This document shows positions 1 through 64,000 of a stretch of DNA of 64,000 nucleotides, piece after piece. The notes under the pieces were generated by a model. That model ran no database searches and was not told the DNA's origin. It saw only the letters and a program-made list of their open reading frames with translations. The stretch comes from Escherichia phage ECO07P1. The position numbers and the translations under genes were made by a program. Location of the stretch: sequence record OP172784. One strand, given 5' to 3'. Every line of letters begins with the position of its first letter. Position 1 is the stretch's first letter.

Positions 1-1
1 T

Positions 2-1144
2 TCTATTGCAGGTGGTGTAGCTGACCTTGGATATCATCATGGTGAAAACTCTGCGCAAGACGCGGGGGCTTTGATGGCTAATACTTGGAATAATAACTTT
101 CCTTTGTTAGATGGTCAAGGAAACTTTGGTTCTCGTACTGTTCAAAAAGCAGCGGCAAGTCGTTATATTTTTGCTCGTGTAAGTAAAAATTTCTATAACG
201 TATATAAAGATACTGAATATGCTCCGGTACATCAAGATAAAGAACACATTCCGCCTGCTTTTTATTTGCCTATTATTCCTACCGTTCTTCTTAATGGTGT
301 TTCCGGTATTGCAACTGGTTATGCAACTTACATTCTTCCTCATAGCGTTTCTTCTGTCAAGAAAGCTGTATTACAAGCTCTTCAAGGAAAGAAAGTAACT
401 AAACCGAAGGTAGAATTCCCAGAATTTCGTGGTGAAGTCGTTGAAATTGACGGTCAATATGAAATTCGTGGAACGTACAAGTTTACTTCACGAACTCAAA
501 TGAATATCACTGAGATTCCGTATAAGTATGATCGTGAAACTTATGTGAGTAAAATCTTAGACCCGCTTGAAGATAAAGGCTTCATTACGTGGGATGATGC
601 TTGTGGTGAGCATGGTTTTGGATTTAAAATTAAATTCCGCAAAGAATACTCTTTGAGCGATAACGAAGAAGAACGCCATGCAAAAATCATGAAAGACTTC
701 GGGTTGATTGAGCGTCGTTCCCAGAATATTACCGTTATTAATGAGAAAGGAAAACTACAAGTTTACGATAACGTAGTTGATTTAATTAAAGACTTCGTTG
801 AAGTTCGTAAAACTTATGTCCAAAAACGAATTGATAACAAAATCAAAGAAACTGAATCAGCATTTCGTTTAGCCTTTGCCAAGGCGCATTTCATTAAGAA
901 AGTAATTTCAGGTGAAATTGTTGTACAAGATAAAACTCGCAAAGAACTGACCGAAGAACTTTCTAAAATTGATATGTATTCTTCTTATGTTGATAAACTA
1001 GTTGGAATGAACATTTTTCATATGACTTCCGACGAAGCAAAGAAACTTGCTGAAGAAGCTAAAGCCAAAAAAGAAGAAAACGAATATTGGAAAACTACTG
1101 ATGTAGTTACAGAATACACCAAAGATTTAGAGGAAATCAAATGA
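2..1144 (+). CDS. 52: DNA topoisomerase II medium subunit gp52, 5'-partial (runs off window edge)
   Basis: Reading frame open from pos 2, in frame with track ORF 71..1144; product recognised as T4 gp52; followed by motA as in T4. Confidence 0.85.
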   Translation, partial: SIAGGVADLGYHHGENSAQDAGALMANTWNNNFPLLDGQGNFGSRTVQKAAASRYIFARVSKNFYNVYKDTEYAPVHQDKEHIPPAFYLPIIPTVLLNGVSGIATGYATYILPHSVSSVKKAVLQALQGKKVTKPKVEFPEFRGEVVEIDGQYEIRGTYKFTSRTQMNITEIPYKYDRETYVSKILDPLEDKGFITWDDACGEHGFGFKIKFRKEYSLSDNEEERHAKIMKDFGLIERRSQNITVINEKGKLQVYDNVVDLIKDFVEVRKTYVQKRIDNKIKETESAFRLAFAKAHFIKKVISGEIVVQDKTRKELTEELSKIDMYSSYVDKLVGMNIFHMTSDEAKKLAEEAKAKKEENEYWKTTDVVTEYTKDLEEIK

Positions 1145-1290
1145 GTCCATTCATAGGTATTACAAGCGCTGCATTAGTATCCGGTGGCATTTTACTGGCG
1201 GGTTTAGGTGTTGTTCCTGCCGTAGCAGGAGGTCTTCTTGCGTTCGGAATTCAACGTGTTATCATGACAGTTATCACAGTCATGCAGTAA
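1141..1290 (+). CDS. 49-aa hydrophobic Gly/Ala-rich membrane peptide (motA.1-like position)
   Basis: ATG at 1141 overlaps gene 52 stop (ATGA); stop TAA 1288-1290; sequence MSPFIGITSAALVSGGILLAGLGVVPAVAGGLLAFGIQRVIMTVITVMQ; not in ORF track (<60 aa). Confidence 0.4.
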   Translation: MSPFIGITSAALVSGGILLAGLGVVPAVAGGLLAFGIQRVIMTVITVMQ

Positions 1291-1295
1291 TTTTA

Positions 1296-1322
1296 GGGAG
1301 AGCCGAGGCTCTCCCTTTTTTA
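1296..1322 (+). terminator. intrinsic terminator after gene 52 / small peptide ORF
   Basis: GC stem gggagagcc...ggctctccc followed by T-run. Confidence 0.7.
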
Positions 1323-1346
1323 TTTCAAAAATTTTTTCACAAAATG

Positions 1347-1376
1347 GTTTACAACCAAAGCATACTGTGGTACTAT
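1347..1376 (+). promoter_or_regulatory. early promoter for motA with AT-rich UP element upstream
   Basis: GTTTAC (1347-1352), 18-nt spacer, TG-extended -10 gtggTACTAT; upstream tttatttcaaaaattttttcacaaaa. Confidence 0.65.
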
Positions 1377-1417
1377 ACAACTATCAACTGCTGATACAGA
1401 ATTACGGAGATTAGAAA

Positions 1418-2053
1418 ATGTCTAAAGTAACTTACATCATCAAAGCTTCTAACGATGTTCTGAATGAAAAAACTGCTGCGATTTTAATTACCATTGCTAA
1501 GAAAGATTTCATTACAGCTGCAGAAGTTCGTGAGGTGCATCCAGATTTAGGTAACGCAGTAGTTAACAGTAATATTGGGGTATTGATTAAAAAAGGCCTG
1601 GTGGAGAAATCTGGCGATGGATTAATCATTACAGGTGAAGCTCAGGATATTATTTCAAATGCAGCAACTTTATATGCACAGGAAAACGCTCCTGAACTGC
1701 TGAAAAAACGAGCAACTCGTAAAGCTCGTGAGATTACTTCCGATATGGAAGAAGATAAAGACTTCATGTTAAAACTTTTAGATGAAAATGGATTTGTTCT
1801 TAAAAAGGTTGAAACTTACCGCAGTAACTATCTTGCTATTTTAGAAAAACGCACTCACGGAATTCGTAATTTTGAAATTAACAACAATGGAAATATGCGA
1901 ATTTTTGGATACAAAATGATGGAACATCATATTCAGAAATTTACTGATATCGGAATGTCATGCAAAATCGCTAAAAATGGTAATGTGTATCTTGACATTA
2001 AACGCTCGGCAGAAAACATTGAAGCAGTAATCACCGTAGCATCTGAACTGTGA
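1418..2053 (+). CDS. motA: MotA middle-transcription activator
   Basis: 211-aa ORF recognised as T4 MotA; SD ggaga upstream; early promoter upstream. Confidence 0.9.
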   Translation: MSKVTYIIKASNDVLNEKTAAILITIAKKDFITAAEVREVHPDLGNAVVNSNIGVLIKKGLVEKSGDGLIITGEAQDIISNAATLYAQENAPELLKKRATRKAREITSDMEEDKDFMLKLLDENGFVLKKVETYRSNYLAILEKRTHGIRNFEINNNGNMRIFGYKMMEHHIQKFTDIGMSCKIAKNGNVYLDIKRSAENIEAVITVASEL

Positions 2054-2063
2054 GGAATAAATA

Positions 2064-2393
2064 ATGAACAAGTTAGAAATTGTTAATGAACTTCGTCGTT
2101 GTGCAGAACCCACTCAAGAGGGGTGGGATATCTGGTACCATGGAGCTTATCTTGGAACTATTGTAAAGATTAAGACTGGTAAATACATGATTATTCGTGA
2201 AAGTAAAGATGCTCCAGTAGGTATTCGCAATAATTTCATGGCAGCTATAAGTTCCTTTACGGATGCAGCTTACGAAATTTACCTTGATGATTATAAAGAA
2301 TTCCAGGAATCTCAACCAGTTATTCGCTCAATTGGTGTTAACAAAGCTCAACAGAAAACTTTGTGGCAACGTATTAAAGGATGGTTTAAATGA
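2064..2393 (+). CDS. hypothetical early protein (T4 arn.4 position)
   Basis: Track ORF, ATG start with SD gagga; tightly packed after motA. Confidence 0.5.
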
Positions 2394-2851
2394 AAACTTT
2401 TAAAGAACGTTTAGCTCTGTTAGATAAAGCTTTGTCACGTGAGACTCCAGAAAGTCTGGCTGCTAAATTAGCTTCTTACAGCGGTGAATATACAGAAGAA
2501 GATATTTTAAAAGAAGTTCCTGAAATCTGTTGGCAGACCGCGTATTGGGACGAAAATCAAAAATATCAACGAAGAATTGTTTGCGCAGCCAACCGTTTTA
2601 AATTAAAAGATGGACGAACTCTTATTATTCCGGGTGCTCGTCATTATTCTAAAGATATGGCAGAAGTTTTAGATGTAGTTAAATCTCAATTAGTTACTCA
2701 GCAAGTTTGTGATGATGACCAAGGGTTTATTGACCAATATAGTAATTATTGGACACGTGAAGAAGCAATGATTATTGCAACTTACGCTGGACAAGTACGT
2801 ATTGAACGTGGTGGTAGTGAAAAAGAACTTTACTCTGAGGACCTTTACTAA
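2390..2851 (+). CDS. hypothetical early protein (T4 arn.3 position)
   Basis: Track ORF; ATGA overlap with upstream ORF. Confidence 0.5.
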
Positions 2852-3147
2852 TGAATATTAAAAAGTTTCAAATTGATGGAATTATGAATCAAATCCAGGC
2901 ATTGGAATATGCCAATAAAATGATGTCAACCAAATGGGGAATTTATGCCAATGAACCGGCATTTCAGTTCTGTAATATGGAATTCGCTAAAAAGCTCGTA
3001 GGAAAAGATTATGTATGTCCATTTAGTTCTCCAGTAAATGGAATGTTAAAACCTGCTTTACGCGATCTTTATATTGTGATGAACGAAGAGATGATAAAAG
3101 AGCTAAAACGTCAACTGAAGGTGATTCAATTTGGCCAGGGAAATTAA
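2851..3147 (+). CDS. hypothetical early protein (T4 arn.2 position)
   Basis: Track ORF; start overlaps upstream stop. Confidence 0.5.
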   Translation: MNIKKFQIDGIMNQIQALEYANKMMSTKWGIYANEPAFQFCNMEFAKKLVGKDYVCPFSSPVNGMLKPALRDLYIVMNEEMIKELKRQLKVIQFGQGN

Positions 3148-3349
3148 TTCAAAATCCGATTATTTTAATTCTCTCAATGATAAAGATAAAAATCTAATAC
3201 GGCATTTTATCGTTGAGATGGGATATACTGACACACGTGATTTAAGAGAACATATATTTGAATGTGGTGTAGCTAAAAAGTTTTCATTCACATGCAAATG
3301 TTTAAGAGAGGTAATTCAACACTATGAACAATTTAGTCGCAAAACATAA
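3131..3349 (+). CDS. hypothetical small protein, start uncertain (track start is TTG; first in-frame ATG at 3218)
   Basis: Track ORF 3131..3349; TTG at 3131, in-frame ATG at 3218. Confidence 0.3.
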   Translation: MAREINSKSDYFNSLNDKDKNLIRHFIVEMGYTDTRDLREHIFECGVAKKFSFTCKCLREVIQHYEQFSRKT

Positions 3350-3432
3350 TTTTAATAAAGCTTCTGTCCATAAGGATAAGAAGAAAGCGTTTAAAGAATC
3401 TAATCGCAAACAGAAACATAAGGGGAAGGTCT

Positions 3433-3711
3433 ATGATTATTGATTCTCAATCTGTGGTTCAATATACAATCAAAATTGATATTCTAGAAAAGCTATATAA
3501 GTTTCTACCAAATTTATACCACTCAATTGTTAATGAATTAGTTGAAGAACTACATCTTGAGAATAATGATTTCTTGGTTGGAACTTATAAAGATAACTTA
3601 AAGGCGGGATATTTTTACGTAATTCCAGCTCCAGGAAAAAGTATTGATGATGTATTAAAAACTATAATGTTTTATGTCCATGATTACGAAATTGAAGATT
3701 ATTTCGAATGA
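3433..3711 (+). CDS. arn: Arn anti-restriction protein
   Basis: 92-aa ORF, size and position match T4 arn immediately upstream of asiA; SD aagggg. Confidence 0.75.
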   Translation: MIIDSQSVVQYTIKIDILEKLYKFLPNLYHSIVNELVEELHLENNDFLVGTYKDNLKAGYFYVIPAPGKSIDDVLKTIMFYVHDYEIEDYFE

Positions 3712-3860
3712 GTCATAATCTTGAAAAGGTAATCGAGCATAATGTAGCTCAGGAACGTGAGTCGTTCAAGGAATTCGTAGAAAAAATTTTTGAAGAAAAT
3801 AACACAGACCAGTTTACAAATAAAGCGTCTGATGATATTATAATAAAGTCAACTAATTGA
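3708..3860 (+). CDS. possible 50-aa ORF translationally coupled to arn
   Basis: ATG 3708 overlaps arn stop (ATGA); stop TGA 3858-3860; contains the asiA early promoter; not in track. Confidence 0.3.
   Translation: MSHNLEKVIEHNVAQERESFKEFVEKIFEENNTDQFTNKASDDIIIKSTN
3812..3841 (+). promoter_or_regulatory. early promoter for asiA
   Basis: GTTTAC (3812-3817), spacer, TGaTATTAT -10. Confidence 0.6.
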
Positions 3861-3872
3861 GTGGTATAGTTA

Positions 3873-4145
3873 ATGAATAAAAACATTGATACAGTTCGTG
3901 AAATTATTACTGTTGCGTCTATTTTGATTAAATTTTCCAGAGAAGATATTGTTGAGAATCGTGCTAATTTTATTGCATTTCTGAATGAGATTGGAGTAAC
4001 GCATGAAGGTAGAAAGTTAAATCAGAATTCATTCCGTAAAATTGTTTCTGAATTAACCCAAGAAGATAAGAAAACCCTCATCGACGAATTCAACGAGGGT
4101 TTTGAGAGTGTATATCGATATCTAGAGATGTATACGAACAAATAA
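3873..4145 (+). CDS. asiA: AsiA anti-sigma-70 factor
   Basis: 90-aa ORF beginning MNKNIDTVREII, recognised as T4 AsiA. Confidence 0.9.
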   Translation: MNKNIDTVREIITVASILIKFSREDIVENRANFIAFLNEIGVTHEGRKLNQNSFRKIVSELTQEDKKTLIDEFNEGFESVYRYLEMYTNK

Positions 4146-4802
4146 TTATTTAGCCCTTCCTAATATTCTGGCCGCCTGAGAACATATTGATTCAAGGCGG
4201 TCATTACTTATATGATCATTTCTATACCAGTACATGGTTATTGTTCCAGCATAGATGTTATCCAAATTAAAATATGGACAACTGTACATGTAATTTATTT
4301 CGGGAGTAGGCTTTTTAGTTGGTAAAAAAGCAAATTTTGAGTTGGAATAATAATGACGTCCATTTAAATGAACTGTATATTCATCCATAGTTTTATCAAC
4401 AGGATATCCTCCAAGTGATTTTTCACTTATTGTTGAAGGTAATTTTCCTTCATATGCTATAATATCAACAAAATAGTTTAAGTTTTTAGGGCGGAAAGAA
4501 TACACCGCACTAAAGTCTGCCTCAGATGATATGTGAACTATCTGGAGTTGTTCCAGGGCGACAGATTCAAAGCGTGCGTTTCTTTCCTTTTCAATAATTT
4601 CACGGTATGTTTCATACTTTGATTGCTTATAGTACTCAAAGAAACTATCTCCCCTATACCAAACAATCGCCATCATAAATAAAAGAATTACGACAGCTAC
4701 TCGGGAAGCAAGAACCTTCCCGGTAGCATTATCTTTGAACAAGCGATCTAGAACACCCAACAGAATATCAGAGGGCGAAAATGATATTCTAGGTGCTGCC
4801 AT
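4146..4802 (-). CDS. t: holin T
   Basis: 218-aa ORF with N-terminal TM segment and large periplasmic domain, recognised as T4 T; late promoter and SD upstream. Confidence 0.9.
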   Translation of the reverse strand: MAAPRISFSPSDILLGVLDRLFKDNATGKVLASRVAVVILLFMMAIVWYRGDSFFEYYKQSKYETYREIIEKERNARFESVALEQLQIVHISSEADFSAVYSFRPKNLNYFVDIIAYEGKLPSTISEKSLGGYPVDKTMDEYTVHLNGRHYYSNSKFAFLPTKKPTPEINYMYSCPYFNLDNIYAGTITMYWYRNDHISNDRLESICSQAARILGRAK

Positions 4803-4820
4803 AGACCCTCCTTTTAAGGA

Positions 4821-4828
4821 TATTTATA
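4821..4828 (-). promoter_or_regulatory. late promoter for t (TATAAATA on - strand)
   Basis: + strand tatttata overlapping gene 38 stop, about 20 nt upstream of t start. Confidence 0.7.
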
Positions 4829-5375
4829 CGTAATTCCTGAATAAACGCTTATACCAAGGCTTCCATTCTTTTTCAGGCCATTTAGGAAATTCACCACCTA
4901 AATGCTCATGCTTTTCTAAAAGAGCAAAGAACCGTTTAAGGTTTTGATAATAGAATTTTTCCTTTTTATTTGCAACTGAAGCTTCGATCATATTATTCAA
5001 TACTTGGAATTCTTTATATAATTCTTCAATTTTTCTATTACGAATTAAAACGCGTTTATATGTTTCGTCTTCTTTCCAACCATCATCAGTCCATATATCA
5101 AATTCGCCGGGTTCATCAAAAGTTATACCAACCGGGCTTCCTATGTCAGTTATTAAGATTTCTTCTTTATTAAAAGTCCAAGCCCGTTTACCGCGATGGT
5201 CTTCTTCATAAATCCAATCCTGAATACGTTCATCAAATACAACTGCGTATCCTTCTTTAGGTTCTAAAGGTTTTTTAATTGTTGAATGAGCAGGAAGACC
5301 GAGGCCTTTAACCGGTTTGTAATTTTCTTCTTTGTAAAATTCTTTAGTGTCAAAATAATAATGATATATTTTCAT
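4824..5375 (-). CDS. 38: gp38 tail fibre assembly chaperone (T4 type, 183 aa)
   Basis: 183-aa ORF immediately downstream of gene 37; recognised as T4-type gp38. Confidence 0.85.
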   Translation of the reverse strand: MKIYHYYFDTKEFYKEENYKPVKGLGLPAHSTIKKPLEPKEGYAVVFDERIQDWIYEEDHRGKRAWTFNKEEILITDIGSPVGITFDEPGEFDIWTDDGWKEDETYKRVLIRNRKIEELYKEFQVLNNMIEASVANKKEKFYYQNLKRFFALLEKHEHLGGEFPKWPEKEWKPWYKRLFRNYV

Positions 5376-5382
5376 ATTTAGA

Positions 5383-5398
5383 AGGGGCCGAAGCCCCT
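5383..5398 (-). other. UUCG-tetraloop hairpin between genes 37 and 38
   Basis: + strand aggggc-cgaa-gcccct; on - strand RNA a GGGGC-UUCG-GCCCC stem-loop just upstream of gene 38 SD. Confidence 0.6.
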
Positions 5399-5402
5399 CT
5401 CC

Positions 5403-8400
5403 TTATGCTAAACGAACGATATAGTTAAAAGCAATGTTTTTAACCGTGTTTTCTGTATTACCTGTACTATTTACAGTGATAGTATGACCATGCGAGCCAA
5501 TTGCTACCGTGTGGGTATGAGCACCGATACCTACAGTATGGGTATGAGCACCAATACCTACTGTGTGAGCATGGTTACCCGTAGCGCTAGTAGTTCCTGA
5601 CCAACTATGGGTGTGGGCACCGTCTGAAGAAGTTTTGGCCATATTCGACGCTGCAGTAGCACCGCTCACGGTTCCAGTGATTTTAGCGTTGCCGTTTGGA
5701 CCTGCACTATTGTATCCATCATAGAATATGCTAGTGGGTATGCCGCCTTGCATCTGAGGGCCTGAACGAGCGTGTTGGTGCGCACCAGCGGAACTAGTAT
5801 TACCACTCACTGTATGGCTATGGTTGCCGGTGGTATTACTGGTCTTAGTACCATAATCAAAGCTTGAAGTCGTTTTGCTACCGTAATCAAAACTTGATGT
5901 GGTTTTAGTACCTAAGTCAGTACTTGAAGCCGATGCACTATGGCTATGAGCCTTAACACCATCTTCTTCTGCGCTCAAAACATCACGACCACTTGGTTTA
6001 CCCTTGATAGTTTGCCCGCGCATATCAGGCAGAGAGCCGGAAGGATACACCGCAGCTAACTTAGGATACAAGCCAACATCAAATGTTTGACCTTCCATTA
6101 TGGCATAACCTTCAGGAGGTGTATCAGTAGGCCAAGGAATCGGAGCTCCAATAGGATAACTTGAAACAATATCAGTTTTAAGTGATTCAATCGTACTGTT
6201 TAAGTTAGCAAAATTACCAGAACCACCAGTAATATTACCATCAGTACCAAGAGTAGCAGCACCGGCAATAATTTTACCAGGTGTGCGGAAGTCACCGGTA
6301 CGACGGAATTCCCAACTTATATCGGTTCCGGTAGTACTAGTACCTTGGTGATAATGGACACGGAAGTCTCCTTGGGCAATTAAGGTACCAATAGAATAAG
6401 TACTATCACCCTTTACATACCGTTGTTTAACAATAGGAATGTATTCAGAAGTAGCAGTACGCTCTATATTCATATAAATTGGAGCTCTTACGTTTACATC
6501 GTTCTGAGATGCAAAGGAACCACAACCCGTTGGGCGAACTCCATCAGAAGCCTCAATATCTATATAAGCATTTTGTCCTAATTGCATTCTAAAGTTGGCA
6601 TTAATGCGAGAGTTACTATTTATAGTAGTTAAAGCATTATTTTGATCTACTATAAAAGAATCTCTTCCTAACCCAACCATGCCATCGTTTAATCCTATTC
6701 TCACAGGTCTCAAAGAGCTGTGAATGTCTCCGCTTTCGCCTTCATTTTGATTGGTTGGAATAATATAGAAGTTGGCTTCTGAACGACGGAAAATAGCGCC
6801 ATATTCGGAATTCCAAATTCTTAATGCATTAGCAGTTCCACCAATTTTTACTTGGCCGGTAATAGAAGAACCACCTTGGACAAACAAACCGTTAGACATA
6901 GTAACATTGCCACCGAAAGAACCTGTACCGGAGGCACTTATATTTCCAAGGCCTATGATATGACCTGTTTCGACAGTTCCGTTAAATTTAAAGTTAACCG
7001 GACCTACCGTTTGACCTGATGCAGGATTAGTACGTTGAGCGTAAAAATAATAACCTTGCCCATCAGCTACTTCAAAAACGGTTTCACGACTACGATCACC
7101 AGATGCGTTAAATGAATTACCCCACACTTTAACTGTAACAGGGCTTTTGTTTTGACCTGAGCGTGTGCCACTATTCCAGTATATGCTTCTAGTACCATCT
7201 ACAGCCGTCGGAGCATTAAATTGGAATCCCTGATTATCAGGTCCATCAATAATTATACCTTTATTAAGACGAAAAGCTAATGTAGAATCAATATTACCTG
7301 TTGCAGCGTTAAAGCTAATACTGTTAGCACCGGTTACTAGTTTAAGAATACCCGGGTTAACTTCCATGCCTTCTTGAGTATTAATATTAGTTTTGCCTTT
7401 ACCACGGAAATAGTGGTTCATTTTACCGCCTGAGTTATAGCCAATATGTGTCTGGCCGTCTCCACCAGTGTTTCCATCAGCTTGTGTTTGAACCGATAAA
7501 AAGGCAACGTTGGTTCCAGGCATAATCCATGTTGTGCCTTGATCTTCTGAGCGTCCAAATAATGCTTTACGTGTACTACGGAAACTGTCAGGAGTAATAG
7601 AAGCAACAGAATATCCACCGCCAACTAGATCAAATACACCGGTTTTTTTGTATGACAAGCCAGTTACAGTGTCACCGAGAACAAGATACTTATCGCCCAT
7701 TACACCGACGTTACCATAATCACTAGACGGGAAATCTGCAGTGAATGTACCTAATGCAAGGCTATTACGCCCAGCCATTCGGCCGTCGTTACGAATACCA
7801 TATTGTTTAGATGATGGAGTATTACCCGTCCACCAAGACATTTCATCTGCTTGGCCAGTCTGAGCTGTACAGATTTCATGCCACATGGTTCCGGCAGCTT
7901 TAGCGCGAACTTTACGAAGATAGTTTATACCGTTTGTTTCACCGGTTCCAGGATAAACATAGTTAACCAAAGATTGAGAATCATATTGCCCAAAGGCTTT
8001 GGCATCGTGAATAACAGTATCAACCGCAATGCGTTTAGTTACTAACGAATCTGATGCTAAAATACGGTTAGCTTGAAATTCACCGCCGTTTATAGAACGG
8101 AAATAGAATTCGCTATTAATAATGCTTCCGGTTCCTTGTCTAACTCTAAGACGTATTTCACCGTCAGTTGTAGTTTGAGGACGAGCATATATAACGCCTC
8201 GTTCAATGCCATCGGCATTTTCAAACCAAAGATGGGCATTGGAAGTATCATTTGAGGCTCTTGTATAAAATGAACCTTGTGTAGATCTGAAAACTTTTGC
8301 AGTTATGCCTTCAGTAGAACCAATAGGTCCATTTACGGTCATTCCACCAGTTTGTACATAATCGCCGTTTAATTTCAAAAGACCATTGATAGTCACATTT

Positions 8401-8579
8401 CCATCAACTTGCCCGCCTTTAGCAAAACCCAGATCAATGATATTTCCTAAATCGTCTTTAGTAAAAATTGTTCTATCTTTTAAGTTTATAGCCAATTCAC
8501 CTTCGGCTAATACTGAAGCAGCAGGACGAGCACCTGCGGTTTTGCTTCTTTTAAATTGTATTTGTTTTAAAGTAGCCAT
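5403..8579 (-). CDS. 37: gp37 long tail fibre distal subunit (1058 aa) with His-x-His repeats near C-terminus
   Basis: Large ORF in 34-35-36-37-38 cluster; C-terminal repeated GxHxHTV motifs. Confidence 0.9.
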
Positions 8580-8587
8580 AAGTCCTC

Positions 8588-9253
8588 TTAATAATAGCCG
8601 AAATCTTGAACAGAATCCTTAATTACGATTTGGTCAAATCGTGGAACATGTGAAGGTTGAGATGCGGGATTCTGTGAGAAAAAGTTTGGCGCAGTTAAGT
8701 TACCTGTCATAGTGTCGCCAGATCGTAACACTCTAGAGTTCGCATTTGCCGTAACAGTATTTATTGCTCCATCGACGTAGTCCTTTCTAGTAAGATCACG
8801 AGCTTCTATAGGAGCAGCTGCGTTACTTTTTACTTGACCTACTGCTATCACAATGCCTTTTGTACTAATATCACCATTACGTGCATTAATTACAACAGTT
8901 CGGTCTGCTGAACCTTGTGATGATTTAAAACCAATACCATTCCACGAAACAATATCGATATTTGTTACAGCAAAAGTAGCATTATCACCATTACCTGGAT
9001 AAATACCGCATGGGTTTGTGTTGTTTACAGCATATGGGACTTGAACACCGCCGTTAAATGTTACCTTTGATGCATAAGTACCACCATTAGCTTTAGAAAC
9101 GAAATCGTTATCTGCAGCTTGTGGTTTATTATATTCTGAATATATTTTAAATGATTTATAGAGTACATCGTCACCGGCTGGATTCAATGGAAAATTTCCT
9201 TGATGCCAAATAACAGAGCCTCCAGTTGTTGAACCTACTTTTAAATCAGCCAT
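8588..9253 (-). CDS. 36: gp36 long tail fibre hinge subunit
   Basis: 221-aa ORF between 35 and 37; late promoter upstream. Confidence 0.85.
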
Positions 9254-9276
9254 TGTATGCCCCTTTATTTTAATAG

Positions 9277-9284
9277 TATTTATA
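9277..9284 (-). promoter_or_regulatory. late promoter for gene 36
   Basis: + strand tatttata 24 nt upstream of gene 36 start. Confidence 0.7.
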
Positions 9285-9310
9285 AAGAAAAGGGGAACCC
9301 GAAGGCTCCC
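9281..9310 (-). terminator. terminator after gene 35 (UUCG hairpin plus U-run)
   Basis: - strand RNA gggagcc-uucg-gguuccc followed by cuuuucuuu. Confidence 0.6.
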
Positions 9311-9315
9311 TCAGT

Positions 9316-10431
9316 TTAAACTTCTCTAAATTCTTGCCCAAACACTTTACCAGTTTTAGACGATGCTTGTGTAGGAAGTACCATTATATCCGGAGGTGAA
9401 GCAGATTCACAGATATAATTAACACGAATGCCATTGACGCCAAATTCAGCAGGTTTCGAAATACCTCCATTTCTTGACACTTCAGAAAAGCTTAAATTTC
9501 TCATGCCACCTTGACCAGCTTGTGCAGTTCTTTGTGCGTATATCGTAAATCCCACAGCGTTTTCTGGAACAACTACATAATCTTCCTTTAATTCCCAAGA
9601 CCCAGCTTGTCCGGTGAACTCAGCTTGTGTTGAAGAAATATATCCATTAGATGCATTATAAAAACGGATGGATATATTTGTGGTTCCAAGCGCAAGTAAA
9701 TCCGCATCAGCATATAACTGAGCTTTAAGATAAAGAACATCACCAGGAACTAAATTATAATCAGAGAGTTTACTTATCGCGGATGAAGTTGGAAAACGTG
9801 CAATTTCGTTATTGGTTCCACCGACCGCTGACATGAATTGCTCGACACTTTCATATGTTCTTTTAGGAAATCCCGTAGCTCCAACGTCTTCTAAACTATC
9901 AAATACAACATCTAAAATAGTTTGATAGTCATCTGTGCTTTTTCTATTACTTAATTTAACATGCTCTAATGCAATAGCTCTTTTAGAAGAAGTATAAAAA
10001 GCAGCATATGATACGTCGAATCTTGACAATATAGAGTCAGATGGAAAAGCAGACGTTCCGGCGGTTCTTAACCAAGATACTACTTCAGGAGGAAAATTAA
10101 CCTTTCCGTTAGTTAATATAGCAACAAGTCTATTATTCGTCAAAGAATTCATGAAGCTAACAAAGGCAGCTGATGTAGTGTCATTTGAAGTCGAAAAAGC
10201 ATATGACTTACTATCAACTAATGCTCCGGTGGAAGGGTCAAAAACTCTTAAATGAAGTCCTGCGCTAAATGTTTGGCTTCCAACAGGATTATCTTGAAAT
10301 TTAACATACGGTCCTGCTGTAGAAAGCGGGCAAGAACCCGCTATGCTTATTTTGTATCTTACTGAATTACTTTCCGATAAAAATGGCGTTTGGACATATC
10401 CTTGTCCAAACTCTGCCATAAATTTTTCCAT
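9316..10431 (-). CDS. 35: gp35 long tail fibre hinge connector
   Basis: 371-aa ORF, SD aggagg upstream; follows gene 34. Confidence 0.85.
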   Translation of the reverse strand: MEKFMAEFGQGYVQTPFLSESNSVRYKISIAGSCPLSTAGPYVKFQDNPVGSQTFSAGLHLRVFDPSTGALVDSKSYAFSTSNDTTSAAFVSFMNSLTNNRLVAILTNGKVNFPPEVVSWLRTAGTSAFPSDSILSRFDVSYAAFYTSSKRAIALEHVKLSNRKSTDDYQTILDVVFDSLEDVGATGFPKRTYESVEQFMSAVGGTNNEIARFPTSSAISKLSDYNLVPGDVLYLKAQLYADADLLALGTTNISIRFYNASNGYISSTQAEFTGQAGSWELKEDYVVVPENAVGFTIYAQRTAQAGQGGMRNLSFSEVSRNGGISKPAEFGVNGIRVNYICESASPPDIMVLPTQASSKTGKVFGQEFREV

Positions 10432-10439
10432 AATACCTC

Positions 10440-13400
10440 CTATTCAATCCATTCAAATTTAACAGATTTATTCACTGGGTCAGGAATAATGCGAACATTA
10501 CCAATTCGTAAGAAATCACGAATAGTAAGATTCCCCATTGTAGCATTATCAGATGGTAAAGCACCGATATCAGACGGCTGAGGAGGGTTACCTCCATCAA
10601 ATACCTGAACAAAACTCGACCAAGAGTTTTTGGTTTTCTGCCATGTACGCGTCCAGCGAGTGGTACGTGCTTCTGGAGTCGTTGGATAAGTAATCCAATC
10701 TTGGTAAAGCGAATCAAGTGTGTTACCAAACTGAGTCAATGTACCAGGAGATTTAACTTCTTCACCACGTTCTAAGTATGGAAGTCCAGTCACTTCATTA
10801 GTTTTTTCAACCATTTTAAAATAACCTGGGAACTGGTTATAAGTGGCTGAATCGTTGATGTCTATAGACCAAAAACCAACATTATCCATTGTAGGTTTTC
10901 TGCTATAGATGTCAGAAGTCTTATCTCCTGTAACCCTTGCATATTTCTGAACATCTAAGCCGTTGTTAATGGTAGCTTTGTTGCTTACCGTAAGGAAGTT
11001 GTTAATAGTAACGGCACCTTCGAATCTAGATTCGCTATTAGCAACTAGACTGGTGGTTGTAATACCTGAAGCTTTAGTAACATTAAGCCCGCCATTAATT
11101 ACAGCAGTCCCATTACCAAGAACGAAATTACCTGCCGATATTTCTAAATCACCGTTCCGTCTAAAGGACCATTTGCGCTGGGTTTTTACTGCATCTATAT
11201 AATGAAGAATAAAAGCACCTTCATCATTTGAGGTAGGTTCATTTGTCAATGTACCAAAGGTAAATGTTCCATCTTTATAACGTTGCTTAATTAAAGGAAC
11301 GTATCTAGATGCGCCAGCTAGAGTAGTTATATTTAAAAATACAGGAGCTTTAACATTGCTATCATGTTGAGAGGTCCAAGTACCCGAGCCTTGCGAAAGT
11401 GAAGTGAACTCAATGTAATTCTGAGCACCTACAGTAGAATTGCTATTGATTGCAGTAGCACCGGTTAATGTGGTATTATTTGAAGTAACAGAACCACTCA
11501 AATTAACCACACCTGTAGCGGTTAAAGTACTTTCAATTCTTGCAGGCTGTTTAAATGTCATAGTAGCATTAATATCCTGGGCTACATCACGACGAATAAA
11601 CTGTGTACTATCCAGGTTATCCAGTTTATCCGAGTCTGCTGCTTTAGCCAAACGCGGCAGGAAGTTACCAAGAGTTTTGTTTAACTCGTACGGAGAGATA
11701 GCATAGCTATTTTTCTCGTACAGGTCAAGAGCCTGGGTCGAACCTGCAGTTGCATTACCGACAAAAGTAATTGCGCCTTCAGACATTTTAACAAAACCTC
11801 TTATCGCAGTAGTAGCTGCCCAAGTAGGTTCACTCTGCACAATCCATTTTAAATTTTTTGGAGATACAGCAGTATTTGCTGACGTTCCAGCCACAGTTTC
11901 AGACTGAGTTGCAACTTTAATAACACCTTCCTGCGATTCGGTAGATTTAGTACCTAAAAGCTTTTTAGGAGTTATTAAAACATTATCCAATGTTCCTGCA
12001 GCAGCTTCAACTTGTGTAGCTACACGAAGTGTACCACGCTGTGTCTCATTTGCTTCAAGAATATTAAGTGTATAATGGTCCCAGAGAGTTCCTGATTCAA
12101 CTAATCCAGATAGAGCAACAACAGAAGTACGATCAGTACTATTAAATCTGGTTTTAATTTTTAATGGTGTAGAGATACGAGTATCGTCGACGCCTGCGTC
12201 GAATTCAACTTGTGTAGCAATTTCAGCTATACCACTTAAACTTTCAGTTGCTCTACGGTCATTTAAAGTTTTAGGAGTGACTGCACGAGTATAATCAGTT
12301 CCTGTATTAACTTCACTTTGTGTAGCAATTTCAATTAAACCAATTCTTGCATCAGTTGATGTCTTTTTATGTAACGTTTCTGGCGTTACAACAGCATTTG
12401 CCCATCCTTCTTGACTCTGTCCAGCAATTACTTCACTTTCAACTGCTAAAATTACTGCACCTTGTTGCGTTGGAGTAGCTTTATACTGATCCAAAGCTTT
12501 AGGCGAAACGACTAAATTATTAGTGTTTTTATTATAAACGTTTGTACCATTTAATTCACGACTAGAAGCTGGAGTAGCTCCTGCGGTAGATACAAAGGTT
12601 ACAATACCAGATAATGATTCAGAACCTTGACGAGCTTGAAGCTTTTTAGGAGTGATGATTGTAGTATCATCAGTACCTGCATTAGTTTCCTGTTGCGTAG
12701 CAATTTCAGCAACACCTCTACGAGTTTCTGTAGCAGTTCTTTCATTCAGCTTTTTAGGAGTGATGATAATATCATCAGCAAAAGAGAATGTAGTGTTCTG
12801 ATTCACTTGAGCAGTAGTTGCTATTCTTGCGATACCTCTGCGAGTTTCTGTAGCAGTACGATTAGCTAATGTTTCCGGAGTAATTGCTAATTCTTTTTGT
12901 GGAGAATTTTCTAAATCGACGTTAGCTTGAGCTTGTGTAGCTAAAGCAATTACGCCTAATCTTGCTCTAGTAGAATCATTTAAAGAATCAACTCTTTCTA
13001 CGGTTGGAACGTTTTGCTGTACAACCCAATATTTTCCATCAGAATCTTCTATATAAGCAAGCTCTAAAACTGGAACATAATTAGTTTCACCGTTAAAAAC
13101 TAATTCTTGAACAGTTACCCATTCAGCTTCAGGTGGATATTCTGAACGTTTTGGGAATTGCAGCAATTGAACTGAAGAAGCAATTTTATCTTCACCGGCA
13201 GCTTTGATTTTAACTGTTTGTCCTTTTCTCATGTAATTCATGGAAATTTTAACAGTATCACCAACAGAAATATTAGTTGGAAGCTTAAGCTCAATTGTCT
13301 GAGCTGTTCCGTTATTCGCACCAAATACCATAACTTCTTCATTTGGACGAATATTTGAATTAGTTGTTATAATACGTAAACGTGCTTTATTATCCCCGTC

Positions 13401-14285
13401 AAACAATCTCCACAATTTTTCATTATCATCAAACATCAAGAAACCGTCAATCGTTGTACGGCCTTCAATGGAATGAGTTCCAACTTCTTGTACTGAAGTC
13501 GTTTCATCGTATGTAGTAACAATTGTATGATAAAGCGGATTTAGTTTATCTAAATCGACGAAATTAATAATATCGCCATGATTAGCAAATCTCGGAAGTT
13601 TAATATTAATCGGTGCAGCAGAAGTAAATCTACGTACGATAAAATCGTTAGATTGTGCTTGATAAGTATTCGCTGGTGTTACAATTACAGCTTCTCTACT
13701 ATAATCAGCAACATACATTTGCCACAGACGATTACTAAAAATTAAAACTAACTGTGACTTTGGATGAGTCATTAGTACTGAACGTACTTGCTCGCCTCTA
13801 AAGTTTACAATACTTTGCACTGGAGCTACAATTAAAACTTGGTTAACTCCAGGTTTTCCTCCAATATCTTGGAGAACGATAGTATCACCATCAATTGGAG
13901 AAGATGGTAAAGTAAACGTGATGTCATTTCCAGCTGCGGTGTTAACCGAAATAGCTTCACCAGATTTTAATTGATATGAACCAGATGAGACTGTAATCCA
14001 GTTAGCATCAGTACGCAATGCTCTCCAGCGTCCACTATTAAAAGTTCCTGCCGGTTTTGGAATATCATTTATAGCAGCCCAAAAGCGGTTATCATAAATG
14101 ATTACAAAATCTTTTAAATATCCACGAGTTGGATCATATTGTTGAACTGTGTTTTCTTGAATTAGGTAATCAACGTTAACACCGTCAGTTCCTACGGTAC
14201 GATCAGCTAAAGCTACGTTGATTATTTTATCGCCACCTGCGTCCAGACCGTCTTCTGCTCTGAACTTTCTTTTAATCTCGGCCAT
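10440..14285 (-). CDS. 34: gp34 long tail fibre proximal subunit (1281 aa)
   Basis: Large ORF with internal ~25-aa repeats; late promoter upstream; adjacent to rnh as in T4. Confidence 0.9.
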   Translation of the reverse strand: MAEIKRKFRAEDGLDAGGDKIINVALADRTVGTDGVNVDYLIQENTVQQYDPTRGYLKDFVIIYDNRFWAAINDIPKPAGTFNSGRWRALRTDANWITVSSGSYQLKSGEAISVNTAAGNDITFTLPSSPIDGDTIVLQDIGGKPGVNQVLIVAPVQSIVNFRGEQVRSVLMTHPKSQLVLIFSNRLWQMYVADYSREAVIVTPANTYQAQSNDFIVRRFTSAAPINIKLPRFANHGDIINFVDLDKLNPLYHTIVTTYDETTSVQEVGTHSIEGRTTIDGFLMFDDNEKLWRLFDGDNKARLRIITTNSNIRPNEEVMVFGANNGTAQTIELKLPTNISVGDTVKISMNYMRKGQTVKIKAAGEDKIASSVQLLQFPKRSEYPPEAEWVTVQELVFNGETNYVPVLELAYIEDSDGKYWVVQQNVPTVERVDSLNDSTRARLGVIALATQAQANVDLENSPQKELAITPETLANRTATETRRGIARIATTAQVNQNTTFSFADDIIITPKKLNERTATETRRGVAEIATQQETNAGTDDTTIITPKKLQARQGSESLSGIVTFVSTAGATPASSRELNGTNVYNKNTNNLVVSPKALDQYKATPTQQGAVILAVESEVIAGQSQEGWANAVVTPETLHKKTSTDARIGLIEIATQSEVNTGTDYTRAVTPKTLNDRRATESLSGIAEIATQVEFDAGVDDTRISTPLKIKTRFNSTDRTSVVALSGLVESGTLWDHYTLNILEANETQRGTLRVATQVEAAAGTLDNVLITPKKLLGTKSTESQEGVIKVATQSETVAGTSANTAVSPKNLKWIVQSEPTWAATTAIRGFVKMSEGAITFVGNATAGSTQALDLYEKNSYAISPYELNKTLGNFLPRLAKAADSDKLDNLDSTQFIRRDVAQDINATMTFKQPARIESTLTATGVVNLSGSVTSNNTTLTGATAINSNSTVGAQNYIEFTSLSQGSGTWTSQHDSNVKAPVFLNITTLAGASRYVPLIKQRYKDGTFTFGTLTNEPTSNDEGAFILHYIDAVKTQRKWSFRRNGDLEISAGNFVLGNGTAVINGGLNVTKASGITTTSLVANSESRFEGAVTINNFLTVSNKATINNGLDVQKYARVTGDKTSDIYSRKPTMDNVGFWSIDINDSATYNQFPGYFKMVEKTNEVTGLPYLERGEEVKSPGTLTQFGNTLDSLYQDWITYPTTPEARTTRWTRTWQKTKNSWSSFVQVFDGGNPPQPSDIGALPSDNATMGNLTIRDFLRIGNVRIIPDPVNKSVKFEWIE

Positions 14286-14319
14286 TCTCCCGGGCTCCTA
14301 TTGTGTTTTCAATAATAAG

Positions 14320-14327
14320 TATTTATA
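14320..14327 (-). promoter_or_regulatory. late promoter for gene 34
   Basis: + strand tatttata 35-42 nt upstream of gene 34 start. Confidence 0.7.
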
Positions 14328-14330
14328 CTT

Positions 14331-14360
14331 GTTTACTTTAAGATTCGGATGGTATATAAT
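14331..14360 (+). promoter_or_regulatory. early promoter for rnh (divergent from gene 34 late promoter)
   Basis: GTTTAC (14331-14336), spacer, ggTATATAAT. Confidence 0.6.
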
Positions 14361-14389
14361 AGAAATCTCACTAATTGAACGAGGTTCAT

Positions 14390-15307
14390 ATGGATTTAGA
14401 AATGATGCTGGATGAAGATTACAAAGAAGGAATCTGCTTAATTGACTTTAGTCAAATTGCGCTTTCAACTGCTCTAGTAAACTTCCCAGATAAAGAAAAA
14501 ATTAATTTATCAATGGTTCGTCATTTGATATTGAACTCAATTAAGTTTAATGTCAAAAAAGCAAAAACTCTTGGATACACTAAAATTGTACTGTGTATCG
14601 ATAACGCGAAATCTGGATACTGGCGTCGTGATTTCGCTTATTATTATAAGAAAAACCGTGGAAAAGCACGAGAAGAATCTACTTGGGATTGGGAAGGTTA
14701 TTTTGAATCCAGTCATAAAGTTATAGATGAATTGAAAGCTTATATGCCATACATTGTTATGGATATTGATAAGTATGAAGCAGATGACCACATTGCTGTT
14801 CTTGTTAAAAAGTTCTCTTTAGAAGGACACAAGATTTTAATCATTTCATCGGATGGTGACTTTACTCAACTTCACAAATACCCAAATGTTAAGCAATGGT
14901 CACCGATGCACAAGAAATGGGTTAAAATTAAAAGCGGTTCTGCTGAAATTGACTGTATGACTAAAATCCTTAAAGGTGACAAAAAGGATAACGTTGCTTC
15001 AGTTAAAGTACGATCTGACTTTTGGTTTACCAGAGTTGAAGGTGAACGAACTCCTTCAATGAAAACATCTATTGTTGAAGCTATTGCTAATGACCGTGAG
15101 CAAGCTAAGGTGCTTCTCACCGAATCTGAATATAATCGATACAAAGAAAATTTAGTTCTAATTGATTTTGATTATATTCCTGATAATATTGCTTCAAACA
15201 TCGTGAATTACTATAATTCATATAAATTACCACCGCGTGGCAAAATTTATTCATATTTTGTAAAAGCGGGTCTTTCTAAATTAACTAATAACATTAATGA
15301 ATTTTGA
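14390..15307 (+). CDS. rnh: RNase H (5'-3' exonuclease / flap endonuclease)
   Basis: 305 aa from ATG 14390 (MDLEMMLDEDYKEGICLIDF...), recognised as T4 RNase H; track start 14375 is TTG. Confidence 0.9.
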   Translation: MDLEMMLDEDYKEGICLIDFSQIALSTALVNFPDKEKINLSMVRHLILNSIKFNVKKAKTLGYTKIVLCIDNAKSGYWRRDFAYYYKKNRGKAREESTWDWEGYFESSHKVIDELKAYMPYIVMDIDKYEADDHIAVLVKKFSLEGHKILIISSDGDFTQLHKYPNVKQWSPMHKKWVKIKSGSAEIDCMTKILKGDKKDNVASVKVRSDFWFTRVEGERTPSMKTSIVEAIANDREQAKVLLTESEYNRYKENLVLIDFDYIPDNIASNIVNYYNSYKLPPRGKIYSYFVKAGLSKLTNNINEF

Positions 15308-15315
15308 GGTGAATA

Positions 15316-15585
15316 ATGGCTAAAAAAGAAATGGTTGAATTTGATGAAGCTATCCATGGCGAAGACTTGGCCAAATTTATCAAAGAAGCATCTGATCATA
15401 AACTGAAAATTTCCGGTTATAATGAATTGATTAAAGATATTCGAATTCGTGCCAAAGATGAACTTGGCGTTGATGGTAAGATGTTTAATCGTCTATTAGC
15501 TTTGTATCATAAAGATAACCGTGATGTGTTTGAAGCTGAAACCGAAGAGGTAGTTGAACTTTATGACACAGTTTTCTCTAAATGA
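15316..15585 (+). CDS. dsbA: DsbA dsDNA-binding protein
   Basis: 89-aa ORF between rnh and gene 33 as in T4. Confidence 0.75.
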   Translation: MAKKEMVEFDEAIHGEDLAKFIKEASDHKLKISGYNELIKDIRIRAKDELGVDGKMFNRLLALYHKDNRDVFEAETEEVVELYDTVFSK

Positions 15586-15901
15586 TATTCGTCCGGTCGA
15601 TGAGACCGGTCTTTCAGAAAAAGAACTTTCAATTAAGAAAGAAAAGGATGAAATAGCAAAGCTTCTTGACCGCCAAGAAAATGGATTTATTATTGAAAAA
15701 ATGGTAGAAGAGTTTGGAATGAGTTATCTTGAAGCTACAACAGCATTCTTGGAAGAAAATTCTATTCCTGAAACTCAGTTTGCTAAATTTATTCCTTCGG
15801 GTATAATTGAAAAAATTCAGTCAGAAGCTATTGACGAAAATCTTTTACGTCCTTCTGTTGTTCGTTGTGAAAAAACTAATACATTAGATTTTCTACTATG
15901 A
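15563..15901 (+). CDS. 33: gp33 late transcription co-activator
   Basis: 112 aa from ATG 15563 (MTQFSLNDIRPVD...); track start 15554 is TTG; SD gaagagg. Confidence 0.8.
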   Translation: MTQFSLNDIRPVDETGLSEKELSIKKEKDEIAKLLDRQENGFIIEKMVEEFGMSYLEATTAFLEENSIPETQFAKFIPSGIIEKIQSEAIDENLLRPSVVRCEKTNTLDFLL

Positions 15902-16551
15902 TTAAACTCCGCATGCCTGCTGGTGGTGAAAGATACATTGATGGTAAATCAGTTTATAAATTATACTTAATGATAAAACAACATATGAATGGAAAGTATG
16001 ATGTAATTAAGTATAATTGGTGCATGCGGGTGTCTGATGCCGCTTATCAAAAGCGAAGGGATAAGTATTTTTTCCAGAAGTTATCAGAAAAATATAAATT
16101 AAAGGAACTTGCTTTAATATTTATAAGCAATCTTGTTGCTAACCAAGATGCTTGGATTGGTGACATCTCTGACGCTGATGCACTTGTGTTTTATCGTGAA
16201 TATATCGGACGCTTAAAGCAAATTAAATTTAAGTTTGAAGAAGATATTCGCAACATTTATTATTTTAGTAAAAAAGTTGAAGTTTCTGCTTTTAAAGAAA
16301 TTTTTGAATATAATCCAAAAGTTCAATCAAGTTATATTTTTAAACTACTTCAATCGAATATAATTTCGTTTGAGACGTTTATCTTGCTTGATTCGTTTTT
16401 AAATATAATTGATAAACATGATGAACAGACTGATAATTTAGTCTGGAATAATTATTCTATAAAGTTAAAAGCTTATAGAAAAATTTTAAATATTGATTCA
16501 CAGAAAGCCAAAAGTGTTTTCATTGAAACTGTGAAATCTTGTAAGTATTAA
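15898..16551 (+). CDS. 59: gp59 helicase loader
   Basis: 217-aa ORF immediately upstream of gene 32. Confidence 0.85.
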   Translation: MIKLRMPAGGERYIDGKSVYKLYLMIKQHMNGKYDVIKYNWCMRVSDAAYQKRRDKYFFQKLSEKYKLKELALIFISNLVANQDAWIGDISDADALVFYREYIGRLKQIKFKFEEDIRNIYYFSKKVEVSAFKEIFEYNPKVQSSYIFKLLQSNIISFETFILLDSFLNIIDKHDEQTDNLVWNNYSIKLKAYRKILNIDSQKAKSVFIETVKSCKY

Positions 16552-16552
16552 T

Positions 16553-16576
16553 TGCTTATTATAAATAGATTATAAT
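16553..16576 (+). promoter_or_regulatory. composite promoter region upstream of gene 32 (MotA-box-like TGCTT, TATAAATA, TATAAT)
   Basis: tgctt 16553-16557; tataaata 16560-16567; tataat 16571-16576. Confidence 0.5.
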
Positions 16577-16579
16577 TAT

Positions 16580-16650
16580 CTCACTGACCAGCTATGAGGT
16601 CATACATCGTCATAGCACCAACTGTTAATTAAATTAAAAAGGAAATAAAA
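16580..16650 (+). promoter_or_regulatory. gene 32 translational operator (pseudoknot plus unstructured A/U-rich gp32 binding region)
   Basis: tgacc...ggtca and ctatga...tcatag interleaved stems, then ttaaattaaaaaggaaataaaaATG. Confidence 0.75.
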
Positions 16651-17559
16651 ATGTTTAAACGTAAATCTACTGCTGAACTCGCTGCACAAATGGCTAAACT
16701 GGCTGGAAATAAAGGTGGTTTTTCTTCTGAAGATAAAGGCGAGTGGAAACTGAAACTCGACAATGCGGGTAACGGTCAAGCAGTAATTCGTTTTCTTCCG
16801 TCTAAAAATGATGAACAAGCACCATTCGCAATTCTTGTAAATCACGGTTTCAAGAAAAATGGTAAATGGTATATTGAAAACTGTTCATCTACCCACGGTG
16901 ATTACGATTCTTGTCCAGTATGTCAGTACATCAGTAAAAATGATTTGTATAACACTGACAATAAAGAGTACGGTCTTGTTAAACGTAAAACTTCTTACTG
17001 GGCTAACATTCTTGTAGTAAAAGACCCAGCTGCTCCAGAAAATGAAGGTAAAGTATTTAAATACCGTTTCGGTAAGAAAATCTGGGATAAAATCAATGCA
17101 ATGATTGCAGTTGATGTTGAAATGGGTGAAACTCCGGTTGATGTAACTTGTCCGTGGGAAGGTGCTAACTTTGTACTGAAAGTTAAACAAGTTTCTGGTT
17201 TTAGTAACTACGACGAATCTAAATTCCTGAATCAATCTGCGATTCCAAACATTGATGATGAATCTTTCCAGAAAGAACTGTTCGAACAAATGGTTGACCT
17301 TTCTGAAATGACTTCTAAAGATAAATTCAAATCGTTTGAAGAACTGAGCACTAAGTTCAGCCAAGTTATGGGAACTGCTGCTATGGGTGGTGCCGCTGCA
17401 ACTGCCGCTAAGAAAGCTGATAAAGTTGCTGATGATTTGGATGCATTCAATGTTGATGACTTCAAAACAAAAACTGAAGATGATTTTATGAGCTCAAGCT
17501 CTGGCAGTTCATCTAGTGCTGATGACACGGACCTGGATGACCTTTTGAATGATCTTTAA
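16651..17559 (+). CDS. 32: gp32 single-stranded DNA-binding protein
   Basis: ORF with acidic C-terminal tail and zinc-binding Cys/His cluster, recognised as T4 gp32; translational operator upstream. Confidence 0.95.
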
Positions 17560-17581
17560 TAGATTATATTACTAATTAATT

Positions 17582-17606
17582 GGGGACCCTAGAGGTCCCC
17601 TTTTTA
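17582..17606 (+). terminator. intrinsic terminator after gene 32
   Basis: ggggacc-ctaga-ggtcccc followed by ttttt. Confidence 0.8.
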
Positions 17607-17630
17607 TTTCAAAAATTTTTTCACAAAACT

Positions 17631-17660
17631 GTTTACAAGCATAAAGCTTTGTGGTACTAT
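17631..17660 (+). promoter_or_regulatory. early promoter (near-duplicate of the motA promoter cassette)
   Basis: GTTTAC 17631-17636, 18-nt spacer, gtggTACTAT; same UP element as at 1321-1346. Confidence 0.65.
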
Positions 17661-17703
17661 ACAACTATCGGCAATACTGCTGATAATTAAAGAGGAAAAT
17701 AAC

Positions 17704-17931
17704 ATGGCTAAAATTGATATTGATGTTGTTGATTTTGAATATATTGAAGAAATTATTCGTAATCGTTATCCTGAACTCCGTATTACAAGCGCACTAAATG
17801 ACCCCAATTGCAATGTTTCAGTTGTTATTGAAGGTCCTTTAAATCGTCTTAAACAATTTATGATTAATGAATATTGTGACGGTATGGATGCTGAAGATGT
17901 AGAATTTTACACAGGATTTATTGAGCAGTAA
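17704..17931 (+). CDS. hypothetical early protein
   Basis: Track ORF; ATG start with SD agagga; early promoter upstream. Confidence 0.5.
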
Positions 17932-17937
17932 TTATCA

Positions 17938-17955
17938 AGGGGCTATCAAGCCCCT
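17938..17955 (+). other. intercistronic stem-loop
   Basis: aggggc-tatcaa-gcccct between ORFs 17704..17931 and 17976..18338. Confidence 0.5.
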
Positions 17956-17975
17956 ATTAAAATGAGGAAAAGAAA

Positions 17976-18338
17976 ATGTATATCGGTAAAAAGTATGAAC
18001 TTGTTCCAAGACTTATTGATACATTTATTAATTATCGTCCACGTTCTAATTCAGCAATAGTTAAAATTATTCAAGAAAATGGCGGATGGTTTGAAGTTAA
18101 AGAAGCTTTCTTTGCTGATGGATTTAGAGTAATAAAACACATTGAATGCGCAAATGGAAAGCATTTTTACTTCAACGTCTGTGAAGACGAATTTCATTGT
18201 TTTCGCGAGTATAAAGAACCGACTTTTGAAGATGAAGTCGAAGACAAGGTTTCTGGCGTAACAAAAATTCACTGCATTGTAGACGAAAACAATGTAGATG
18301 AAATCATTGAACTTTTGCGAAAAACTTTCAAAAAGTAG
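17976..18338 (+). CDS. hypothetical early protein
   Basis: Track ORF; ATG with SD gagga. Confidence 0.5.
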   Translation: MYIGKKYELVPRLIDTFINYRPRSNSAIVKIIQENGGWFEVKEAFFADGFRVIKHIECANGKHFYFNVCEDEFHCFREYKEPTFEDEVEDKVSGVTKIHCIVDENNVDEIIELLRKTFKK

Positions 18339-18372
18339 TTTACATCAGGGTAGTAGTGTGATACTATTACCC
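18338..18372 (+). promoter_or_regulatory. early promoter with -10 region inside a 9-bp inverted repeat
   Basis: GTTTAC 18338-18343; arms gggtagtag (18348-18356) / ctattaccc (18364-18372). Confidence 0.55.
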
Positions 18373-18392
18373 TAACAACTGAGGAGAATAAA

Positions 18393-18635
18393 ATGAGATT
18401 ACAACGCCAGAGCATCAAAGATTCAGAAGTTAGAGGTAAATGGTATTTTAATATCATCGGTAAAGATTCTGAACTTGTTGAAAAAGCTGAACATCTTTTA
18501 CGTGATATGGGATGGGAAGATGAATGCGATGGATGCCCTCTTTATGAGGATGGAGAAAGCGCAGGGTTTTGGATTTACCATTCTGATGTTGAACAGTTTA
18601 AAGCTGATTGGAAAATTGTGAAAAAGTCTGTTTGA
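18393..18635 (+). CDS. hypothetical early protein
   Basis: Track ORF; SD gaggag; promoter upstream. Confidence 0.5.
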   Translation: MRLQRQSIKDSEVRGKWYFNIIGKDSELVEKAEHLLRDMGWEDECDGCPLYEDGESAGFWIYHSDVEQFKADWKIVKKSV

Positions 18636-18644
18636 GGAAATATA

Positions 18645-18883
18645 GTGAAAACACTAAATTTGCTTAAGGTTGGGGAAGACATAGATATTGTTGATATCTA
18701 CAAAAATCTAACTTATTATGATAATTTATTTGTCGTTCAAACTTTAAATGGTGATTACTATACGGTTTCTTTAGTGCGAAATAAATTTAAAAACAAATTT
18801 TACTTTTGCATTTATAATTATCATGGCCAACGCTCTAGCAATTATATTGAACCGTCTGACATATTTTATATTGAGGAATTAAA

Positions 18884-18887
<4 letters not shown>
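18645..18887 (+). CDS. hypothetical protein (GTG start)
   Basis: Track ORF beginning at GTG 18645; SD gaggaa 5 nt upstream. Confidence 0.4.
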
Positions 18888-20255
<1,368 letters not shown>

Positions 20256-20356
20256 TAATTGAGGCCTGAGTATAAGGTGACTTATACTTGTAATCTATCT
20301 AAACGGGGAACCTCTCTAGTAGACAATCCCGTGCTAAATTGTAGGACTACCCTTTA

Positions 20357-20388
20357 ATAAATACTTCTATATTTAAAGAGGTATTTAT
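20357..20388 (+). promoter_or_regulatory. stem-loop covering the I-TevI ribosome-binding site and start codon
   Basis: 8-bp stem ataaatac (20357-20364) / gtatttat (20381-20388); SD aaagagg in loop, ATG begins in 3' arm. Confidence 0.55.
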
Positions 20389-21124
20389 GAAAAGTGGAAT
20401 TTATCAGATTAAAAATACTTTAAACAATAAAGTATATGTAGGAAGTGCTAAAGATTTTGAAAAGAGATGGAAGAGGCATTTTAAAGACTTAGAAAAAGGA
20501 TGTCATTCTTCTATAAAACTTCAGAGGTCTTTTAACAAACATGGTAATGTGTTTGAATGTTCTATTTTGGAAGAAATTCCATATGAGAAAGATTTGATTA
20601 TTGAACGAGAAAATTTTTGGATTAAAGAGCTTAATTCTAAAATTAATGGATACAATATTGCTGATGCAACGTTTGGTGATACATGTTCTACGCATCCATT
20701 AAAAGAAGAAATTATTAAGAAACGTTCTGAAACTGTTAAAGCTAAGATGCTTAAACTTGGACCTGATGGTCGGAAAGCTCTTTACAGTAAACCCGGAAGT
20801 AAAAACGGGCGTTGGAATCCAGAAACCCATAAGTTTTGTAAGTGCGGTGTTCGCATACAAACTTCTGCTTATACTTGTAGTAAATGCAGAAATCGTTCAG
20901 GTGAAAATAATTCATTCTTTAATCATAAGCATTCGGACAAAACTAAATCTAAAATATCAGAAAAGATGAAAGGCAAAAAGCCTAGTAATATTAAAAAGAT
21001 TTCATGTGATGGGGCTATTTTTGAATGTGCAGTAGATGCAGCTAGACATTTTAAAATTTCGTCTGGATTAGTTACTTATCGTGTAAAATCTGATAAATGG
21101 AATTGGTTCTACATAAATGCCTAA
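20387..21124 (+). CDS. I-TevI: I-TevI GIY-YIG homing endonuclease
   Basis: 245-aa ORF inside td intron; N-terminal GIY..YVG motif, C-terminal zinc finger and DNA-binding region. Confidence 0.9.
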   Translation: MKSGIYQIKNTLNNKVYVGSAKDFEKRWKRHFKDLEKGCHSSIKLQRSFNKHGNVFECSILEEIPYEKDLIIERENFWIKELNSKINGYNIADATFGDTCSTHPLKEEIIKKRSETVKAKMLKLGPDGRKALYSKPGSKNGRWNPETHKFCKCGVRIQTSAYTCSKCRNRSGENNSFFNHKHSDKTKSKISEKMKGKKPSNIKKISCDGAIFECAVDAARHFKISSGLVTYRVKSDKWNWFYINA

Positions 21125-21271
21125 CGACTATCCCTTTGGGGAGTAGGGTCAAGTGACTCGAAACGATAGACAACTTGCTTTAACAAGTTGGAGATATAGT
21201 CTGCTCTGCATGGTGACATGCAGCTGGATATAATTCCGGGGTAAGATTAACGACCTTATCTGAACATAATG

Positions 21272-21583
21272 CTTCCATTTAATATTGCATCATATGCTGC
21301 GTTAGTTCATATTGTAGCTAAGATGTGTAATCTTATTCCTGGAGATTTGATATTTTCTGGCGGTAATACTCATATCTATATGAATCACGTAGAACAATGT
21401 AAAGAAATTTTGCGTCGTGAACCTAAAGAGCTTTGTGAACTGGTAATAGGCGGATTGCCTTATAAATTCCGTTATCTTTCTACTAAAGAACAATTGGAAT
21501 ACATTCTTAAACTCAGGCCTAAAGATTTCGTTCTCAAAGATTATCAGTCCCACGGTGTCTTGAAAGGAAAAATGGCGGTGTAA
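21272..21583 (+). CDS. td: thymidylate synthase, exon 2
   Basis: Frame continues from exon 1 (LPFNIASYAALVHI...). Confidence 0.85.
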   Translation, partial: LPFNIASYAALVHIVAKMCNLIPGDLIFSGGNTHIYMNHVEQCKEILRREPKELCELVIGGLPYKFRYLSTKEQLEYILKLRPKDFVLKDYQSHGVLKGKMAV

Positions 21584-21606
21584 TTTTAATTTAATTGAGA
21601 GGATAT

Positions 21607-21870
21607 ATGATTTTACGATTTAAGGATACTTCTGGTGTCGTTCTTTTTACACTTCCTAATCCAAGCGAGTTAGAAGTTCCAGGACCAGAACAACCTATTA
21701 TCATTTATGGTAAAAAGTATTATACTCATAAAATGACTCGTGAGTATTTTGATAATAAAATTTCCACAGTTAAAACTTCTTCTGATTGCTACTATGATAT
21801 TACTGTTTTAACGGAACAACAATATGACGAATTATTACCGCGCGGGCCGTCTATGCCAGGTAGTGAATAA
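21607..21870 (+). CDS. hypothetical protein (nrdA.2 position)
   Basis: Track ORF 21595 (TTG); first ATG at 21607 with SD gagagg. Confidence 0.45.
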
Positions 21871-22150
21871 ATATAAATCCGACTTTGATGTTAATATTCA
21901 CCGTGGTACATTTTGGGGAAATTACGTCGGTAAAGATGCTGGCAGCCGGGAGGCTGCCATTGAATTATTCAAAAAAGATTTTATACGTCGAATTAAATCC
22001 GGAGAAATAACTAAAGCACATTTAGAGCCTTTACGTGGAATGAGGCTAGGATGCACATGTAAACCAAAGCCGTGTCATGGTGATATAATAGCTCATATAG
22101 TTAACCGATTGTTTAAAGACGATTTTCAAGTTGAGGACTTATGCAATTAA
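21824..22150 (+). CDS. hypothetical Cys/His-motif protein (nrdA.1 position)
   Basis: Track ORF; motif [12 protein letters not shown]; 5' end overlaps upstream ORF by 47 nt (alternative GTG start at 21863). Confidence 0.45.
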
Positions 22151-24405
22151 TTAATGTTATCAAAAGTAGTGGTGTTTCTCAGAGCTTTGACCCGCAAAAA
22201 ATTATTAAAGTTTTATCTTGGGCAGCTGAAGGAACATCTGTAGATCCTTATGAATTATATGAAAATATTAAATCATATCTCCGTGATGGAATGACCACTG
22301 ATGACATTCAAACCATTGTAATTAAGGCTGCTGCGAATTCTATTTCAGTTGAAGAGCCTGATTATCAATACGTAGCCGCTCGTTGTTTAATGTTTGCTCT
22401 TCGTAAGCATGTTTACGGGCAGTATGAGCCCCGTTCATTTATTGACCATATTTCTTACTGTGTAAATGAAGGTAAATACGACCCTGAATTGTTGTCAAAA
22501 TATTCTGCAGAAGAAATTACATTTTTAGAATCAAAAATTAAGCACGAGCGGGATATGGAATTTACTTATTCCGGGGCGATGCAATTAAAAGAAAAATATC
22601 TAGTTAAAGATAAAACCACTGGTCAAATTTATGAAACTCCACAGTTTGCATTTATGACTATTGGAATGGCATTGCATCAAGATGAACCTGTTGATAGATT
22701 AAAACACGTTATCCGTTTTTATGAAGCAGTATCTACTCGACAGATTTCATTGCCAACTCCTATTATGGCTGGATGTCGTACTCCAACTCGGCAGTTTAGT
22801 TCATGTGTTGTTATTGAGGCAGGTGATTCGCTGAAGTCTATCAATAAAGCTTCTGCTTCAATTGTTGAGTATATTTCTAAACGAGCCGGAATCGGTATTA
22901 ACGTTGGTATGATTCGTGCCGAAGGTTCTAAGATTGGCACAGGTGAAGTACGCCATACTGGTGTTATTCCTTTTTGGAAACATTTTCAGACTGCTGTTAA
23001 ATCATGTTCACAGGGCGGAATTCGTGGCGGCGCTGCTACTGCTTATTATCCTATTTGGCATTTGGAAGTTGAAAATCTTCTCGTTTTGAAAAATAACAAA
23101 GGTGTAGAAGAAAACCGTATCCGTCATATGGATTATGGCGTCCAGCTGAATGATTTGATGATGGAACGTTTTGGAAAGAACGACTACATTACTTTGTTCA
23201 GTCCGCATGAAATGGGTGGCGAGCTTTATTATTCTTATTTTAAAGACCAAGACCGTTTCCGCGAATTATACGAAGCAGCAGAAAAAGACCCTAATATTCG
23301 CAAAAAGCGTATTAAAGCACGTGAACTGTTTGAATTGCTCATGACTGAACGATCAGGAACAGCAAGGATTTATGTGCAGTTCATTGATAATACGAATAAC
23401 TATACTCCATTTATTCGTGAAAAGGCACCTATTCGTCAGAGTAACTTGTGTTGTGAAATTGCTATTCCAACAAATGATGTGAATAGTCCTGATGCTGAAA
23501 TTGGATTGTGCACGTTATCTGCATTTGTGTTGGATAACTTCGATTGGCAAGACCAAGATAAAATTAATGAATTAGCAGAAGTTCAAGTTCGTGCTCTTGA
23601 TAATCTTTTGGATTACCAAGGATATCCAGTTCCTGAAGCAGAAAAAGCTAAAAAGCGTCGAAATCTTGGTGTAGGTGTTACTAACTATGCAGCTTGGCTG
23701 GCAAGTAACTTTGCTTCTTATGAAGATGCTAACGATTTAACACATGAACTATTTGAGAGATTACAGTATGGGCTCATTAAAGCATCCATTAAGCTCGCCA
23801 AAGAAAAAGGACCTTGCGAATATTATTCAGACACTCGTTGGTCTCGAGGCGAATTACCTATCGACTGGTACAATAAAAAGATTGACCAAATCGCAGCTCC
23901 AAAATACGTTTGTGACTGGTCGTCGCTGCGGGAAGACCTTAAGCTCTTTGGCATCCGTAATAGCACATTATCAGCACTTATGCCATGTGAGTCATCTTCC
24001 CAAGTTTCTAACAGTACAAACGGTATCGAGCCTCCACGTGGACCAGTCTCTGTTAAAGAATCAAAAGAGGGTTCCTTTAATCAAGTCGTGCCCAATATTG
24101 AACATAACATAGACCTGTATGATTATACGTGGAAATTAGCTAAGAAAGGTAATAAACCTTATCTTACACAGGTAGCTATTATGCTGAAATGGGTATGTCA
24201 ATCAGCTTCAGCGAATACATATTATGACCCGCAGATTTTTCCAAAAGGAAAGGTTCCAATGTCAATAATGATTGATGACCTTTTGTATTTTTGGTATTTT
24301 GGCGGAAAAAATTTCTATTATCATAATACCCGCGATGGTTCTGGTACTGATGATTATGAAATAGAAACTCCAAAAGCTGAAGATTGTTCATCCTGTAAAT
24401 TATGA
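22141..24405 (+). CDS. nrdA: aerobic ribonucleotide reductase large subunit
   Basis: 754-aa ORF with ATP-cone N-terminus and C-terminal Cys pair; followed by nrdB. Confidence 0.95.
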   Translation: MQLINVIKSSGVSQSFDPQKIIKVLSWAAEGTSVDPYELYENIKSYLRDGMTTDDIQTIVIKAAANSISVEEPDYQYVAARCLMFALRKHVYGQYEPRSFIDHISYCVNEGKYDPELLSKYSAEEITFLESKIKHERDMEFTYSGAMQLKEKYLVKDKTTGQIYETPQFAFMTIGMALHQDEPVDRLKHVIRFYEAVSTRQISLPTPIMAGCRTPTRQFSSCVVIEAGDSLKSINKASASIVEYISKRAGIGINVGMIRAEGSKIGTGEVRHTGVIPFWKHFQTAVKSCSQGGIRGGAATAYYPIWHLEVENLLVLKNNKGVEENRIRHMDYGVQLNDLMMERFGKNDYITLFSPHEMGGELYYSYFKDQDRFRELYEAAEKDPNIRKKRIKARELFELLMTERSGTARIYVQFIDNTNNYTPFIREKAPIRQSNLCCEIAIPTNDVNSPDAEIGLCTLSAFVLDNFDWQDQDKINELAEVQVRALDNLLDYQGYPVPEAEKAKKRRNLGVGVTNYAAWLASNFASYEDANDLTHELFERLQYGLIKASIKLAKEKGPCEYYSDTRWSRGELPIDWYNKKIDQIAAPKYVCDWSSLREDLKLFGIRNSTLSALMPCESSSQVSNSTNGIEPPRGPVSVKESKEGSFNQVVPNIEHNIDLYDYTWKLAKKGNKPYLTQVAIMLKWVCQSASANTYYDPQIFPKGKVPMSIMIDDLLYFWYFGGKNFYYHNTRDGSGTDDYEIETPKAEDCSSCKL

Positions 24406-24456
24406 TATAATTTGACTCACGGACGAGTCACTATCTATTAACTAAGCGGAAAATTT

Positions 24457-25132
24457 ATGAGCACAGTTTTTAATACAAATCCAGTTGATGTTTTAAAAGA
24501 ACCTATGTTCTTCGGTTCAGGTCTTGGTATTGCGCGTTATGATATTCAACGCCATAAAGTTTTTGAAGATTTAACCGAAAAGCAATTATCATTTTTCTGG
24601 CGTCCTGAAGAAGTAAACTTAATGATGGATGCTGCACAATTTAACAAGCTTCCTCAATATCAGCAAGATATTTTTACTAATAACCTGAAGTATCAATCAC
24701 TTCTAGATAGCATTCAGGGTCGTGCACCGTCTGCTGTACTTATGTCGTTAATTTCAGACCCAAGTCTTGATACATGGGTTGCTACATGGACTTTTAGTGA
24801 AACTATTCACAGTCGTTCATATACTCATATCATGCGAAATCTTTATACTGATCCATCGAAGGTATTTGATGAGATTGTACTAGATGAAGCTATCATGAAA
24901 CGTGCTGAATCTATCGGTCGCTATTATGATGATGTTCTGACTAAAACCCGTGAATGGGAAAATGCTAAAGAATTTACAGAACTAGCTAAAGAATCTCCTG
25001 ATGCTGTTTTTCGTTTAAATCGAGCTATTAAACAAGAAGCCGAAGCTAAACGAGCACTAATGAAATCTCTTTACCTCTGTTTGCACGTTATTAATGCCTT
25101 AGAAGCTATTCGTTTTTATGTATCTTTTGCGT
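24457..25132 (+). CDS. nrdB: ribonucleotide reductase small subunit, exon 1
   Basis: ORF ends ...EAIRFYVSFA then stop; splice after U 25132 restores the conserved VSFAC motif. Confidence 0.85.
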
Positions 25133-26223
25133 AAAATGCGCCTTTAAACGGTAACGTTTATCGAAAACTCCTTTAATTGCTGGAAAGTCCTTTATAGGAA
25201 AACTAGCAGCCAAGGTTTTGCTTGCACCTTTAATTAGTATAATATAAATATGATTATACTTTTAAGAGGATGCACAATTGAACTATAGAAAAATTTGGAT
25301 AGATGCGAACGGACCTATACCTAAAGATTCTGATGGAAGAACATACGAAATCCATCATAAAGACGGTAACCGTGAAAATAATGATTTAGATAATTTGATG
25401 TGCCTTTCTATACAGGAACATTATGATATACATTTAGCTCAAAAAGATTACCAGGCTTGTCATGCTATAAAGCTTAGAATGAAATATTCTCCTGAAGAAA
25501 TTTCTGAATTAGCTTCTAAAGCCGCAAAATCTAGAGAAATCCAGATTTTTAATATTCCTGAAGTACGAGCTAAAAATATTGCCTCTATTAAATCTAAGAT
25601 AGAAAATGGTACATTTCATCTTTTAGACGGTGAAATACAGCGTAAATCTAATTTAAATAGAGTTGCATTAGGTATACATAATTTTCAACAAGCTGAGCAT
25701 ATTGCAAAAGTTAAAGAACGCAATATTGCAGCTATAAAAGAAGGTACTCATGTATTTTGCGGTGGTAAAATGCAGTCAGAAACTCAATCAAAACGGGTAA
25801 ATGACGGTTCACATCATTTCTTGTCAGAAGACCATAAGAAAAGAACATCAGCAAAAACATTAGAAATGGTTAAGAACGGGACCCATCCTGCACAAAAAGA
25901 AATCACATGTGATTTCTGCGGTCACATTGGTAAAGGTCCTGGATTTTATCTAAAACATAATGACAGATGTAAATTAAATCCAAATAGAATTCAATTGAAT
26001 TGTCCATATTGTGATAAGAAAGATTTATCACCATCAACATATAAACGATGGCACGGCGACAATTGCAAAGCAAGGTTCAACGACTAGTCTTCGGACGTAG
26101 GGTCAAGCGACTCGAAATGGGGAGAATCCCTCTGGGATTGTGATATAGTCTGGTCTGCATAGTAATATGTAGCAGTTCATAAGAGAACGGGTTGAGAATT
26201 AGCGAGCTCAATCGAACATAACG
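25133..26223 (+). mobile_element. group I intron in nrdB (1091 nt) carrying an intact HNH endonuclease ORF
   Basis: 3' end ...atcgaacataacg (terminal G) parallels the td intron 3' end; junction codon t+gt = Cys. Confidence 0.8.
25278..26087 (+). CDS. I-TevIII: HNH homing endonuclease (I-TevIII-like, 269 aa)
   Basis: Intron ORF with HNH motif (EIHHKDGNRENNDLDNLMCLSIQEHYDIH) and C-terminal CxxC pairs; track start is TTG. Confidence 0.7.
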   Translation: MNYRKIWIDANGPIPKDSDGRTYEIHHKDGNRENNDLDNLMCLSIQEHYDIHLAQKDYQACHAIKLRMKYSPEEISELASKAAKSREIQIFNIPEVRAKNIASIKSKIENGTFHLLDGEIQRKSNLNRVALGIHNFQQAEHIAKVKERNIAAIKEGTHVFCGGKMQSETQSKRVNDGSHHFLSEDHKKRTSAKTLEMVKNGTHPAQKEITCDFCGHIGKGPGFYLKHNDRCKLNPNRIQLNCPYCDKKDLSPSTYKRWHGDNCKARFND

Positions 26224-26726
26224 GTACCTTTAACTTCCATAAGAACATGGAAATCATGGAAGGTAATGCCAAGATTATGAAGTTCATTGCACGTGATGAG
26301 CAGCTTCACCTTAAAGGCACTCAATATATTATTCGTCAACTTCAATCCGGTACTGATGGTGATGAATGGGTTAAAATTGCTCAAGAGTGTGAACAAGAAG
26401 CAGTTGATATTTTCATGGAAGTTAACCGCCAAGAAAAAGATTGGGCAGTTCATTTATTTAAAGATGGCGATGTTCCTGGATTAAATACAAATAGCATGTG
26501 GAGCTTTATTGATTACTTAACTGTATCTCGTATGAAACAGTGCGGTCTTCCATGCCCAATTACCGATGCTCCGGTTAAACATCCATATCCTTGGATTCGT
26601 GAATATCTTAATTCTGATAATGTTCAATCCGCGCCACAAGAAGTAGAACTGTCATCTTACCTTGTTGCACAGATTGATAATGATGTTGATGATAAAGTTA
26701 TGATGAGTTTTAAAAAATACTTTTAA
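26224..26726 (+). CDS. nrdB: ribonucleotide reductase small subunit, exon 2
   Basis: Frame gives C-TFNFHKNMEIMEGNAKI..., matching the conserved RNR small-subunit region. Confidence 0.85.
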
Positions 26727-26730
26727 GGAG

Positions 26731-26753
26731 TGGGCCGCAAGGCCCATTTTATT
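26731..26753 (+). terminator. hairpin plus T-run between nrdB stop and denA start
   Basis: tgggcc-gcaa-ggccca then ttttatt. Confidence 0.55.
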
Positions 26754-28341
<1,588 letters not shown>

Positions 28342-28344
28342 GCT

Positions 28345-28398
28345 GTTTACAAGTCCCTCGTGTTGTGTTATAGTAGACTTACTGACATAACATGAGGA
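28345..28398 (+). promoter_or_regulatory. early promoter inside a long inverted repeat upstream of alc (cassette copy 1)
   Basis: GTTTAC 28345-28350, -10 tatagt 28369-28374; arms 28356-28370 / 28383-28397 with SD gagga in the 3' arm. Confidence 0.6.
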
Positions 28399-28402
28399 CT
28401 TT

Positions 28403-28909
28403 ATGATGGATTTACAGCTTATTACTACTGAGATGGTCGTTGAAGCATACGGTGATACTACAGATGGGATTTCTGTATTTAAAGGAAATCGTCGAGTTGG
28501 ATATATCACCGATCTTAAGAAAGATTTAGCTAAGCAAGTCAAGCGGAAAACGACCATTAAAGAATATCGAAATCGTCGTCTTGAGCAAGCCCGTGATATG
28601 CTTCCCGATGCGGTTGAGGAGATGAAAGTCTTTTTAGAAAATCAGCTTGCGAAATATGATTGTGATGTGTTCATTAATCAGACTCAACCTAATGTTCATA
28701 TTAATAACTGTAAATGCTATATCATCGTTAATCCTTTGACGGGAAAACATCGTCTTGGAATTAGTAATCCAAATCGTAGCGCATCGGATATGGCAGAAGA
28801 TGTTGAGGCATGCTTTAAAATTTCTAAATCTCCTGCTGAACATCATATTTTAATTAACGGTCTTTCTCAAGACGATATTATAGAGGTTATTAAAACTTTA
28901 TGCAATTAA
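28403..28909 (+). CDS. alc: Alc (host transcription shutoff) candidate
   Basis: 168-aa ORF directly after rnlA as in T4. Confidence 0.7.
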   Translation: MMDLQLITTEMVVEAYGDTTDGISVFKGNRRVGYITDLKKDLAKQVKRKTTIKEYRNRRLEQARDMLPDAVEEMKVFLENQLAKYDCDVFINQTQPNVHINNCKCYIIVNPLTGKHRLGISNPNRSASDMAEDVEACFKISKSPAEHHILINGLSQDDIIEVIKTLCN

Positions 28910-29253
28910 GTAATACGACAGCAGGCTTGTTATTAATTGTAATTGCATTGGGCGGAACTTCTTTAATTTTAAAAAGTAAAATTGAAAGATTAGAAACGTC
29001 TGTTGTAGAAATTACAAAAACGGCCAATGAAAACGCTTTAGCATTAGATAATTTGCGAATTCAGTATAATTATATTGATGCGATGAATAATAAAAATCGT
29101 GAGGCAATTGCTGCTATTGAGCGTGAAAATGAAAAACTGCGCAAAGACGCAAAGAAGGCGGATGTGGTGGCTCATAAGCCAGGATTGGTTGAAAAACAAA
29201 TCAACAACTCCTTCAACAAGTTCGCAGAAGACATCCAGGACCTTTCTAAATGA
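28900..29253 (+). CDS. i-spanin-like protein (N-terminal TM plus coiled coil; T4 pseT.3 position)
   Basis: N-terminal hydrophobic segment AGLLLIVIALGGTSLIL followed by charged helical region. Confidence 0.6.
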   Translation: MQLSNTTAGLLLIVIALGGTSLILKSKIERLETSVVEITKTANENALALDNLRIQYNYIDAMNNKNREAIAAIERENEKLRKDAKKADVVAHKPGLVEKQINNSFNKFAEDIQDLSK

Positions 29254-29549
29254 TTAAACTATCAGCAGTAATATTATCTATTGGTCTTCTAGTTGGTTGT
29301 TCGACAAAGCCTCTAGAAGTAAAGAAAGAAACAGTTCATCCTAATTGGCCTGTGCAAATAAAGTCATATGACGAAGCTAAACTATCTTGGCAAGTTAAAG
29401 TTATTGATGGTAAAGCTTGGGTCGGTATGCCATTTGAAGATTCCCAGGAATTTCGTATTTGGCTTAATGATGTAAAACGATATGTACATGACCAAAAAAC
29501 TATGATATGTTATTATCGTCAAGAGCTAAAAGAGGATAAATGTAAATGA
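29250..29549 (+). CDS. o-spanin-like lipoprotein (T4 pseT.2 position)
   Basis: Signal peptide with lipobox LLVGC; ATGA-coupled to upstream TM protein. Confidence 0.6.
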   Translation: MIKLSAVILSIGLLVGCSTKPLEVKKETVHPNWPVQIKSYDEAKLSWQVKVIDGKAWVGMPFEDSQEFRIWLNDVKRYVHDQKTMICYYRQELKEDKCK

Positions 29550-29772
29550 TTTCATGGCATCAATTTGAACATCTCAAAGGATTGATTTATGAATCCGAGA
29601 TGGCTGCAATGATTTATGGACGCCAGATTCAACGATTAGAATCTTTGCCTCCAACTAATGATGTTTTATTAGCTCAATCACGTGCTAATCTTAAAAATGA
29701 ATACCAAAATAAGTGGGGTAAAGCATCTAAAGACCTGCATGATTATATTCAATCATTGGTTGAGAAAAATAA

Positions 29773-29776
<4 letters not shown>
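29546..29776 (+). CDS. hypothetical protein
   Basis: Track ORF; overlapping start/stop with neighbours. Confidence 0.5.
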
Positions 29777-30980
<1,204 letters not shown>

Positions 30981-31044
30981 TTGCTTGTCACCATGAAACT
31001 TGGACTATTATTAATTGGCTCGAAGAAAATTATGTGAGGTAAAT

Positions 31045-31320
31045 ATGTTTCCGACTTATTCTAAAATCGTAGAAGTAGTGTTTAGTCAAATTATAGCTAA
31101 TAATATGTTTGAAAAGCTTGATAACGCAGCTGAGCTTCGAATTCATGCTCAAGTGACTCATGTATTGAACACTTTGCTTCCAGACCAGGTTGATTCTATC
31201 GCCATTACGCTGTATCCAGGTTCCGCGCATATCATTGTCGTATTCGGTCTTGATGCTGAGCTAGTCATCAAAGGCGATATTCGTTTTGAATCGCAGACAT
31301 CAGAATTCAAAGCAATTTAA
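31045..31320 (+). CDS. hypothetical protein
   Basis: Track ORF 31015 (TTG); first ATG at 31045 with SD gaggt. Confidence 0.4.
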   Translation: MFPTYSKIVEVVFSQIIANNMFEKLDNAAELRIHAQVTHVLNTLLPDQVDSIAITLYPGSAHIIVVFGLDAELVIKGDIRFESQTSEFKAI

Positions 31321-31322
31321 TA

Positions 31323-31361
31323 GTTTACTTTACGGTAGAGTTGTGATATTATAGCTCTACC
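31323..31361 (+). promoter_or_regulatory. early promoter with -10 inside a 7-bp inverted repeat
   Basis: GTTTAC 31323-31328; arms ggtagag (31334-31340) / ctctacc (31355-31361); -10 TGaTATTAT in loop. Confidence 0.55.
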
Positions 31362-31382
31362 AAAATAAATGAGGAAATTGAA

Positions 31383-31619
31383 ATGCTAAGTGAAAAACCA
31401 ATTACTGTTAAAGAATTTCAAGAAAAAGTTAAACTATTTGCTCAGGAATTGGTAAATAAGGTTTCTGAACGATTTCCTGAAACATCGGTTCGTGTTATTA
31501 CCGAAACTCCTCGTTCAGTATTAGTAATTGTGAATCCAGGTGATGGTGACCAAATAACACATCTCAAATTGGATTTTGATGGATTAGTTGAAGCACAAAG
31601 GGTGTATGGCGTACTATGA
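31383..31619 (+). CDS. hypothetical protein
   Basis: Track ORF; SD gagga; promoter upstream. Confidence 0.5.
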   Translation: MLSEKPITVKEFQEKVKLFAQELVNKVSERFPETSVRVITETPRSVLVIVNPGDGDQITHLKLDFDGLVEAQRVYGVL

Positions 31620-31954
31620 TGAATTTAACTGATATAATTGATAATTGTCTTGAAAATGATACTGGCGATCATAGAGCGCTTGATTCTGAAACAGCACAGT
31701 TCATTAGAATAACTTTAATGAACGATACTCTAGTGAATAGTATTCATCCTTCTGTGTATGATGCTATTATTGTGACGAAGTATCCAGTTGAGCTTCACAA
31801 AAAGATGGCTGGTGCAATTTTCATTGATAAGAAAAACCGCTTTAAAGATGGGCAGAATATAATTAGTTCTGTTATTAAAAGTATAACTAAACTTCGTCAT
31901 GAAATTTATCGTGTTGAAACTGCTAAATCTGCTTATCTGGTGATTATGAAATGA
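31616..31954 (+). CDS. hypothetical protein
   Basis: Track ORF; coupled to neighbours. Confidence 0.5.
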   Translation: MMNLTDIIDNCLENDTGDHRALDSETAQFIRITLMNDTLVNSIHPSVYDAIIVTKYPVELHKKMAGAIFIDKKNRFKDGQNIISSVIKSITKLRHEIYRVETAKSAYLVIMK

Positions 31955-32532
31955 AAGCGAGTACAGTACTTCAAATTGCATATTTAGTATCACAAGAATC
32001 CAAATGTTGCTCCTGGAAGGTAGGAGCAGTAATTGAAAAGAATGGACGTATTATTTCTACTGGGTATAATGGTTCGCCCGCAGGCGGTGTGAACTGTTGT
32101 GATTATGCTGCTGAGCAAGGTTGGTTGCTGAATAAGCCTAAACATACTATCATTCAAGGTCATAAGCCCGAATGTGTATCGTTTGGTTCAACTGATCGTT
32201 TTGTCTTAGCGAAAGAACACCGTAGTGCTCACTCTGAATGGTCGTCTAAAAATGAAATTCATGCTGAACTAAATGCAATTTTGTTTGCTGCACGAAATGG
32301 TTCTTCAATTGAAGGTGCTACTATGTATGTAACACTTTCTCCTTGCCCAGATTGTGCAAAAGCGATAGCTCAATCTGGAATTAAAAAGCTGGTTTATTGC
32401 GAAACATACGATAAGAATAAACCTGGCTGGGATGATATTCTGCGAAATGCAGGTATTGAAGTGTTCAATGTTCCTAAGAAAAACTTGAATAAGTTAAATT
32501 GGGAAAATATCAACGAATTCTGTGGTGAATAA
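31951..32532 (+). CDS. cd: dCMP deaminase
   Basis: 193-aa ORF with cytidine/deoxycytidylate deaminase zinc motifs (HAE...PCxxC). Confidence 0.9.
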   Translation: MKASTVLQIAYLVSQESKCCSWKVGAVIEKNGRIISTGYNGSPAGGVNCCDYAAEQGWLLNKPKHTIIQGHKPECVSFGSTDRFVLAKEHRSAHSEWSSKNEIHAELNAILFAARNGSSIEGATMYVTLSPCPDCAKAIAQSGIKKLVYCETYDKNKPGWDDILRNAGIEVFNVPKKNLNKLNWENINEFCGE

Positions 32533-32768
32533 TGAAATTTCGTTTGGTACAACTCACAGCAATTAGTTCTTATTCTAATGAGAATATTTCATTTGCTGTA
32601 GAGTATAAGAAATATTTTTTCTCTAAATGGAAACAGTATTATAAGTCAGAATGGGTTTGTATTGATAGGCCGTATAGTTGGAAATCTGATTTAGAAAAAT
32701 GCCAAAAATTGCTTTCCACTCTTAAAGAACGTGGAACAACCCATATTAAAACTGTAATAGGTAAATAA
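32532..32768 (+). CDS. hypothetical protein (31.2 position)
   Basis: Track ORF. Confidence 0.5.
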   Translation: MKFRLVQLTAISSYSNENISFAVEYKKYFFSKWKQYYKSEWVCIDRPYSWKSDLEKCQKLLSTLKERGTTHIKTVIGK

Positions 32769-33077
32769 ATGAAACTGACGACTGAACAAAAAGTAGCAAT
32801 TCGTGAAATTTTGAAAACTAAATTGTCCATGGGTATTTCAAACGTGGTTTTTGAAAAGTCTGATGGTACTATTCGTACTATGAAAGGCACTCGTGATGCT
32901 GACTTTATGCCAACTATGCAAACCGGTAAATTGACTGAATCTACTCGGAAAGAATCTATTGATATGATTCCAGTATTTGATGTTGAGCTTGGTGCATGGC
33001 GAGGTTTTTCTATTGACAAATTGATTTCCGTTAATGGTATGAAAGTTGAGCATTTGCTTCAATTTATTGGTAAATAA
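32769..33077 (+). CDS. hypothetical protein (31.1 position)
   Basis: Track ORF. Confidence 0.5.
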   Translation: MKLTTEQKVAIREILKTKLSMGISNVVFEKSDGTIRTMKGTRDADFMPTMQTGKLTESTRKESIDMIPVFDVELGAWRGFSIDKLISVNGMKVEHLLQFIGK

Positions 33078-33133
33078 ATGCTTTAAGAATTATTTGTTAT
33101 TATTAATTCATCTGTTAACAAAAAGGAAAAACG

Positions 33134-33469
33134 ATGTCTGAAGTACAACAGCTACCAATTCGTGCTGTCGGTGAATATGTTATTTTAGTTTCTGAACCTG
33201 CACAAGCCGGTGATGAAGAAGTTACAGAATCAGGACTTATTATCGGTAAACGTGTTCAAGGTGAAGTTCCTGAACTGTGTGTAATTCACTCTGTTGGTCC
33301 TGATGTTCCTGAAGGTTTCTGTGAAGTTGGTGATTTGACTTCTCTTCCAGTTGGTCAAATTCGAAACGTTCCGCATCCTTTTGTAGCTCTGGGTCTTAAG
33401 CAGCCAAAAGAAATTAAACAAAAATTCGTTACCTGTCACTATAAAGCTATTCCGTGTCTTTATAAGTGA
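33134..33469 (+). CDS. 31: gp31 co-chaperonin (GroES analogue)
   Basis: 111-aa ORF beginning [19 protein letters not shown], recognised as T4 gp31. Confidence 0.9.
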
Positions 33470-33477
33470 TATAAATA
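33470..33477 (+). promoter_or_regulatory. possible late promoter motif between gene 31 and rIII
   Basis: tataaata immediately after gene 31 stop, about 140 nt upstream of rIII. Confidence 0.3.
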
Positions 33478-33616
33478 ATAATATGAATTGGATGTCGGAA
33501 TAATAAGTTAACCGAACAATTCTATGTGGTAGTCTACAACTGAGAGATCTGTCGAAAGAAGATGAAATTCAGAAGAACGTGACTACCGAGTTTTAATCTC
33601 TAACGAGAATTTTTAA

Positions 33617-33865
33617 ATGATTAAACAATTACAACACGCTCTTGAACTGCAACGAAACGCATGGAATAATGGTCACGAAAACTATGGTGCATCTATTGAT
33701 GTTGAAGCCGAAGCTCTTGAAATCCTGCGTTATTTCAAACATCTGAATCCTGCTCAAACTGCATTAGCTGCTGAGCTTCAGGAAAAAGATGAACTTAAGT
33801 ATGCTAAGCCTCTGGCTTCTGCTGCACGAAAAGCAGTTCGTCACTTTGTGGTAACACTGAAGTAA
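33617..33865 (+). CDS. rIII: rIII lysis inhibition accessory protein
   Basis: 82-aa ORF downstream of gene 31 as in T4. Confidence 0.75.
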   Translation: MIKQLQHALELQRNAWNNGHENYGASIDVEAEALEILRYFKHLNPAQTALAAELQEKDELKYAKPLASAARKAVRHFVVTLK

Positions 33866-34016
33866 TTTATTGGAGAGTCACTGCCTTAGTGTGAAGTTAA
33901 AACGAGGAGCCGTCGAACTTTGTTTTACGGTGTACCTCTTGAATGATGACGGGTTTATGGTTATCCTGTCGTTAAATATCCAAAACCTATGTTCCCCTTG
34001 AGGGCTTGCGCAGGCA

Positions 34017-34235
34017 ATGCCAATAAGTCCTGCATTTTCATTTAAAAGAGAATTTATAATGGCAAAACAAGTTAAAGCAAAGAAAGCAGTTGAAAAGAAA
34101 GTTGGTGATTCTAAACGCGCTGGCTACAAGCGTGGGTCGAACTCTCGTATCAATCAAACTGTTGAGAAGATCATGCGTCGAGCACGTGCGGTTCTTCGAG
34201 ATGATGCTTCTCGTTTTGGTAAGCAGAAAGCATAA
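34017..34235 (+). CDS. hypothetical basic protein (alternative start ATG 34059)
   Basis: Track ORF; Lys/Arg-rich; terminator hairpin downstream. Confidence 0.4.
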   Translation: MPISPAFSFKREFIMAKQVKAKKAVEKKVGDSKRAGYKRGSNSRINQTVEKIMRRARAVLRDDASRFGKQKA

Positions 34236-34240
34236 GTTGA

Positions 34241-34266
34241 GGACTCCTTCGGGAGTCCTTTTTTAT
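34241..34266 (+). terminator. intrinsic terminator (UUCG hairpin plus T-run)
   Basis: ggactcc-ttcg-ggagtcc followed by tttttt. Confidence 0.8.
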
Positions 34267-34287
34267 TTTCCAAAGATTGCACAAAGT

Positions 34288-34318
34288 TGTTTACAGTATA
34301 GTTCCTTTGTGATAGTAT
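34288..34318 (+). promoter_or_regulatory. early promoter for ORF 34346
   Basis: GTTTAC 34288-34293, TG-extended -10 near 34311-34318; upstream A/T-rich region like the motA cassette. Confidence 0.55.
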
Positions 34319-34345
34319 TATCTTACACAAACAAAGGAGAATAAA

Positions 34346-34678
34346 ATGAAAACGATTAATCTGAACGCTACAGTTAAAACTAAATGCTTCAATGGTAAAT
34401 ATGATGAAACTATGTGGTTCTTAATGGCAGTTGAAGGTGATATTATTGAAGTAGAAACAACAGAAGGTATGGGAACAGATTTCACCTTTACAATTCAAGT
34501 TCATAATTTCTTTACTGGTTGGATTTATGAATTGAATACAGTAATCGTTGGAAAAATTGAACAAAATGAATTGGGTGAATGGTATTATGTTACAGCTCGT
34601 CAACGTGCCGAACGCTTAATTGAGAAGATGAAAAAAGTTGGTAAACTTGACATGCAGCACTGGAAAGTAGTAAAATAA
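34346..34678 (+). CDS. hypothetical early protein
   Basis: Track ORF; SD aaggaga; early promoter upstream. Confidence 0.5.
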   Translation: MKTINLNATVKTKCFNGKYDETMWFLMAVEGDIIEVETTEGMGTDFTFTIQVHNFFTGWIYELNTVIVGKIEQNELGEWYYVTARQRAERLIEKMKKVGKLDMQHWKVVK

Positions 34679-34680
34679 TT

Positions 34681-34720
34681 GTTTACTTTGGTACAGGATA
34701 TGATATTATATACCTGTACC
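34681..34720 (+). promoter_or_regulatory. early promoter with -10 inside an 8-bp perfect inverted repeat
   Basis: GTTTAC 34681-34686, 17-nt spacer, TGaTATTAT; arms ggtacagg (34690-34697) / cctgtacc (34713-34720). Confidence 0.6.
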
Positions 34721-34746
34721 GCAATTAAACATCTCGGAGAATAAAA

Positions 34747-35112
34747 ATGAATTACATCAACTTTGAACGTAAATATGTTTCTAACGGTATTGCAGGTTCT
34801 ATTGATACTATCTGCCTTTGGAAACATCAAAATGGATCAGTATGCGAAATTGAACAGTATATGACTCCTAACTACGTTTATATGCGATTTGAAAATGGCA
34901 TTACGGTTTCAATCACGAAAGAAGGTTCTTCTTTTAAAATCGCTTTGGATGATGATTTTCGTCAACGTGATTTAGGGACTCATCCTTGCTGGAATGGCGT
35001 TAATCGTAAGCTTCTGGTTAAAACTTGGATTCGTCATATTCTGAGTAATAGAGCTAAACCTGAGCATCTTGAAGCAATCTTTGATGTAGTTCTTAACGAA
35101 TTTGATATTTAA
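34747..35112 (+). CDS. hypothetical early protein
   Basis: Track ORF; SD ggaga; promoter-palindrome upstream. Confidence 0.5.
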   Translation: MNYINFERKYVSNGIAGSIDTICLWKHQNGSVCEIEQYMTPNYVYMRFENGITVSITKEGSSFKIALDDDFRQRDLGTHPCWNGVNRKLLVKTWIRHILSNRAKPEHLEAIFDVVLNEFDI

Positions 35113-35120
35113 AATAAAAT

Positions 35121-35138
35121 AAGGGGCTTCGGCCCCTT
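35121..35138 (+). other. UUCG-tetraloop hairpin (no following T-run)
   Basis: aagggg-c-ttcg-g-cccctt after ORF 34747..35112. Confidence 0.5.
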
Positions 35139-35153
35139 ACTGAGGAAAATACT

Positions 35154-35441
35154 ATGTTTATGACTACTTATTTTGATACTCGTAAAAACTTCTGCGAAGT
35201 AGTTTTCTCTAAGGCGCCTAAAGACCTTCCTGCTCATTTGCAGCCTACCAGTGAATCGATTAAAAACTATGTTAATGTAGTATGTCCTTTAGAGTTCCGT
35301 ACTGTAAATGGGCGTGATACTCTAGCTATCACTAAACTCAACCGTGAAATTGACATTGACCCTTCAATCGCGCGCGAAATTAACATTTCTGATATCGGCG
35401 GCGGTAATGTTAAATCGCATGGTTTTCAGATGAGGTTCTAA
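35154..35441 (+). CDS. hypothetical protein
   Basis: Track ORF; SD gagga. Confidence 0.5.
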   Translation: MFMTTYFDTRKNFCEVVFSKAPKDLPAHLQPTSESIKNYVNVVCPLEFRTVNGRDTLAITKLNREIDIDPSIAREINISDIGGGNVKSHGFQMRF

Positions 35442-35638
35442 TGAAATTCTTTTTAGGTCAAACTGTTGAATTAAAGGGAGTTGGTATACCTGGATTAATT
35501 TCTAAGGTTCTACCTCCATTTAAATGGAGTGGTATTCAAATAAAAGAGGCTTATATTGTTTCCTGGGTAGATGGAAATGAAGACCTTCGTATGGGTGATG
35601 AATTATCTCCTATCTACGGATTAAAGGAATTAATATGA
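35441..35638 (+). CDS. hypothetical protein
   Basis: Track ORF; overlapping stop/start. Confidence 0.45.
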   Translation: MKFFLGQTVELKGVGIPGLISKVLPPFKWSGIQIKEAYIVSWVDGNEDLRMGDELSPIYGLKELI

Positions 35639-35841
35639 ATATAATTAATAAGATTTTTGGAATTCAGTACATTAAGGTTACATATAAAGTAACGTATAAA
35701 GGTCCGTATACCGATGAACATGAAGAGCCACAAGTTCAGTCTATTATATTAGAAAAGGACCCTAACTGGCCAGTTGAATTTCGTCTTCCTTGCTATGGTC
35801 ATTGGGCTGATGTTGAAATTATAAGTATTGAAAATGTCTGA
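35635..35841 (+). CDS. hypothetical protein
   Basis: Track ORF. Confidence 0.45.
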   Translation: MNIINKIFGIQYIKVTYKVTYKGPYTDEHEEPQVQSIILEKDPNWPVEFRLPCYGHWADVEIISIENV

Positions 35842-36292
35842 GTTAGAGATAAGAAGCAATTTTAGATGGCCATCATGCGCATTAAGTAATTTCGCCCAAT
35901 GGCCTTTTGTTATGGACGGTATTCAATTTGGAGGTCTCGAAGGATTCCTCCAAGGATGTAAGGTGAAAAATGTTGAACAACAACGTCGCATATTTGGGTT
36001 ATCCGGGCTTGCCGCCCAACAAGCTGGACGAGCTTATGCTAGAGCTCAGGACCGTGGGACCCTCTTCTGGCTTGGAGTTCCGTTTTCAAGATACTCTCCA
36101 GCGTGGAAAGAATTATACACAAATGCATATTTTGAAGCAGCGATCCAAAACAAGGGATTTCGTGATGCATTACAAGCCTCGAAAGGAAAAGTTTTGAAGC
36201 ACAGCATGGCTAGTGGTCTAACAAAAGATGATACAATACTAACCGAAGCTGAATTTATTGATGTGTTAAACCTATTAAGAGACTCTCTATGA
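35834..36292 (+). CDS. NADAR / YbiA-like (DUF1768) domain protein (T4 30.3 position)
   Basis: Motifs SNFAQWPFVMDG...EGFLQGCK resemble the YbiA/NADAR fold; ATG 35834 overlaps upstream stop; track start 35828 is TTG. Confidence 0.55.
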   Translation: MSELEIRSNFRWPSCALSNFAQWPFVMDGIQFGGLEGFLQGCKVKNVEQQRRIFGLSGLAAQQAGRAYARAQDRGTLFWLGVPFSRYSPAWKELYTNAYFEAAIQNKGFRDALQASKGKVLKHSMASGLTKDDTILTEAEFIDVLNLLRDSL

Positions 36293-37128
36293 AGCCTACT
36301 ATTTTAACTGATATTGATGGAGTATGTTTAAGCTGGCAATCAGGTCTTCCTTATTTTGCTCAGAAATATAATCTTCCGTTAGAACATATTTTAAAAATGA
36401 TCCAAGATGAGAAATTTATTTCTCCAGGTAAACTCTTTAATTGTGATGAAGAACTTGGCGTCAAGTTAATTGAAAAATACAATCGTTCAGATTTTATTCG
36501 TTATTTGTCTCCGTATAAAGATGCCCTGTGTGTAATTAACAAATTAAAAGAAGATTATAATTTTGTAGCTGTTACAGCATTGGGTGATTCTATTGACGCT
36601 CTGTTGAATCGTCAATTTAATTTGAATGCTCTTTTTCCTGGTGCCTTCTCAGAAGTAATGATGTGTGGTCATGATTCTTCAAAAGAAGAGTTATTTAAAA
36701 AGGCAAAAGAGAAATATAACGTAATTTGTTATATTGACGATCTCGCTCACCACTGCGACCATGCGAGTGAAATATTAAATGTTCCTGTTTATTGGATGGC
36801 GCGAGGAGAGCGTGACAATATTCCAAAAACCGCTCAGCGAGTTTATACATGGAATGATGTAGAAAATAAGCTTTTTTCACCAAAGGAAAATAAAGAAAGT
36901 TTTGATAGCGAAAAAGCTATAAAAAATATAATTGAAAAGATGATTAAAAATGATTCTTTTCGTTGGAACACTACCTGGAGAACTCCTGGATTTAATCCTT
37001 ATAATCATCTATATCATCCATATCAGACACATCCGTTTCAGACATGGAACTATATTAAACCTGGTGGAATAGAGTATTTGTATAATAGACCAACTTGTGG
37101 TGATAATATTTTCCAAGGAGCATTCTAA
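36289..37128 (+). CDS. HAD-superfamily hydrolase-like protein
   Basis: N-terminal motif ILTDIDGV (HAD motif I, DxDG) and downstream Asp-rich motif. Confidence 0.5.
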   Translation: MKPTILTDIDGVCLSWQSGLPYFAQKYNLPLEHILKMIQDEKFISPGKLFNCDEELGVKLIEKYNRSDFIRYLSPYKDALCVINKLKEDYNFVAVTALGDSIDALLNRQFNLNALFPGAFSEVMMCGHDSSKEELFKKAKEKYNVICYIDDLAHHCDHASEILNVPVYWMARGERDNIPKTAQRVYTWNDVENKLFSPKENKESFDSEKAIKNIIEKMIKNDSFRWNTTWRTPGFNPYNHLYHPYQTHPFQTWNYIKPGGIEYLYNRPTCGDNIFQGAF

Positions 37129-37397
37129 TGTTTGTCGTTCACACTATTTATGAAAATGAAGGTAATACTACGCGTGATTACGGTCACGTAAATCAATTTT
37201 TTAGATGCAATCCAGAATTCCGAGCTCAAAAAGACGAACGAATTTTTAAAAAATGTGTAGAGCAAGGTTTCATTTACGTCAAGCACTGGATGCAAGGAAA
37301 TAAAGTTAGAACTACATATCATAAGTCTTTGACTGAGCTTAATGATGAATTGATTTATAATAGAGCTGTAAACCAAACTTTGAAGGATGAGCAATGA
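37128..37397 (+). CDS. hypothetical protein (30.1 position)
   Basis: Track ORF; stop overlaps gene 30 start. Confidence 0.5.
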   Translation: MFVVHTIYENEGNTTRDYGHVNQFFRCNPEFRAQKDERIFKKCVEQGFIYVKHWMQGNKVRTTYHKSLTELNDELIYNRAVNQTLKDEQ

Positions 37398-38854
37398 TTC
37401 TTAAAATTCTGAACGAAATAGCATCTATTGGTTCAACTAAGCAGAAGCAAGCAATTCTTGAAAAGAATAAAGATAATGAATTGCTTAAACGAGTATATCG
37501 TCTAACTTATTCTCGTGGGTTACAGTATTATATCAAGAAATGGCCTAAACCTGGTATTGCTACCCAGAGTTTTGGAATGCTGACTCTTACAGATATGCTC
37601 GACTTCATTGAATTCACGTTAGCTACTCGGAAATTGACTGGAAATGCTGCAATTGAGGAATTAACTGGATATATCACTGATGGTAAAAAGGATGATGTTG
37701 AAGTTTTGCGTCGAGTTATGATGCGAGACCTTGAATGCGGTGCTTCAGTATCTATTGCAAACAAAGTTTGGCCAGGTTTAATTCCTGAACAACCTCAAAT
37801 GCTGGCAAGTTCTTATGATGAAAAGGGCATTAATAAGAATATCAAATTTCCAGCCTTTGCCCAGTTAAAAGCAGATGGAGCTCGGTGTTTTGCTGAAGTT
37901 AGAGGTGATGAATTAGATGATGTTCGTCTTTTATCACGAGCTGGCAATGAATATCTAGGATTAGATCTTCTTAAGGAAGAGTTAATCAAAATGACTGCTG
38001 AAGCCCGCCAGATTCATCCAGAAGGTGTGTTAATTGATGGCGAATTGGTATACCATGAGCAAGTTAAAAAGGAACCAGAAGGCCTAGATTTTCTTTTTGA
38101 TGCTCCTGAAATTAGTAAAGCTAAAGAATTCGCCGAAGTAGCTGAATCACGTACTGCATCTAATGGCATCGCCAATAAATCTTTAAAGGGAACCATTTCT
38201 GAAAAAGAAGCCAAATGCATGAAGTTTCAGGTCTGGGATTATGTCCCGTTGGTAGAAATATACGGTCTTCCTGCATTTCGTTTGAAATATGATGTACGTT
38301 TTTCTAAACTAGAACAAATGACATCAGGTTATGATAAAGTAATTTTAATTGAAAACCAGGTAGTAAATAACCTAGATGAAGCTAAGGTAATTTACAAAAA
38401 GTATATTGACCAAGGTCTTGAGGGTATTATTCTCAAAAATACCGATGGATTGTGGGAAAATGCTCGTTCAAAAAATCTTTATAAATTTAAAGAAGTAATT
38501 GATGTTGATTTAAAAATTGTAGGAATTTATCCTCACCGTAAAGACCCTACTAAAGCGGGCGGATTTATTCTTGAATCAGAGTGTGGAAAAATTAAGGTAA
38601 ATGCTGGTTCAGGCTTAAAAGATAAAGCTGGCGTAAAATCACATGAACTTGACCGTACTCGCATTATGGAAAACCAAAATTATTATATTGGAAAAATTCT
38701 AGAATGTGAATGCAATGGTTGGTTAAAATCTGACGGCCGCACTGATTACGTTAAATTATTTCTTCCGATTGCGATTCGTTTACGTGAAGATAAAACTAAA
38801 GCTAATACATTCGAGGATGTATTTGGTGATTTTCATGAGGTAACTGGTCTATGA
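37394..38854 (+). CDS. 30: ATP-dependent DNA ligase
   Basis: 486-aa ORF with adenylation motif KADGAR, recognised as T4 DNA ligase. Confidence 0.95.
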   Translation: MILKILNEIASIGSTKQKQAILEKNKDNELLKRVYRLTYSRGLQYYIKKWPKPGIATQSFGMLTLTDMLDFIEFTLATRKLTGNAAIEELTGYITDGKKDDVEVLRRVMMRDLECGASVSIANKVWPGLIPEQPQMLASSYDEKGINKNIKFPAFAQLKADGARCFAEVRGDELDDVRLLSRAGNEYLGLDLLKEELIKMTAEARQIHPEGVLIDGELVYHEQVKKEPEGLDFLFDAPEISKAKEFAEVAESRTASNGIANKSLKGTISEKEAKCMKFQVWDYVPLVEIYGLPAFRLKYDVRFSKLEQMTSGYDKVILIENQVVNNLDEAKVIYKKYIDQGLEGIILKNTDGLWENARSKNLYKFKEVIDVDLKIVGIYPHRKDPTKAGGFILESECGKIKVNAGSGLKDKAGVKSHELDRTRIMENQNYYIGKILECECNGWLKSDGRTDYVKLFLPIAIRLREDKTKANTFEDVFGDFHEVTGL

Positions 38855-39039
38855 AAGCTTACTTAGAAACAATTGTCATTGCTCAAAAAGAAGGTGGAGA
38901 TGTTTCTACTTCTGTATCACAAGTCATTCTCGAATTTGTAGATGCATATGCTTATAATAAATTTACAGAAACATTTGATGCCTATGAAAAAGGACCAAAG
39001 TTTGAAATATATCGTACTCTCTTACCACTAGATTACTAA
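38851..39039 (+). CDS. hypothetical protein
   Basis: Track ORF; ATGA overlap with gene 30; hairpin downstream. Confidence 0.45.
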   Translation: MKAYLETIVIAQKEGGDVSTSVSQVILEFVDAYAYNKFTETFDAYEKGPKFEIYRTLLPLDY

Positions 39040-39054
39040 AGGCCTTCGGGCCTT
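39039..39054 (+). terminator. UUCG hairpin after ORF 38851..39039, immediately before the alt late promoter
   Basis: aaggcc-ttcg-ggcctt followed by taatttt. Confidence 0.55.
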
Positions 39055-39060
39055 TAATTT

Positions 39061-39068
39061 TATAAATA
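39061..39068 (+). promoter_or_regulatory. late promoter for alt copy 1
   Basis: tataaata 24 nt upstream of alt ATG; SD gagagg follows. Confidence 0.7.
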
Positions 39069-39091
39069 GAATAAACACTAGAGAGGCTATG

Positions 39092-41185
39092 ATGGAACTT
39101 ATTACAGAATTATTTGACGAAGATACTACTCTTCCGATTACAAACTTAAATCCAAAGAAGAAAATACCGCAAATTTTTTCAGTTCATGTTGATGACGCAA
39201 TTGAACAACCAGGCTTTCGTTTATGTACCTATACATCTGGAGGTGATACTAATCGCGATTTAAAAATGGGCGATAAAATGATGCATATTGTTCCTTTTAC
39301 ATTAACTGCTAAAGGTTCAATTGCTAAATTAAAAGGTCTCGGTCCAAGCCCAATTAATTATATCAATTCAGTTTTTACTGTTGCAATGCAGACGATGCGT
39401 CAGTATAAAATTGATGCCTGTATGCTCCGTATTCTTAAGTCTAAAACTGCTGGTCAAGCTCGACAAATTCAAGTTATTGCTGATAGACTTATCCGTAGTC
39501 GTTCGGGTGGCAGATACGTCCTTCTTAAGGAACTCTGGGATTACGATAAAAAGTATGCATATATTCTTATACATCGCAAAAATGTATCACTAGAAGACAT
39601 TCCAGGAGTTCCGGAAATTAGCACCGAGCTCTTTACTAAAGTTGAATCGAAGGTCGGTGATGTTTATATCAATAAAGATACTGGAGCTCAAGTAACTAAA
39701 AATGAGGCAATTGCTGCATCTATTGCGCAAGAAAATGATAAACGTTCTGACCAAGCTGTAATCGTTAAAGTTAAAATTTCCCGTAGAGCAATTGCACAAA
39801 GTCAATCATTAGAATCTTCTAGATTTGAAAGCGAATTATTCCAGAAGTATGAATCTACCGCAGCTAATTTCAATAAACCTGCTACCGCTCCTTTAATTCC
39901 CGAAGCAGAAGAAATGAAACTTGGAATTAATTCATTGGCTTCTAAAACTAAGGCAGCAAAAATTATTGCTGAAGGAACTGCAGATGAACTTCACTATGAT
40001 TATAAATTCTTTTCAAAAAGTGAGGTTAATGAAGTTTCTGAAAAAATTAAAGATGTAATTTTTAACGCGATCAAAAATGAACCGACTACTTCAATAAAAT
40101 GTTTAGAGAAGTATGCAGCAGCTATTAATAAATTCTTTGAAGAATATAAAGATACTTGGCTTGATAAACATAATAAAACCCGTAAAGGACAGCCAGATGA
40201 AGTCTGGGAAGAAATAACTAAAAATTCCTGGAACGCAGCAAAAACTAAATTCCTCAAACGAATGATTTATAGCTTTTCTGGAATTGGTGCAGGTCCAATG
40301 ATTGATATTACTATTGCCCGTGATGGTTCTAAATATACTCCATCACAAAAGCGCGGCATTAGAGAGTATTGTGGTTCAGGATATACTGACATCAATAATC
40401 TTCTTTTAGGACGCTACAATCCAGAACGATATGATGTAATGAGTGAAAAAGAAATTGAATCTGCTATAAATAACTTAGATTCAGCTTTTGAAAATGGTGA
40501 CCGTATACCGGAAGGCATTACAGTTTATCGTGCACAAAGTATGACTGCTCCTATATACGAAGCACTAGTTAAAAATAAAGTGTTCTATTTCAGAAATTTT
40601 GTATCTACTTCTTTAACTCCTATCATTTTTGGGCGTTTTGGAATTACACATGCTGGTATTGGTCTTTTAGAACCAGAAGCTCGTAATGAATTAACAGTTG
40701 ATAAAAATGAAGAAGGAATAACTATTAATCCAAACGAAATAAGAGCGTATAAAGAAAATCCTGAATACGTTAAAGTTCAAATAGGATGGGCAATTGATGG
40801 AGCTCATAAAGTTAATGTTGTATATCCAGGAAGTCTCGGAATAGCAACAGAAGCTGAAGTTATTCTACCACGCGGATTGATGGTCAAAGTTAATAAAATA
40901 ACTGATGCTTCTAATAACGACGGAACAACATCTAATAATACAAAACTCATTCAAGCTGAAGTTATGACTACGGAAGAACTCACCGAATCAGTCATTTATG
41001 ACGGTGACCGTCTAATGGAAACTGGTGAAGTAGTTGCAATGACAGGTGATATTGAAATAGAAGACAGAGTTGACTTTGCATCATTTGTTTCATCAAATGT
41101 TAAACAAAAAGTAGAATCATCTCTTGGAATTATTGCGTCTTGCATAGATATTACAAACATGCCTTACAAGTTCGTTCAAGGATAA
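39092..41185 (+). CDS. alt: Alt ADP-ribosyltransferase (packaged head protein), copy 1
   Basis: ~697 aa; N-terminal MELITE (L/I-x-E protease-site-like); R...STS...E signature (VYRAQ, FVSTSL, EAEVILPRG); late promoter directly upstream. Confidence 0.8.
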   Translation: MELITELFDEDTTLPITNLNPKKKIPQIFSVHVDDAIEQPGFRLCTYTSGGDTNRDLKMGDKMMHIVPFTLTAKGSIAKLKGLGPSPINYINSVFTVAMQTMRQYKIDACMLRILKSKTAGQARQIQVIADRLIRSRSGGRYVLLKELWDYDKKYAYILIHRKNVSLEDIPGVPEISTELFTKVESKVGDVYINKDTGAQVTKNEAIAASIAQENDKRSDQAVIVKVKISRRAIAQSQSLESSRFESELFQKYESTAANFNKPATAPLIPEAEEMKLGINSLASKTKAAKIIAEGTADELHYDYKFFSKSEVNEVSEKIKDVIFNAIKNEPTTSIKCLEKYAAAINKFFEEYKDTWLDKHNKTRKGQPDEVWEEITKNSWNAAKTKFLKRMIYSFSGIGAGPMIDITIARDGSKYTPSQKRGIREYCGSGYTDINNLLLGRYNPERYDVMSEKEIESAINNLDSAFENGDRIPEGITVYRAQSMTAPIYEALVKNKVFYFRNFVSTSLTPIIFGRFGITHAGIGLLEPEARNELTVDKNEEGITINPNEIRAYKENPEYVKVQIGWAIDGAHKVNVVYPGSLGIATEAEVILPRGLMVKVNKITDASNNDGTTSNNTKLIQAEVMTTEELTESVIYDGDRLMETGEVVAMTGDIEIEDRVDFASFVSSNVKQKVESSLGIIASCIDITNMPYKFVQG

Positions 41186-41188
41186 ATC

Positions 41189-43246
41189 ATGGAACTTATT
41201 ACAGAATTATTTGACGGCGCTTCGGCGCCGGTTGTTAACTTAAATCCTAAGCATAAAATACCTCAAATTTTCGCTATTCAAGCCGGTGAAGAAAGTGTGC
41301 TTCCTGGATTTAGATTTTGTACATACACCTCTGGCGGTGATACAAATAAAAACGTTAAGCCAGGCGATAAAATGATGCATATCGTAATGATAGGTGTTAA
41401 TGAGAAATTATCATTAGTTAAACTTAAAAACTTGGGTGGAAATCCAATTGGTGTTATTAATGCGGTTTTTGATACTGCTCTTCAAACAATGAAACAGTAT
41501 AAAATTGACGCATGCCTATTCCGCGTACTAAAAAGTAAAACAAATGGCGCAGCTCGTCAAATGCAAGTTATTGCTGACCGTTTAGTACGTACTAAAGGAG
41601 CAGGTCGATATGTTCTTTTAAAGGAAATCTGGGATTATGATAAAAAGTATGCATATATTATGGTTTACCGTAAAAATGCCAATTTAGAAGACATTCCAGG
41701 TGTACCTCCTATTTCAACTGAGTTATTCACAAAAGTTGAATCAAAGGTTGGTGATGTTTATGTAGATGTTAAAACAGGTAATGCTGTTCCTAAAGCTGTT
41801 GCTGTTGCTGCTTCTATTGCTTTAGAAAATGATAAGCGCACGGATCAAGCTGTTATTCAGAAAACTAAAATTAGTCGTCGATTAGCAGCGCAAGCTCAAT
41901 ATTCTACTGTAGATGCTTCGCTTCAGGGTGATAGCTTCGCTGCCAAGAAATATCAAGAGTTTGAATCTAAAGTTCCGGTATATAAAGCAGAAGGACCAAT
42001 GAACTCTGGCGTTATTCAGATTGGTTCAAACTTCAGCAAAGGAGCTATCGGTGGTATGAGAAGTGCTTCTCGTTTTAAATCTAGCGATTATGAACTAGAA
42101 AACTTCCGAAATCATATTGCATTGGCTCATGCGCGTTTACGTGATCCATCTATCAAGTTACAGAGCGATATAACATATCAAGGTTCTCAGGAATATTTAA
42201 AGAATAAAGAATTTTTTGATTATAAAACTGATAAAATTTTAAGCGATCTTGCTGACATTAATATTTCTAATAGCTTTGATGTTATTAAGAAAATCGTCAA
42301 TGATTTAGTTAAAGGTTCTAAAGCCACGCCAGACGAAAAGATAGCTATTGTTCAATTTGTCATGAATGGCATTTATAAATTGATTAATGAGTCTGCTTCT
42401 CAAGCGTATGAATATGCAAGTACCGAAGTACCCCCAAAAGGATTAACTCAGGCTGAGTCTGATGTAATTGAAGATTATTGTGCAGATTCATATGTTGAAA
42501 TGAACTCGTTCCTCTTGGGTAAACCAGATTCTACCCGTGAAGAATACATGGAACGAGCTATTAAACACATCGAGACGCTGGATTCTGCATTCGCCAAAGG
42601 ATCAGTTCTTCCTCCAGGAACTACGCTTTATCGTGGACAAGAAGTTACTTTTAAAACTTTACGCCATAATATTGAAAATAAAATGTTCTATTTCAAGAAC
42701 TTCGTATCAACATCGCTTAAACCAAATATCTTCGGTGAGTATGGTAAAAACTATATGGCCCTAGATGATTCTGGTGCAGTATTTTCTGGTGAAGGAGAAG
42801 GTTCAGTTGATGCTGAAGATTTAATGCATATGGGCAGTCACTCTGCTTACGCGAATGAAGATGCTGAAACTAGCGTGGGTATGGTAATTAAAGGGGCTGA
42901 GCGAATCAAAGTTATCGTTCCAGGTCATTTATCAGGATTTCCATCAGAAGCTGAAGTTATTCTACCGCGCGGAATTTTACTGAAGATTAATAAAGTAAGT
43001 ACGTACTTTATGAAAGAAACTGCTTATAACAAGTATCTAATAGAAGGTACAATCGTTCCTCCTTCTGAACAATTAGAGGAATCGGTATATGATGGCGACC
43101 ATCTAATGGAAACTGGCGAAGTTCGTCCAATGGCTGGATTTAATCAATTCCTTGTAGAAGAATCAAAAGAAGAGGAAAACGAAGTTTCTCAAATCTTAGC
43201 TTCTTTGGTTAACATTAACGGAATGTCTAAAAAGTTCAAAATGTAG
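41189..43246 (+). CDS. Alt-like ADP-ribosyltransferase paralog, copy 2
   Basis: 685 aa; same N-terminal MELITELFD, same signature (LYRGQ, FVSTSL, EAEVILPRG), conserved C-terminal ESVYDGDHLMETGEV; central ~200 aa divergent. Confidence 0.75.
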   Translation: MELITELFDGASAPVVNLNPKHKIPQIFAIQAGEESVLPGFRFCTYTSGGDTNKNVKPGDKMMHIVMIGVNEKLSLVKLKNLGGNPIGVINAVFDTALQTMKQYKIDACLFRVLKSKTNGAARQMQVIADRLVRTKGAGRYVLLKEIWDYDKKYAYIMVYRKNANLEDIPGVPPISTELFTKVESKVGDVYVDVKTGNAVPKAVAVAASIALENDKRTDQAVIQKTKISRRLAAQAQYSTVDASLQGDSFAAKKYQEFESKVPVYKAEGPMNSGVIQIGSNFSKGAIGGMRSASRFKSSDYELENFRNHIALAHARLRDPSIKLQSDITYQGSQEYLKNKEFFDYKTDKILSDLADINISNSFDVIKKIVNDLVKGSKATPDEKIAIVQFVMNGIYKLINESASQAYEYASTEVPPKGLTQAESDVIEDYCADSYVEMNSFLLGKPDSTREEYMERAIKHIETLDSAFAKGSVLPPGTTLYRGQEVTFKTLRHNIENKMFYFKNFVSTSLKPNIFGEYGKNYMALDDSGAVFSGEGEGSVDAEDLMHMGSHSAYANEDAETSVGMVIKGAERIKVIVPGHLSGFPSEAEVILPRGILLKINKVSTYFMKETAYNKYLIEGTIVPPSEQLEESVYDGDHLMETGEVRPMAGFNQFLVEESKEEENEVSQILASLVNINGMSKKFKM

Positions 43247-43300
43247 TTTACAAGTTCCTCATGTTGTGTTATAGTAGTCTTACTGACATAACATGAGGAA
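43246..43300 (+). promoter_or_regulatory. early promoter inside a long inverted repeat (cassette copy 2, near-identical to 28345..28398)
   Basis: GTTTAC 43246-43251, -10 tatagt; perfect 11-bp arms ttcctcatgtt (43255-43265) / aacatgaggaa (43290-43300); SD gagga in 3' arm. Confidence 0.6.
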
Positions 43301-43306
43301 CACAAA

Positions 43307-43597
43307 ATGAAATCTTCTTTGCGCTTTTTAGGTCAAGAACTTGTAGTTGAAGGCGTTATTCCTGCTGATAACGCTTTTAATGAAGCAGTTTACGATGAAT
43401 TTATCAAAATTTTTGGAACAGATAAAAAGTTCGGAATTTTTCCTTCTGAAAATTTTTCAAAGCCAGAACAGACTGAAAGTATTTTTCAGGGTGTGGTAAC
43501 AGGTAAATTTGAGTCAGAAGCTCCGGTAAAAATTGAAGTTTATATTGAAGACAGTTTAGTTGCTTCAGTTGCTGCTTTCATTTCATTCCGTAAATAA
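43307..43597 (+). CDS. hypothetical 96-aa protein with its own early promoter
   Basis: Track ORF; SD gagga within promoter-palindrome cassette. Confidence 0.5.
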   Translation: MKSSLRFLGQELVVEGVIPADNAFNEAVYDEFIKIFGTDKKFGIFPSENFSKPEQTESIFQGVVTGKFESEAPVKIEVYIEDSLVASVAAFISFRK

Positions 43598-43603
43598 AAA
43601 CAT

Positions 43604-43621
43604 GGGGACCGAAAGGTCCCC
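43604..43621. terminator. bidirectional terminator between convergent ORF 43307..43597 and gene 54
   Basis: ggggacc-gaaa-ggtcccc flanked by A/T runs on both sides. Confidence 0.65.
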
Positions 43622-43625
43622 ATTG

Positions 43626-44591
43626 TTATATTGCTCCTAATATTTTACTCTGCGAATTGACAATCCCTGTCATAGTATTAATGTTTGAAATGCTTCCTGC
43701 AGTTCCACCTAATCTACTAAGTCGTGAAAGCGAACTAGATAGTTCAGTAACACCTCCATTATTTCCAGAAGAGCTTTGAATACCATTTATAGCAGCAGAT
43801 TCAAGCCATTCAAGCGCAGCTTGTCTATCAACTGCTCCAGCCTGCATGACTCTATACGCAAAAGTAACATCAAATGTAGTTATTTGGTTATCTCCATCAT
43901 ATGATAACTCAGGAGCGCTCACTGACACTGGAATGCATCCGGTGAACATCACCGCAGTATGAGGCAATCCATTGCGAGAATGAAGATTAACTTGGATATC
44001 CGCCTCGACATCTTGCGGCAGAGCACGTAATCCAGTTACTGGGTCTTGAACAGCATTGACCCAGTCTTGCATTGCACGATAATTACACGACTCTGAATCC
44101 ATTCTAAATGAAATAACCAAAGGGTCTAATTCTCTCCCGGTTATGCGAATATTAGGAGAATTATAGTTCCAGTCAGTTTCATAAGATAATCTATTCTCTG
44201 GCATTTTTACAGAGTATATCATCAATCCAGATGAGTTATATGCCATGTTAAAGAAGTCAATTAAATATGTACCAACTGTAAATGAGCCTAATAAACTTTG
44301 AACTGTACGTTGACTCATTGCACCAATTAGATATTTACTGACTCCTGATTTTCTTGTCAGTTTTTGTGTTCCAGCAGTAATTAACGTTGTAATTCCCTGA
44401 TTAATATCGCCTTGGGTTAATCCTAACCAATCTGAATTTAGACCCAAGTTATTATAAGAAAAGTTGCTAATTGAACTTATCAACGAAGAGCTTTTAGTTG
44501 ATGGAGTTGTCGCAAAAACGCAGCTAAACATATTATTACGTTGAAAATCTGCGTTTATTGCTTGATTATTAAATTCCTCTAAAGAATACAT
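43626..44591 (-). CDS. 54: gp54 baseplate tail-tube initiator
   Basis: 321-aa ORF; gene order 54-48-29 as in T4. Confidence 0.8.
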   Translation of the reverse strand: MYSLEEFNNQAINADFQRNNMFSCVFATTPSTKSSSLISSISNFSYNNLGLNSDWLGLTQGDINQGITTLITAGTQKLTRKSGVSKYLIGAMSQRTVQSLLGSFTVGTYLIDFFNMAYNSSGLMIYSVKMPENRLSYETDWNYNSPNIRITGRELDPLVISFRMDSESCNYRAMQDWVNAVQDPVTGLRALPQDVEADIQVNLHSRNGLPHTAVMFTGCIPVSVSAPELSYDGDNQITTFDVTFAYRVMQAGAVDRQAALEWLESAAINGIQSSSGNNGGVTELSSSLSRLSRLGGTAGSISNINTMTGIVNSQSKILGAI

Positions 44592-45685
44592 TAAAAAGTC
44601 CCCGCATATAAAGAAGCACGGTTTAACGTAATAATTTCTCTCATAGTAATCTCGAGAGTAAATGTACTAGGGAGATTTGGTGCAATAGCTAATCCGTTAA
44701 AGTTACCGTTAGGTGTTTTATCAAATCTGATGCTCTGTATTTGGCATGGACCAAATATTTCCGTTTTTCCATCAAACTTAGATGTTGCACCAAAGTTTTT
44801 CACCATCCAAATCGTCGGGTTTGAAACTACTAGAACGTTAGTTAAACTCGATGTCATTTTCTCAAATAGTGTTTTATTTTTAGCCGCGTCTTCCGGAGAT
44901 AAAGGTTCAATTAACGTAGAACGATACCAATCATCTAAATACCCCTTTATTTCAGCGGCATATTGAGATTTACCCGTTTCACCATAAGAAAAATAGTTAA
45001 AATATTGATAGATATTAATAATAGCCATTAAATCTTCTGTTGAACGTGGCGTCAAATCCCATGTAAACACTTTAGTTCTATTCTCAGCACCGCCATACAT
45101 ACTTCTGGCTGTAGTATAAATCTGTTCATTATTATCAGCCATTATACCCTGTGTTATACTTTCCAGTGCCCCAAATACTGCAGTTGAAGCAATATTACTT
45201 AACACACCAGTAGCAGTACCTCCGCCTCTGCTGATAAGACTTTCTTGAACATCATTAAATCTATGTGATGATGTATCAACATCGGATTTAGATCTTGGTA
45301 AAAGAATATTTGCAACAGGGGCTTTACTTATTGTTCCTGAATTATTATCTGATATTAATCCATTTGACAGTTTTGATACTGTATTACTGATAGTGTTTCT
45401 GGCTGTACGTAAAATACTCGAAGATGAAGAAGAGTAGTTAGATCTCATCGATCTAAGACTTCCAGAATCCCTAGATGACATATTGTATGCAGTAAATAAT
45501 AATCCATTCTTATATAGATCTGTTACCTGGAAGTCCCCTGTAGTGTCATTACCACTAGCACGCCCAGTTGGAAACTGGGCTGTGTATGTTTTAATTCCTA
45601 CTTCTGATTTAGTGCTTTGTCCGGCTGAAATTGTCTCACCGGATTTTTTAATTAAATCAGCAGTTATTTCTTTAACAATTGCCAT
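44591..45685 (-). CDS. 48: gp48 baseplate tail-tube cap
   Basis: 364-aa ORF; position. Confidence 0.8.
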   Translation of the reverse strand: MAIVKEITADLIKKSGETISAGQSTKSEVGIKTYTAQFPTGRASGNDTTGDFQVTDLYKNGLLFTAYNMSSRDSGSLRSMRSNYSSSSSSILRTARNTISNTVSKLSNGLISDNNSGTISKAPVANILLPRSKSDVDTSSHRFNDVQESLISRGGGTATGVLSNIASTAVFGALESITQGIMADNNEQIYTTARSMYGGAENRTKVFTWDLTPRSTEDLMAIINIYQYFNYFSYGETGKSQYAAEIKGYLDDWYRSTLIEPLSPEDAAKNKTLFEKMTSSLTNVLVVSNPTIWMVKNFGATSKFDGKTEIFGPCQIQSIRFDKTPNGNFNGLAIAPNLPSTFTLEITMREIITLNRASLYAGTF

Positions 45686-45693
45686 ATTATTCC

Positions 45694-47466
45694 TTAATTA
45701 ACTCCAGTCGCATCAAATACACCAGGAGCAGTCGTACTCGTTACGGGTGTCATATTATGAACGACAGTATTTTTCTTAATAACATTATTAGTATTATTGA
45801 TTGAAGGAGATGCTTGTTGAACAGGAGCTTGCTGTGCTTTGTTCTTTTCAATCACCTGAACCTGTTTCGCTTCCGGTGATTTAGCAGAAGTTTCAGGTTT
45901 GGCATTAGGCTGATTTTTCTTGAGCTCTTGATAAGTAGCATCAATTTTAGAAAATCTAGCAGCAAGTTCTTTTTTAACTGCCGGTGAATTATTTAAATCC
46001 GGGTCATCCATCCGTTTTTTAAGGTCTTCATAGGCAGCTTCAACTGATTTAACAGTTGAGTCTTTACTCATATCAGCTGAATCAGCATATTTTTCAAAAC
46101 GAATCATCGCGGCACGAGCTTCATTGGCCTTCATTAAAGCATTTTTTCTTTCTTCAGGTGAAAGCTGCTTTAATTTTTCTTCTTCTGCTGCACGTTCTTC
46201 GTCAGTAGTCAGTGCTTCTTTATTATCTACACCACGAATCCAGTTAGATGCACGAGTTTTCCAGTTAGAGATTTTGTCTAGTCCTTCTGCTATTGGGCCA
46301 ATGTCTCCATTCATTCGTTTATCTTGATAATTTGCTACTTTTTCTTGGTCTTCTTTATTGAGAGACGCTCCAGTAGAATTTTGGAAATTTTCTAGTGCTC
46401 TTCCTTCTACTTCATCTGCAGTGTCTTTCATACCAGGAATGACTCGAAGGATTGCTGCAGATAATTTAGCCATTCCAAGCTGAATAAGTTCTCCTAAATT
46501 ATAAAGAACCTTTCCAAGCCCTTCTACAATAGCTACCGTCAAACCGCCCCAATCTCCCTCTTCCCAGAATTTTTTAATTTCATCAATAGAACTAAAGATG
46601 CTCTGTAATAAAGGACCCCATGTTCCTGTTTCACTAGAGAATTTAGTAAAGTCTGTACTAAATAAATCCCATGCCTGCGAAAATTTATCTGACCAATATT
46701 TGAAATGAACCATCAACAGGTCTATTCCGACAACAACAGCCAATATCATTGCTGTCATTTTAGCAGCTTCAATAGCAGCACTGACGGTATACTTAAATAG
46801 CATGCTTGATATTTTATCAGTAATTGAAATAGATTTCTTAAATCCGAAATCAACAGTCTTTGTTAATTTATCTAAAGCTTGAGATAATTTTAAGTTAAAT
46901 GTGTCTTTTTTCTGTTTTTCTTCTGGCGATTCTTGTTTAGGTTCAACTGGCTGAGGGGTAGGGAAAAAATCAGCATCAGGATCATTATTAACTGCTTCAG
47001 GAGCTGGTAATAAAGGACCCACAGATTCAGCTGTATCGTCCTCAACAACTTTAACAGGAATAGCGCTTTCAACCGTGGCTAAACTAGTTCCTGTTTGTTG
47101 AATTCCAGCTGTCTGAATTTTTTGCTCCAGTAAACTTGTTAATTTATCTAATTTGCTCCCGAGCGATTCACCGATTTCTTTATTAATATTATTGCCAATT
47201 TCGACAGTTTCAGCAATTAACTCAGAACCAGCAGTAGTATCACTCACTGCGCTTTCTACGTTGTCAATTGCTCCAATTATTTCATTCGATTTTTCTTCGA
47301 CAGTTTGAGCAATTAATTCAGACGCAGCTTGAGCATCATCCAATTTCGTAGATATATCGTTAAGTCCAGATAAAGTGTTAGAAGCGGATTTAGCCGCTTC
47401 CTGTGTTGGTTTATTATCTGAAATAACTTTTCTACGCATCGTTTGCATTTCTTGTGGCTTTTTCAT
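45694..47466 (-). CDS. 29: gp29 tail length tape-measure / baseplate hub protein
   Basis: 590-aa ORF with extended low-complexity helical regions. Confidence 0.8.
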   Translation of the reverse strand: MKKPQEMQTMRRKVISDNKPTQEAAKSASNTLSGLNDISTKLDDAQAASELIAQTVEEKSNEIIGAIDNVESAVSDTTAGSELIAETVEIGNNINKEIGESLGSKLDKLTSLLEQKIQTAGIQQTGTSLATVESAIPVKVVEDDTAESVGPLLPAPEAVNNDPDADFFPTPQPVEPKQESPEEKQKKDTFNLKLSQALDKLTKTVDFGFKKSISITDKISSMLFKYTVSAAIEAAKMTAMILAVVVGIDLLMVHFKYWSDKFSQAWDLFSTDFTKFSSETGTWGPLLQSIFSSIDEIKKFWEEGDWGGLTVAIVEGLGKVLYNLGELIQLGMAKLSAAILRVIPGMKDTADEVEGRALENFQNSTGASLNKEDQEKVANYQDKRMNGDIGPIAEGLDKISNWKTRASNWIRGVDNKEALTTDEERAAEEEKLKQLSPEERKNALMKANEARAAMIRFEKYADSADMSKDSTVKSVEAAYEDLKKRMDDPDLNNSPAVKKELAARFSKIDATYQELKKNQPNAKPETSAKSPEAKQVQVIEKNKAQQAPVQQASPSINNTNNVIKKNTVVHNMTPVTSTTAPGVFDATGVN

Positions 47467-47996
47467 TCAAATAATCCAATAATATTGCCAATTCCGGTTA
47501 TTGGACCATTAGGGCCAGGAATTGCTAAAGTTGTAAAAATATCATTTGCCCATTTTAAAACGAATGCTGGCATCTCAAGAAAATTAATTTCTTTAACTTC
47601 ATCATTGACCTTAAGCAAGCATTTGGATAACATATCGCTCACAGTTAAAAATTGTTCAAATTTTCCAGGCGGTCTAAAATAAAATGTATTTCCTTGGTAT
47701 TGAAATTCTAATCTTTGGCATACATAAACATCATTAATGTCATAAGTATAACCATCTATTTCTTTACGAGATTTAATCTTTCCATTAAATTCCAATAAAT
47801 GAATAGAAACGAAATCAACTTCTGCCGGTGATAAATTCGGACAAATAGAATCAATAAGAAGTTTTAAATTTTCATCAGGACCTTTAACATCTTTTAAAAT
47901 GTTATAATGTTTAAGACCCATTTTAGGAATAGAAACTTCTTTATTGCTTATTGGAAGAACTACTTTCTTCAGTGGTAGTATCAGATTTAAATTCAT
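47463..47996 (-). CDS. 28: gp28 baseplate hub distal subunit
   Basis: 177-aa ORF; 5' end overlaps gene 27 3' end by 56 nt. Confidence 0.7.
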
Positions 47997-49116
47997 TTTT
48001 AACCTTAACTGGGTCTATTGTTTCCAGTTTCGTTGCATTAGTGAACATATATAAATGAGTTACTGAATTATTATTTGATAATTCATGGATAACTTCATCA
48101 ACGTAAAATTCTGTTTTAAATTGGTTTTTACTATCATTAAAAATAATTTTAACTCCAGGTGTCAAGTTAAAATTACCGACAGTAGAACATTTAGCATAAC
48201 CATCGTATTGTGCCATAGTTTGAAGACGAATAGCTTCTTCATATCCATTCCTATAAGTCATTTCAGAATAAGCGCCTGACCTTGACACCACAATAGAGTT
48301 TTCACCCTTTCCTGTAGTAATCATTGGTATTGAAGAATCTAAAAATGAATGCGCATAGATAGTAGCGTTTTTCATTGGGTCACGTTTGTGAGGATTCGAT
48401 TTAGTCAACCAAACAAAATCATATGCTAATGGATATTTTAATTCTTGGATGAATTGACCTATTAAAGATGGTTCACCGACAATCATTGGATATGGTTCTT
48501 GATTTATCATCATATCATAGTCCATCATGTTAACTCCCATGATGTCTTGCCACACAAATACAAATTTGTCGCTTCCTACAGCTAGACCAACTTCTCTTAC
48601 ATAGGACAAATAATTTTCAAATGTACTAGTCCATGGAATATCAGGAACATAAGCATTTATAGCATTTATTGCTGGAGTTAATAATGTGCGGTCTTGATAA
48701 ATGACGCCAAGCATTTCCTTTATAGATTCACCTGCATCAGGGAAAAACGGTCTGCCAAATTTAAGATTTTCTATAGAATGAATAGTTCCCAATTCAATAG
48801 CAATGATGTTATCACCCTTTGAATCTACTGACACGGAAAAATGCTTACATCCATAAATTCGTGTTTTAACATTATTAATATCGTTTGCATTAGCTACAGA
48901 AATCTGAATTATTTCATTTCCATCCATTTTTGTATGGATATTTTTAGAATCATAAAACTGCAGCATTCCTTCATTTCGGCCATAAAGAGAATCCCGCATA
49001 GTTAATGTGGTAATAGTAGCAGCTAATTCAACAAATCTATTATTACTCCAAGCGTCGTAACTATCAAACAATTTAACGCTGAGATTTGGATATCCTGGGC
49101 GTTGCAGCATACTCAT
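47941..49116 (-). CDS. 27: gp27 baseplate hub subunit
   Basis: 391-aa ORF; position between 51 and 28. Confidence 0.85.
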
Positions 49117-49865
49117 TATTGTTTATCCTTCTCAATCAGTTTTAATACGAATCCGCGCTCGGCAGGAATCATTTTCATTATTGAATTTAAGCTATAATTA
49201 CTTTTTACGAGCGTGTGATTAATTTGATAAAAAGTAAATATTTCATCTGGGTTAACTAATAGCTTAAACACATCTACTATATCAGTGTATTTTTTTACAT
49301 ACTTATTACAACACGACATATGCAATGTTAAATTAATAGGATTCATTGCATCGAGAATTTTTTCTAGTGTTTCTATCTCGATGGCGTCAACTAGTTCTAT
49401 TTGACTGGACTCGCTAATTTCCTTCCAATCATACCATGTTTCATCTACTTGAACAGAATGAATATTTTCAGTAATCATCTTTGCTTTATTTTCATAAAAC
49501 TCAGAAGGAAACTTTAATTTAATTTTAACATTAGCTACATCAAAAACAGGTTCCTTTAATTCTTTTTGATATATTTCAAATGGAACTGTCTTTTCTTTTT
49601 TACATTTTGGACACACAAATGTGACTGGTACTTTAGTTTTACCTATTGACCCTACAAATACCTGCAAAAATATAAATGGTTGCCAAGTCTTCGGATAGTC
49701 TCCAAAATAATCAGCAATTAAATCAGCAATTATTTCTTTTTGTTCTTGTGGTGATCGATGTTCTATATCGTTTCGAACTAACAAAAAATCTCGATAATCT
49801 TCTACCGTAAATGGTTTAAAACGATGAACACCATCTGGTAATTTACAACGAATAATGTTTGCCAT
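49116..49865 (-). CDS. 51: gp51 baseplate hub assembly catalyst
   Basis: 249-aa ORF with CxxC pairs; late promoter upstream; divergent from gene 26. Confidence 0.8.
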
Positions 49866-49882
49866 AGATGCTCCTTTTATTC

Positions 49883-49890
49883 TATTTATA
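49883..49890 (-). promoter_or_regulatory. late promoter for gene 51
   Basis: + strand tatttata 18 nt upstream of gene 51 start. Confidence 0.65.
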
Positions 49891-49894
49891 AATA
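49887..49894 (+). promoter_or_regulatory. late promoter for gene 26 (overlaps the divergent gene 51 promoter)
   Basis: tataaata 22 nt upstream of gene 26 ATG. Confidence 0.65.
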
Positions 49895-49915
49895 TGATAA
49901 ATAAAGGAGCTAAAT

Positions 49916-50542
49916 ATGTATGAATACAAATTTGACGTGAGAGTTGGTTCTAAAATAATCAACTGTCGTGCATTTACTCTTAAAGAATATCTAGAACTTA
50001 TTACTGCTAAAAAGAACGGTTCAGTAGAAGAGATCGTTAAAAAGCTAATTAAAGACTGTACAAATGCAAAAGATTTAAACCGTCAAGAATCAGAGCTACT
50101 GTTGATTCATTTATGGGCGCATTCTCTTGGAGAAGTTAATCACGAAAACTCCTGGAAGTGCACCTGTGGAACTGAAATACCAACCCATATAAATCTATTA
50201 CATACGCAAATAGATGCACCAGAAGACCTCTGGTATACACTGGGTGACATTAAAATTAAGTTCCATTACCCTAAAATTTTTGATGATAAAAATATAGCCC
50301 ACATGATAGTATCATGTATAGAAACGATTCATGCTAACGGTGAAAGCATTCCAATTGAAGACTTGAATGAAAAAGAGTTGGAAGATTTATATTCTATCAT
50401 CACAGAGTCAGATATTGTAGCTATAAAAGATATGCTTTTAAAGCCTACTGTTTATTTGGCTGTTCCGATTAAATGTCCAGAGTGTGGAAAATCTCACGCT
50501 CATGTAATAAGAGGACTCAAAGAATTCTTTGAGCTATTGTAA
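49916..50542 (+). CDS. 26: gp26 baseplate hub subunit
   Basis: 208-aa ORF; late promoter upstream. Confidence 0.8.
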
Positions 50543-50940
50543 TGGCAAATATTAATAAGCTTTATTCTGACATTGACCCAGAAATGAAAATGGATTGGGA
50601 CAAAGATGTTTCTAGATCTCTTGGATTAAGGTCAATTAAAAATAGCCTTTTAGGAATTATTACAACCAGAAAAGGGTCGAGACCATTTGACCCGGAATTT
50701 GGATGTGATTTATCTGATCAGCTTTTTGAGAATATGACTCCTCTTACTGCTGATACTGTTGAGCGTAACATTGAAAGCGCAGTAAGAAACTACGAGCCAC
50801 GTATTGATAAATTAGCAGTTAATGTAATACCGGTTTATGATGATTATACTCTGATAGTAGAAATACGCTTTTCGGTCATCGATAACCCTGATGATATTGA
50901 GCAGATAAAATTGCAACTGGCTTCCAGTAACAGAGTATAA
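50542..50940 (+). CDS. 25: gp25 baseplate wedge protein
   Basis: 132-aa ORF; ATGA-coupled to gene 26. Confidence 0.85.
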   Translation: MANINKLYSDIDPEMKMDWDKDVSRSLGLRSIKNSLLGIITTRKGSRPFDPEFGCDLSDQLFENMTPLTADTVERNIESAVRNYEPRIDKLAVNVIPVYDDYTLIVEIRFSVIDNPDDIEQIKLQLASSNRV

Positions 50941-50966
50941 TGCTTCACGTATAAACGTGGTATAAT
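50941..50966 (+). promoter_or_regulatory. MotA-dependent middle promoter upstream of uvsY
   Basis: MotA box aaTGCTTcA (50939-50947) about 18 nt upstream of TG-extended -10 gtggTATAAT (50961-50966). Confidence 0.65.
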
Positions 50967-51006
50967 GAATCTAAGTCCATCCAATAACAATTGAATAGAG
51001 AACAAT

Positions 51007-51420
51007 ATGAAATTAGAAGATCTTCAAGAAGAATTGAAGAAAGATGTGTTTATAGATTCGACTAAATTACAGTATGAAGCAGCTAATAATGTGATGTTAT
51101 ATAGTAAATGGCTTAATAAGCATTCAAGTATTAAAAAGGAAATGCTTAGAATTGACGCACAGAAAAAAGTTGCTCTTAAAGCTAAATTAGACTACTACTC
51201 GGGACGAGGAGATGGTGATGAATTTAGTATGGATCGTTATGAGAAATCAGAAATGAAGACAGTTCTATCAGCTGATAAGGATGTTTTAAAAGTTGATACT
51301 TCATTACAATATTGGGGAATTTTATTGGATTTTTGTAGCGGAGCTCTTGATGCTATTAAATCACGTGGATTTGCTATTAAGCATATTCAAGACATGCGAG
51401 CATTTGAGGCTGGAAAATAA
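51007..51420 (+). CDS. uvsY: UvsY recombination mediator
   Basis: 137-aa ORF with MotA-dependent middle promoter upstream. Confidence 0.9.
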   Translation: MKLEDLQEELKKDVFIDSTKLQYEAANNVMLYSKWLNKHSSIKKEMLRIDAQKKVALKAKLDYYSGRGDGDEFSMDRYEKSEMKTVLSADKDVLKVDTSLQYWGILLDFCSGALDAIKSRGFAIKHIQDMRAFEAGK

Positions 51421-51647
51421 TGAAATATAGCATTGATGATGCTTTTAATTATGAAGAAGAAGAATTCGAAACGGAAATTCAATTCTTAATGAAAAAGTAT
51501 AATCTCAAGCGTCAGGATATTCGTATCCTGGCCGACCATCCATGCGGTGAAGATGTACTTTATGTTAAAGGAAAATTTGCCGGATATCTTGATGAATATT
51601 TTTATTCTAAAGATATGGGCATTGATATGCATATGAGAGTTATATAA
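51420..51647 (+). CDS. hypothetical protein (uvsY.-1 position)
   Basis: Track ORF; ATGA overlap with uvsY. Confidence 0.5.
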   Translation: MKYSIDDAFNYEEEEFETEIQFLMKKYNLKRQDIRILADHPCGEDVLYVKGKFAGYLDEYFYSKDMGIDMHMRVI

Positions 51648-51650
51648 ATA
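51643..51650 (+). promoter_or_regulatory. late promoter motif upstream of small ORF 51676..51843
   Basis: tataaata overlapping stop of ORF 51420..51647. Confidence 0.5.
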
Positions 51651-51675
51651 GATATATAATTTAGAGGAGACAATC

Positions 51676-51843
51676 ATGTCAGATAAGATTTGTGTTGTCT
51701 GTAAAACTCCAATCGATTCTGCATTGGTTGTTGAAACAGACAAAGGTCCTGTACATCCTGGGCCTTGTTATAATTACATTAAAGAACTACCAGTTTCAGA
51801 AAGTTCGGAAGAACAATTAAATGAAACACAACTTTTGCTATAG
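51676..51843 (+). CDS. small CxxC-containing protein (55 aa)
   Basis: ATG 51676 with SD ggagac; MSDKICVVCKTPID...HPGPCYNY; late promoter upstream; not in track. Confidence 0.4.
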   Translation: MSDKICVVCKTPIDSALVVETDKGPVHPGPCYNYIKELPVSESSEEQLNETQLLL

Positions 51844-51866
51844 TGTGACCTTTAGTCTATAGTTTT

Positions 51867-51896
51867 GGCCCTTCCTTTTTGGTTGGGCCTTTTTTA
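51867..51896 (+). terminator. probable terminator after small ORF 51676..51843
   Basis: ggccc ... gggcc stem followed by tttttt. Confidence 0.45.
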
Positions 51897-51898
51897 AT

Positions 51899-52129
51899 TT
51901 AAAAGCTTTCTTCTACTTCATCGTCTGAATCTTCTAATTCAGCTCTTTTTCCTGCCAAAGCATCTCTCACAGAGATGTCATCAGTATCTTTTAATTCAGT
52001 TTCTTTAACTCTTTTCTTGTAATAAGCTTCAAGTTCTTCTAAACCTTCTAATGTTTGACAAGAGGCAATTTTACCCATAAATTCATCAATAGAAGCTTCA
52101 TAAAGAAATTGTTTAAATTCTAGTAACAT
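51899..52129 (-). CDS. UvsW.1 small protein (76 aa from ATG)
   Basis: Track ORF 51899..52141 begins at TTG; first ATG at 52129 with SD ggag. Confidence 0.6.
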   Translation of the reverse strand: MLLEFKQFLYEASIDEFMGKIASCQTLEGLEELEAYYKKRVKETELKDTDDISVRDALAGKRAELEDSDDEVEESF

Positions 52130-52140
52130 CTTTTTCTCCA

Positions 52141-52156
52141 AAGGGCCGAAGCCCTT
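52141..52156 (-). other. UUCG-tetraloop hairpin between uvsW and uvsW.1
   Basis: + strand aagggc-cgaa-gccctt; on - strand a UUCG hairpin overlapping the uvsW stop. Confidence 0.55.
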
Positions 52157-53666
52157 ATAAATTAACTGTTTTCATTACGTAATTAAATTTTTCATCTGCG
52201 TAGCGCTGAATACGATCAATGCCATGTTTTAAAAGATAGTTCAAATGAACGTATTTCTTTTTCGTATTAGCAGATTTTGGCTTAACACCGCAATCATCTA
52301 TGAGGTCCCAGACTGTTGCGATTGTTTTAGAACCATGCTTACGTAATACGCGACCTATTGTTTGCAATACAATAATTTTAGATTTAACACCGTGCGCTAA
52401 AACAACGTGATGCAGATTTTTAACTGAAATACCAGTAGAAAATACACCATAACTAGCTACTATAATTATTCCTTTACCGTTTTCAGCTAGGGTTTTCATT
52501 ACGTTGCGTGTTTCGGTATCAACTTCCCCTGATACGTAATAAACTTTATCGTATTCATTTTTAATTAAATCGAAAATAGCTTTACCGTGCGATACGTGTT
52601 TAAACATGACAAAAGCGTTTTCATCTTTTTGTGCAAGTTTAATAGCTAATTTAGCGATCCATTTATTTCTTTTACTGAGCCCAGTAATAATTTTTATTTC
52701 TTCTTGGTAAGTTTTTCCCTTTAATTTAGTAGTGAACTCATCAGGATAGCGAAGAAAAATACTATTAATTTTTAACTCAGTTACTTGTCCATCTTCCATT
52801 AATTTAGAAGTCGTTACTGGCTTAAATATTTCACCAAACATTCCAACATACTGCATGATATTAGCTTTGCCATCGCGCAATGAACCGGACAAACCAAATT
52901 TAAACATACAGTTATTTAAACCTGATATGATAGATGAAATACTTTTTCCTGTAGCAAGATGGCATTCATCATTCATCATCATTCCAAACTGTGAGAACCA
53001 TTCTTTCGGTTGTTTTACTACAGTTTGCCATGTACCAACAACGACTGGTGCATCATTTTTATATTTATCATCTTTTGATGCTCCACCACCGATTTTCTTT
53101 ATCATTGCATGACTGAATAAACGATAGTCAACAAAGTCATCAGCCATCTGAGTTGTCAGAGCAGTTGTTGGAACAATGATAAGAATTTTACCTTCATAAT
53201 TTTCCAAATAATAACGTGCAAGCAAAGCTTGAATTAAAGATTTACCTGCGGATGTTGGAAGATTAAGAATTCTACGACGATTAACTAATCCTTCGAACAC
53301 TGCATCTTTTTGATACCAGTGCGGTTCAATTCTTTTATTTCCTGAATAGATTTCTAATTTAGAAAGCCATTCATCAAAATCTTTTCTTGATAATTCTTCT
53401 TTTTCGTTAATCTGCGGGTCAATCCAGGCTTTATAGCCAAAGTTATCACAGAACTTTTTAATTTGCCCGACTAAGCCGAATGGAAGAAGTCGATTATAAT
53501 CTAAAAGACGGATTCGCCCATCCCAATGACCATATTTGTACTTCGGATTAAAACGATACCCATCAGCTTCAAAGCTAAAGAAATCACGGAGTTCATGAAA
53601 TGCACTTTCTTCACAATCAATTCTCACGTGACTAAAATCATAAAAATGTACTTTAATGTCAGTCAT
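52155..53666 (-). CDS. uvsW: UvsW DNA/RNA helicase (SF2)
   Basis: 503-aa ORF with Walker A PTSAGKS and DECH box; late promoter upstream. Confidence 0.9.
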   Translation of the reverse strand: MTDIKVHFYDFSHVRIDCEESAFHELRDFFSFEADGYRFNPKYKYGHWDGRIRLLDYNRLLPFGLVGQIKKFCDNFGYKAWIDPQINEKEELSRKDFDEWLSKLEIYSGNKRIEPHWYQKDAVFEGLVNRRRILNLPTSAGKSLIQALLARYYLENYEGKILIIVPTTALTTQMADDFVDYRLFSHAMIKKIGGGASKDDKYKNDAPVVVGTWQTVVKQPKEWFSQFGMMMNDECHLATGKSISSIISGLNNCMFKFGLSGSLRDGKANIMQYVGMFGEIFKPVTTSKLMEDGQVTELKINSIFLRYPDEFTTKLKGKTYQEEIKIITGLSKRNKWIAKLAIKLAQKDENAFVMFKHVSHGKAIFDLIKNEYDKVYYVSGEVDTETRNVMKTLAENGKGIIIVASYGVFSTGISVKNLHHVVLAHGVKSKIIVLQTIGRVLRKHGSKTIATVWDLIDDCGVKPKSANTKKKYVHLNYLLKHGIDRIQRYADEKFNYVMKTVNL

Positions 53667-53695
53667 GTCTAAATACCATGTAATAAATATATCTA

Positions 53696-53703
53696 TATTT
53701 ATA
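53696..53703 (-). promoter_or_regulatory. late promoter for uvsW
   Basis: + strand tatttata 30 nt upstream of uvsW start. Confidence 0.65.
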
Positions 53704-53716
53704 CTGAGGAAATATT

Positions 53717-54397
53717 ATGATAGATAAAGATTATATTGCAGAGCTGAAGGCTCTTGATGATAATAAAGAAGCTAAGGCTAAATTAGCTGAATATGCTGAA
53801 CAGTTTGGTATAAAGGTCAAAAAGAATAAATCTTTTGATAATATCGTTGTTGATATTGAAGAAGCCCTCCAGAAGCTCGCTAGCGAACCTATGCCAGAGA
53901 CTGATGGGTTATCTATTAAAGACTTAATCAATGCTGCTGATGCTGCAGAAGGATTAAAATATGACGATGAAGAAGTCAATCCAGAAGCAGCACTTCTGAT
54001 TGATTCTCCGGTTAAATCTGACATTAAAATTGAAGTAGTAGAAAAGGATAAAATTCCTGAAAATACTGATGTTTTGATTGAAGATACTCCTTTTGTTGAA
54101 GAAAAATTCGAGCAGGCCGTAGCTGAGATTATTGAATCTGAAAAGCCGTCTGTATTTACTCTTCCGGAAAACTTTAGTCCGAATCTTCAGCTGATTGGAA
54201 AAAATCCAGGATTCTGTACTGTTCCTTGGTGGATTTATCAATGGATTGCTGAAACTCCGGATTGGAAATCTCACCCAACTAGTTTTGAACACGCGTCAGC
54301 ACACCAAACTTTATTTAGCTTAATTTATTACATTAACCGTGACGGATCAGTTTTAATTCGTGAAACACGCAACTCTTCTTTCGTGACATTAAAATAA
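53717..54397 (+). CDS. inh: Inh-like protein (inhibitor of prohead protease), assigned by position
   Basis: 226-aa ORF directly upstream of hoc as in T4. Confidence 0.55.
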   Translation: MIDKDYIAELKALDDNKEAKAKLAEYAEQFGIKVKKNKSFDNIVVDIEEALQKLASEPMPETDGLSIKDLINAADAAEGLKYDDEEVNPEAALLIDSPVKSDIKIEVVEKDKIPENTDVLIEDTPFVEEKFEQAVAEIIESEKPSVFTLPENFSPNLQLIGKNPGFCTVPWWIYQWIAETPDWKSHPTSFEHASAHQTLFSLIYYINRDGSVLIRETRNSSFVTLK

Positions 54398-54406
54398 GGA
54401 TAACTT

Positions 54407-55537
54407 ATGGCTTTTACAGTTGATATAACTCCTAAAACACCTACTGGAGTTATAGATCAGACTCAGCAGTTTACTGCTACACCCAGTGGTGAAACTGGAG
54501 GCGGAACTATTACCTATGCTTGGACTGTAGATGATGTTCCACAAGATGGAGCTGAAGCAACTTTTAGTTATGTACTAAAAGGACCTGCCGGTCAAAAGAC
54601 TATTAAAGTAGTTGCAACAAATACAGTTCCAGAAGCTGAAGCTGAAACAGCAGAAGCTACTACAACTATCACAGTTCAAAATAAGACACAAACGACTACC
54701 TTAGCTGTAACTCCTGATAGTCCTGCTGCTGGAGTGATTGGAACTCCTGTTGAATTTACTGCTGCTTTAGCTTCTCAACCAGTTGGAGCGTCTGCTACGT
54801 ATCAGTGGTATGTAGATGATTCTCCTGTTAGTGAAGCAACTTCCGCTACATTTAGCTATACTCCAACTACAAGTGGAGTAAAAAGAATTAAATGCGTAGC
54901 TCAAGTAACAGCGACAGATTATGATGCAAAGGAAGTTACTTCTAATGAAGTATCACTGACTGTTAATAAGAAGACAATGAATCCACAGGTTACATTGACT
55001 CCTCCTTCTATTAATGTTCAGCAAGATGCTTCGGCTACATTTACTGCTAATGTCACTGATGCTCCTGAAGAAGCGCAAATCGAATATTCATGGAAGAAAG
55101 ATTCTTCTCCTGTAGAAGGGTCAACTAACGTATACACCGTTGATACATCATCTATTGGAAGTCAAACTATTGAAGTTACTGCAACTGTTACCGCTACTGA
55201 TTATGATAGCAAAACTATTACAGCAGAAGGTCAAGTTCAAGTGACTGATAAAGTTGCTCCGGAACCAGAAGGTGAATTACCTTATGTTCATCCTCTTCCA
55301 CATCGCACTTCAGCTTACATCTGGTGTGGTTGGTGGGTTATGGATGAAATCCAAAAAATGACTGAAGAAGGTAAAGATTGGAAAACTGACGACCCAGATA
55401 GTAAGTACTACTTGCATCGTTACACTCTTCAGAAGATGATGAAAGACTATCCAGAAGTTGATGTTCAAGAATCACGTAATGGATACATCATTCATAAAAC
55501 TGCTTTAGAAACTGGTATCATCTATACCTATCCATAA
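54407..55537 (+). CDS. hoc: Hoc highly immunogenic outer capsid protein
   Basis: 376-aa ORF with repeated Ig-like segments. Confidence 0.85.
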   Translation: MAFTVDITPKTPTGVIDQTQQFTATPSGETGGGTITYAWTVDDVPQDGAEATFSYVLKGPAGQKTIKVVATNTVPEAEAETAEATTTITVQNKTQTTTLAVTPDSPAAGVIGTPVEFTAALASQPVGASATYQWYVDDSPVSEATSATFSYTPTTSGVKRIKCVAQVTATDYDAKEVTSNEVSLTVNKKTMNPQVTLTPPSINVQQDASATFTANVTDAPEEAQIEYSWKKDSSPVEGSTNVYTVDTSSIGSQTIEVTATVTATDYDSKTITAEGQVQVTDKVAPEPEGELPYVHPLPHRTSAYIWCGWWVMDEIQKMTEEGKDWKTDDPDSKYYLHRYTLQKMMKDYPEVDVQESRNGYIIHKTALETGIIYTYP

Positions 55538-55542
55538 TCATA

Positions 55543-55570
55543 AGGGGCTTCGGCCCCTTTCTTCATTTTG
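55543..55570 (+). terminator. intrinsic terminator after hoc
   Basis: aggggc-ttcg-gcccct followed by ttcttcatttt. Confidence 0.7.
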
Positions 55571-55626
55571 AAAGCACGCAAAACACAATCAGAAAACGTT
55601 GTATATAATGGCATCAACTCGATAAC

Positions 55627-55842
55627 ATGAGATTGATTATGAGAACTGAGGTTGTGGTGTTTACTCTTCATGAGTCTGGAAAGTCATTCATTGAAATTGC
55701 TCGTGAATTGAACTTGCAGGCGAAAGAAGTGGCTGTATTGTGGGCTCGAGCTATGACTGCTAAGAATAAATTTGAGACTCGAGAAAAAGTTGTCTATAGA
55801 AAAAGACATATTAATAAAAAGGTGAAAAATGGAACAGTATGA
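55627..55842 (+). CDS. hypothetical protein (24.3 position)
   Basis: Track ORF. Confidence 0.45.
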   Translation: MRLIMRTEVVVFTLHESGKSFIEIARELNLQAKEVAVLWARAMTAKNKFETREKVVYRKRHINKKVKNGTV

Positions 55843-56107
55843 TCTTTATGAAAATGAATCTTTTGCTAATCAATTACGCGAAAAAGCACTTAAAAGTAAA
55901 CAGTTTAAACTAGAGTGTTTTATTAAAGATTTTTCGGAACTTGCTAATAAAGCAGCTGAACAAGGTAAAACATATTTTAGTTATTATTGTACTGCTCGCG
56001 ATAAATTGATTACTGAAGAAATTGGTGATTGGCTGAGAAAAGAAGGATTTAGCTTTAAAGTCAATAGTGATCAGCGTGATGGTGATTGGTTAGAAATTAC
56101 ATTTTGA
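55829..56107 (+). CDS. hypothetical protein (24.2 position)
   Basis: Track ORF. Confidence 0.5.
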   Translation: MEQYDLYENESFANQLREKALKSKQFKLECFIKDFSELANKAAEQGKTYFSYYCTARDKLITEEIGDWLRKEGFSFKVNSDQRDGDWLEITF

Positions 56108-56116
56108 GGATTAATT

Positions 56117-57121
56117 ATGTTTAAAAAGTATAGCAGTCTTGAAAATCATTACAATTCTAAATTCATTGAAAAACTCTACAGTTTAGGATTGACTGGCGGC
56201 GAATGGGTAGCTCGTGAAAAGATTCATGGTACAAACTTTTCATTGATTATTGAGCGTGATAAAGTAACTTGTGCTAAACGTACTGGTCCTATTCTTCCTG
56301 CTGAAGATTTCTTTGGGTATGAAATTATTCTAAAGAATTACGCTGATTCCATTAAAGCTGTACAAGATATTATGGAAACTTCGGCAGTTGTATCTTATCA
56401 AGTCTTCGGCGAATTCGCTGGACCTGGCATTCAGAAGAATGTTGATTATGGTGATAAAGATTTTTATGTATTTGACATTATTGTTACTACAGAAAGTGGT
56501 GATGTAACTTATGTCGATGATTATATGATGGAATCATTCTGCAATACATTTAAATTTAAAATGGCTCCACTTTTAGGTCGCGGTAAATTTGAAGAGCTTA
56601 TTAAATTGCCAAACGATTTAGATTCTGTTGTCCAGGATTATAATTTTACAGTAGACCATGCTGGATTAGTTGATGCAAATAAATGCGTTTGGAATGCAGA
56701 AGCAAAAGGCGAAGTATTTACTGCTGAAGGATATGTATTGAAACCTTGTTATCCTTCTTGGATGCCTAATGGCAATCGCGTAGCCATCAAATGCAAGAAC
56801 TCTAAATTTAGCGAAAAGAAAAAGTCTGATAAGCCTATTAAAGCTAAAGTTGAGCTGTCAGAAGCTGATAATAAATTGCTGGGAATTTTAGCTTGCTACG
56901 TTACACTGAACCGAGTAAATAACGTTATTTCTAAAATTGGCGAAATTGGTCCAAAAGATTTTGGAAAGGTGATGGGGCTAACTGTTCAAGATATTTTGGA
57001 AGAAACTTCTCGTGAAGGTATTACTCTAACTCAAGCAGATAATCCTTCTTTGATTAAAAAGGAATTAGTTAAAATGGTACAAGATGTGCTTCGTCCGGCT
57101 TGGATTGAATTGGTAAGTTAA
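56117..57121 (+). CDS. rnlB: RNA ligase 2
   Basis: 334-aa ORF with nucleotidyltransferase motif KIHGTNF. Confidence 0.85.
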
Positions 57122-57127
57122 ATAAAA

Positions 57128-57145
57128 AGGGACCTTTCGGTCCCT
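57128..57145. terminator. bidirectional terminator between convergent rnlB and gene 24
   Basis: agggacc-tttc-ggtccct with T-rich tracts on both strands. Confidence 0.7.
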
Positions 57146-57150
57146 TTGTT

Positions 57151-58434
57151 TTATTCATCAACGATAATTTTTGGCAGTTTAACACCTAATAAAACAGACA
57201 AATCTGAACGACCCGCCATTTTATCCATGTCTCCACCATCAATTATTCTTGCTTCTTTTTCATCTTTTGCTACAGTGTAAGGATTTGCAGATAAAGCATA
57301 TCTAACTAATAAACCGATAGATGGCTGCAAACTTTCTGGATCGACTACAACTTTAAATGCACCTACATGTTCAGGGTCATCTAAGTCAAGACCTTCTGTA
57401 TACGGAGCATAGAAAATTGATCCGACGATTTCTTTTTCACCGATATTTTCTACTACACCAACGATTACATAATCTAATGGGCTGTTAGTATCGCAATAAA
57501 GCGGTAAACCATTAGCTAAGAACCCGTAGGCATTTTGTGAAAGATATTTGTCATCTTCTGGTTTATGTTTTAACCAACCTGATGCAGCAAGAATCGCAGC
57601 GGCACGAGCTGAAGCAACACAGAACGTTGCAGTATAAGTTGATTCTTTTTGGATATGCGAAACCATTTCACACACCATTCGGTATAATGAACGACCAGCT
57701 TCAGGTGCAGATGCATAACTCAAATCAATGAATCCAGTATCAGTAATTCCTGTAACTTTATAGCGTTTTGACACTGTAATCAAAGACTGTAGAATATCTT
57801 TATTAATTTCATCTGCCATTTCAGTTGCAAGCAAATCTTCCAAGAAATTAGGAGCATCGAATCCATTTGCTTCTAAATCTTGTGCTAATTCAACCGTGAT
57901 GCCAGTTTTAAGTTTACGAGATTTAACTGCGGTTTGCCATTTATTAATCTGGAATCTAGCATCAGCAATTTCGCTATCAGAGCTTTCAAATTTGCTTGTT
58001 ACTGCAGCATCAGAAAATAGACGAACCTTTAAAAGAACGATTGCAATCTGAAGAGCTAATTCTAAATCGCTTTCTTCAATATCAGCAAATGGTGTATCTT
58101 CTAATACTTTATAAACGATGTTATTATATTTGAATAAATCGCCTTTATTGAGAGTTAATTTAGACTCTTCTGTTAATTCTGTGATTTGTTCTCGGTCTAC
58201 ATATCCAGCTTCTCCAGCGTAAGTAGCACCAGTTTTAAACGTAAATTCGTTATCTGGGTTAAGGTATTTGATACCATAAAAAGCAGCAACAGGTTGATTA
58301 GTTCTTTGCGTTGCTACAATGTCAGAATATATTAATTTAGTGGTAGCGCGAGTCAAAGCAACGAGATTTGGGCGACCGATTGAGTTGCTATTCGTTGTGG
58401 TTGATTCGCGCAGAAGTTCGTTGATTTTAGCCAT
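57151..58434 (-). CDS. 24: gp24 head vertex protein
   Basis: 427-aa ORF paralogous in pattern to gp23; late promoter upstream. Confidence 0.9.
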   Translation of the reverse strand: MAKINELLRESTTTNSNSIGRPNLVALTRATTKLIYSDIVATQRTNQPVAAFYGIKYLNPDNEFTFKTGATYAGEAGYVDREQITELTEESKLTLNKGDLFKYNNIVYKVLEDTPFADIEESDLELALQIAIVLLKVRLFSDAAVTSKFESSDSEIADARFQINKWQTAVKSRKLKTGITVELAQDLEANGFDAPNFLEDLLATEMADEINKDILQSLITVSKRYKVTGITDTGFIDLSYASAPEAGRSLYRMVCEMVSHIQKESTYTATFCVASARAAAILAASGWLKHKPEDDKYLSQNAYGFLANGLPLYCDTNSPLDYVIVGVVENIGEKEIVGSIFYAPYTEGLDLDDPEHVGAFKVVVDPESLQPSIGLLVRYALSANPYTVAKDEKEARIIDGGDMDKMAGRSDLSVLLGVKLPKIIVDE

Positions 58435-58461
58435 TGCGCTTTCCTTTTGGTTTATATGATT

Positions 58462-58469
58462 TATTTATA
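58462..58469 (-). promoter_or_regulatory. late promoter for gene 24
   Basis: + strand tatttata 28 nt upstream of gene 24 start. Confidence 0.7.
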
Positions 58470-58485
58470 CCATAAAAACAACTAA

Positions 58486-58503
58486 AGGGACCCGAAGGTC
58501 CCT
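58486..58503 (-). terminator. terminator hairpin after gene 23
   Basis: + strand agggacc-cgaa-ggtccct; on - strand a UUCG hairpin followed by a U-rich tract. Confidence 0.65.
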
Positions 58504-58517
58504 TAAATCGTCAAAGA

Positions 58518-60083
58518 TTAGATACCTTTAACATATACACGGCGGAAGTAAGCGTTTTTACCAAGGCTATTCAGAATAGAAGGCATACCGCTCTGGATGC
58601 GAGAAGCCGGAGCCTGAGCAGCGGATTCTGCAAATGGGTTGATACCGATACCGTAACGAGTTTTGAATCCCATTACTGGTTGGAAGTTCTTCGGATCGGA
58701 ACCACGCAGCGGAGTCAGAGCTACATATGGAGCATAGTAAATACCAGCATCCATTTCGTTCGGACCTTTATAACCTACAGTGAAATAATCCTGTTTAGCA
58801 TACTGGTCGATATATACACGGTATTTACCACCCAGAACACCAGCAAATACTGACTTGGTAGTATCAGTGTTAAAGCCGGTAGCCAGACCCTGTGCAGCAT
58901 AAGAAATGCCAGTATCAACTGAAGCCAGAACGTTAACTACGTTACGGGAAGCGATAATGAAGTTACCTTCACCACGACCGGTCTGACGAGCAATTTCAAC
59001 TGCTTCTTTGTCAATCTGGAACAACAGAGCTTTAAAGGATTCACCTGCCCAGCGAGCACCACGAATATCGATTGGGTCCTGGAAGTCAAATACACCAGCT
59101 TTAGAACCCGGAGTCAGGGTCATACCAGATTTACCAACCTGTGCGGAGTAGTTAATCCAATCAACAATTTCACGGTTGATTTCCAGCATGATTTCGGTAG
59201 CCAGAATACCAGACAGTTCAGCATCAGCATCCATACCGTGAACAGCGCGGAGGTCTTGTGCTAATTCGATAGAGTAAGCAGCTTTCAGCTGGCGAGATTT
59301 AGCTTCGATAACTTGCTTATCGATACGGAAGCCCATTTCATTCCATGGGTTATCGGTAGAACCGTTGAAACCTTCCTGGAGTTCAGCGATAGAAGTAGCC
59401 ATACCTTCAGCGATTTCTACCAGTACACCAGCTTCCATTTGTTTCTTAATTTCAGCATCTAATTTAGCAGCATCAGTCGCACCAGCATCGATTGTTACTA
59501 CAGCGGAAGCTTGTAGATACACAGTACCAGTTTCCTGGAAGAAGTGAGTATAGATATCACCTACAACGGTTTGTGTGCTAGCAGCCAGAGCTGGGAATTT
59601 CTTAGCAGCACCCTGACCAGAGAACATTGCGTCTGGACCATACATTGGGTGGAATGCTTCTTTAGCATCGGCAGCGATCGGATCTTTACCATATACTGCG
59701 CGCAGTGCGAATACCTGACCGGTTGGGCTGCTCATTGGTTGAACACCGCAAATATCGAAAGCAATCAGGTTAGGAATAGCACGACGTACCATACCCATAA
59801 CAGCCGGGCCAATCTGAGTTACTGCGCCAGAAGTCTGACCTGCAGCGATGTTAGTAGCATTGTAACCGTGGTCACCACCGATTTCAGCTTCTGTTAAGAA
59901 AGAACCAAATGCCTGAGCAATTTTTTCGTCTTTATATTCCGGAGCTGTCTGGAAATCTTTTTCCTGGTTTTCAAAGATTTTAGCGATAATCGCTTGTTTG
60001 CTATTAGCAATTTCCGGTAAACCTTCACCTTCCAGTAATGGCTTCCATTTGTTCAAAAGTTCAGCTTTAGTTTTGATAGTCAT
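58518..60083 (-). CDS. 23: gp23 major capsid protein
   Basis: 521-aa ORF recognised as T4 gp23 (MTIKTKAELLNKWKPLLEGEG...). Confidence 0.95.
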   Translation of the reverse strand: MTIKTKAELLNKWKPLLEGEGLPEIANSKQAIIAKIFENQEKDFQTAPEYKDEKIAQAFGSFLTEAEIGGDHGYNATNIAAGQTSGAVTQIGPAVMGMVRRAIPNLIAFDICGVQPMSSPTGQVFALRAVYGKDPIAADAKEAFHPMYGPDAMFSGQGAAKKFPALAASTQTVVGDIYTHFFQETGTVYLQASAVVTIDAGATDAAKLDAEIKKQMEAGVLVEIAEGMATSIAELQEGFNGSTDNPWNEMGFRIDKQVIEAKSRQLKAAYSIELAQDLRAVHGMDADAELSGILATEIMLEINREIVDWINYSAQVGKSGMTLTPGSKAGVFDFQDPIDIRGARWAGESFKALLFQIDKEAVEIARQTGRGEGNFIIASRNVVNVLASVDTGISYAAQGLATGFNTDTTKSVFAGVLGGKYRVYIDQYAKQDYFTVGYKGPNEMDAGIYYAPYVALTPLRGSDPKNFQPVMGFKTRYGIGINPFAESAAQAPASRIQSGMPSILNSLGKNAYFRRVYVKGI

Positions 60084-60101
60084 TTGTGTTAACCTTTAAA
60101 A

Positions 60102-60911
60102 TTAGAAACGAGATGCGACTTTCGCATATACACTTACAATATCTTCTGCACCAGGTGCAGCTTTATCTTCTACAGCTTCAGTGACGAAATTCAGTCCGGC
60201 TGCTTCAGTATCAGGAGTATTTATACCCTCAGTAATAGTGCTTTCATCTTTATTAGACTTCTTCACCATTTCTACGATGGCACTCAATTTACTTGAGAAT
60301 TCATCTGAATAATCCATACCTTCGACCAGAGCAGAGACTTTTTCTTTTTGAGACTCAGTCAGATCTTTAGTACTTTCGCTCAATGCCACTTCACGCTGCA
60401 CATAATTGATATATGCGTCACGCTTATTGAGTTCTTCGAACAGACGAGCTGATTCTTCTTTATGTTCTTGCAGCTCTTCTTCCATTTCAGCTACAACATC
60501 AACTGATTCTTCTGGAACAACAACGTTGTGTTCAACAAAGAGCTCTTTTAATCCACCAAGCATGGATTCAAACAGTTCGGCTTTGATGCCTTTATCAACT
60601 GCTAATTTATTTTCAGCGAGCCATTCTTTCGCAAGATGGTCGATGAATTTAGAAGCTTGCTCAGCGATTTTCTTCTCAGCTTTTTCTTCGGCTTCTTCTT
60701 TATTTTTTTCTACTTCTTCTTCTGCTTTTTCAGCAATTTTAGCGATATGAGATTCAGCTAATTTAACGGCGTGCTGCTTGACGGTAGCTTCGAATACAGT
60801 GCCGAAAGTTTCTTTTGCTTCCGGAGAAATATTAACTGATTCGAAAATACTATCAAGAGCAACGGAAGCATCAATTTTCTGCGCTTCGGCAATCAGTTGT
60901 TCTTTAAGCAT
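60102..60911 (-). CDS. 22: gp22 prohead core scaffold protein
   Basis: 269-aa highly charged helical ORF; late promoter upstream. Confidence 0.85.
   Translation of the reverse strand: MLKEQLIAEAQKIDASVALDSIFESVNISPEAKETFGTVFEATVKQHAVKLAESHIAKIAEKAEEEVEKNKEEAEEKAEKKIAEQASKFIDHLAKEWLAENKLAVDKGIKAELFESMLGGLKELFVEHNVVVPEESVDVVAEMEEELQEHKEESARLFEELNKRDAYINYVQREVALSESTKDLTESQKEKVSALVEGMDYSDEFSSKLSAIVEMVKKSNKDESTITEGINTPDTEAAGLNFVTEAVEDKAAPGAEDIVSVYAKVASRF
60218..60225 (-). promoter_or_regulatory. candidate late promoter for gene 23, inside the 3' end of gene 22
   Basis: + strand tatttata (- strand TATAAATACTCCTGA) 135 nt upstream of gene 23 start. Confidence 0.45.
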
Positions 60912-60938
60912 TTTGTAGTCCTGTTGTTTAGATAATAA

Positions 60939-60946
60939 TATTTATA
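60939..60946 (-). promoter_or_regulatory. late promoter for gene 22
   Basis: + strand tatttata 28 nt upstream of gene 22 start, overlapping gene 21 stop. Confidence 0.65.
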
Positions 60947-61580
60947 ACGCTTTTTTCATGGCCTCTGCGAGAGCCATATAGGCGTCATCGGCACTTGTAT
61001 CGGCTTCCGCCGTCTGTGATTCGGTAATTTCCTTAGGAGTTACCCATGCATCTGGAGCACTTGGACCCCATACTGCATCAACACCTACAGTTAATTTGAA
61101 TCCTTCGTTTACGATACGATAACCTTTATTTGTGTCAGTCAATGAACCTAATCCACGAGAAGAAACTCCTGGAATCCATCCGGCACGAATATTAGCTGCT
61201 AATTTATCTCCAGGACCATGGTCACCTTCAATAACACGAGCTCGTCCGTATACGTCATTTCCTTTCCACCACATATCTTCTATAATGATAGCGGCTTGCA
61301 TCGGGTCAACATTAGCGCGTGGAGGATGATTTAATTCTCCGAGAGCTTGTTTAGTTAAAACTTGCTCATTGATATAGTCTTTTACCGCTTTTTCTAATAT
61401 GCGTTTTGGATAAAGACGTTTATTTCTATTGACGACTTCCGCTTGCATGAATATTCCTTCAATGTATAAACCCGGTTTTAAACCTAGGTCTTTTCCATCG
61501 TGGGATTCAAGCATTGGCACACCATCAATAATTTCGCCAGGTTGACCCCAAGTTTCAATTAATAATTGGGGTTCATTCAT
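60942..61580 (-). CDS. 21: gp21 prohead core protease
   Basis: 212-aa ORF; gene order 20-67-68-21-22-23. Confidence 0.9.
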   Translation of the reverse strand: MNEPQLLIETWGQPGEIIDGVPMLESHDGKDLGLKPGLYIEGIFMQAEVVNRNKRLYPKRILEKAVKDYINEQVLTKQALGELNHPPRANVDPMQAAIIIEDMWWKGNDVYGRARVIEGDHGPGDKLAANIRAGWIPGVSSRGLGSLTDTNKGYRIVNEGFKLTVGVDAVWGPSAPDAWVTPKEITESQTAEADTSADDAYMALAEAMKKAL

Positions 61581-62005
61581 TAGCTTAATCCTAATGCTTT
61601 ACGGCGTTTAAGAGCTTTTTTACGCTTACGCTGAGCACGAGATTGACCTGCTGGATTGGCAATCTTCGTTTTGGTAGCTTTGCGAGCAATTTGTCTACGT
61701 TTTGCTTTAGACAGCCCAGTGGTTTGAAATGCATTACGTTCGCGTGTTTTGCGGTCTTTAGTACGTGTAATTTCACCACGAGCTGAAACGTGCTTAACAA
61801 TGAATTCATTTAACGGCATATTTTCATTAATAGAAGCTAATGCAACTGCTAAATCAGTTTCATCATCAAGCATATTCTCGACAATTGTATTTATATCGTC
61901 TTTATTTAAAGCAGAAGACAATTCGTCAAAGCGACCCTGTGCTTCAGGAATAAGTGCTTCGACATTCTCGAGAACTAATTCATGAGTTTCAGGGATCAGA
62001 AGCAT
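61580..62005 (-). CDS. 68: gp68 prohead core protein
   Basis: 141-aa ORF between 67 and 21. Confidence 0.7.
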
Positions 62006-62246
62006 TATTCATCATCCTCGTCTTCGTCATCTTCGTCAGAGTCTTTGTCTTTTTTGTCGTCTTTATCATCACTGTCTTCGTCATCATCCTCGTCTTCAGG
62101 TTCTTCACCTTCGATTAAGAAATTACGAGCGATAGCGATTTTTTCTTCTTTAATTAAATCAATCGTTCTTGCAGCCATGGCTTCAGCAAATAATTTACGA
62201 GCGGCTACGAGGTCGTTTGATTTAATAGCTTCAATTAAACCTTCCA

Positions 62247-62247
<1 letters not shown>
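62005..62247 (-). CDS. 67: gp67 prohead core protein with poly-acidic tail
   Basis: 80-aa ORF ending [30 protein letters not shown]. Confidence 0.75.
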
Positions 62248-63872
<1,625 letters not shown>

Positions 63873-63888
63873 TTAAGCAGGATGGGGA
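63873..63888 (-). other. hairpin between gene 19 3' end and the gene 20 late promoter
   Basis: ggggatttctcccc stem-loop plus adjacent ctgctttaagcag palindrome. Confidence 0.4.
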
Positions 63889-63904
63889 TTTCTCCCCATT
63901 CATT

Positions 63905-64000
63905 TTATTCCCAATAATCGAGAGCGAGAGTTACTTCAAAGGTTTGGATTTCATTGTTTGAATCCCAATCTAATTGAAGTTCACCCACGTTAGTAGGCCA
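63905..64000 (-). CDS. 19: 3' end of upstream late gene (probably gp19 tail tube), 5'-partial at window edge
   Basis: Open frame ending ...IQTFEVTLALDYWE then stop (tta 63905-63907 on + strand); T4 gene order places 19 here. Confidence 0.45.
   Translation of the reverse strand, partial: WPTNVGELQLDWDSNNEIQTFEVTLALDYWE

Follow-up and report, generated by a model that had tools for sequence, protein, structure and literature searches.

Nearly all knowledge of injected phage ADP-ribosyltransferases derives from T4, whose Alt protein (gpAlt, NP_049811) is an NAD:arginine mono-ADP-ribosyltransferase that is packaged in the head and injected. T4 Alt is cleaved by the prohead protease gp21 at ITE-6 and LTE-619 (PMC5694885), and mutation of its ExE glutamate abolishes activity, the inactivating mutant having been published as E577A (PMC11404850). 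The enzyme is promiscuous and ADP-ribosylates RNA polymerase alpha Arg265, a modification known for T4 Alt alone (PMC2988021). The existence of a tandem Alt pair is also already known, and the novelty implied by the original prediction was overstated: the T4 GenBank record traces alt.-1 and alt.-2 to an old duplication of the beginning of alt, in many RefSeq genomes both genes carry an Alt-like ADP-ribosyltransferase annotation, ~400 related phage records already have the pair annotated, Dhakavirus JS98 carries a diverged alta/altb pair at the same genomic position, and alt duplications are mentioned in two papers (PMC1524935, PMC4177764). Elsewhere the second gene has been named 'altb' (JS98) or 'alt.-2' (RB32). 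As the original prediction had supposed, a characterised equivalent of this second enzyme did not emerge: no biochemical characterisation of it or its orthologues was found in the literature searched, although annotation of the pair exists. Since the pair itself is not new, the value of the present analysis lies in a clearly defined, testable gap and not in a discovery.

The alt locus and its expression signals

The window analysed here is a stretch of 64,000 nt from Escherichia phage ECO07P1 (OP172784), a Tequatrovirus, and its segment 38800-43700 is 100% identical to Escherichia phage ECO07P3. Two tandem Alt genes lie on the + strand, copy 1 (39092..41185, 697 aa), here called alt, and copy 2 (41189..43246, 685 aa), here called altB; coordinates and translations agree with the two adjacent open reading frames described originally. 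Both proteins open with MELITELFD and the first 27 nt are identical between the copies; an in-frame ATG at 39089, ahead of the alt start, would yield MMELITE. Upstream, alt.1 (38851..39039, + strand, 62 aa; Pfam PF24647, 1.9e-29; positioned as T4 alt.1) comes after DNA ligase gene 30 (37394-38854), and downstream lies alt.-3 (43307..43597, + strand, 96 aa, DUF5498; Pfam PF17602, 1.4e-64; T4 synteny). Flanked by gene 30/alt.1 on one side and alt.-3/gene 54 on the other, and preceded by a late promoter, the pair has the genomic position of the Alt family, and the best explanation of the locus is that it preserves the T-even alt region in its ancestral state, with two genes.

A terminator-like hairpin followed by a T-run (39037..39056, + strand) divides alt.1 from the alt transcription unit, and the T4-type late-promoter motif TATAAATA (39061..39068, + strand), which is conserved, stands 24 nt upstream of the alt start codon. 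Shine-Dalgarno sequences precede both genes, GAGAGG for alt (39081-39086, + strand) and AAGGA for altB (41178..41182, + strand), the latter inside the last codons of alt; the alt stop codon (41183-41185) is followed by a spacer of 3 nt (41186-41188), just as predicted. The further claim that only alt has a late promoter stands for the motif at 39061 and needs one amendment, as a second + strand TATAAATA is found inside alt (40465-40472), where it arises from A-I-N-N codons. This internal motif is absent in a close relative through a synonymous change and is therefore probably a chance match. No terminator was found between the two genes, the first candidate downstream of the late promoter being a terminator-like bidirectional hairpin in the alt.-3/gene 54 interval (43602..43623), and the alt/altB junction has the same sequence at five other Tequatrovirus loci. 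From the single conserved promoter, the lack of an intervening terminator and the conserved junction we infer one transcription unit, in which late transcription would run from TATAAATA at 39061 to the terminator after alt.-3 and altB, 3 nt past the alt stop codon, would be translated from its own Shine-Dalgarno sequence.

Domain architecture, catalytic motifs and predicted processing sites

By profile comparison both genes are Alt-family members end to end, and not just via the ADP-ribosyltransferase (ART) domain: both cover positions 2-674 of the 674 of phrog_802 (alt 3e-272, altB 2e-255), and both match Pfam PF03496 (1.7e-37 and 129 bits for alt, 4.7e-20 and 72 bits for altB; cut-off 23.4 bits). 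AltB additionally hits phrog_23015 (2e-40) and phrog_15247 (3e-38), the families of alt.-1 and alt.-2. The two proteins are 41% identical overall (BLASTP, E 2e-158), and the pairwise alignment called for in the original prediction maps their divergence to two segments (copy 2 numbering throughout): identity is 68% over aa 1-237, 20% with 32 gap columns over aa 238-412, 43% over aa 413-516, 9% over aa 517-563, 40% over aa 564-631 and 43% over aa 632-685, with 35% for the ART domain as a whole. The proposed divergent centre was recovered, at ~175 aa instead of ~200, while the second divergent block, within the catalytic domain, had not been listed. Even when compared profile against profile, the central regions of the two copies have no detectable similarity (hhalign probability 0.3%). 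Copy 1 is the orthologue of T4 Alt and shares its position; the first 240 aa are ~100% identical to T4 Alt, the centre 13-35%, the ART domain 60-73% and the tail 90%. Its centre and ART domain together are 49% identical to T4 Alt and 98% identical to T6, and the departure from T4 Alt in these parts is explained by copy 1 being a T6-type allele.

In AltB an N-terminal alpha/beta domain (aa 1-237; 41189..41899, + strand), presumed to be a packaging or carrier module, has structural matches among large uncharacterised phage proteins, in their N-terminal portions. It is followed by the divergent central region (aa 238-412; 41900..42424, + strand), predicted to be all-helical, for which the full-length model gives a pLDDT of mostly 80-94 over aa 270-412 and 51-68 over aa 231-250, and a truncated model values below 50 for aa 263-297. 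The ART domain (aa 413-631; 42425..43081, + strand) was assigned from the Pfam match, from Foldseek and from a profile match to chain 4xsg. In the AF2 models of AltB, which are of moderate confidence (mean pLDDT 75-77), this domain matches Vis, C3, Certhrax, CDTa and Vip2 in Foldseek with E-values of 4e-8 to 4e-5, the target TM-scores being ~0.6 against single-domain C3-like/Vis chains and ~0.3 against two-domain toxin chains. Furthermore, the Alt/AltB family profile matches PDB chains of C3-like and binary-toxin ARTs (4xsg at 1.8e-7), with the ExE of the family opposite the Q-x-E of chain 4xsg.

The R...STS...E arrangement claimed for both copies is present in the correct order in each, all elements being on the + strand. 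In alt these are catalytic Arg480 (Y479-R480-A-Q; 40529..40531), S505-T-S507 within F503-V-S505-T-S507 (40604..40612) and E587-A-E589 (40850..40858), which aligns with T4 Alt E574-M-E576; in altB they are catalytic Arg482 (Y481-R482-G-Q; 42632..42634), S507-T-S509 (42707..42715) and E587-A-E589 (42947..42955). R482, S507, S509, E587 and E589 do not vary in an alignment of 45 Alt and AltB sequences, so that copy 2 lacks none of the catalytic positions and both copies are, as proposed, catalytically intact by sequence. Within the R-S-E clade, arginine specificity is associated with an ExE motif. The second divergent block (42737..42877, + strand) lies between STS and ExE, and three positions ahead of the first ExE glutamate AltB carries an aromatic residue, Phe584 (42938..42940, + strand), which aligns with the Tyr preceding Q-x-E in chain 4xsg. 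This -3 position is F or Y in the copy 2 lineage and I, P or H in the Alt lineage.

Motifs for gp21 cleavage are retained at both ends. The prohead-protease-type motif predicted in the shared N-terminus is I4-T-E6 in both copies (alt 39101..39109, altB 41198..41206, + strand), identical to T4 Alt ITE-6 (PMC5694885); it marks the end of the capsid-targeting propeptide in alt and is a predicted cleavage site, with E6 invariant in the Alt/AltB alignment, in altB. At the C-terminus alt has L630-T-E632 (40979..40987, + strand) in the sequence context of T4 Alt LTE-619, followed by a propeptide of 65 aa (40988-41182), and altB has the predicted site L629-E-E631 (43073..43081, + strand) at the homologous position, with E631 invariant and L629 at least 90% conserved. 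The conserved C-terminal 'ESV-YDGD-LMETGEV' block pointed out originally begins exactly at this mapped T4 site (PMC5694885). The altB propeptide is acidic and 54 aa long (43082-43243), the AF2 model of AltB is disordered at aa 629-647, and the predicted mature protein comprises aa 7-631 (69.1 kDa).

Conservation and loss of altB

AltB is found at 95% or higher protein identity in ~400 phage records, T2 and T6 included. Among six Tequatrovirus orthologues its dN/dS is 0.03-0.04 at dS 0.14-0.27, with 0.02-0.03 in the ART domain and 0.06-0.12 in the central region. The sequence comparison identifies altB as the complete gene of which T4 alt.-1 and alt.-2 are remnants. Two events account for its loss in T4: an A-run is shorter by 1 nt, so that the frame is split, and 1,699 bp have been deleted between two 9-bp direct repeats CTAAAAAGT, located here at 41528..41536 (left end) and 43227..43235 (right end) on the + strand; what remains in T4 is a 348-nt stub matching altB nt 1-348 at ~96%. 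The T4-type deletion junction is present in 91 records. Because T4 keeps just this broken stub, the second enzyme appears to have gone unstudied. altB is missing in T4, in T4 relatives and in at least one further lineage, and ECML-134 lacks the body of copy 1, so that neither enzyme is indispensable under all conditions. The ECML-134 gene is a natural hybrid with the copy 1 N-terminus on the copy 2 body, suggesting that the N-terminal modules are interchangeable.

The preserved catalytic residues, the two preserved cleavage motifs and the low dN/dS together make it very probable that altB encodes an arginine ADP-ribosyltransferase that is functional, packaged and injected. In the literature searched we found no direct evidence of its product in virions or of its cleavage, injection or activity, and no proteomic study of virions from an altB-carrying phage. 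We propose, with a probability of roughly 0.6, a two-gene late unit whose products each have four parts: the MELITE capsid-targeting propeptide, the alpha/beta N-domain, a helical middle, and a C3/Vip2-type R-S-ExE ART domain with an acidic C-terminal propeptide. Both would enter the prohead core, be trimmed by gp21 after ITE-6 and after LTE-632 (Alt) or LEE-631 (AltB), be injected along with the DNA and mono-ADP-ribosylate arginines on host proteins at the expense of NAD, the substrate range of AltB most likely overlapping that of Alt just partly.

Substrates, alternative readings and related enzymes

The dissimilar centres, the divergent STS-ExE block and the F/Y versus I/P/H difference at position -3 are candidate grounds for different targets, and judged from these sequence features it is plausible that those of AltB are unlike those of Alt. 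Neither the divergent centres nor the substrate-loop position proves different substrates, as divergent non-catalytic regions need not alter substrate choice, and because T4 Alt is already promiscuous (PMC2988021) the targets of the two enzymes could largely overlap. That AltB is a second injected ADP-ribosyltransferase with main substrates other than those of Alt is a tentative proposal, to which we give somewhat less than even odds; its substrates may include the RNA polymerase alpha subunit left unmodified by T4 Alt, translation factors or defence proteins. ModB uses NAD-capped RNA as a donor, and AltB may alternatively do the same.

Several other readings bear on the same evidence. If AltB were a redundant duplicate, sharing Alt's principal target (RNA polymerase alpha Arg265) and serving only for dose or backup, this would fit the shared catalytic motifs and architecture, the ~90 records besides T4 that manage without altB, and the finding that T4 Alt is itself non-essential (PMC9026906). 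We regard this as unlikely, since the pair is old, being present and already diverged to 49-52% in Dhakavirus, and since strong purifying selection on both members with unrelated centres is unexpected for a purely redundant copy; moreover, altB in Tequatrovirus is a single allele whereas alt occurs as deeply diverged alleles, pointing to different selective regimes. A role chiefly in counter-defence, with AltB inactivating particular host immunity or toxin proteins by ADP-ribosylation and not tuning transcription, would suit an apparently injected, immediately acting enzyme whose gene has been lost from T4, a laboratory phage, and from its close relatives; the MazF toxin has also been reported as a substrate of T4 Alt. 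The remaining internal proteins of T-even phages act in counter-defence, IPI blocking the GmrSD restriction enzyme (PMC3012670). However, an arms race predicts variation and AltB is nearly invariant (at least 95% identity across the ~400 records, dN/dS 0.03), and no result indicates a defence target, which leaves this role a little less likely still. The broken remnant in T4 could finally suggest that AltB is a duplicate in decay, or a structural or internal head protein devoid of enzymatic activity, but with the reading frame intact in ~400 records, every catalytic residue invariant and the ART domain under the constraint given above, we consider this very unlikely.

On this analysis T4 is the exception, and T2, T6 and ~400 sequenced relatives carry a second, strongly conserved and apparently active Alt paralogue. 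If AltB has targets of its own, the first seconds of host take-over by most T-even phages include a modification that has never been mapped; if its main substrates differ from those of Alt, most natural T-even phages rely for immediate-early host take-over on a pair of ready-made enzymes, one of which T4 deleted, so that the T4 model under-describes this stage. Natural controls exist in T4-type phages with alt only, the ECML-134 hybrid with the altB body only, and T2 and T6 with both.

Compared with T4 Alt, AltB has the same length class, four-part architecture, R/STS/ExE residues, both gp21 motifs and late-unit position, but it is only ~41-43% identical overall, shows no detectable similarity in the central ~175 aa and a ~45-aa block of the ART domain, and differs by the aromatic residue at -3. 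Copy 1 resembles T4 Alt most closely in the N-terminal 240 aa and the ~90% identical tail. T4 alt.-1 and alt.-2 (NP_049810, NP_049809) are the same gene as altB, intact here and broken in T4, and the same tandem pair occupies this locus as JS98 alta/altb, RB32 'alt.-2', the double 'alt' of RB51 and the RefSeq 'Alt-like RNA polymerase ADP-ribosyltransferase (x2)'; JS98 AltB is ~49-52% identical to AltB, as against at least 95% for the Tequatrovirus orthologues. With the C3-like and binary toxins of the R-S-E clade (Vis, C3bot, Certhrax, CDTa, Vip2, iota Ia) the family shares the catalytic fold and R/STS/[E or Q]xE at a sequence identity of 13-20%, but those are secreted bacterial proteins with other delivery domains, whereas the Alt ART domain resides in a phage protein of the head-packaged type. 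T4 ModA and ModB are likewise phage R-S-E ADP-ribosyltransferases acting on host transcription or translation proteins, yet they are early, unpackaged enzymes of ~200 aa that have neither an N-terminal carrier domain nor gp21 sites.

Two alt genes at the T4 alt locus

The gene order between 37394 and 43597 is that of the T4 alt locus: DNA ligase gp30 (37394-38854), alt.1 (38851-39039), copy 1 or alt (39092-41185, 697 aa), copy 2 or altB (41189-43246, 685 aa) and alt.-3 (43307-43597), beyond which genes 54, 48 and 29 lie on the minus strand. Across 38800-43700 the DNA shows 100% identity to Escherichia phage ECO07P3, and hundreds of further Tequatrovirus records match it at 97-98%. With 41% protein identity (E 2e-158), the similarity of the two copies is far beyond chance, and the two ORFs are as originally described. 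Both score over the cut-off of Pfam PF03496 and align with phrog_802 (Alt-like ADP-ribosyltransferase) over their whole length, in agreement with the proposal that both encode Alt-type ADP-ribosyltransferases (ARTs); a search of NCBIfam gave no match. The R, STS and ExE motifs lie at the positions predicted and do not vary across 45 aligned Alt and AltB sequences. Judged from these features, the original prediction is right on identity and catalytic intactness.

Pairwise alignment was used to map the divergence between the copies. In copy 2 numbering, identity to copy 1 is 68% over aa 1-237, falls to 20% over aa 238-412 (hereafter the centre), and is 43% over aa 413-516, 9% over aa 517-563, 40% over aa 564-631 and 43% over aa 632-685, which adds a second divergent block, inside the catalytic domain, to the central one that had been described. 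Profile-profile comparison with hhalign detected no homology between AltB-type and Alt-type centres (probability 0.3%, E 0.2); the separate phrog_802 match of each centre may be due to both types having gone into that family. Searching the centre with phmmer against 1.84 billion representative proteins returned a single protein of 1,147 aa, aligned over 7 short segments; we take this hit as repeat-driven. The query's own family was not returned, probably because its 50% cluster representative has a different centre.

At the opposite extreme, the two genes share their first 27 nt (39092-39118 and 41189-41215, encoding MELITELFD) exactly. Recent gene conversion between the N-termini was considered and rejected, as nucleotide identity across the N-terminal regions is 68% overall and these 27 nt are the longest identical run. 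The identity suggests that the sequence for the start and propeptide is constrained at the nucleotide level, or else that a conversion tract of very small extent lies here.

The expression signals originally proposed are present: the T4-type late-promoter motif TATAAATA upstream of copy 1 (39061-39068), the 3-nt gap between the genes and a Shine-Dalgarno sequence AAGGA serving copy 2 (41178-41182). Left unmentioned was a second TATAAATA on the plus strand within copy 1 (40465-40472), 720 nt upstream of copy 2, where it provides the codons for A-I-N-N. This site has been lost from a close relative (L003) by synonymous change and is also missing from T4-type alleles; we therefore rejected it as a private promoter of copy 2 and treat it as a probable chance match in coding sequence. 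A scan of the interval between the copies for terminator candidates found none, and hairpins flank the two-gene unit upstream (39037-39056) and downstream (43602-43623). Directly after the copy 2 stop codon, upstream of alt.-3, lies a match to a sigma-70/T4-early-like promoter (43247-43275; TTTACA, 17-nt spacer, TATAGT, extended TG), so that alt.-3 may have its own predicted early promoter besides late read-through.

Assignment of the copies and loss of copy 2 in T4

Copy 1 is by sequence the orthologue of T4 Alt, to which it is ~100% identical over aa 1-240 and ~90% in the C-terminal tail, but the ART core reaches only 60-73% and the centre 13-35%. Over the centre plus ART, copy 1 has 98% identity with the T6 protein but 49% with T4 Alt, so the allele in the window is of T6 type. 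We compared alt alleles over 39806-41011 (copy 1 aa 239-640) with the loci of T4 (L001), HP3 (L011) and a further compared phage (L004). Between T4-type and T6-type alleles, identity is ~100% for the first 240 aa (dS about 0.1) and ~90% in the tail but only ~49% for the centre plus ART, the centre having dN 0.63 and dS 1.2-1.4. The canonical alt is itself a mosaic, apparently through swapping of the effector part as a cassette while the flanks stayed conserved. Intact copy 2 adjoins alt of either allele type.

Copy 2, in turn, is the full-length form of T4 alt.-1 plus alt.-2, which the T4 GenBank record traces to an old duplication of the beginning of alt. The alt.-1 and alt.-2 peptides together match copy 2 aa 1-117 near-exactly, and the PHROG families alt.-1 and alt.-2 match copy 2 at 2e-40 and 3e-38, compared to ~1e-21 and 2e-19 for copy 1. 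Aligning T4 DNA to the window reveals two lesions: a 1-nt deletion in an A-run that splits alt.-1 from alt.-2, and a 1,699-bp deletion bounded at both ends by the 9-bp direct repeat CTAAAAAGT (41528-41536 and 43227-43235).

Copy 2 as a probable functional, packaged enzyme

Orthologues of copy 2 were taken from GenBank phage records instead of an IMG/VR scan, which had yielded 5 loci. Comparison with six Tequatrovirus orthologues gives dN/dS of 0.03-0.04 at dS 0.14-0.27 (centre, 0.06-0.12; ART domain, 0.02-0.03), indicating strong purifying selection. In an AF2 model of copy 2 (mean pLDDT 76.9), residues from about aa 12 to 240 form an alpha/beta N-domain, those from about 250 to 470 are entirely helical and those from about 480 to 622 make up the ART core; aa 629-647 are disordered and a helical tail follows. 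In Foldseek searches the ART part of the model resembles Vis, C3, Certhrax, CDTa and Vip2. A phmmer search of copy 2 against PDB sequences found no match; the Alt family profile finds sequence matches to C3-like and binary-toxin PDB chains, with ExE aligned to the Q-x-E of 4xsg.

In T4 Alt, a mutation published as E577A abolishes activity (PMC11404850). As residue 577 is Val in NP_049811, where ExE corresponds to E574-M-E576, the published number is taken to be the NP_049811 number plus one, for example by counting from an upstream in-frame Met. Two in-frame ATGs at 39089-39094 allow MMELITE or MELITE, with GAGAGG at a distance of 2 nt from the upstream ATG and 5 nt from the downstream one, and the annotated start varies between database records. 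This double ATG may explain the mismatch between 577 and 576, and also the 7-residue propeptide given in a review compared to 6 in the primary paper.

The prohead protease gp21 cuts T4 Alt at ITE-6 and LTE-619, as determined by mass spectrometry, giving a mature protein of 68.2 kDa (PMC5694885), a mass we reproduced from the T4 sequence. At the aligned positions, copy 1 carries gp21 motifs at ITE-6 and LTE-632 and copy 2 at ITE-6 and LEE-631; in the 45-sequence alignment no substitution occurs at E6 or E631, and conservation of L629 is at least 90%. The conserved 'ESV-YDGD-LMETGEV' block is therefore the start of the predicted C-terminal propeptide. Predicted mature copy 2 spans aa 7-631 (69.1 kDa), and we infer that it is packaged in the virion, a reasonable reading when originally put forward.

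Given the unrelated centres, we hypothesise that copy 1 and copy 2 may act on different targets. Centres whose similarity escapes even profile-profile detection count in favour, as does the second unrelated block, which lies between STS and ExE. In C3-type enzymes, the loop before Q/ExE contributes to substrate recognition. Position -3 from ExE is F in Tequatrovirus copy 2 and Y in JS98 AltB, where Alt-lineage proteins have I, P or H; the aromatic residue corresponds in alignment to the Tyr ahead of the 4xsg Q-x-E and also favours different targets. The two genes moreover evolve differently, copy 2 being a single allele across Tequatrovirus and alt having at least two deep alleles, again in line with different targets. 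Weighing against this are the promiscuity already found for T4 Alt (PMC2988021) and the natural occurrence of loss of either gene.

Natural variants and earlier descriptions of the tandem pair

The centre plus ART of copy 2 is found, full length and at ≥95% protein identity, in ~400 phage records, the next best matches being JS98-type phages at ~51-52%. At the DNA level 401 records cover ≥80% of the copy 2 gene, and 91 fully cover a 111-nt probe for the T4 deletion junction. T6 and T2 both possess the pair of 2,094-nt and 2,058-nt genes, making T4 the exception among the classical T-even phages. The alt sequences of T2, T4 and T6 were reportedly treated by Koch and Rueger in 1994. In JS98 (Dhakavirus) alta and altb occupy this locus, so the duplication predates the separation of Tequatrovirus and Dhakavirus.

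Single-gene variants occur in both directions. NIC06P2 (OZ035760.1, H70) retains only the last 8% of copy 2 (~170 nt; query nt 1891-2058) adjoining a T6-type alt, which is an independent deletion with a junction unlike that of T4. ECML-134 (JX128259, 2601-4661) carries a single hybrid alt, copy 1-type for the first ~460 nt and copy 2-type for the rest, with a clean crossover within the conserved WDYDKKYAY region. The hybrid fits an origin by unequal crossing-over of the two adjacent paralogues and suggests that their N-terminal modules are interchangeable.

The tandem arrangement is already known at annotation level, which limits the novelty originally implied. Nolan et al. 2006 (PMC1524935) dealt with T4 alt.-1/alt.-2 and with phage 44RR, which has the duplicate at full length, and Jin et al. 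2014 reported alt duplication in Ac42, JS98 and Bp7 (PMC4177764). RefSeq product names record the pair as well, as do the names alta/altb in JS98 and 'alt.-2' in RB32. In line with the original remark that a single Alt enzyme has been characterised biochemically, our literature search found no experimental work on the second Alt paralogue, and T4 Alt is the only prototype treated in large surveys of phage ADP-ribosyltransferases (PMC9503650, PMC5512222). To these descriptions we add the identity of each copy, the mechanism of the T4 deletion, the counts that make T4 atypical, the coincidence of the C-terminal block with the boundary of the gp21 propeptide, the estimates of selection, and natural single-gene variants that can serve as controls.

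Follow-up and report, generated by a model that had tools for sequence, protein, structure and literature searches.

An early promoter cassette with an SD-masking hairpin probably confines translation of the T-even phage gene alt.-3 to early infection

In the stretch of Escherichia phage ECO07P1 that we analysed (64,000 nucleotides of sequence record OP172784, referred to here as the window), the small gene alt.-3 is preceded by a compact cassette in which an early promoter and an RNA hairpin occupy the same bases. We consider it probable that the combination of this promoter with masking of the SD on read-through RNA makes Alt.-3 an early-only protein, and that the cassette was acquired from alc. 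In the mechanism that we propose, alt.-3 would be an accessory gene that T-even phages express immediate-early from a strong σ70 promoter of its own, the spacer and -10 region of which exactly complement the leader and SD of alt.-3. RNA from this promoter would start within the hairpin (at approximately 43282) and hence lack the 5' arm, so that the ribosome site would be open and Alt.-3 would be made during the first minutes of infection. RNA arriving from upstream, whether initiated at the late promoter of alt (39061) or produced by earlier read-through, would instead carry both arms and fold into a 17+4 bp hairpin with the SD buried, leaving alt.-3 untranslated: the net outcome would be a promoter-coupled, strictly early pulse of Alt.-3. 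Within this scheme we infer the existence of the read-through RNA, the silence of alt.-3 on late RNA of this kind and the exact transcription start.

The phage belongs to the T2/T4-like Tequatrovirus group, and alt.-3 occupies positions 43307–43597 on the plus strand, encoding 96 amino acids from an ATG start codon. Its product matches the Pfam family DUF5498 (PF17602) over the full length of the protein (residues 1–96 of 96; E 1.4e-64; 215 bits against a gathering cut-off of 27), falls into PHROG 1739 and is 96–98% identical to Alt.-3 of T4 and T2; the same gene is annotated as alt.-3 in T4, T2 and RB32. The gene is flanked by alt and by gene 54, which runs towards it, and eight further genera share this synteny with T4 and T2. 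The ORF is a real, non-essential gene of the T4 family: deletion of alt.-3 is viable, and the CmdTAC defence system is blocked only by mutants of Alt.-3 that are extended at the C-terminus (Vassallo et al. 2024, PMC11618068). The first-pass annotation of this DNA had recognised no motif in the protein; it does have a named family, DUF5498, that of T4 Alt.-3. Sequence searches of the PDB returned no relatives of Alt.-3, Foldseek against the PDB gave a best E value of 0.18 with TM scores below 0.36, a BFVD search found only uncharacterised T4-like homologues, and neither PADLOC nor NCBIfam produced a match. The invariant C-terminal F-x-F-R-K motif was considered as a ClpX-binding tail and rejected, as it forms a core beta-strand in the model rather than a flexible tail.

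Upstream of alt.-3, two full-length ADP-ribosyltransferase genes (Pfam ADPrib_exo_Tox) are found on the plus strand: alt (39089–41185) and a second alt paralogue (41189–43246), the latter closing with a TAG stop codon at 43244–43246. The late promoter of alt, TATAAATA, identified by its sequence at 39061–39068 (plus strand), is the presumed source of read-through RNA; a terminator was called by the terminator scan 5' of it (39037–39056), and the scan predicted none between the alt genes and alt.-3. Downstream, the terminator scan and RNA folds place a bidirectional intrinsic terminator at 43602–43623, serving alt.-3 on the plus strand and gene 54 on the minus strand: a 9-bp stem with six GC pairs, for which both strands give fold energies of approximately -19 to -20 kcal/mol, is followed by the tails TGTTATATTG (plus strand, a weak tail) and GTTTTTATTT (minus strand), and the same hairpin carries a terminator annotation in the phages SV76 and PhAPEC2. 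Three claims of the first-pass annotation were thereby borne out, namely the presence of a 96-residue ORF at 43307–43597 behind a second alt-like gene, of a late promoter ahead of alt, a gene that is expressed late in T4, and of a bidirectional terminator behind the ORF, for which it had given 43604–43621 and which was flagged on both strands.

The alt.-3 promoter begins immediately 3' of the TAG stop codon of the second alt gene and is a near-consensus representative of the early σ70 type of T4, which combines GTTTAC(A), a 17-nt spacer and a TGn-extended TAnnnT. It consists of GTTTACA, a spacer of 17 nt and TGT-TATAGT (43246–43275; scan score 10/12), with the promoter scan placing the -35 hexamer TTTACA at 43247–43252 and the -10 hexamer TATAGT at 43270–43275 (with TGn ahead of it, 43267–43268), both on the plus strand. 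The -35 element keeps its position in nine genera, and an early-type σ70 promoter immediately follows the alt stop codon in all nine genera sampled (9/9). The whole cassette, copy 2 of the alc type, runs on the plus strand from the first base (G) of GTTTAC through the 3' arm (43246–43300). Its perfect 11-bp arms, TTCCTCATGTT at 43255–43265 and AACATGAGGAA at 43290–43300, represent the single match of this kind in the window, with none expected from 100 shuffles. RNA folds extend the helix to 17 bp, G–U pairs included, between the 5' (anti-SD) arm at 43254–43270, formed by promoter spacer and -10, and the 3' arm at 43285–43301 (both plus strand), and add an apical helix of 4 bp; the SD, GAGGA at 43295–43299, lies within the 3' arm and 7 nt 5' of the ATG. 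In its 101-nt context the structure reaches -31.4 kcal/mol (z = -5.65), a stability attained by none of 200 shuffles, and shuffling of the spacer alone abolishes the complementarity (p 0.0005). The 11-bp arms around the -10 and the SD within the 3' arm had been described in the first-pass annotation, and every one of these features is present at the positions given there. Transcription is predicted to start at approximately 43282, a position inferred from the usual distance of 7 nt past the -10, which places the 5' arm upstream of the start and removes it from the promoter's own transcript; since the 5' arm consists of the spacer and the -10, any start 3' of the -10 would exclude it.

The consequence of this arrangement for the ribosome site was assessed as the opening energy of the RBS in constrained ensembles, mean unpaired probability having proved uninformative. 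In the long transcript, where the alt.-3 SD is buried in the stable 17-bp helix, opening of the RBS is calculated to cost 22.3 kcal/mol, compared to 4.7 kcal/mol in the gene's own transcript; the corresponding values for alc are 19.7 and 3.3 kcal/mol. Amongst the 83 gene starts of the window (median 5.2 kcal/mol), alt.-3 ranks first and alc second in opening cost. Published T4 omics data class alt.-3 as early at the level of both RNA and protein, with alt, alt.-1 and alt.-2 coming on after alt.-3 and the alt protein appearing late; T4 Alt.-3 (P39493) is detected 1 min post infection and reaches a plateau by 5–12 min. This plateau is compatible with masking, and could also be caused by normalisation or turnover. 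The proposal that the ORF is expressed early is matched by the published T4 data, in which neither of the contrary outcomes named beforehand, a missing early transcript or an ORF without translation, is seen.

The second cassette of the window, copy 1 (28345–28398, plus strand; found by sequence and repeat search), lies directly 5' of alc (28403–28909; Pfam ALC, E 4e-91). The two 54-base copies are identical at 51 of 54 positions with sharp boundaries on both sides; there are only two per genome and both adjoin conserved genes. With one derived from the other, the two copies are dependent evidence. Further evidence on the pairing comes from other lineages. As MAFFT alignments were out of structural register between genera, pairs were tabulated by spacer position from single-sequence folds, and pairing was tested by spacer shuffling and by comparing cognate with non-cognate spacer–TIR duplexes. 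The alc-type layout, with the anti-SD directly after GTTTACA and a 3' arm made of the leader together with the SD or the first codons, recurs at alc with differing arm sequences in 7–8 of 11 sampled lineages: Kagamiyamavirus, Dhakavirus, Karamvirus, Jiaodavirus, one Klebsiella phage and two Aeromonas phages. These hairpins display many types of compensatory pairs, and the spacer shuffle gave p <= 0.01 in 7/11; their conserved property is a 3' arm lying over the SD or the start codon, with loop length and arm sequence varying. Because the same architecture recurs with different, compensating arms, the pairing of the alc-type cassette is, on this comparative evidence, kept by selection. Within the Tequatrovirus copies substitutions mostly preserve pairing through G–U or A–U pairs: approximately five of seven stem substitutions do so, compared to roughly half expected, at a divergence too low for a significant covariation test, which is suggestive of selection on pairing in the alt.-3 copies as well. 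Many Tequatroviruses, T4 included, carry a C–A mismatch and a G–U pair in the alt.-3 stem, and in ECO07P1 and T2-type phages, owing to two changes in the 5' arm, the stem at alt.-3 surpasses the one at alc. Wider searches returned five related loci, almost only chance matches for a 14-mer of the 3' arm in viral contigs, and approximately 12 true T-even matches amid chance promoter-like ones when a gapped pattern was used on metagenome contigs.

The same comparison bears on the possibility that the helix is a site for processing or for a protein, i.e. an RNase III-type cleavage that splits the alt and alt.-3 RNAs or an inverted repeat in the DNA bound by a regulator. A helix of 17+4 bp is close to the length accepted by RNase III, and the repeat has its midpoint at the -10 and the transcription start; against this, the stems of other genera measure merely 9–14 bp, and Rfam returned no family for the cassette, only sub-threshold look-alikes of miRNA precursors. 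Furthermore, where the stem has G–U pairs, the opposite strand or the DNA would have C–A mismatches, and the arm sequences vary between genera where a sequence-specific site would need conservation. We regard either version as very improbable.

Amongst T4 early promoters in general, 6/25 contain a sequence that specifically complements the ribosome site of the gene they serve: those of regB, denV, nrdC.8, ndd.4, alc and alt.-3, with 30.8 (window ORF 34346) showing the feature more weakly. The cognate spacer–TIR duplexes of these six have energies of -18 to -21.5 kcal/mol, compared to approximately -9 kcal/mol for non-cognate combinations, and the cognate partner ranks first or second of 25. 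This gene-specificity speaks against an explanation in which the stem-loop acts on the upstream RNA, as a PeSL-type attenuator or terminator or as a stabiliser of the alt 3' end, and overlaps the SD only incidentally. Such a role would agree with the terminator activity reported for early-promoter stem-loops of RB49 and phi1 (Arbiol et al. 2010, PMC2839356), and with the existence of inverted repeats that flank the -10 and stop short of the SD, at 31324, 18339 and 34682 in the window and at ipII in T4. However, the 3' arm ends without a U-run, and the terminator scan of the window makes no call at the hairpin; what is conserved across genera is the position of the 3' arm over the SD or start codon, rather than the loop or the arm sequence; and a real terminator (43602–43623) lies 300 nt downstream. 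We consider an action on the upstream RNA in place of SD masking to be unlikely, if the least unlikely of the alternatives. The two functions could also coexist.

The history of the cassette raises a further alternative to early-only translation through masking, in that the alc cassette could have been copied to alt.-3 by recombination or gene conversion and its structure could be a passenger there, lacking a selected role. The near-identity and sharp boundaries of the two copies would fit this, as would the documented role of PeSL cassettes as substrates for recombination (PMC2839356). Across genera, the alc and alt.-3 loci bear signs of cassette replacement, with no sign of ORF shuffling. 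The alt.-3 promoters of seven other genera are without an SD-masking hairpin, therefore masking is not essential for alt.-3; and in Mosigvirus an alt.-3-type promoter is present at alc (0.81 identity), a homogenisation in the reverse direction. As the promoter ahead of alt.-3 is of another kind outside Tequatrovirus, the cassette appears, from these comparisons, to be native to alc and to have been transferred to alt.-3 in Tequatrovirus, where the ancestral promoter would have been replaced through recombination or gene conversion between the short shared ends GTTTACA ... CATGAGGA. A structure merely carried along is nevertheless difficult to reconcile with several observations: the 3' arm had to fit the resident SD region of alt.-3, at which ACATGAGGA is ancestral, and pairing has been retained since; the two 5'-arm changes in ECO07P1 and T2-type phages improve the alt.-3 stem over that of alc; both alt.-3 and alc lie directly 3' of genes that are needed late (alt and rnlA, respectively), where masking would help; and in Kosakonia phage 305 an unrelated hairpin pairs the alt.-3 promoter spacer with codons 2–4 (p 0.0005), so that masking has evolved there separately at the same gene. 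A passenger structure hence seems to us improbable, slightly more so than an action on upstream RNA.

Early-only translation through masking can be compared to three known systems. In T4 e, soc, 49, I-TevI and segB, and in mobE of Aeh1, hairpins that sequester the RBS are combined with an internal promoter; this promoter is a late one, translation is delayed to late times and the genes concerned "are all late genes" (reviews PMC3014915, PMC2988022). The arrangement at alt.-3 is alike in that the long RNA would bury the SD or AUG, whereas the RNA from the internal promoter would lack the 5' arm and be translated. It differs in that the internal promoter of alt.-3 is an early σ70 promoter, in that the spacer itself serves as 5' arm and in that the predicted effect is the opposite one, namely early-only translation; in the T4 reviews accessible to us, RBS-masking hairpins are given for late genes only. 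In the fold-back inhibition of IS10/Tn10 reportedly described by Davis, Simons and Kleckner in 1985, a σ70 promoter is said to start within an inverted repeat, such that the ribosome site is occluded on transcripts entering the element, which contain both arms, and remains free on the element's own transcript. This work, on protection from external promoters (Cell 43:379), is cited in PMC13181058. The predicted two-arm masking would protect alt.-3 from external promoters in the same manner, although here a phage early gene takes the place of an insertion-sequence transposase and the sequences are unrelated. Finally, the PeSL cassettes of RB49, phi1 and JSE combine an early promoter with a stem that lies either between the two hexamers or across the -10 (Arbiol et al. 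2010, PMC2839356). The alt.-3 cassette resembles them in packing a strong early promoter, a stem-loop over the hexamers, an SD and a start codon into one compact unit that is repeated in the genome and behaves as a recombination module. PeSL stems, however, are typically of the form GGGG...CCCC and are interpreted as terminators or attenuators, with no pairing to the SD described (PMC2839356), whereas the alt.-3 stem is AU-rich, comprises 17 bp, includes the SD and is without U-tract or terminator call. Moreover, PeSLs are numerous and found in hyperplastic regions flanking ORFans (PMC2839356), whilst the cassette described here occurs in two copies only, with conserved core or accessory genes as neighbours.

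Taken beyond alt.-3, these findings raise the possibility, which we put forward tentatively and at somewhat less than even chances, of a general and undescribed layer of control in T-even phages: the genes behind approximately one quarter of T4 early promoters may depend for translation on their own immediate-early RNA alone and be blind to delayed-early, middle or late read-through, with promoter/anti-SD modules moving between loci, the alc module to alt.-3 in Tequatrovirus and the reverse type to alc in Mosigvirus. T4 is a reference system for temporal gene control, and the findings have a bearing on the exchange of promoter modules among loci. If such a layer exists, it would explain a sharp immediate-early pulse for genes located downstream of late or middle units and would uncouple the presence of RNA from the making of protein in time-resolved transcriptomes, affecting the RNA-seq classes of T-even genes; in phage engineering, such cassettes would restrict the payloads that follow them to early expression. 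For Alt.-3 itself, an abundant and conserved protein, early-only translation would mean confinement to the first minutes of infection, which may be a clue to its native role in host takeover.

The small ORF at 43307-43597 (+ strand, 96 aa) is T4 alt.-3 and lies in a 3-kb stretch that is 100% identical in Escherichia phage ECO07P3 and 96% identical in T2 and other Tequatroviruses, with the + strand of the window running in the T4 early-transcription direction. Locally, gene 30 and alt.1 are followed by alt (39089-41185, +), a full-length second alt paralogue (41189-43246, +), the 96-aa ORF and a terminator, with gene 54 next on the opposite strand. The two full-length alt ADP-ribosyltransferase paralogues (39089-43246), present as in T2, encode 698 and 685 aa and share DNA blocks about 70-80% identical; the second of them is represented in T4 by the decayed remnants alt.-1 and alt.-2. 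Two elements proposed for this region by the first-pass annotation were recovered: the late-type promoter of alt, found as TATAAATA at 39061-39068 (+), with T4 Alt being a late protein, and the bidirectional terminator downstream of the small ORF, which the terminator scan and folds place at 43602-43623 on both strands.

The described features of the alc-type promoter/hairpin cassette in front of alt.-3 are likewise all present, with ORF, arms, promoter, SD and second copy each located at their sites. The promoter scan places TTTACA, a 17-nt spacer and a TG-preceded TATAGT at 43247-43275, starting on the base that follows the TAG stop codon of the alt paralogue. The arms TTCCTCATGTT (43255-43265) and AACATGAGGAA (43290-43300) are perfect complements, unique within the window and with a chance expectation of zero; the SD GAGGA (43295-43299) lies within the 3' arm, with the ATG 7 nt further on. 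On folding, 43254-43270 pairs with 43285-43301 in a 17-bp helix topped by an apical helix of 4 bp. The fold energy of the 101-nt context is -31.4 kcal/mol (z = -5.65), a stability reached by none of 200 shuffles, and RNA from the predicted start (about 43282) is free of significant structure. The cassette copy before alc (28345-28398) directly adjoins that gene and is identical at 51 of 54 positions. An AUG in the 3' arm (ACAUGAGGA; region 43293-43310) also starts a mini-ORF of 5 codons, MRNTK, whose TGA stop overlaps the alt.-3 start (AUGA); in other genera, ATGAGGA occurs in most, not all, leaders of alc and alt.-3.

Each of the nine genera examined has a promoter of the form GTTTACA-17-TAnnnT directly 3' of the stop codon of alt. 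In T4, alt.-3 belongs to the early class for both RNA and protein, while alt, alt.-1 and alt.-2 show a later RNA onset; of their products, Alt is a late protein, Alt.-1 went undetected, and no protein class is given for alt.-1 or alt.-2 (Wolfram-Schauerte et al. 2022, PMC9697503). At 1, 3 and 5 min after infection the LFQ intensity of T4 Alt.-3, zero beforehand, is about 0.9e8, 7.8e8 and 14e8, respectively; between 8 and 30 min it holds level at 14-19e8 (PMC9697503). Since alt.-3 RNA appears earlier than that of its upstream neighbours, a promoter of its own is needed, and the T4 data thus bear out the proposed early transcription and translation of this gene.

In order to quantify masking of the ribosome site, opening energy was taken as the cost of opening positions -15 to +3. 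For alt.-3 this is 22.3 kcal/mol on read-through RNA, which would enter from the alt side with both arms, versus 4.7 on its own transcript, and for alc 19.7 versus 3.3 kcal/mol: the two rank first and second among the 83 gene starts of the window (median 5.2, 90th percentile 11.4). The third-highest cost, 16.6 kcal/mol, is that of denA (start 26754), where an AAGGAG motif is separated from the AUG by a GC-rich hairpin, GGGCCGCAAGGCCC (26690-26756), which could represent either a terminator or a split ribosome site. As the 5' arm of the cassette lies between the -35 and the end of the -10, it is absent from any transcript of the cassette promoter. Less probably, the hairpin might instead act in 3'-end formation or stability of upstream RNA; as a terminator, however, it has no T-run on its 3' side and was not called in the terminator scan. 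That scan also predicts no terminator from the late alt promoter up to alt.-3, so that late RNA would be expected to reach 43602-43623 with both arms. In our view the cassette is best explained, with somewhat better than even confidence, as a translational insulator in which the early promoter also serves as the anti-SD arm, and which would silence alt.-3 on late read-through RNA.

Tequatrovirus cassettes show little divergence. The 5' arm before alt.-3 pairs perfectly in ECO07P1 (TTCCTCATGTT), has one U-G in the T2 type (TTCCTTATGTT) and one C-A mismatch plus one G-U in T4 and most other Tequatroviruses (TCCCTCGTGTT), with TCACTCGTGTT as a further variant; 3'-arm substitutions yield U-G, G-U or U-A. 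Pairing is kept in about five of seven substitutions, which is suggestive only of its maintenance. The decisive evidence for selection on the pairing is provided by alc in other genera, where the hairpin layout recurs with arms of different sequence: TCCTCATTTTGTTG / CAACAAAATGAGGA in EcS1, TCTCCTCAT / ATGAGGAGA in Dhakavirus, TCTCCATTTGGTTGTGT / CACTAACCAAATGGAGA in Karamvirus, TCCTCATCAG / CTGATGAGGA in Jiaodavirus and CCTCGTTTGTT / AACAAACGAGG in Klebsiella phage Biddle, with the spacer pairing with the first codons instead in two Aeromonas phages. Tabulated by spacer position, nearly all spacer bases are paired, with many compensatory pair types. When the 17-nt alc spacer was shuffled, seven of the 11 lineages had p <= 0.01 and one more had p 0.04; in this test, spacer pairing was absent from Mosigvirus, Marfavirus and Acinetobacter phage Ac42. 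The alc-type hairpin is thus old and selected, and its constant property is covering the translation start. Less probable alternatives to the insulator at alt.-3 are a functionless passenger of promoter conversion and a processing or protein-binding site.

Promoter conversion itself appears to have taken place. The alt.-3 promoters of seven other genera differ in type: their spacer holds a small hairpin of 5 bp (CCACAaggaTGTGG, ACACAtggaTGTGT and similar), and the SD is not masked, opening costs being 3-8 kcal/mol. This small hairpin is conserved and its stem covaries (comparison loci L004 1500-1580, L006 1440-1520 and L137-L142 about 540-600); an identical CCACAAGGATGTGG spacer is shared by the T4 promoters before rIIA.1 and nrdC.4 (promoters 2403 and 50915). 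The Tequatrovirus alt.-3 spacer is homologous to the alc spacers of other genera, not to their alt.-3 spacers, and within the genome cassette identity stops exactly at GTTTAC and GAGGA; as ACATGAGGA is ancestral in alt.-3 leaders, micro-homology was available at both cassette ends. We conclude that, in the Tequatrovirus lineage, the alc cassette probably took the place of the alt.-3 promoter. The reverse is seen in Mosigvirus, where both loci carry the alt.-3 type, alc lacks a masking hairpin and the alc (L144 340-404) and alt.-3 (L006 1458-1520) promoters share 0.81 identity, which is suggestive only of exchange in the opposite direction, and hence in both directions overall. In Kosakonia phage 305 (L139 540-620) an unrelated hairpin, formed by the spacer GAATGAACG with codons 2-4 (CGTTCATTC), masks alt.-3 (15.3 kcal/mol to open the ribosome site; spacer-shuffle p 0.0005), so that masking at this gene arose at least twice.

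A cassette-like architecture of unrelated sequence is found at gene 30.8 (promoter 34290; ORF 34346, 110 aa), whose spacer TTCCTTTGTG complements its own leader and SD CACAAACAAAGGAG (34290-34348), with an opening cost of 11.6 kcal/mol on read-through RNA versus 0.4 on its own transcript. Scanning the early regions of T4 (AF158101) gave 25 promoter/gene pairs, in six of which the spacer is a specific complement of its own leader and SD: alt.-3, alc, nrdC.8, regB, denV and ndd.4 (the last four starting at 53885, 62740, 65355 and 166749; L153-L155). Here cognate duplexes reach -18 to -21.5 kcal/mol versus about -9 for non-cognate ones, rank 1-2 among 25 and have spacer-shuffle p <= 0.002, with opening costs of 11-19 kcal/mol on read-through versus 2.4-3.8 on own transcripts. 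With the two related pairs allowed for, the independent cases number at least four, to which 30.8 is added. For ndd.4, the start as annotated (166764) is 5 codons upstream of an ATG with a well-spaced GGAGGA (166749-166764); as the annotated ATG overlaps this SD, it is probably too far upstream. Elsewhere in the window, a second duplicated early-promoter family (1312-1385 and 17596-17669) shows 85% identity over 74 nt, and several early promoters (31324, 18339, 34682) have inverted repeats flanking the -10 that stop short of the SD, resembling the promoter-early stem-loop (PeSL) cassettes of RB49 and phi1.

The alt.-3 gene is already known. The first-pass annotation saw no recognisable motif, but a family does exist: Pfam DUF5498 aligns to the whole product (E 1.4e-64), and PHROG 1739, listed as of unknown function, is matched as well. 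By tblastn the gene is present in 836 phage records, T4-like without exception, always with alt on one side and gene 54 on the other, across ten genera or more. The family is a small one: a set of 1.84 billion representative proteins holds 15 clusters of it at 50% identity. A high-confidence AlphaFold model (14-sequence alignment; pLDDT 95.4, pTM 0.83) has the topology beta-beta-alpha-beta-alpha-beta-beta; a PDB sequence search and Foldseek against the PDB (E >= 0.18) found no relatives among solved structures, and viral predicted structures matched only as uncharacterised T4-like homologues. The terminal F-x-F-R-K is invariant in the alignment, and residues 88-96 (PAFIxFRK), invariant family-wide, form the last core beta-strand of the model. 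T4 escapes CmdTAC only by mutations that lengthen the Alt.-3 C-terminus, with the extended protein blocking ClpP-dependent antitoxin loss, whilst wild-type Alt.-3 lacks this effect and its deletion is viable (Vassallo et al. 2024, PMC11618068). The published mutants all extend exactly the invariant end, and Alt.-3 itself can be described as an abundant, conserved, non-essential early protein.

Fold-back inhibition in IS10, reportedly described by Davis et al. in 1985 for a sigma-70 promoter starting inside an inverted repeat, has its mechanism in common with the alt.-3 cassette. The PeSL cassettes resemble it as a physical unit, but are interpreted as terminators, GC-rich, numerous and flanking ORFans (PMC2839356); the alt.-3 cassette departs from two of the three PeSL features tested. 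The mechanism is also shared with T4 e, soc, 49 and I-TevI, where the internal promoter is late rather than early, and the reviewed T4 cases of ribosome-site masking are all late genes (PMC3014915, PMC2988022). None of the reviews consulted, which deal with early transcription and post-transcriptional control in T4, mentions early promoters inside such hairpins. The original interpretation is supported: the cassette would allow alt.-3 to be translated early from its own promoter and would keep it silent on late read-through RNA.
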